Origin: an uncultured Clostridia bacterium
Lineage (GTDB): Bacteria > Bacillota > Clostridia > TANB77 > CAG-508
Assembly (NCBI GenBank): GCA_963558405.1
Contig: CAUWGC010000020.1
Span: 1-25,710 of the forward strand
Direction: 5' to 3'
Length of the DNA: 25,710 bases
Shown piece by piece: positions 1 to 25,710 of the stretch. The translations under genes were made by a program, and so were the position numbers. The notes under the pieces were generated by a model, which worked only from the letters and a program-made list of their open reading frames with translations, did not search any database and was not told the DNA's origin. Positions within the stretch are counted from its first letter, which is position 1. Each line of letters starts with the position of its first letter.

Positions 1-68
1 CTAATATCAATCAGTTTCAAGATTTTTTTATTTTCAAACTGTCAAACTCGAGATATTGATACTATAGA

Positions 69-97
69 ATTATACTAATATTTTAAATATTTGTCAA
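69..97 (-). promoter_or_regulatory. Consensus sigma-A promoter firing off the left edge of the window
   Basis: Minus strand TTGACA (97-92), 17-bp spacer, TATAAT (74-69). Confidence 0.75.
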
Positions 98-130
98 GTA
101 AAAAAAAGATTTTATAACCATATTTTAAAA

Positions 131-158
131 AAATTAGACATCATATGATGTCTAATTT
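131..158. terminator. Perfect 28-bp palindrome, probable intrinsic terminator of the AbrB-like gene
   Basis: AAATTAGACATCAT|ATGATGTCTAATTT. On the minus strand it is followed by a T-run and lies 16 nt after the stop at 175. Confidence 0.65.
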
Positions 159-174
159 AGCATACCTTTAAAAG

Positions 175-471
175 TCACTCTCGAACTAATTTTATTTTAC
201 CTTTTTCCACAACAATTTCAAATGTATCTTCCAATTCTATTTCTAGAATTCTTAAAAATTCTATTGGAATCTGAATTCTGTTAACTTTATTCAACTTTCT
301 AACAATTCCAATATAAGCTCTTTTTTTAATATTAGAACTTTCAAATCTTTTTATACAGATATTTCCATATTCAATTGTCAGTTCTAACTCATCTCCTACT
401 ACTATGTTTAGTCCTTTTGTAACTTTACTTGGAATATGAAACCGCATTAACTTATCAATTTTCTGTTTCAT
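175..471 (-). CDS. AbrB/SpoVT/MazE-type DNA-binding protein with two tandem swapped-hairpin repeats
   Basis: Two repeats resemble the AbrB motif RKVDELGRIVIP: KIDKLMRFHIP...GDELELTIE and RKLNKVNRIQIP...EDTFEIVVEKGKIKL. GAGGAGG RBS upstream. Confidence 0.75.
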   Translation of the reverse strand: MKQKIDKLMRFHIPSKVTKGLNIVVGDELELTIEYGNICIKRFESSNIKKRAYIGIVRKLNKVNRIQIPIEFLRILEIELEDTFEIVVEKGKIKLVRE

Positions 472-490
472 AATCTAGTTATGCCTCCTC

Positions 491-528
491 AATATATATT
501 TATATTCCAATGAATATAAATATATATT
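491..528. repeat. 17-bp perfect AT-rich inverted repeat (terminator of the CoA ligase gene or operator of the AbrB-like gene)
   Basis: AATATATATTTATATTC-caat-GAATATAAATATATATT, immediately upstream of the RBS of 175..471. Confidence 0.5.
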
Positions 529-577
529 ACATTAATTTACATAATTAGTCAAGTTTTTAAGTATTTTATTCATCATT

Positions 578-2302
578 TTAACTTTTTTCATTTATTACTT
601 TTGATATTTCTTCAAATCTTTTTATTTTTTGTGTAGTTGTTTTTATCATTGGTTCTTTAGTTAAAATTAATTTCTTCATATGCTTATAATTTGGCATTTG
701 ACTATTAATATTTTTTATATCTTTCCAAACTTTTTCTTGTAATTCCGCTTCTTTCCCCTCTAAACCAATATCTTTCATATAATCTTCATTATATACTATT
801 TTTACAGAAATAATTAAATCGTCATCTTTAGGATAACCAAAAACCATACTTTCTGCAACATATGGCAAATTATTAACTAATTGTTCTATTTCTTCTGGAT
901 ATATATTTTTACCGTTCTTTAATACTATTACATTTTTCTTTCGGCTAGTAATAAAAAGATATCCATCTTTATCTATGTACCCCAAGTCTCCTGTATGGAA
1001 CCATCCATCTACTATTACTTCATTTGTTGCTTCTTCATTTTCATAATATCCTAACATTAAATTAGGACCTTTCATTATTACTTCTCCTATTCCTTGCTCA
1101 TTTGGATTGTCTATTTTTACTTCTACATTACTTAAAGGAAATCCTACAGAACCGTACTTTATATTTCCTTTTGTTTCAGCTGTAATAACAGGTGAAGTTT
1201 CTGTTAATCCATAACCTTGTACTGTTAAAATTCCAAATTCATTAAAACCTTTTGCCACTTCTTTATCAATAGCAGCAGCCCCACTTACAACAAATCGTAA
1301 ATTACCTCCAAGATTATCTAATATTTGTTTAAATATTTTTCTTCTAATATCAATTCCAAATTTTAAAAGTAAATTACTATGTTTTTTAGCAAAAGAAATT
1401 AATTTTGTTTTTCCTTGTTTTTTTATCTCTATATTTATTTTTTTATACATTGCTTCTAAAAGTAATGGTACACACACAAATATAGATACCTTATATTCTT
1501 TTAAATTTTGTGGAATATGCTTTAGTCCATCACAAAATGTACAAGTCACACCGTTGCTCATAAATAGTAAGTATCCTGTACTACCAAATGTATGATGTAA
1601 TGGCAAAAATAACAAAGCTACATCTGTTTCGTAAATATCTTCTGCTATATTAAGTGCATTTATGTTCTCTGTAATATTTTTATGTGATAACATAACAGCT
1701 TTTGAACTAGAAGTTGTTCCAGATGTAAATAATATAATGCTCATTTCATCTGCTTTAATTTCCGCTTCACTATATTCTTTATTTCCATTTTTTAATAATT
1801 CTTTTCCTTTTTCAATTACATTTTGTAATGATATAAAAGAAGAGTCTGTAATTTTATCCATACAAATATAAGATTTAATATTATTATCACCTGCATTTTT
1901 AATTTTTTTCATTATATCTTCATATTTTGAATCAAATATTACGCAATCTGCTAAGCTTTGTTTAAGTGATAATGCAATTTCTCTTTCTGGTAAAGACTTA
2001 TCAAGAGGAATTACTATTCCTACACCATTTACAACACTTAAATAACTCATACACCATTCATAACGATTTGGTGAAATAATTGCAATTCTTTTTCCTTTAA
2101 GTCCCATGTTTATAAGTCCTGTACCTAATTCCTCAACTTCATTTTTTAAATTTTCATATGTTTTATTTATATACTGTACTTTACCATCTATTTTTTTCTT
2201 AATTATAAAAGCAGTATTTTTAGCATATTTTTTTACTGCATAATGAAAAACCTCTCTAAGATCTTTAAAATCAACTTTTTTGTTTTCTTTTACTTTATTC
2301 AT
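578..2302 (-). CDS. Long-chain fatty acid--CoA ligase (AMP-binding/ANL family)
   Basis: Motifs FTSGTTSSSK, QGYGLTETSP, GWFHTGDLG and GKNIYPEEIE. Start placed at ATG 2302 (MNKVKEN) behind an AGGAG RBS rather than at 2377. Confidence 0.9.
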   Translation of the reverse strand: MNKVKENKKVDFKDLREVFHYAVKKYAKNTAFIIKKKIDGKVQYINKTYENLKNEVEELGTGLINMGLKGKRIAIISPNRYEWCMSYLSVVNGVGIVIPLDKSLPEREIALSLKQSLADCVIFDSKYEDIMKKIKNAGDNNIKSYICMDKITDSSFISLQNVIEKGKELLKNGNKEYSEAEIKADEMSIILFTSGTTSSSKAVMLSHKNITENINALNIAEDIYETDVALLFLPLHHTFGSTGYLLFMSNGVTCTFCDGLKHIPQNLKEYKVSIFVCVPLLLEAMYKKINIEIKKQGKTKLISFAKKHSNLLLKFGIDIRRKIFKQILDNLGGNLRFVVSGAAAIDKEVAKGFNEFGILTVQGYGLTETSPVITAETKGNIKYGSVGFPLSNVEVKIDNPNEQGIGEVIMKGPNLMLGYYENEEATNEVIVDGWFHTGDLGYIDKDGYLFITSRKKNVIVLKNGKNIYPEEIEQLVNNLPYVAESMVFGYPKDDDLIISVKIVYNEDYMKDIGLEGKEAELQEKVWKDIKNINSQMPNYKHMKKLILTKEPMIKTTTQKIKRFEEISKVINEKS

Positions 2303-2395
2303 TTTTACTCTCCTATTTAATAATTTTACTGATTCATTATAGCATAAAAGAATATATTTTATTTGCTTTATGACCATAAGGTCGAAAACTTTAAA

Positions 2396-2482
2396 TATTT
2401 CTTTTCTTTTTGCTAATTTTATTCCTTCATAAATAAGTGGAATCTCTACATTTTCTATAGCATTAAGTCTTGGTAATAATTG
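2396..2482 (-). pseudogene. Remnant of a LolD/MacB/FtsE-type ABC ATPase gene
   Basis: Translates as QLLPRLNAIENVEIPLIYEGIKLAKRKEI, which matches the post-Q-loop segment of that family (NLLPRLTAxENVELPLIY.G). It has no start codon and is preceded by TAA. Confidence 0.65.
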
Positions 2483-2508
2483 TTATTTTAAATAAAATAT
2501 GATATAAT
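2480..2508 (+). promoter_or_regulatory. Sigma-A promoter with extended -10 for the orphan gene
   Basis: TTGTTA (2480-2485), 17 bp, TG-A-TATAAT (TATAAT at 2503-2508). Confidence 0.6.
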
Positions 2509-2560
2509 ATAAGAAGTAAGATGATTTACTTGTTTGGGCTTAGCAGAAAGGATGAAAAAT

Positions 2561-3043
2561 ATGGAAGATTTAAACAAATATTATTCACGGACAAGAGTAC
2601 TTATGGTAGAAACATTAGAAAACCTTCTAAGGGAAGCAAATTTCTTTTTTGAAACGTATTTTCCAATATATCTACATATTGCTGAAAGTGGTTCAAAAGA
2701 AGAATTTTCTAAGATTGAAAGATTATTTACTCCAATCATTCTTTGGAAAGGATATGAATGTACTCCATTTTTAAACTTTCCAATCAGACTTTCACGAAAA
2801 CAGTTTATGAAACATTCATTGATTCAATTTATTTTCTTATTTTACTGTTCCAGTAAAGTAAATGAAGATAATAAATTGTTGGAAAAAAACCTTATTGCTG
2901 ATGGTAGCCAAGCATTTATTGAATGGCTAAGACCGGAATATCCTAAATTTTACAATTTTTTTAAAGAACATGCTTCTTGTTCTATGTGTGAAGCTTTAAA
3001 AGATTTGGAATTTGCAGATTTTATTGAACTCTGTAAAAAGTAA
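2561..3043 (+). CDS. Hypothetical protein (160 aa) with a C-terminal CxxC
   Basis: Open frame with AGAAAGGA RBS, its own promoter and a downstream hairpin. No family recognised. Confidence 0.65.
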   Translation: MEDLNKYYSRTRVLMVETLENLLREANFFFETYFPIYLHIAESGSKEEFSKIERLFTPIILWKGYECTPFLNFPIRLSRKQFMKHSLIQFIFLFYCSSKVNEDNKLLEKNLIADGSQAFIEWLRPEYPKFYNFFKEHASCSMCEALKDLEFADFIELCKK

Positions 3044-3072
3044 ATTATAAACTTCAAAAAACAGCCCAAACA

Positions 3073-3104
3073 AAAGAGGGTATCCTTAAATAGGAACCCT
3101 CTTT
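3073..3104. terminator. Hairpin between convergent genes
   Basis: AAAGAGGGT-a-TCCT-taaat-AGGA-ACCCTCTTT followed by CTTTTT. It overlaps the last codons of the annotated ABC ORF. Confidence 0.6.
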
Positions 3105-4951
3105 CTTTTTATCCGTTCTTCTACTTCAAATTGTGAATTATATAATTTTTCATAAAATCCTTTTTTATTAAGTAATTCTTCATGTGTACCTTGCTCTACT
3201 ATATCTCCATGATTCATTACTAGTATTAAATCCGCATTTTTTATTGTAGATAATCTGTGTGCAATTATAAAGCTTGTTCTTCCTTCCATTAAATGATCCA
3301 TTGCAGATTGAATTTGTTGTTCTGTTCTAGTATCAATTGAACTTGTAGCTTCATCTAATATTAAAATTTTTGGATTTGCTAAAATTACCCTTGCTATTGT
3401 TAATAATTGTTTTTGTCCTGCTGAAATATTGCTAGACTCTTCATTTATTACAGCATCATATCCATTTGGCAATGTTTTTATATAATGATGTACATGTGCT
3501 GCTTTTGCTGCTTCTATAATTTCTGCATCTGTTGCATCTTGTTTTCCGTATTTAATATTTTCTTTTAAGCTACCACTAAATAGCCATGTATCTTGCAACA
3601 CCATTCCAAACATTTTTCGAAGCTCTCCACGGTCAAAATCTTTAACATCATATCCATCTACTAATATTTTTCCGCTATTTACATCATAAAATCTCATTAA
3701 TAGCTTAACCATTGTAGTTTTACCAGCACCAGTTGGACCTACAATAGCTATTTTTTGTCCTTCTTTTACATCTGCACAAAAGTCATTAATAATAATTCTA
3801 TCTTCATCATATCCAAATTTAACATGATCAAAAACTATATTTCCTTTTAATCCTTCTGTTTTTACAGGTTTTTCTATAGTTTTTACTTCTTCTGGTTCTT
3901 CTAAAAATTTAAATACTCTTTCAGCAGCTGCAATCATACTTTGAATCATTGCAGATACTTGTGCTATTTGCATAATTGGCTGTGTAAATTGCTTGTTATA
4001 TTGAATAAAGCTTTGTATATTTCCTACTGTAATTCTTCCTTGTATTGCTAAATAACCTCCAATAATTGCAACAGCTACATATCCTACATTTCCTATAAAA
4101 TTCATTAATGGATGCATTAAACCAGATAAAAATTGTGATCTCCATGCTGAATGATATAATTGTTTGTTAGCTTTACTAAATTCTTCAATTGCTTCTTTCT
4201 CACCATTAAATGCCTTTACTACAGTATGCCCACCATATATTTCTTCTACTTGACCATTTACATGCCCCAAATAATCTTGTTGAGCAGTGAAATACTTTTG
4301 AGATTTACTTACAATCTTTTTTAATATAAAAGCTGTAATTGGTAATATTATTAAAGATATTAATGTCATTATCCAACTTATTGATAACATCATTACTAAT
4401 ATACCTATAATTGTACATATAGATGTAATAATTTGTGTAACACTTTGATTTAAATTTTGTGATAATGTATCAATATCGTTTGTTATAATAGATAATACTT
4501 CTCCATGCGTTTTTGTGTCAAAATAGTGCATTGGCAATTTATTTATTTTTTTTGCTAAATCGTTACGTAGTTTATATGTTATTTTTTGTACAACTGATGT
4601 CATTGTAAAACCTTGTACAAGTGAAAATATTTGGCTTACAATATATAATCCTAATAATGATAATAAAATAGTTGCAATTTTTCCAAAATCAATTCCGCTT
4701 CCACCTGAAAGTTTACTTACTAATCCGTTAAAAATTTCTGTAGTAGCATTTCCTAAAATTTTAGGTCCTACTACCATAAATACTGTACTTCCTATAGCAA
4801 AAATAATTACTATAAGCAAAGCAATTTTATAATTAGATAAATAATCTTTAATTAATTTTTTTGTAGTGCCTTTAAAATCTTGTGGTTTTTCTACCACTCC
4901 TTTAGCACCTGGTCCCATACCTCCCATTGGAGGTCTAATTTTTTGTGACAT
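3086..4951 (-). CDS. Heterodimeric ABC exporter subunit (fused TMD-NBD; TM288/EfrD-like)
   Basis: TM domain followed by Walker A GPTGAGKT, degenerate signature ISAGQ, Walker B ILILDEAT and switch IAHRL. Confidence 0.93.
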   Translation of the reverse strand: MSQKIRPPMGGMGPGAKGVVEKPQDFKGTTKKLIKDYLSNYKIALLIVIIFAIGSTVFMVVGPKILGNATTEIFNGLVSKLSGGSGIDFGKIATILLSLLGLYIVSQIFSLVQGFTMTSVVQKITYKLRNDLAKKINKLPMHYFDTKTHGEVLSIITNDIDTLSQNLNQSVTQIITSICTIIGILVMMLSISWIMTLISLIILPITAFILKKIVSKSQKYFTAQQDYLGHVNGQVEEIYGGHTVVKAFNGEKEAIEEFSKANKQLYHSAWRSQFLSGLMHPLMNFIGNVGYVAVAIIGGYLAIQGRITVGNIQSFIQYNKQFTQPIMQIAQVSAMIQSMIAAAERVFKFLEEPEEVKTIEKPVKTEGLKGNIVFDHVKFGYDEDRIIINDFCADVKEGQKIAIVGPTGAGKTTMVKLLMRFYDVNSGKILVDGYDVKDFDRGELRKMFGMVLQDTWLFSGSLKENIKYGKQDATDAEIIEAAKAAHVHHYIKTLPNGYDAVINEESSNISAGQKQLLTIARVILANPKILILDEATSSIDTRTEQQIQSAMDHLMEGRTSFIIAHRLSTIKNADLILVMNHGDIVEQGTHEELLNKKGFYEKLYNSQFEVEERIKRKRVPI

Positions 4952-7194
4952 TATTCTAATTCCTCCTTTGAAAGTTGTGATAAGGCAATTTGTTTATAAG
5001 TATCACAATTTTCCATTAATTCTCTATGTGTACCTTTTCCAACAATTTTACCTTCTTCTAATACTATAATTTGGTCTGCATTTAATACTGTACTAATTCT
5101 TTGTGCAACAATAATAACTGTTTTATTTTCAGTTTTTTCTTTTAATGCTGCTCTTAATTTACTATCTGTTTTAAAATCAAGAGCAGAAAAACTATCGTCA
5201 AATACAAATATTTCTGGATCAGTTGCAATAGCTCTTGCAATTGATAAACGTTGCTTTTGTCCTCCTGATACATTGCTTCCTCCTTGTGCTATTGGAGAAT
5301 CATATTTTTCTTCTTTTTCTTCTATAAACTCAGTAGCCTGTGCTATTTTAGCCGCTTCAATCATTCTTTCATCAGACATTTCTGGGTCACCATATTTTAT
5401 ATTTGAGCGGATTGTTCCTGAAAATAACACTCCTTTTTGAGGTACAAAACCTATTTTCTTTCTTAATTCTTCTTGTGATACATCTCTTACATCAACACCA
5501 TCAATTAATAATTCACCACTTGTAACATCATAAAAACGTGGAATTAAATTTACTACAGTTGATTTACCACTTCCAGTACTTCCTATAATAGCAGTTGTAG
5601 TACCTGGTTTAGCTGTAAAAGTAATATCTTCTAATATTTCTGTATCAGCGTCTGGATATCTAAATGATACTTCTTTAAACTCTACTAAACCCTTTTTGCT
5701 ATCATCCCATTGTTTTTTTACTTCTTTATCTTTAATATTAGGCTCTGTTTCTAAAACTTCATTAATACGTTTAGCAGATACTGTAGCACGTGGTAACATA
5801 ATTGAAACCATAGAAATCATTAAAAAGCTCATTACGATTTGCATTGTATATTGTATAAAAGCCATCATATCTCCTACTTGTAAAATTCCTTGGTCTACAT
5901 CATGTCCTCCAACCCAAATAATAAGTAACATTATAGAATTCATTATAAACATTAATGCTGGCATCATTATACTCATAGCACGGTTAACAAATACATTTGT
6001 TTTCATTAACTTTTTATTTGCTTTATCAAAACGTTCTTCTTCGTGTTTTTCTGTGTTAAAAGCTCTTATAACTGGTATACCAGTAAGAATTTCTCTAGAT
6101 ACAAGATTTAGTTTATCAATCAAATCTTGTAATTTTTTAAATTTTGGCATTGCTACTATAAATAAAACTAATACAATAGCTAATATACATAATATTGCAA
6201 GTCCAATAATCCATGCTATAGATGTTTGACTCTTAGTTAATACATGAATAAATCCACCAATACCTATAATTGGAGCATATACTACTACTCTAAAAAGAAT
6301 AGTAATTAATTGTTGTATTTGCTGAATATCATTTGTACTACGTGTAATTAGTGATGCAGTTGAAAATTCCCTAAATTCTTTAGTTGAAAAACTTAATACT
6401 TTCCTAAATACTAAATCCCTTAAAGTTCTTCCAAGCTTTGCAGCTACACGAGAAGATAAAAGCATTATAGTTATAGCTGATGTCATACTTATAAATGCTA
6501 TTCCAAGCATTTGTAGACCTGTAAGTAGTATATAATTGTTTTGTATTTTATCAATATCCATTCCTAATGCTTTGTATTCTTCTTTTACTTCTGATATTGC
6601 CGCTTGTTCTATTATACTTCCCATCATAGTATCTAATTTTTCATTTATTGGTTTTAAAAATTCATCTCTATTTTCTTCTGGCATCTTCTTTATTATATCA
6701 ATTAAGTTCATTTGTTCTAAAATAACTTTTTGTTCGTTTGGAACATTTCCTAACATTTTAGATTTTATCTGTTCTTGTGTATCTGAATTTTCTAATAAAG
6801 ATAATGTCATAAGAGGTCTTGCTATTTTATTATCCAATTCTTCTTGTTCTTCTGATAATTTATCTAATATATAAATTTCTTGATTTTCAAGTTCTGGATA
6901 TTTTTTTACCTCTTTTTCATACTCTTTTTCGGATAAATTTTCTTTAGATAATAAGCTATAATTCTCTAAAATGGATTCATCTTCGTTTGTAAAAATAAGT
7001 AGATTTTCCATTTGCTCTTTTCTAATTGCTTCTGGCGCTACATTTTCTATACCACCTTGTTGTATTCCTATGTTTACAATTTTAGAAGTATAATCTGGTA
7101 AAGCTAAATCTGTTGCAGCTTGTAAACATAAAAGAGCAATAATTGCAATAACACTTACCCATGATTTTTTTAGGTACTTTAATACTTTTAACAT
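4951..7194 (-). CDS. Heterodimeric ABC exporter subunit (fused TMD-NBD; TM287/EfrC-like) with a large extracellular insert
   Basis: Walker A GSTGSGKS, signature VSGGQ, degenerate Walker B FVFDDS and switch VAQR. TAATG stop/start overlap with its partner. Confidence 0.93.
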   Translation of the reverse strand: MLKVLKYLKKSWVSVIAIIALLCLQAATDLALPDYTSKIVNIGIQQGGIENVAPEAIRKEQMENLLIFTNEDESILENYSLLSKENLSEKEYEKEVKKYPELENQEIYILDKLSEEQEELDNKIARPLMTLSLLENSDTQEQIKSKMLGNVPNEQKVILEQMNLIDIIKKMPEENRDEFLKPINEKLDTMMGSIIEQAAISEVKEEYKALGMDIDKIQNNYILLTGLQMLGIAFISMTSAITIMLLSSRVAAKLGRTLRDLVFRKVLSFSTKEFREFSTASLITRSTNDIQQIQQLITILFRVVVYAPIIGIGGFIHVLTKSQTSIAWIIGLAILCILAIVLVLFIVAMPKFKKLQDLIDKLNLVSREILTGIPVIRAFNTEKHEEERFDKANKKLMKTNVFVNRAMSIMMPALMFIMNSIMLLIIWVGGHDVDQGILQVGDMMAFIQYTMQIVMSFLMISMVSIMLPRATVSAKRINEVLETEPNIKDKEVKKQWDDSKKGLVEFKEVSFRYPDADTEILEDITFTAKPGTTTAIIGSTGSGKSTVVNLIPRFYDVTSGELLIDGVDVRDVSQEELRKKIGFVPQKGVLFSGTIRSNIKYGDPEMSDERMIEAAKIAQATEFIEEKEEKYDSPIAQGGSNVSGGQKQRLSIARAIATDPEIFVFDDSFSALDFKTDSKLRAALKEKTENKTVIIVAQRISTVLNADQIIVLEEGKIVGKGTHRELMENCDTYKQIALSQLSKEELE

Positions 7195-7197
7195 TTT

Positions 7198-7813
7198 TTA
7201 TAACTCCACCCTTTCCTTTAAAATTCCATACTTTAAAAAATTTAATGCCTGATAAAACTCTTCTTTTGAAGATTCTATTTTGTTTTCTTTAAAAGTACTT
7301 GCAATAGAACCTCTTAATATTCTATTTAACATTTTAATAATAATTATCAAATCTTCTTCTTTTTTTATTCGTAATTTTTTTACATCAATATATTCTTTAT
7401 ATTTCATTACCTCATAAACAGGTTCTGGTTTTAAACAAAAAAACATATTTTCATTTGCTTTTATATTTTCAAATATCTTTTTATAAAAGTTAATATCTTT
7501 ACCTCTCATACAAGAATTTATCATAAAGTCATATAAACCTTTATATAATTCAAAAATATCTCCGATTACTATTTTTTAATGTTTCTAAAATATATGTATC
7601 AACATCTTTCATTTTTGAATCTATTAAATATAGTAATACATCTTGTTTGCTTTCAAAATATTGATAAAAACTTCCTCTTGCTATTTCTGCATCTTCTACT
7701 ATGTTTTTTATTGATACTTCCTCAATTGGAACACGCGAGAATTCTTTTTTGGCTGATTCAATAATTTTATTTTTTTTATCTTCAGATAGTTTTAAAAAAG
7801 TTTCTGTTGGCAT
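7198..7813 (-). pseudogene. TetR/AcrR-family regulator split by a +1 frameshift (about 204 aa when rejoined)
   Basis: The N-terminal ORF has the TetR HTH (IKNIVEDAEIARGSFYQYFESK). Removing the C at 7564 (AAT-C-GGA-GAT-ATT-TTT) joins it without stops to ORF 7198..7524 via LKNSNGDIFELYKGLYDFM. Confidence 0.85.
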
Positions 7814-7839
7814 TATACTCCCCCTTTATACGTGTAAAA

Positions 7840-7885
7840 ATGACACTGTGTCATATATTGTATGTGACACAGTGTCATTTGTCAA
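7840..7885 (-). promoter_or_regulatory. Sigma-A promoter with two palindromic TetR-type operators
   Basis: TTGACA (7885-7880), 17 bp, TACAAT (7862-7857). Palindrome TGACACnGTGTCA at 7865-7877 (in the spacer) and at 7841-7853 (over the start site). Confidence 0.85.
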
Positions 7886-7894
7886 CAGTTTTTT

Positions 7895-9247
7895 TTATTT
7901 TTTACATTTTTTTACTTGTTTACTATTTTCTGTTTTTTCTTCATAACCTGGTTTACCAAGTAGTCTAAACATATTTTTTTTGTATTTTTCAACTCCAGGT
8001 TGATCAAATGGATTTACTCCTAATAAATTTCCAGACATTGCACATGCTTTTTCAAAGAAATAAATTAAATGTCCTATTCCTTCTTCGTTTAGTTCATCAA
8101 TATTTATTAATATGTTTGGAACATCACCTGATACATGAGCTTGTATAGTTCCTTCCATTGCTTTTTTATTTACGTAATCTAAATCTTTTCCTACTAAATA
8201 ATTTAACCCATCTAAATTATCTTCGTCTAAGTTTATTTTTAGATTACTATTTGCCTTTTCTATTCTAAGTACAGTTTCAAAAAGATTGCGTCTACCTTCT
8301 TGTATATATTGTCCAAGAGAATGTAAATCTGTAGTAAATTCTGCTGATGATGGATAAATTCCTTTTAATTCTTTTCCTTCACTTTCTCCATAAAGTTGTT
8401 TCCACCATTCCAAAAAAAAGTGTAATTTTGGTTCATAATTTACTAATATTTCAATATTTTTTTCTTTTTCATATAATATGTTACGAAGTACAGCATATTT
8501 ATAGCAATCATTATATTTTACATTTTCATCACTATATTTTTCCTCAGCAAATCTTGCACCATTCATTAATTTGTCAATATTAAGACCAGAAGCGGCAATA
8601 GGTAACAATCCTACAGCAGTAAGTACAGAATATCTGCCTCCAACATTATCTGGTATTACAAATGTTTCATAATCTTCTTCAGTAGCTAAAGTTTTTAATG
8701 CACCTTTTTCTTTATCTGTTGTAACATATATTCTTTTTCTTGCTTCTTCTAATCCATATTTATTTTCTATAAATTCTCTAAAAATACGGAATGCAATAGC
8801 AGGTTCAGTTGTAGTACCAGATTTTGAAATTACATTAATTGATAAGTCTTTATCTCCTATAAAATCAATAACATCATTAATGTAGTTTGGGCTTAAGTTA
8901 TTTCCTACATATATAATTTGAGGAAATTTACGCTTTTCTTTTGGTAAGCTATTTTGAAAAGTATGTGTTAAACTTTCTATAACTGCTCTTGCTCCTAAGT
9001 ATGAACCACCAATTCCAATAACAAGTAATACCTCTGAATCTTTTATAATTTTTTTAGCAGCTTTTTTTATTCTAGAAAACTCTGCTTTATCATAATTAGT
9101 TGGAAGTTCTAACCATCCTAAAAATGCATCTTCATTATTTTTATCTGCCTCCAATTTTTTGTGAATATCTACCACTCTTTTTGCATATTTCATTATTTCT
9201 TTTTCTGTAATTCCAGAATTTTTATAATCTAACTTAATATTATTCAT
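7895..9247 (-). CDS. pgi: Glucose-6-phosphate isomerase
   Basis: Motifs [39 protein letters not shown] and [12 protein letters not shown]. Confidence 0.98.
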
Positions 9248-9283
9248 TCTTTTGTTACCTCACTTTATTTTTTTATATGGTAT

Positions 9284-9312
9284 ATTCTATACTAGTTTTT
9301 TTTAATATGCAA
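9284..9312 (-). promoter_or_regulatory. Putative pgi promoter
   Basis: TTGCAT, 17 bp, TAGAAT. Confidence 0.5.
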
Positions 9313-9386
9313 TAATTTATATTTATTTCACAAAAAATTTACTATTTTTATTTTATTATCATATAAATTAAAAAGGAGGGATAAAT

Positions 9387-10418
9387 TTGTTTATAAAATG
9401 TTTTAATATTCGTAAGATGATTCTCTTCTTTTTTATTATTATAATATTAATCTCTTTTACTTGTACCTATTTTATTTGTTTTGCTACAGATAATGAAAAT
9501 GAAAAGGATTATATTAAGTGGGTAGACTTTACTCCTACATCGTTTATTTTGGAAAAGCTTGCCAAATTAGATATTGAATCTCATCAAAGCAATCAAGAAG
9601 TTAAATATAACTGGATTGAATTACTTTCTTATCTTGCAAGTATATATGGTGGGAATTTTAAATGTTATAAGCAAAAAGATTTAGATACATTAATTAATAG
9701 ATTAAATAGTGGTGAATCAATGGAATCTATAACTAAAGATAAAAAATACTATCCATATTACTTAGAAGCATATACTGCCGTTCTTGGTGGTTTTATTGGT
9801 AATTATGAAATAGAAATTCCAAGTGATAGTGGTGAAAAAAAATTTGAATCTCGCTATGGCTTAAAAGCATTTTTACCTATTGCTAAAAATTATTCTTTTA
9901 ACCATTATGACGATTTTGGTAATTCTCGTTCTTACGGTTTTAACAGAAAACATTTAGGAAATGATTTGATGGGAAGTATAGGTACCCCTATTGTTGCAGT
10001 AGAATCTGGCGTAGTAGAAGCCTTAGGTTGGAATCAATATGGTGGTTGGAGAATTGGAATCCGTAGTATGGATAAAAAAAGGTATTACTATTATGCTCAT
10101 TTAAGAAAAGATCATCCTTTTGCCAAAGATATGTATGAGGGAAAAATAATAAAAGCTGGTGATGTTATTGGATATTTAGGTATGACTGGCTATAGTACTA
10201 AAGAAAATGTTAATAATATTAATGTGCCTCATCTTCATTTTGGAATGCAACTTATTTTTGATGAATCTCAAAAGGAAGGAAATAATGAAATTTGGATTGA
10301 TGTATATAATATTATTGAATTTTTAAAGAAGAATCGCTCAGAAGTATATATGGAATACTCTGATACAAAAGATTATTCTAGAAAATACGATATAATGTTA
10401 CCAGAAGTTTTAGAATGA
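9387..10418 (+). CDS. M23-family metallopeptidase with an N-terminal membrane anchor or signal
   Basis: HLGND (HxxxD), YYYAHL, GDVIGYLGMTG and PHLHF motifs. TTG start behind AGGAGG. Confidence 0.9.
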   Translation: MFIKCFNIRKMILFFFIIIILISFTCTYFICFATDNENEKDYIKWVDFTPTSFILEKLAKLDIESHQSNQEVKYNWIELLSYLASIYGGNFKCYKQKDLDTLINRLNSGESMESITKDKKYYPYYLEAYTAVLGGFIGNYEIEIPSDSGEKKFESRYGLKAFLPIAKNYSFNHYDDFGNSRSYGFNRKHLGNDLMGSIGTPIVAVESGVVEALGWNQYGGWRIGIRSMDKKRYYYYAHLRKDHPFAKDMYEGKIIKAGDVIGYLGMTGYSTKENVNNINVPHLHFGMQLIFDESQKEGNNEIWIDVYNIIEFLKKNRSEVYMEYSDTKDYSRKYDIMLPEVLE

Positions 10419-10432
10419 TAGGAGTAAATTTA

Positions 10433-11290
10433 ATGAAAGCTTATATTTGGAAGTTATTACTTATTATACTAATTTTTATTTTAATTTTAACATTTATATT
10501 AAAGCTAAATATAGTAAAAGCTAAAGAGAATTCTCAAATTAAACTTCCTATTATTATGTATCACAGTTTTTTGAAAGATACTGCTAGAAGCGGAGAATAT
10601 GTTATAACTCCTGACACTTTTGAAAAAGATTTAATTTATTTAAAGCAAAATAATTACCATACAATTACAATGACAGATTTAATTAACTATGTATATAACG
10701 ATATTAAGTTGCCCCCAAATCCTATTATACTTACTTTTGATGATGGATGTTATAATAATCTTGGTTATGCCGTTCCACTATTAAAAAAATATCATATGAA
10801 AGCAGTTATTTCTATTGTTGGAAGCTATACAGATAATTATAGTAAAACTAATGAAGTAAATCTTAATTATAGTTACTTAAGATGGTCTGATATAAAAGTA
10901 ATGTTGCAAGATGGTACTATTGAGTTCCAAAACCACACTTATTCTTTACATAGTAATAATTCAAAAAGAAGCGGGTCTATGAAAAGAAAAAATGAATCTA
11001 TTGAGTCATATAGAAAAGTCCTAGAAGAAGACATTATGAAATTACAAGAAGAATTTAAAACATTCACAGGATATTTGCCTAATACTTTTACCTATCCTTA
11101 TGGTGAAATAAGTAAAGAATCTATTCCTATTATAAAAGAAATGGGATTTAAAGCAAGTTTATCTTGCAATAGTGGAATAAATAAAATAACTAAAGATCCA
11201 GAATGTTTATATTGTTTAAAAAGGTATAATCGCCCAAGTAATATAACTACTAACGATTTTTTTACAAAAATTGAAAAAGCATTGCTTTAA
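10433..11290 (+). CDS. Polysaccharide deacetylase (CE4, PgaB/IcaB-like)
   Basis: PIIMYH, LTFDDG, NHTYSLH and YPYG motifs plus an N-terminal hydrophobic segment. The AGGAG RBS favours ATG 10433 (alternative start 10415). Confidence 0.9.
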   Translation: MKAYIWKLLLIILIFILILTFILKLNIVKAKENSQIKLPIIMYHSFLKDTARSGEYVITPDTFEKDLIYLKQNNYHTITMTDLINYVYNDIKLPPNPIILTFDDGCYNNLGYAVPLLKKYHMKAVISIVGSYTDNYSKTNEVNLNYSYLRWSDIKVMLQDGTIEFQNHTYSLHSNNSKRSGSMKRKNESIESYRKVLEEDIMKLQEEFKTFTGYLPNTFTYPYGEISKESIPIIKEMGFKASLSCNSGINKITKDPECLYCLKRYNRPSNITTNDFFTKIEKALL

Positions 11291-11307
11291 CATTAGCAAT
11301 GCTTTTT
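11274..11307. terminator. Bidirectional intrinsic terminator
   Basis: AAAAAGCATTGCT-N8-AGCAATGCTTTTT between convergent genes. Confidence 0.8.
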
Positions 11308-11320
11308 ATTATTAAATATA

Positions 11321-13948
11321 TTAATCTCTTGGATTTTTAATAGCAGCTTGTGCAGCAGCTAATCTTGCGATTGGAACTCTAAATGGTGAACATGATACAT
11401 ATGTTAGTCCAACATTATGGCAGAATTCAACTGTTGGTGGGTTTCCTCCATGTTCTCCACAAATTCCAAGCTTGATATCTGGTCTTGTTTGTTTTCCAAG
11501 GTCTACTGCCATTTTAACTAATTTACCAACACCTACTTGGTCTAATTTAGCAAATGGGTCAGATTCATATATCTTTTTATCATAATAATCATTTAAGAAT
11601 TTTCCAGCATCATCACGGCTAAATCCAAATGTCATTTGAGTTAAGTCATTTGTTCCAAATGAGAAGAATTCAGCTTCTTTAGCAATATCATCAGCTGTTA
11701 AAGCAGCTCTTGGTATTTCAATCATAGTACCTACATGATATTCTAATTTAACACCAGCTTCTTTTATAACTTCATTTGCAACACGAACTACAATATCCTT
11801 TACAAATTTTAACTCTTTTACTTCCCCAACAAGTGGAATCATGATTTCTGGAACTACATTCATTCCTTCTTTATTTACATTAATAGCAGCTTCTATAATA
11901 GCTCTTGTTTGCATTTCTGCAATTTCTGGGTAAGTAACATCTAGACGGCATCCACGATGTCCCATCATAGGGTTAAATTCATGTAATCCTTCTACTATTG
12001 TTTTTAATTCTTCAAAAGACATTCCCATTTCGTTTGCTAATGCTTTTATATCTTCATCTTCATGAGGAACAAATTCATGTAGAGGTGGGTCTAAGAAACG
12101 AATTGTTACAGGATATCCTTTCATTGTTCTATATAATTCTTCAAAGTCTCCTCTTTGCATTGGAAGAATTTTAGCTAATGCTTTAGCTCTTTGCTCTGGT
12201 GTTTTAGAAACAATCATTTCACGAATTGCAGCAATTCTATCTGGTGCAAAGAACATATGCTCTGTTCTACATAATCCAATACCTTCTGCTCCAAAGTCAT
12301 ATGCTTGTTTTGCATCTCTTGGAGTGTCTGCGTTTGTTCTTACTTTTAATTGTCTATATTGGTCAGCCCATCCCATTAATGTAGCAAAGTTACCTGTTAC
12401 AGCAGCTTCTACAGTTGGAATTTTTTCTCCATAAACATTACCTGTAGAACCATCTAAAGAAATATATTCACCTTCTGTTACTTTTCTTCCATCTGGTAAT
12501 ACAAAGTATTTTTGTTCTTCATTAACTACTATTTCTCCACATCCTGCAACACAGCATGTACCCATACCACGAGCAACAACAGCAGCATGAGAAGTCATAC
12601 CTCCTCTTACTGTTAGGATACCTTTACAAACAACCATACCTTCAATGTCTTCTGGTGATGTTTCTAGTCTAACTAATATAAGTTCTTTTTCTCCTGCTTT
12701 ATGAAGTTCTACAGCTCTTTCTGCTGTAAATACAACTTTACCAGTAGCAGCTCCTGGTGATGCAGCTAAACCTTTTGCTGAAACTTTTGCAGCTTTTAAT
12801 GCAGCTTGATCAAAATTTGGATGTAATAATTGATCTAATTGATTTGGTTCTACTCTTAAAACAGCTTCTTTTTCTGTAATCATACCTTCTTTTACTAAAT
12901 CTACTGCAATTTGTAATGCAGCATTTGCTGTTCTTTTTCCATTTCTTGTTTGTAAGAAATATAATTTACCAGCTTCAATTGTAAATTCCATATCTTGCAT
13001 ATCTCTAAAGTGTTTTTCTAGTTTGTTAGCATACATAACAAAATCTTCATATGCTTTTGGATTTACTTCTTTTAAAGTATCAATATGTTGTGGAGTTCTA
13101 ATACCAGCAACAACGTCTTCACCTTGTGCATTCATTAGATATTCACCAAATATTTTATTTTCACCAGTAGCTGGGTTTCTTGTAAAAGCAACACCTGTAC
13201 CACAATCTTCTCCCATGTTTCCAAAAACCATTTGTTGTACGTTTACAGCTGTTCCCCAATCACTTGGAATATCATTTAATCTTCTATAAGTAATAGCTCT
13301 TGCATTGTTCCAAGATCTAAATACTGCCTTTACAGCTTCCATTAATTGTAGTTTAGCATCTGTAGGGAATTCTTCATGTTTTTGTTCTCTATAAATTCCT
13401 TTAAATATTTCTACTAATTCTTTTAAATCTTCTGCTGTAAGTTCTGTATCTAATTTTACTCCTCTTTTTTCTTTCATTTCATCAATAGCATTTTCAAATA
13501 GTGGCTTTGGAATTTCCATTACAACGTCACTAAACATTTGAATAAATCTACGGTAACTATCGTAAGCAAATCTTTCATTCTTAGAAGCAATATATTCTGC
13601 AACTTCTGGTGTCATTCCTAAGTTTAATACGGTATCCATCATACCTGGCATAGATGCTCTTGCACCTGAACGTACAGAAACAAGTAACGGATTTGTTTTA
13701 TCACCTAATTTTTTACCGGCAATCTCTTCTAATTTTGCAAGAGATTCCATAATTTGATCTTCAATTTCTTTTGAAATTTTTTCTCCGTCTTCATAATATT
13801 TTGTACAAGCCTCTGTTGTAACGGTAAAACCTTGTGGAATTGGAAGTCCTAGTGTTGTCATTTCTGCTAAGTTAGCTCCTTTACCACCTAATAGTTCACG
13901 CATATCTTTGTTACCTTCACTAAAAAGGTACACATACTTATGACTCAT
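11321..13948 (-). CDS. ppdK: Pyruvate, phosphate dikinase
   Basis: LLGGKGANLAEM, VRSGARASMPGMMDT, phospho-His GGMTSHAAVVAR, FSFGTNDLTQ and CGEHGG motifs; 875 aa. Confidence 0.98.
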   Translation of the reverse strand: MSHKYVYLFSEGNKDMRELLGGKGANLAEMTTLGLPIPQGFTVTTEACTKYYEDGEKISKEIEDQIMESLAKLEEIAGKKLGDKTNPLLVSVRSGARASMPGMMDTVLNLGMTPEVAEYIASKNERFAYDSYRRFIQMFSDVVMEIPKPLFENAIDEMKEKRGVKLDTELTAEDLKELVEIFKGIYREQKHEEFPTDAKLQLMEAVKAVFRSWNNARAITYRRLNDIPSDWGTAVNVQQMVFGNMGEDCGTGVAFTRNPATGENKIFGEYLMNAQGEDVVAGIRTPQHIDTLKEVNPKAYEDFVMYANKLEKHFRDMQDMEFTIEAGKLYFLQTRNGKRTANAALQIAVDLVKEGMITEKEAVLRVEPNQLDQLLHPNFDQAALKAAKVSAKGLAASPGAATGKVVFTAERAVELHKAGEKELILVRLETSPEDIEGMVVCKGILTVRGGMTSHAAVVARGMGTCCVAGCGEIVVNEEQKYFVLPDGRKVTEGEYISLDGSTGNVYGEKIPTVEAAVTGNFATLMGWADQYRQLKVRTNADTPRDAKQAYDFGAEGIGLCRTEHMFFAPDRIAAIREMIVSKTPEQRAKALAKILPMQRGDFEELYRTMKGYPVTIRFLDPPLHEFVPHEDEDIKALANEMGMSFEELKTIVEGLHEFNPMMGHRGCRLDVTYPEIAEMQTRAIIEAAINVNKEGMNVVPEIMIPLVGEVKELKFVKDIVVRVANEVIKEAGVKLEYHVGTMIEIPRAALTADDIAKEAEFFSFGTNDLTQMTFGFSRDDAGKFLNDYYDKKIYESDPFAKLDQVGVGKLVKMAVDLGKQTRPDIKLGICGEHGGNPPTVEFCHNVGLTYVSCSPFRVPIARLAAAQAAIKNPRD

Positions 13949-13999
13949 AAAAAACCTCCTTGAATTTTTGTTTTTTGCTTTTATAAGCTTACGTCACTC

Positions 14000-14028
14000 A
14001 TTATATATCACATATTTTATAATTGCAA
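14000..14028 (-). promoter_or_regulatory. ppdK promoter
   Basis: TTGCAA, 17 bp, TATAAT. Confidence 0.65.
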
Positions 14029-14084
14029 ACCTTTTTGGAAAAAATGTCCAAAAAATTTTGCAATTTTTTTAACAACTTTTATTA

Positions 14085-15470
14085 TTAAAATGCCATTTTT
14101 TCTTTTAACCAATTTTCTAATTCAGATATTTTAATTCTTACTTGTTCCATTGTATCTCTATCACGTACAGTTACAGATTCATCTTCTAATGTGTCAAAAT
14201 CAACAGTAACACAATATGGTGTTCCTATTTCGTCTTCTCTACGATAACGTTTTCCAATACTTCCTGCTTCGTCATAATCACACATAAAGTTTTTAGATAA
14301 CTCAGCATATACTTCTTCTGCTTTTTCAGATAGTTTTTTAGATAATGGAAGAACTGCAACTTTGTATGGAGCTAAGAATGGATGTAAATGTAATACTGTT
14401 CTTACATCTCCTTCTCCAACTTCTTCTTCATCATAAGCATCGCAAAGGAATGCAAGTGCCACGCGGTCACATCCTAAAGAAGGTTCAACACAGTATGGTA
14501 CAAATTTATCTCCAGTTTCTTGATCTAAATAGTTAAAATCTTCTTTTGAAAATTTCATATGTTGTGATAGGTCATAGTTAGTTCTATTAGCAATTCCCCA
14601 AAGTTCTCCCCAACCAAATGGAAATAAGAATTCTATATCTGTTGTTCCTTTACTATAGAAACTTAGTTCTTCTTTTGTATGGTCACGTAATCTCATATTT
14701 TCTTCTTTCATTCCTAAGCTTAGAAGCCAGTTTTTACAGAAAGTTCTCCAGTATTCAAACCATTCCATATCTGTTCCTGGTTTGCAGAAAAATTCAAGTT
14801 CCATTTGTTCAAATTCACGTGTTCTAAAAGTAAAGTTACCAGGTGTAATTTCATTTCTAAAAGACTTTCCTATTTGAGCAATACCCATTGGTAATTTTCT
14901 TCTTGTTGTTCTTAAAACATTTTTAAAATTAACAAAAATACCTTGTGCTGTTTCTGGTCTTAAATATAATTCTGATGTACTATCTTCTGTTACACCTTGG
15001 AATGTTTTGAACATTAAATTAAATTTACGAATACCAGTAAAGTTTTCTTTACCACAATTTGGGCAAGCAATATGGTTTTCTTGCATATATGAAATCATTT
15101 TTTCATCTGGCCATCCATCTACTACTTCTTCACAATTATGTTCATGCATCCATTCTTCAATTAATTTATCTGCTCTATGTCTTGTTTTACATTCTTTACA
15201 ATCTATAAGAGGATCACTAAATCCACCAACGTGACCAGAAGCAACCCAAGTTTCTGGATTCATTAAAATAGCTGCATCTAATCCAACATTATATTTACTC
15301 TCTTGAACAAACTTTTTCATCCAAGCTTTTTTTACATTGTTTTTAAACTCAACGCCTAAAGGGCCATAATCCCAAGTATTTGCAAGTCCTCCATAAATTT
15401 CTGACCCAGGATAAATATATCCTCTTGCTTTGCATAAGTTTACAATTTTGTCCATTGTCTTTTCTACCAT
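14085..15470 (-). CDS. glyQS: Glycine--tRNA ligase (alpha2, class IIa type)
   Basis: [43 protein letters not shown] and [15 protein letters not shown] motifs. Confidence 0.97.
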
Positions 15471-15503
15471 ATGAAAATCCTCCTTAAAATTTAAAAATAT
15501 ATC

Positions 15504-15700
15504 AAAAAAACTTTCGTCTCTCTAGCTATATAGCTAGGGACGAAAGTTTAATTTCCGCGGTTCCACCCTATTTGATAATATAATTATCCTCTTTTAATTA
15601 CTTGCTCCAAAGTTCCACATATATATCACTATTGTTAGCTTTCACCTTACCTAACTCTCTAAAAATAGTCTTTTATATTTACTCTTTATCAACGCAATTT
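15504..15700 (-). promoter_or_regulatory. Glycine T-box riboswitch with transcription terminator
   Basis: Stem I with AGAGAG bulge and GGTGAA loop, T-box AAATAGGGTGGAACCGCGG (15573-15555), and terminator AAACTTTCGTCCCTAGC...GCTAGAGAGACGAAAGTTTTTTT. No stem II, as in Gly T-boxes. Confidence 0.93.
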
Positions 15701-15714
15701 TTATGATGTTTCTT

Positions 15715-15743
15715 ATTGTATCAGTATTTTAACCATAAGTCAA
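15715..15743 (-). promoter_or_regulatory. glyQS leader promoter
   Basis: TTGACT, 17 bp, TG-A-TACAAT. Confidence 0.75.
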
Positions 15744-15854
15744 TAAATTTATTCAAGTTTTTTTACCTTTCAATTTTAGTTTATTTGTTTTTATTTTTCA
15801 TAGTTTTACATTTTACATCAATATTCTGTCAATTTTTTATTTTCTTGTTATCAA

Positions 15855-16163
15855 CTATAAAGTATTTATCTTTATTATAAAATAAATAATACCAATTAAT
15901 TCTAAAATAAGAATAGTTGGAAAACCTATATAAAATTTAGGCTTCTTAGTTTTGTGTCTAAAATGATACATTCCTATTATTCCACCTATTCCTCCACCTA
16001 ATAGCACAAGAACAAATAAAGCATGTTCACTAATTCTCCATTTTCCTTTTTGTGCTTTTCTTTTATCTATTCCCATAGCTAAAAATGTTATTATGTTTAT
16101 AATAACAAAGTATATTAATATATTTTGAATACTAAATATTTCTTTTAATTTATTATATTCCAT
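15855..16163 (-). CDS. DUF1294 (YsdA-like) small membrane protein
   Basis: GIDKRKAQKGKWRISE, GGGIG and FRHKTKK motifs. Confidence 0.9.
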   Translation of the reverse strand: MEYNKLKEIFSIQNILIYFVIINIITFLAMGIDKRKAQKGKWRISEHALFVLVLLGGGIGGIIGMYHFRHKTKKPKFYIGFPTILILELIGIIYFIIKINTL

Positions 16164-16179
16164 TTTATCTCCATTTCTA

Positions 16180-16208
16180 TTTACAATTTACATAATTTGT
16201 ATTATAAT
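16180..16208 (+). promoter_or_regulatory. Promoter of the orphan Cys-rich gene
   Basis: TTTACA, 17 bp, TATAAT. Confidence 0.65.
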
Positions 16209-16247
16209 ATTTTTGTCCTAACTTTTTTACCAAAGGAGAGAGCATTT

Positions 16248-16511
16248 ATGAATATCAACTTAGAAAAGATGCTTGAAAAATTTTGCTTTCAGACTACCTG
16301 TCCAGATGAATGTAGCCCTGTATTTTTTATAACTGGGAAAAATCTTTTTCCTTTTCAACGGATTTACTCCAATCAAGAAAAAAGTGAAGTTGAAATAGGA
16401 TATAGATGTCCTTACTGTGGAAACATCGTTTCCTGTGAAAGTAGAATTCCAAAAGCACTCAAAACTTACATTAAAGAAAACATTGAATTGAAGGTATTTC
16501 CTTTAAATTAA
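16248..16511 (+). CDS. Hypothetical 87-aa protein, putative zinc ribbon
   Basis: AAGGAG RBS before ATG 16248; CPDEC and CPYCG motifs. Confidence 0.7.
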   Translation: MNINLEKMLEKFCFQTTCPDECSPVFFITGKNLFPFQRIYSNQEKSEVEIGYRCPYCGNIVSCESRIPKALKTYIKENIELKVFPLN

Positions 16512-16532
16512 TCTCAATTCCTTAGGACACTC

Positions 16533-16557
16533 AAGCGTAGCAAATGCTACGCTTTTT
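16533..16557 (+). terminator. Intrinsic terminator
   Basis: AAGCGTAGCA-aa-TGCTACGCTTTTT. Confidence 0.8.
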
Positions 16558-16601
16558 ATTATATAGGAAAAATCGAATATTTTGAGTATACAACTCTTAT
16601 T

Positions 16602-19600
16602 TTATGCAAATAAACTCATCTGGTTACTTTGAGTCATTCCTTTTAAGCATCCAAATTTTTCTAATAATTCTAACACAGATTTTCCTACTTTAGAACGTAT
16701 TTTTAAATCATCTATAGACATAAATTTACCTTCTTTTTTTGCCATATCTATGCTTTCTGCTGCAACTGTTCCAAGTCCTGGTATACTATTTAGTGGAGGT
16801 CTTATTCCGTCTTCTTCCATTATAAATTTTGTTGCATGTGATTTATATAAATCTATTGGTAAAAAATCTATCCCTCTTTCATACATTTCTAAAACAATTT
16901 CTAAAACAGAATACATATCTTTATCCTTTGCCGTTGCGGAATTTCCTTGTAATTCTATTTCTTTCATTTTATTTTTTACTTTTTCTTTTCCAAAAGCCAT
17001 ACATTCACTATCAAAACCATCTGCACGTATTGAAAAATATGCTGTGTAATATGCTTTTGGAATATGTACTTTAAACCAAGCAATTCTAAATGCCATTGTA
17101 ACATACGCCGCAGCATGAGCCTTTGGGAACATGTATTTAATTTTTTTACAAGATTTTATATACCAATCTGGTACATCATGTTCTATCATCATTTGTTCTT
17201 GTTCTGGCTTTAATCCTTTTCCTTTACGTACAGATTCCATTATTTTAAACGCTGGGTTTGGTGGTAATCCTTTTTTTATAAGATATATCATAATATCATC
17301 TCTGGTACAAATAGCTTCATCTAGTTTTATTGTTCCTTCTTGTATTAATGTTTGTGCATTATTAAGCCATACGTCTGTACCATGAGATAGACCAGAAATT
17401 CTTAAAAGCTCTTCAAATGTTGTTGGTCTTGTATCAACTAACATTCCTCTTACAAATTTAGTACCAAACTCTGGTACTCCAAAAGTTCCAACTTCTGAAT
17501 GAATTTGTTCTGGTGTAACTCCTAATGCTTTTGTTGAACAAAATATTGACATTGTTTCTTTATCATCTAGTGGTATTTTTTGTGGATCAATTCCTGTTAA
17601 GTCTTGAAGCATACGAATCATTGTTGGATCATCATGACCTAGTATATCTAGTTTTAATAAGTTTTTGTCAATAGAGTGATAATCAAAATGTGTTGTTATA
17701 ATATCTGAATTTGGATCATCTGCTGGATGTTGCACTGGACAAAACTCGTAAATTTCTCTTCCTTTTGGTACAACTATAATTCCTCCTGGATGTTGTCCTG
17801 TTGTTCTTTTTACACCAGTACATCCAACTGCAAGTCTTGTAACTTCTGCAGTACTTACAGGTATATGCCTTTCTTCATAGTATTTTTTTACATATCCAAA
17901 TGCAGTTTTGTCTGCTATTGTACCTACTGTTCCTGCTTTGAATGTAGTACCTTTTCCAAATATTACTTCTGTATATCTATGTGCTTTTGCTTGATATTCT
18001 CCAGAAAAGTTTAAGTCAATATCTGGCTCTTTATCTCCGTTAAATCCAAGGAAAGTTTCAAATGGAATATCCATTCCATCTTTTGTAAGCTCGTGTCCAC
18101 ATTTAGGACATTTTTTATCTGGTAAGTCAAATCCATTTTTGTAGCCGTAGTCTGTAAAATCTGAATATTTACAATTAGGACATCTATAATGTGGTTGAAG
18201 AGAATTTACTTCTGTAATACCCGTCATATTTGCAACAAAAGATGAACCTACTGAACCTCTTGAGCCAACCAAGTATCCATCTTCGTTAGATTTCCACACT
18301 AATTTTTGTGCAATAATGTACATAACCGAAAATCCATTTTTTATAATAGATTCCAATTCTTTATCCAATCTATTTTTTACTATTTCAGGTAATGGATCTC
18401 CATAAAGTTCTTTTGCTTTACTAAGAGCTATTTCTTCAATCATTTTTTCGCAACCTGGTATATGTGGTGGACATTTTTCTGGTGAAATAGGACTAATATT
18501 TTCACACATATCAGATATCTTATTTGTATTTGTAACAACAACCTCATAACATTTATCCGGTCCTAAATAAGAAAACTCTTGTAACATTTCCTCTGTTGTT
18601 CTTAAGTATAATGGTGCTTGCTCATCTGCATCATCAAACCCTTGTCCTGCCATTAAAATTCTTCTATATACTTCATCTTGTGGATCTAAAAAATGAACAT
18701 CACATGTTGCTACAACTAGTTTGTTTAGTTTATCTCCTAGTTCTACAATTTTTTTGTTAATATCTTTTAATGCGTTTTCATCTGGAACTGTACCATTTCT
18801 AACCATAAACATATTATTTCCAATTGGTTGAATTTCTAAATAGTCATAATCTTTTGCAATTTCTTCTATTTCTTCATCTGATTTTCCTGCAACTATTGCC
18901 CTATATAACTCTCCTGCTTCACATGCACTTCCTAATATTAATCCTTCTGAATATTTTTTATACAAAGACTTTAATATTCTAGGTTTTTTATAGAAATAAT
19001 TTAAGTGTGAATATGAAACTAATTTGTATAGGTTTTTAAGTCCTATATAATCTTTTGCTAAAATAATAGCATGATAACTAGGAAGCTTTTTATATGCATC
19101 TTTATCATTTCCAAGCATATTATCTATATCAGCAATTTTCTTTACGCCTTTTTCTTTTAACATAGAAATCATCACATTAAATACTTTTACTGTTGTATCT
19201 ACATCATCTAATGCACGATGTGCTACTTCCACTTTTATTCCTAAGTTTTCTGCAATAATTCCAAGTTTGTATTTTTTGTAATCTGGAAATAATTCTTTTG
19301 CTAAACGTAAAGTATCAATATATGTATTATTTAATTCTAGTCCTAATTCTTTTGCATTATATTTTAAAAATCCTATATCAAAATCTGCATTATGTGCTAC
19401 TAAAACACTATCTCCTACAAACTCTAAAACTTTTGGTAATACTACATCTATAGTTTCTGCATCTTTTACCATTTCATCTGTAATGTTAGTAACTTCTACT
19501 ACTTTTTCTGGGATTGGTTTTTCTGGGTTTACAAAGCATGAAAACTCGTCTATAACTTCTCCATTTTTTACTTTCATTATTCCTACTTCTGTTATTTTTT

Positions 19601-20969
19601 CGGTTCTAAAAGATAATCCTGTAGTTTCTAAGTCTAGTACACAATATGTTGTATCCAAATCCTGTTCTTTAGCAAAAGCAACACATGGATTTTTATCTGG
19701 TACCAAATATGCTTCTACACCATAAATTACTTTCATATCTTTATTTTCTCTTCCTAATAGTTTATATGCATCTGGAAAAGCTTGTACAACACCATGGTCT
19801 GTAATTGCAATAGATTTCATCCCCCACTTCATTGCACGTTTTATTAAGTCTTTTGCACTACTTACAGCATCCATTTGACTCATTTGAGTATGCATGTGTA
19901 ATTCTACTCTTTTTTCTTCTGACATATCTTGTCTTACTATTTTTTTCATACCGGCAGTTTCTACAATAACATTTGCAATAACTCCCAATTCTTTTGCAAA
20001 TGGGTCATATTGTGCTGTTCCACTTAATCTAATTCCCTTTGCTTCTGTTATTCTTCCCATTACAGTTTTTACTTTTTCTGCTTCCACAAAAGCCTTACAA
20101 GTAATAGTGCTACTTCCATCATACAAATCAAACATAATTAATGTTTTTCCGTTTTTTAATTCTCTAGAATCTGTATGAACTACTTCTCCATCTAAGCAAA
20201 CTTTTCCACTATCTACAGATAAATCAACAACTTTAACTAAAGCTTCTTTAATGTTAGGATTTCTTCCCAATATTAATGGTGTCACTTCTTCTTCCTTATT
20301 TTCTTCTACAACTTGCGTAGCTTTTGCTTGTTGTTCCTGTACTTTTGGCTTATCTTCTACTTTTACTTCTTTAGGTTTTGTTTCTTCTTCTGGAACTATT
20401 GCCATTTCTTTTTGTGCTAGTTGAACTGCTAATTTTTCCGCAAATTTAGCATGTTCTTCACATATTTTTTTGTATTCTTCTTCTGAATTATCTAGATATT
20501 CTACTTTATATTTTTTATTATAAATATTAGAAATTGTATCTTCTAATATTTTTTCAAAACCTCTCATTGTTAATATTTCTGCACCTTTTAGTTTTAAATG
20601 AACTAAAATTTTATTATCTTCTATTGCTATACTACTATTTTTTAAAATTGCTTTTGTTAGTGGATATTTATGTGCCATATATTCAATAATATTTTCCCAC
20701 TCTTTTGAAATTATATTATCATCCCATTTTTCTGTCTCTTGGTACTTAATTACAATACAAATATCTTTAATCATAAATCTATTTTCTAAATAAGTTTCAA
20801 AAGAAAGCAAATCTTTTACTAAAATATTAGAACAAGATAAAATGTGTATTTGTAATTTATCTTCTTTTTTAAACAATTTTATTCCTTGTACTAATGCCTC
20901 TTTTAAATTAGACGTATTTTTAAAATCATTAAATACATTTTGAACGGTCTTATCTGTATTTTCTGCCAT
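16602..20969 (-). CDS. polC: DNA polymerase III PolC
   Basis: PHP motif ELHMHTQMS, embedded DEDDh exonuclease (LDLETTG, HNADFD, HRALDD), GSRGSVGSS, Zn finger CPNC/CPKC, PDIDLNFSG and KLDILGHD; 1455 aa. Confidence 0.98.
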   Translation of the reverse strand: MAENTDKTVQNVFNDFKNTSNLKEALVQGIKLFKKEDKLQIHILSCSNILVKDLLSFETYLENRFMIKDICIVIKYQETEKWDDNIISKEWENIIEYMAHKYPLTKAILKNSSIAIEDNKILVHLKLKGAEILTMRGFEKILEDTISNIYNKKYKVEYLDNSEEEYKKICEEHAKFAEKLAVQLAQKEMAIVPEEETKPKEVKVEDKPKVQEQQAKATQVVEENKEEEVTPLILGRNPNIKEALVKVVDLSVDSGKVCLDGEVVHTDSRELKNGKTLIMFDLYDGSSTITCKAFVEAEKVKTVMGRITEAKGIRLSGTAQYDPFAKELGVIANVIVETAGMKKIVRQDMSEEKRVELHMHTQMSQMDAVSSAKDLIKRAMKWGMKSIAITDHGVVQAFPDAYKLLGRENKDMKVIYGVEAYLVPDKNPCVAFAKEQDLDTTYCVLDLETTGLSFRTEKITEVGIMKVKNGEVIDEFSCFVNPEKPIPEKVVEVTNITDEMVKDAETIDVVLPKVLEFVGDSVLVAHNADFDIGFLKYNAKELGLELNNTYIDTLRLAKELFPDYKKYKLGIIAENLGIKVEVAHRALDDVDTTVKVFNVMISMLKEKGVKKIADIDNMLGNDKDAYKKLPSYHAIILAKDYIGLKNLYKLVSYSHLNYFYKKPRILKSLYKKYSEGLILGSACEAGELYRAIVAGKSDEEIEEIAKDYDYLEIQPIGNNMFMVRNGTVPDENALKDINKKIVELGDKLNKLVVATCDVHFLDPQDEVYRRILMAGQGFDDADEQAPLYLRTTEEMLQEFSYLGPDKCYEVVVTNTNKISDMCENISPISPEKCPPHIPGCEKMIEEIALSKAKELYGDPLPEIVKNRLDKELESIIKNGFSVMYIIAQKLVWKSNEDGYLVGSRGSVGSSFVANMTGITEVNSLQPHYRCPNCKYSDFTDYGYKNGFDLPDKKCPKCGHELTKDGMDIPFETFLGFNGDKEPDIDLNFSGEYQAKAHRYTEVIFGKGTTFKAGTVGTIADKTAFGYVKKYYEERHIPVSTAEVTRLAVGCTGVKRTTGQHPGGIIVVPKGREIYEFCPVQHPADDPNSDIITTHFDYHSIDKNLLKLDILGHDDPTMIRMLQDLTGIDPQKIPLDDKETMSIFCSTKALGVTPEQIHSEVGTFGVPEFGTKFVRGMLVDTRPTTFEELLRISGLSHGTDVWLNNAQTLIQEGTIKLDEAICTRDDIMIYLIKKGLPPNPAFKIMESVRKGKGLKPEQEQMMIEHDVPDWYIKSCKKIKYMFPKAHAAAYVTMAFRIAWFKVHIPKAYYTAYFSIRADGFDSECMAFGKEKVKNKMKEIELQGNSATAKDKDMYSVLEIVLEMYERGIDFLPIDLYKSHATKFIMEEDGIRPPLNSIPGLGTVAAESIDMAKKEGKFMSIDDLKIRSKVGKSVLELLEKFGCLKGMTQSNQMSLFA

Positions 20970-21013
20970 TTATCATTTGCCCCCTTAAAGAAAACAACTT
21001 TAGTTATAATCTT

Positions 21014-21061
21014 ATCACAAAAAAAGACTCTTGGGAACACCCAAAAATCTTTTTTTGTGAT
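21014..21061 (-). terminator. Intrinsic terminator of the Cys-cluster gene
   Basis: Minus strand AGATTTTTGGG-TGTT-CCCAAGAGTCT-TTTTTT, with pairing extending into the flanks. Confidence 0.7.
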
Positions 21062-21069
21062 TTTTCTTT

Positions 21070-21783
21070 TTACGAAATGAATCGATTTTCTTTAAGATTA
21101 TACATCAGCTTTAACAAATTTCTTTCTTCCTCTGACAACATTCCTGTAGTTGCTTGTTTTGCCATAAACTGTTGTGCCAAAATAGTGGCCTGTTCTTGTA
21201 TCACCTCTTTAACACTTTTTCCTGTAAAATGACTTACTAAAGCTCTTAATGTCTTTTGATGCTTCTTCCATGGAACTTCAAGTATGTCGTCAGATACAAT
21301 TGGATGACAATGTAAACATCCATTTTCGTATCCTGGAATACAAAGTATCCCAATAGATGGTCTTTCTTCTGAAGAAAGCGGACATCCTTTTTCGGACCAT
21401 AAACAGCAAGATGAACTTGTTGATAAAAGGTCTACAATTGGTCTACCTACATTTCTTGTCCTCATAAATAAATTTACTTTTACTTTATAATCTATAATGA
21501 TTATTTGTGCTATTATAGATATATAGCCCTTCTCCAGTTCTTTTTTCAAAGAACTAAAACTCATGTCCTTAAAGTCAATAGGAAGATATGAACAACCCGT
21601 ATTCCGACAACAGGAACCTCCACATCTAGAACAAAGTTCTAAATTTTGTAATGATGCAACTGCCTCCACTACCTGACTCTTTGTTAAAGAATTTTTCCCG
21701 TCCCACAATTCTAGATTGTTCAGTTTGTCTTTTACCTCTGTGTACCGCTTTGTTTCAAAAGTATTTTCTTTTTTTGGATTCAT
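21070..21783 (-). CDS. Cysteine-cluster protein resembling the YkgJ/CxxCxxCC family (Zn or Fe-S binding)
   Basis: CSRCGGSCC...GC, then CCLWSEKGCPLSSEERP. AAGGAG RBS. Confidence 0.7.
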   Translation of the reverse strand: MNPKKENTFETKRYTEVKDKLNNLELWDGKNSLTKSQVVEAVASLQNLELCSRCGGSCCRNTGCSYLPIDFKDMSFSSLKKELEKGYISIIAQIIIIDYKVKVNLFMRTRNVGRPIVDLLSTSSSCCLWSEKGCPLSSEERPSIGILCIPGYENGCLHCHPIVSDDILEVPWKKHQKTLRALVSHFTGKSVKEVIQEQATILAQQFMAKQATTGMLSEEERNLLKLMYNLKENRFIS

Positions 21784-21868
21784 TTCTCATCTACTCCTTA
21801 AAATAATTTATTTTCCTTGTTGTATTACCAACGCAAGCAAAAAGGAATACATACAAAAGAGTTTATAT

Positions 21869-21897
21869 ATTATATCATATTTTTATCTAATTTTCAA
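21869..21897 (-). promoter_or_regulatory. Promoter of the Cys-cluster gene
   Basis: TTGAAA, 17 bp, TG-A-TATAAT. Confidence 0.7.
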
Positions 21898-23000
21898 TCA
21901 ATCTCAAAAAATGATTTTAGAACACCTTTTTGTATTATCTCATTAAAAATATTTTTGATTATAATTAGAATTATTGGACCAAGCATTAAACCAATTACTC
22001 CAAAAAACTTAAAACCTGTATACATTCCAAATAGAGTAAATATTGGATGTAATCCCATTTGACTACTAACTACTTTTGGCTCTGCTAAATTTTTAATAAC
22101 TGCCCAAATCCCCCATAATACTATTAAAGCAATTGCAAGGCTTATATTTCCTGTTATCAAAGACCATATAGCCCATAGTACCATAACTGCTCCTGCCCCA
22201 AAAAGTGGAAGAAGATCTACAAATCCAATAAAAATAGCCATTGTTACAGGATATCCCACTTTTATTCCAAACATATTTATAACTGTTAAACCTATTAACA
22301 CTAAAACAAAACAAACAAAAGACAATTTTGCCTCTGCTTTAATGTAATTCCATGCAACACTAAATGTTTCTTTTAAAACTAAATGTACTTTATCTAACCA
22401 CTTTTTTGGTATTTGTTTATTTATTTGCTTTAAAACATATTCTCTATCCATACACATAAATATTATTGCTAAAATTGTTATAAATGTATATGTAATAGTA
22501 GTAGGTACAGCTGTAGCTGTATTAACTAAACTAGTTAGCACTTGTGTTAAAATTCCTTTTACTGCATTTAGAACTCCATCTAAAGAATTTTGCGCAAGTG
22601 TAAAGAACTCACTTGGTAATTGTATTCTACCTTCTTGTAAATCTGAAATAAAAGATGTTGTCCAGTTATATGCATCAGCAAAATAAACATTCAAATTTGC
22701 AAGTAAATTTGTAGACTCTGAAATTGCCTTTGATATTATTAATGTCAATATACTACCTAAAATTGTTACAATTAGTATAAGTGAAATAACACTTGATAAA
22801 CCTCTCTTTAGCTTAAATTTCTTCATAAAAAAACGAATTAGAGGTTCTACTAATGTAGCAATAAATAAAGCAATTAAGAAAGGTAGATAAAACACAGCAA
22901 CTTTATACGCCACAAAAATTCCTAACAAAATACTTGCTAAAATTAATAATTTTACTCCTATTTTTTTATAATATTTTACTTTTTCATTATTTGTGTCCAT
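21894..23000 (-). CDS. ytvI: Sporulation integral membrane protein YtvI (AI-2E family)
   Basis: PFLIA..IA..VEP, VDLLPLFGAG, EPKVVSSQMGLHP and GLMLGP motifs; multi-pass membrane protein of 368 aa. Confidence 0.88.
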   Translation of the reverse strand: MDTNNEKVKYYKKIGVKLLILASILLGIFVAYKVAVFYLPFLIALFIATLVEPLIRFFMKKFKLKRGLSSVISLILIVTILGSILTLIISKAISESTNLLANLNVYFADAYNWTTSFISDLQEGRIQLPSEFFTLAQNSLDGVLNAVKGILTQVLTSLVNTATAVPTTITYTFITILAIIFMCMDREYVLKQINKQIPKKWLDKVHLVLKETFSVAWNYIKAEAKLSFVCFVLVLIGLTVINMFGIKVGYPVTMAIFIGFVDLLPLFGAGAVMVLWAIWSLITGNISLAIALIVLWGIWAVIKNLAEPKVVSSQMGLHPIFTLFGMYTGFKFFGVIGLMLGPIILIIIKNIFNEIIQKGVLKSFFEID

Positions 23001-23046
23001 TTATTTCCTCCTTTTTACCATTGTACATAAAAATGAGGGAAAATGC

Positions 23047-23093
23047 AATAAAAAATGATGAATGTTTTATATAAACATTCATCATTTTTTATT
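23047..23093. terminator. Perfect 21-bp inverted repeat terminator
   Basis: AATAAAAAATGATGAATGTTT-tatat-AAACATTCATCATTTTTTATT at the stop of 23092..23469. Confidence 0.8.
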
Positions 23094-23469
23094 AGATTAT
23101 TATTTTAAACTCTCCATTTAATAATTCCAAATCAATTGCTTTTAATGCATTAGGTTTCCGCGATGCAATATTTATATCACATGGCAAGTACCCCATAACA
23201 TTATCCATAGCTGATTCAATATCAGTAGTTGGTTTTAGTATAATATAAATTTCTCCTGTAGAATTACTTCCTCTGAAATATAATGAAGATTCTACAAAAT
23301 ATTCAAAAGGTGAATTTATTTGACTATTCATTTCATCTAAATTCATTTCAATTATCCGTTTGAAATTTCTGACCTTATCATATGATACCATTATTATATT
23401 TGAGTTTGCTCTACTCAGATATGAAAGTGCTATAACAGCTGCATCTTCAAAGTTTATAAAGTTTTTCAT
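23092..23469 (-). CDS. Hypothetical protein (125 aa)
   Basis: AAGGAGG RBS before ATG 23469 (MKNFINFED). The longer 23574 start would include the promoter. Confidence 0.7.
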   Translation of the reverse strand: MKNFINFEDAAVIALSYLSRANSNIIMVSYDKVRNFKRIIEMNLDEMNSQINSPFEYFVESSLYFRGSNSTGEIYIILKPTTDIESAMDNVMGYLPCDINIASRKPNALKAIDLELLNGEFKIII

Positions 23470-23526
23470 AATAATCCTCCTTAACAATTCTGTTTTCGAG
23501 TGGTAACTAACAAATAACTGACCAGA

Positions 23527-23555
23527 ATTATAGCATAAATTTGTAGGCTTATCAA
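23527..23555 (-). promoter_or_regulatory. Promoter of the 125-aa orphan gene
   Basis: TTGATA, 17 bp, TG-C-TATAAT. Confidence 0.75.
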
Positions 23556-23712
23556 GGATGTGGCAGACTCTCATATGAATAAATGAAATAATAGTAAATT
23601 AAAAAAAGTAAATACTTATAACTTCTATTTCCATATTTTTATTTGATTTTTCCTCTATAAATATTACATTCATTTCTTTTATTCTCTGATACATATAATC
23701 CTTTCTCGTATA

Positions 23713-23758
23713 AAAAAACTGTGTAACTCAAATTTAATTTTGAGTTACACAGTTTTTT
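23713..23758. terminator. Perfect 20-bp inverted repeat terminator closing the pilin transcript
   Basis: AAAAAACTGTGTAACTCAAA-tttaat-TTTGAGTTACACAGTTTTTT. Confidence 0.85.
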
Positions 23759-23802
23759 ATAGCTAGGTTTGCTTTCAGCTCACCTACCTATTCTGCCACA
23801 GT

Positions 23803-23822
23803 GCTTTGCCTGGCGGCAAAGC
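23803..23822 (-). other. GC-rich 8-bp stem / 4-nt loop hairpin, candidate DGR target-recognition cruciform
   Basis: GCTTTGCC-GCCA-GGCAAAGC, 43 nt after the pilin stop. It has no U-tract and is separate from the terminator. Confidence 0.65.
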
Positions 23823-23865
23823 CATCTAATGTTTTACTTTGTATATGCTAATATTTTATGTTTCT

Positions 23866-25095
23866 TTATATAGCATCCAGCTTTACATAAAGCATAGGGC
23901 GAAAAGTCCTGTGAACGCCGTTCGCGTAGGCCGGATTGATGTGGTCACGGTAAGAAGCCGGGTTGTAACTACCCCCGTTGTCAAAGCAGCCCCCACGACA
24001 AACTCGGTAGTTAGTGCCGAACGCCTCATTTGTCAATTCCCAAGCATTTCCTGCTAAATCATACATATTCTTTGCTTTCCAATTTTCGTTTGCTCCTGTT
24101 TTTTGTAATTTACCTTTTTCGTATATTCCTCCTCCGGTGTAATCATAATAATTTCCCCATGACTTACTACCATTCACATCATGTTCTGCATCATTTACAA
24201 ATGTCATTATTGCATCCCACTGCACTCCATATATTAATGCGCTTGTTACTCCATATTCTTCACTTGTCTTTGGATACATTCCTCTACTTAACTCTACTGC
24301 TCCTATTATTCCTTCACTATTTGGTGCTGTACTTGTCATACTTGCTCCCCATGGCAAATAATTATATACAAACTTATCCTTTTGTACTAATACCGGATTT
24401 GTTTCTCCTTGTACTGTTGCTTTATTACTATCTGTTCTTTCTATTTCACATCCCGCCTCATATCTTCCTACGTAAAATCCATGGTATTCATATACACTTT
24501 TATACATATCTGCATACTCTGCCTCTCCTGTTTCATCTGCTGATGTTATTCCACTATATGGCTCTGTATAATATGAATCTGGAGATGTTATTGTTCCATC
24601 ATATGTTGTTGTTCTCTTAAACGCCTTTATATCTGTTTCTGTATCTGTTTCCTCTACTTTTACTGGTATCCATACAAACTGGTTTCCTACCAATCCTACT
24701 GTTATATCTCCTGTTTGTCCTGCTTTTACCGCAGCTTTTTCATCATCTGGATGGTCTGATATTACCAATCCTGTTTCTGCTTCTCCTCCTACATAATAAA
24801 ATCCTTTTGGTATTGGTACTCCATTATGGTATTCTTTTATATTTGGATTATCTGGTTTCTCTGGCTCATTCCCTCCAATACCACTTTCTATCTCATTCAT
24901 TGTATTTAACATATTTTGCAACAATTCTTTTTCCTCGCTTGTTGCATTTGACATATTTTGACTTGCTTCTTTTGCTTTGGTGATAATACCATCATTACCT
25001 ACTACCATACTTATTGTTACACCTGCTAATATTATTAGCACTATTATTGTTATAATTAGTGCAACTAGTGTTATACCTTCATTTTTTCTTTTCAT
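23866..25095 (-). CDS. Type IV pilin-like protein with a C-terminal FGE-sulfatase/C-type-lectin-fold domain; probable DGR target
   Basis: Class III-like signal MKRKNEG|ITLVALIITIIVLIILAGVTI, GNQFVWIPV, GFYVGRYEAG and YDLAGNAWE...RGG...R...FRP motifs. GGAGG RBS. Confidence 0.85.
   Translation of the reverse strand: MKRKNEGITLVALIITIIVLIILAGVTISMVVGNDGIITKAKEASQNMSNATSEEKELLQNMLNTMNEIESGIGGNEPEKPDNPNIKEYHNGVPIPKGFYYVGGEAETGLVISDHPDDEKAAVKAGQTGDITVGLVGNQFVWIPVKVEETDTETDIKAFKRTTTYDGTITSPDSYYTEPYSGITSADETGEAEYADMYKSVYEYHGFYVGRYEAGCEIERTDSNKATVQGETNPVLVQKDKFVYNYLPWGASMTSTAPNSEGIIGAVELSRGMYPKTSEEYGVTSALIYGVQWDAIMTFVNDAEHDVNGSKSWGNYYDYTGGGIYEKGKLQKTGANENWKAKNMYDLAGNAWELTNEAFGTNYRVCRGGCFDNGGSYNPASYRDHINPAYANGVHRTFRPMLYVKLDAI
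23881..24030 (-). other. Putative DGR variable region (VR)
   Basis: By hand count, about 56% GC (23891-24030) versus about 34% in the adjacent 140 nt of the same gene. 19 of 37 codons (24021-23911) end in C and only one ends in A. Confidence 0.75.
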
Positions 25096-25180
25096 ACTTT
25101 TTCCTCCGCTTTCTTATTCAGGTTTTTACTTTATCTTTCCCTACCTCGTTCATTTTATACTATATTTTAATCTTTTTGAA

Positions 25181-25194
25181 TGAACTATAGTTCA
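25181..25194. promoter_or_regulatory. Perfect palindrome matching the Gram-positive LexA box GAAC-N4-GTTC
   Basis: TGAACTATAGTTCA, abutting a weak minus-strand TTCAAA-17-TAAAAT promoter candidate. Confidence 0.4.
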
Positions 25195-25234
25195 AATTCA
25201 ACAATTTTTTTATAAATTTACATCCCAATTTTAA

Positions 25235-25369
25235 GCTGGAATAAATAATAATTTTTTTATATTTTTTGAAAATTGTGGGGACCGTTTTAGAAAATGTTTG
25301 AACGAAGTGAATTACATTTTCTTAAATGGGGATTCATAAAAATATAAAAAAATTATTATTTATTCCGGC
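25235..25369. repeat. 135-bp nested palindromic element
   Basis: Outer arms GGAATAAATAATAATTTTTTTATATTTTT(A)TGAA (25238-25270 / 25333-25366), inner stem AGAAAATGT/ACATTTTCT and central ACGAAGT. Confidence 0.75.
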
Positions 25370-25404
25370 CCACCTCTAACTTGTATCAGGCACTAAACAT
25401 ACGC

Positions 25405-25436
25405 AAAAAAGACAGACTACACTATATAGTCCATCT
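25405..25436 (-). terminator. Intrinsic terminator in the pilin leader region
   Basis: AGATGGACTATA-TAG-TGTAGTCTGTCT-TTTTT. Three G-U pairs make it specific to the minus strand. Confidence 0.7.
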
Positions 25437-25496
25437 TCACATCTCAAACAAACACAGTTATACTGTGCTTTTATTATTCTATTACTTTCTCTAAAA

Positions 25497-25574
25497 TTAT
25501 TGTGTGTGTGTGTGTGTGTGTGTTACAGCCCCAAGGCTTTTACAGATTTTTCTTTTTTCCATTTTTTCTCTCAT
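25497..25574 (-). CDS. Putative leader peptide MREKMEKRKICKSLGAVTHTHTHTQ containing a (CA)n tract
   Basis: ATG at 25574 (or 25562) just downstream of a promoter. The frame runs through the repeat and stops immediately after it. Confidence 0.5.
   Translation of the reverse strand: MREKMEKRKICKSLGAVTHTHTHTQ
25501..25522. repeat. (TG)11/(CA)11 dinucleotide microsatellite
   Basis: Directly visible; the only long simple repeat in the window. Confidence 0.97.
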
Positions 25575-25600
25575 TTCTTTAGTTCTTGTTCTTTTGTTTA

Positions 25601-25630
25601 ATTTTATATTATTTTATTCTTTATTGTCAA
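25601..25630 (-). promoter_or_regulatory. Sigma-A promoter for the leader/pilin transcript
   Basis: TTGACA (25630-25625), 18 bp, TAAAAT (25606-25601). Confidence 0.55.
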
Positions 25631-25710
25631 TACTAATTTTAATTTTTTGAATCAAGTGTGAAATAAAAAGTTAAATGCAAGTATAAAAAAAATTAATTGC
25701 ATTTAGTGGT

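Follow-up and report, generated by a model that had tools for sequence, protein, structure and literature searches.

Organization of the locus

The window (the whole 25,710-nt stretch of DNA that was analysed, from an uncultured Clostridia bacterium) carries on its minus strand a gene for a 409-aa protein, preceded by a promoter-like site, a short leader ORF that contains a perfect CA repeat, a small hairpin, and a terminator-like hairpin. The order promoter, ORF, small hairpin, terminator, gene had been proposed in a first-pass annotation of the sequence, and both this order (by promoter scan and RNAfold) and the placement of the (CA)11 tract inside the leader ORF on the minus strand (by Tandem Repeats Finder and the ORF list) were confirmed. 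The features are as follows.

25601..25630, minus strand: P1, a promoter-like site (TTGACA-18-TAAAAT) matching 11 of 12 consensus positions
25497..25574, minus strand: leader ORF of the present allele, 25 aa plus TAA (25499-25497), from the ORF list
25501..25523, minus strand: perfect (CA)11 tract that encodes alternating Thr and His within the leader ORF
25376..25500, minus strand: stretch of 41 codons across both hairpins that belongs to the long frame alone (n = 9, 12, 15...), from in-silico variants
25452..25468, minus strand: small hairpin of 7-9 pairs and a 3-nt loop, lying between tract and terminator (RNAfold, -9.4 kcal/mol)
25405..25438, minus strand: intrinsic-terminator-like hairpin and U run (RNAfold, -14.4 kcal/mol)
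25235..25369, no strand assigned: near-perfect palindrome of 135 nt from the repeat search, with 32-nt arms that are 97% complementary and inner 16-nt arms (-43.7 kcal/mol as RNA)
25103..25107, minus strand: SD sequence GGAGG of the downstream gene (-10.9 kcal/mol)
23866..25095, minus strand: putatively regulated gene, 409 aa, with a pilin-like N-terminal hydrophobic helix and an FGE-sulfatase-like C-terminal part, from profile matches
23713..23758, no strand assigned: perfect palindrome of 23+23 nt (96% complementary, no spacer) with A and T runs at its flanks

The (CA)11 tract is the sole dinucleotide tract in the 25.7 kb of the window. Tandem Repeats Finder describes it (25501-25523) as a period-2 repeat of 11.5 copies with 100% matches, and a search for (CA)5 returned seven overlapping matches, all at 25501-25523 and none elsewhere in the window, compared to an expectation of 0.01 matches from 100 dinucleotide-preserving shuffles of the window. 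The occurrence of (CA)11 far exceeds chance.

P1 can alternatively be read with TATAAA after a spacer of 16 nt. This region shows no excess of promoter-like sites over shuffled sequence (9 found, 11.7 expected), so that the argument for P1 is its position and not its score. Predicted anti-SD pairing for the leader is weak, at -1.5 kcal/mol for the first ATG and -6.8 kcal/mol for a second in-frame ATG at 25562-25560; pairing is stronger both for the downstream gene and for the leader of a homologous locus described below, L002 (-10.1 kcal/mol). CA repeats located just 3' of a start codon enhance translation in E. coli according to the available part of a review (PMC9031893), and an effect of this kind could compensate for the weak SD of the window leader. 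The region around the leader start also resembles that around the gene start (73% over 33 nt, A-rich), a likeness that is probably compositional.

The terminator-like hairpin has a 5' arm at 25438-25425, a loop at 25424-25422, and a 3' arm at 25421-25408, giving 12-14 bp with only three G-C pairs, and its U run ends at 25405. Six U directly follow the hairpin in both the window and L002. A consensus terminator scan lists neither this hairpin nor the much stronger one in L002, and because the stronger terminator was missed too, the silence of the scan on the window site weighs little. The small hairpin upstream is a possible pause site. Taken over its full length, the window leader is no more stably folded than shuffled sequence (z = -0.98, with 39 of 200 shuffles as good), no Rfam family was found at gathering score in the window, and searches of either leader returned only sub-threshold eukaryotic families.

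The terminator lies 309 nt from the start codon of the gene, a distance that includes the 135-nt palindrome, which is absent from L002. An invertible promoter was considered for this element and rejected: the 32-nt inverted repeats enclose only 71 nt, which are themselves palindromic, resulting in a long hairpin. On the far side of the gene, the palindrome at 23713..23758, 107 nt past the stop codon, is likely a bidirectional terminator closing a one-gene unit.

The downstream gene and its homologs

To find relatives, genome contigs were scanned, and the 54 pattern matches yielded two confirmed loci, L001 and L002, neither of them from the source genome of the window. L002 lies in another Clostridia genome and encodes a protein 35% identical to the window protein by tblastn. 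A tblastn search of the window and the two loci with all three proteins recovered the three genes themselves and no paralogs. Neither the 409-aa protein (tblastn) nor the 615-nt leader (blastn) had a match in phages or plasmids.

The first-pass annotation had called the product a pilin, a label that we could not sustain in this form. The window protein has no Pfam match even at E<=10, N_methyl included, and a profile built from the three homologs gave weak similarities to pilin N-terminal helices (geopilin and MshA, E=0.024-0.3). GspG scored the window protein at E=0.16, far below the GspG cut-off. A glutamate at +5 defines the prepilin cleavage and methylation motif, and the three homologs have A, V, or S at this place, counted from the conserved glycine. 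A prepilin-like N-terminus is nonetheless present, consisting of a positively charged leader, the glycine, and a hydrophobic helix of ~20 residues, and the alignment of the three homologs contains invariant G, I, L, ITIIV, and ILA columns. For the C-terminal part, a match of the three-homolog profile to SUMF2 (1y4j, E=2.2e-5) spans the 60 C-terminal positions, and the L002 homolog matches PF03781 (E=4.1e-6). Among members of the nearest ESM Atlas clusters, FGE-sulfatase is present on 60% and N_methyl on 21%. AlphaFold2 run on the three-sequence alignment gave a mean pLDDT of 32.6 and a pTM of 0.25, with a helix at 6-32 predicted at low confidence. Genes for pilus assembly (ATPase, platform protein, or prepilin peptidase) were not found among the 18 ORFs of the window or the 36 ORFs of L001 and L002.

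The same module that precedes the window gene is carried by L002 in an unrelated chromosomal context, with the following features on its plus strand.

Upstream of the L002 leader, plus strand: promoter TTGAAC-17-TACAAT, from the promoter scan, at a place equivalent to P1
5749..5880, plus strand: L002 leader ORF with its ATG at 5749, from in-silico translation

The L002 leader contains a perfect (CA)13 tract at 5785-5811, so that the leader ORF of both loci encloses a simple repeat with a unit length not divisible by 3. The L002 tract is followed by a small hairpin (-6.3 kcal/mol) in a place comparable to that of the window and by a 16-bp terminator-like hairpin (-21.3 kcal/mol, U6), with the gene starting 83 nt later. 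The two leaders can otherwise barely be aligned, their similarity being confined to the tract, the U run, and one short motif; both pure tracts have thus been kept amid divergence. In L001, by comparison, the gene follows a plain promoter and a 5' UTR that contains neither tract nor leader ORF nor terminator. L002 is thus the one comparator for the module, and the comparison of n=11 with n=13 is one between two different species.

Reading frames and the proposed switch

In-silico variants in repeat number reproduced the frame arithmetic of the first-pass annotation, in which 10 or 11 units lead to an early stop and 9 or 12 to a long frame. With n=11 translation stops directly 3' of the tract, with n=10 it stops 8 codons past it, and with n=9 or 12 it continues for 41 more codons to a stop at 25378-25376. 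Between the end of the frame and the terminator stem there remain 58 nt for the short frame that closes at 25497 and 35 nt for the one that closes at 25474; the long frame crosses the stem and stops 27 nt past the U run. The present L002 allele reads the long frame, whose stop (5878-5880) occupies the last 3 nt of the terminator 5' arm (5865-5880), and the remaining frames fall 42 and 31 nt short of the stem. The arrangement of frames, unlike the tract, is not beyond chance. In 20,000 dinucleotide-preserving shuffles of the spacer, one frame reaching the stem together with two stopping at least 28 nt before it occurred in 24% (window) and 29% (L002) of cases, and the joint chance of the pattern at both loci is ~7%, which is not significant.

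Folding of the RNA does not depend on the tract. In ensemble folding with 7-15 CA units for the window and 9-17 for L002, the terminator 5' arm was paired with a probability of 0.96 and 0.98, respectively, at every repeat number. A switch operating at the level of RNA alone was accordingly rejected, and since folding of the terminator in naked RNA is independent of n, repeat number can act only through the reading frame. The tract itself is mostly single-stranded in the predictions, with a mean pairing probability, at the present lengths, of 0.40 in the window and 0.21 in L002.

The anatomy, the frame arithmetic, and the recurrence of the module in a distant homolog are direct observations. 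Based on these, we lean towards the view that the (CA)n leader is a contingency switch for the downstream gene, of the kind that controls pil1 and pil3 in Streptococcus gallolyticus. Transcription would start at P1, at about 25595, and a ribosome would translate the short leader ORF, with slipped-strand changes in (CA)n determining which of three frames is read past the tract. In two of these frames the ribosome would leave 35 or 58 nt before the terminator, allowing the hairpin to form, so that most transcripts would end near 25405 and the gene would be OFF or expressed at a low level. In the third (n = 9, 12, 15...), the ribosome would cover both arms of the hairpin and termination would fail, leading to transcription of the gene for the 409-aa pilin-like/FGE-like surface protein (ON). 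The present allele, n=11, would be OFF and a single unit away from ON. Instability of the tract, translation of the leader, activity of the terminator, and dependence of read-through on the ribosome are what we infer in this scheme. Coupling between transcription and translation is loose in Bacillus subtilis, and in Firmicutes this would make anti-termination by ribosomes less effective, although the streptococcal example demonstrates that it can still operate.

In the isolates described in the available portion of Danne et al. 2014 (PMC3894217), a leader stop at least 28 nt before the terminator is associated with low expression, and a stop at, within, or beyond it with high expression. In the window two stops precede the stem by 58 and 35 nt and one lies beyond it, in L002 two precede it by 42 and 31 nt and one is on the arm, and these positions fit the rule. 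Under it, the first-pass call that the n=11 allele is OFF is a reasonable one. Its broader claim, a repeat-number switch acting through leader ORF and terminator, likewise fits the anatomy, recurs in L002, and matches this proven precedent.

Other explanations of the same arrangement were weighed. P1, the ORF, the tract, and the terminator might form their own small-peptide or small-RNA unit, with a further promoter, immediately 3' of the terminator, serving the pilin-like gene; any influence of the repeat on the gene would then be absent or indirect, by way of read-through that adds to or interferes with the gene promoter. There is room for this in the window, where two promoter-like sites matching 9 of 12 positions lie in the 309 nt between terminator and gene, and in L002 the end of the terminator is overlapped by a candidate from a relaxed scan, TTGCAC-17-TATAAA (or TTTGCA-18-TATAAA), that has an extended TG. 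The surroundings of the U run and a motif ~10 nt after it are also similar in the two loci, with 39 of 2000 shuffles reaching the local alignment score. However, the window counterpart of the L002 promoter is poor (TTTGCG-16-TACAAG, 7/12), the strict scan lists no plus-strand promoter between the L002 terminator and gene, and promoter-like sites are equally common in shuffles and in the real sequence. On reading, the peptides of all three frames are without evident similarity between the loci, making a conserved small protein unlikely, and the position of the unit directly upstream of homologous genes in two chromosomal contexts is left unexplained. We judge this separation into two units unlikely. 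A role for the tract that does not depend on frame, in which an unstructured CA stretch enhances or tunes leader translation or binds a protein and its length grades expression with no period of 3, would be consistent with the low predicted pairing of both tracts and with the enhancement of translation by CA repeats past the start codon (PMC9031893, in its available part). Such a role explains neither the terminator that follows the ORF in both loci nor the long frame of L002 ending exactly on the terminator arm, predicted terminator folding is independent of tract length, and an enhancer needs no perfect tract of 11-13 units; we therefore find it quite improbable.

That the tract is a neutral microsatellite without function, surrounded by an ORF and hairpins by coincidence, would agree with the finding that the frame pattern is common by chance and that the window leader is not unusually structured. 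It sits poorly with the only dinucleotide tract in 25.7 kb, given that 0.01 matches are expected even for 5 units, and with a second perfect tract in L002 at the same place relative to ORF, terminator, and homologous gene at 35% identity, a divergence over which a neutral tract would presumably have decayed or been interrupted. Neutrality is thus very unlikely. Even harder to credit is an attenuator of the his- or thr-leader type, with ribosomes stalling at Thr/His codons when charged tRNA is scarce. The present allele does have 11 consecutive Thr/His codons, but every frame of a CA repeat encodes these residues automatically, and the downstream gene is not one of amino-acid biosynthesis. Moreover, a ribosome stalled in the tract would be at least 58 nt upstream of the stem, and folding predicts no competing antiterminator, the naked-RNA terminator probability being 0.96-0.98.

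The first-pass annotation had also coupled the switch to DGR diversification, and for this second layer we found no support. Scanning 18 ORFs of the window and another 36 at L001 and L002 revealed no reverse transcriptase, and no template repeat was seen around either homolog. The window covers 615 nt upstream of the gene for the DGR cassette search, and within the window no template repeat for the 3' end of the gene was detected, with blastn matches (word size 7) of at most 38 nt, a best ungapped 60-nt match of 37/60, and no long repeat. A wider proposal holds that (CA)n attenuators occur family-wide in pilin-like/FGE-lectin surface proteins of gut Clostridia, with diversification of the C-terminal lectin-type domain in trans where a DGR lies elsewhere in the genome. 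We consider this very doubtful; if true, random ON/OFF switching and hypervariation would act on one antigen.

In the literature searched, simple-repeat-switched leader-peptide attenuation was found for only one organism, S. gallolyticus (pil1, pil3). The module described here would be a second, unrelated instance, with another repeat unit, in another bacterial class, and in two genomes whose proteins are ~35% identical. If this is correct, the design would be a recurrent solution rather than a streptococcal oddity, and only a fraction of the cells in a population of uncultured Clostridia-like bacteria would make this surface protein, with its ON/OFF state readable from metagenomic reads as n mod 3. 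Simple-repeat switching would also join a class for which a review of phase variation from 2025 (PMC11868660), in the text available, describes only DNA inversion; all six mentions of Clostridi* there concern inversions, and S. gallolyticus and leader peptides have 0 mentions each. Were the arrangement family-wide, these would be the first simple-repeat contingency loci described for the gut Clostridia class.

Comparison with known systems

Stochastic switching of surface and signalling functions is known within Clostridia from the invertible promoters of Clostridioides difficile (PMC11868660, available part), where it proceeds by site-specific inversion; the 135-nt palindrome of the window, in contrast, is hairpin-like and is not a promoter between inverted repeats. 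A mutable repeat that reversibly and stochastically turns a surface gene ON or OFF is shared with the 5'-UTR element of Haemophilus influenzae (PMC12721329) and with slippage in a Bifidobacterium breve pilus (PMC9187656). As far as the accessible parts of these papers describe them, such SSR switches alter promoter spacing, UTR processing, or the frame of the gene, whereas here the repeat lies in a separate leader ORF, leaving the coding sequence and promoter of the gene untouched.

By its profile matches, the C-terminal part of the protein resembles the FGE-sulfatase family, which is also represented at the C-terminus of DGR targets such as Treponema TvpA (Wu et al. 2018, PMC5758913), a paper whose available text gives FGE-sulfatase/C-type-lectin proteins as the largest class of DGR targets (71/372). 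The locus differs from the TvpA system in having no reverse transcriptase or template repeat in the regions searched, and the three-homolog profile matches TvpA at E=0.3.

With the E. coli trp leader, as presented in the available part of PMC3894217, the module has in common that the position of the ribosome on a leader ORF would decide whether a terminator hairpin forms. Here, however, there are no metabolite-sensing codons and no predicted antiterminator, and the variable would be a heritable change of frame rather than tRNA charging.

The closest likeness is to S. gallolyticus pil1 and pil3, where switching through GCAGA repeats has been shown experimentally and the legend of Fig. 6 describes mutants of the ATG, the stop codon, and the terminator (PMC3894217, available part); the module of the window is known from its sequence. 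As described there, both systems combine a promoter, a short ORF with RBS and ATG, a repeat that is not a multiple of 3, a stem-loop terminator (here a terminator-like hairpin), and a gene for a surface structure, and the number of repeats sets, here by frame arithmetic, where the leader peptide stops relative to the terminator. The repeat units are CA in 11 or 13 copies here and GCAGA in 22 or 13 copies in S. gallolyticus, and the sequences are unrelated. The hosts differ as well, a low-GC Clostridia-like genome as opposed to a streptococcus, as do the targets, a single pilin-like/FGE-sulfatase-like gene compared to a sortase-pilus operon. One of three frames is long here, whereas in S. gallolyticus a long peptide results from adding or removing one repeat. 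Although the mechanism had been taken as undescribed in the first-pass annotation, repeat-switched leader attenuation is not new, and the leader in the window probably represents a further instance of it.

Leader anatomy and reading frames

The window is an ordinary chromosomal stretch of a low-GC (24-36% G+C) Clostridia-like bacterium, with genes for PolC, glycyl-tRNA synthetase, pyruvate phosphate dikinase, glucose-6-phosphate isomerase, ABC exporters and an acyl-CoA ligase. A leader containing a CA repeat precedes the gene for a 409-aa protein.

Features of the window leader and gene
25630-25601, minus strand: promoter-like site TTGACA-18-TAAAAT, 11/12 consensus positions
25574 to 25499-25497, minus strand: short leader ORF, from ATG 25574 (second ATG 25562) to TAA
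25523-25501, minus strand: perfect dinucleotide tract inside the leader ORF, 11.5 copies, 100% matches
25468-25452, minus strand: small hairpin, -9.4 kcal/mol
25438-25408, minus strand: 12-14 bp hairpin into a U run ending at 25405, -14.4 kcal/mol
25369-25235: 135-nt palindrome between leader terminator and gene
25107-25103, minus strand: strong GGAGG upstream of the 409-aa gene
25095-23866, minus strand: 409-aa gene
23758-23713: perfect 23+23 nt (46-nt) palindrome with flanking A and T runs, 107 nt past the gene's stop

The CA tract is unique of its kind in the window, and even a run of five CA units has an expectation of 0.01 in shuffles. The first-pass annotation proposed that the number of CA units (n) decides whether the leader frame reads on through the terminator, and its anatomy is confirmed; its frame arithmetic was exactly reproduced by swapping unit numbers in silico: n=11 gives a stop directly behind the tract, n=10 one 8 codons past it, and n=9 or 12 a long frame that runs for 41 further codons, across both hairpins, and ends at 25378-25376. 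The short-frame stops lie 58 and 35 nt before the terminator stem. Predicted SD pairing is weak for the leader (-6.8 and -1.5 kcal/mol) compared to that for the gene (-10.9 kcal/mol). According to a review (PMC9031893), translation is reported to be enhanced by CA repeats that follow a start codon, and such enhancement may help this leader despite its weak SD. Taken as a whole, the leader shows no more structure than shuffled sequence (z = -0.98). The palindrome at 23758-23713 is likely a bidirectional terminator and, if it terminates transcription, the pilin-like gene would be a one-gene unit.

Lying in the 5' UTR of the window gene, the palindrome at 25235-25369 has 32-nt arms that are 97% complementary and inner 16-nt arms at 88%, folds at -43.7 kcal/mol as RNA, and is missing from L002, one of two homologous loci. 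A small mobile insertion of the hairpin type is one possible explanation, an element for RNA stability or processing another; no target-site duplication was seen, and blastn against plasmids and phages returned zero matches. The leader ORF start region (25547-25579) resembles the RBS/start region of the gene (25083-25115; 73% over 33 nt), a likeness that is probably compositional, both being A-rich. A 12-nt inverted repeat (25672-25705; 92% complementary, 10-nt spacer) at the window's end, immediately ahead of the leader promoter, could be the upstream gene's terminator or an operator. Elsewhere on the minus strand, a TetR-family regulator appears split into TetR_N (87 aa, 7550-7813) and TetR_C_19 (108 aa, 7198-7524) ORFs 25 nt apart, the pair (7198-7813) reflecting disruption of the gene or a misassembly, and a 98-aa ORF (175-471) has a weak MazE/AbrB-type antitoxin fold match (E=1.6e-6), with no adjoining toxin ORF noticed in the window.

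Homologous loci and the 409-aa protein

A scan of 185,579 species genomes for relatives of the 409-aa protein matched 54 stretches, two of which encode relatives: L001 (30% identity) and L002 (35%), in chromosomal contexts unrelated to the window's and to one another. The region upstream of the L001 gene has an ordinary promoter and 5' UTR and no CA tract, and the module is missing in this one of the two homologs. The 300-nt L002 intergenic region has the same design as the window leader, and its present allele is in the long frame (ORF 5749..5880).

Features of the L002 leader (coordinates of that locus)
5689-5717: promoter TTGAAC-17-TACAAT
5749: leader start ATG with strong SD, -10.1 kcal/mol
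5785-5811: perfect tract, 13 units
Between tract and terminator-like hairpin: small hairpin
5865-5880/5885-5900: 16-bp hairpin plus six U, -21.3 kcal/mol
83 nt further on: gene

Since the L002 ORF ends at 5880, its stop codon occupies the final three nucleotides of the terminator's 5' arm, and a ribosome paused there would cover that arm. In the two short frames, translation would end 42 and 31 nt short of the stem. The two leaders are barely alignable except for the tract, the U run and a short motif that follows, and by reading, their peptides have no evident similarity in any frame. Leaders and peptides have therefore diverged around two pure tracts kept at matching positions with respect to ORF, terminator and homologous gene, and we regard this retention as the strongest argument for tract function.

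The L002 leader is far more structured than shuffles (z = -6.95; 0/200 as good). Within 5749-5850, the start-codon region is predicted to pair with bases just 3' of the tract, placing all of (CA)13 in a loop; no equivalent is predicted in the window leader. The bases around the U run, and a motif of about 14 nt that follows after some 10 nt, are alike in the window (25380-25415) and L002 (5893-5935), with a local alignment score reached by 39/2000 shuffles; the L002 stretch also reads as the extended -10 promoter candidate described below. Two neighboring ORFs on the same strand (4812-5684), with 21 nt between them, lie immediately upstream of the L002 leader promoter; one encodes a radical SAM domain (137 aa) and the other a SPASM domain (145 aa), and they may be a split gene.

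The 409-aa protein was called a pilin in the first-pass annotation, a label we would not retain. Its N-terminus has a charged stretch, a glycine and then a hydrophobic helix of about 20 residues, but likeness to pilins is weak (GspG, E=0.16; geopilin and MshA, E=0.024-0.3), the glutamate at +5 is missing in all three homologs, and no pilus assembly genes were found near the window gene or either homolog locus. A Pfam search with the protein gave zero matches even at E<=10. A profile of the three sequences matched human SUMF2 over its C-terminal 60 positions (E=2.2e-5), the L002 homolog scores above the Pfam FGE-sulfatase cut-off (27.1 versus 23.3 bits), and members of the nearest ESM Atlas clusters carry FGE-sulfatase (60%) or N_methyl (21%). 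An AlphaFold2 model from a shallow alignment was unusable (pLDDT 32.6), so the fold is judged at the sequence level, where "pilin-like N-terminal helix plus FGE-sulfatase-like domain" would be a fair name.

The further suggestion that the switch is coupled to DGR diversification was not unreasonable, because FGE-sulfatase/C-type-lectin proteins are the largest DGR target class (71/372) in a survey by Wu et al. (PMC5758913). It found no support: reverse transcriptases were absent among the 18 window ORFs scanned and the 36 ORFs flanking L001 and L002, and the gene's 3' end is not repeated in the window (best ungapped 60-nt match 37/60; blastn matches <=38 nt), which extends 615 nt upstream of the gene, up to 25710.

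Proposed frame-dependent termination and its alternatives

When folded as naked RNA with 7-15 units (window) or 9-17 (L002), the leaders kept a terminator pairing probability of 0.96 and 0.98, respectively. Repeat number therefore cannot act via RNA structure alone, which disfavors an RNA-only switch. The same constancy, together with the failure to predict an antiterminator in either leader at the unit numbers tried, disfavors a sensor attenuator of the trp/his type; no Rfam family accounts for either leader. Several results speak against the frame-based model: neither terminator was listed by a consensus terminator scan, the window leader has a weak SD and unremarkable overall folding, and L001 lacks the module. 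The frame pattern, moreover, is statistically unexceptional: among 20,000 spacer shuffles that preserve dinucleotides, at least one frame reached the stem in 32% (window) and 56% (L002), and the full pattern arose in 24% and 29%.

The main rival, that the leader unit and the pilin-like gene are separate transcription units, appears less likely to us. A relaxed scan placed an extended -10 promoter candidate (TTGCAC-17-TATAAA) over the end of the L002 terminator, with a poor counterpart in the window, and two 9/12 promoter-like sites lie between the window terminator and the gene, which may thus have a promoter of its own. We lean towards a phase-variable leader-peptide attenuator of the Streptococcus gallolyticus kind, OFF in the present n=11 allele and a single unit away from ON, whose functional steps we infer, and which would control a single pilin-like/FGE-like surface-protein gene. 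If the switch is real, its state could be read from metagenomic reads.

Comparison with the S. gallolyticus pilus leaders

In Bacillus subtilis, coupling between transcription and translation is loose, which counts against the model. Even so, ribosome-mediated anti-termination works in a Firmicute, S. gallolyticus. Ahead of the pil1 operon, Danne et al. 2014 (PMC3894217) describe a leader ORF with 22 GCAGA repeats, followed by a stem-loop terminator; when a repeat is gained or lost out of frame, the leader peptide becomes longer and its stop falls within or beyond the terminator, whereupon the ribosome blocks the hairpin and pilus transcription rises. The Fig. 6 legend lists start-codon, stop-codon and terminator-deletion mutants, and pil3 shares this design, its repeats numbering 13. 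Expression was mostly low in isolates with the leader stop at least 28 nt before the terminator, and high with the stop at or through it. The short-frame distances of the window and L002 both obey this rule, so the mechanism of the first-pass annotation is plausible and precedented rather than undescribed: the repeat-switched attenuator gains from its anatomy, the L002 module and the distance rule, and loses its claim to a new mechanism.

Our literature search found no leader-peptide repeat attenuators in Clostridia or with a dinucleotide unit, and in a 2025 phase-variation review, Clostridioides appears for invertible promoters only, with S. gallolyticus and leader peptides unmentioned. The design is rare in the literature. 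The module described here, kept in at least two divergent genomes, is probably a further case of the S. gallolyticus design, in a new bacterial class and with a new repeat unit.
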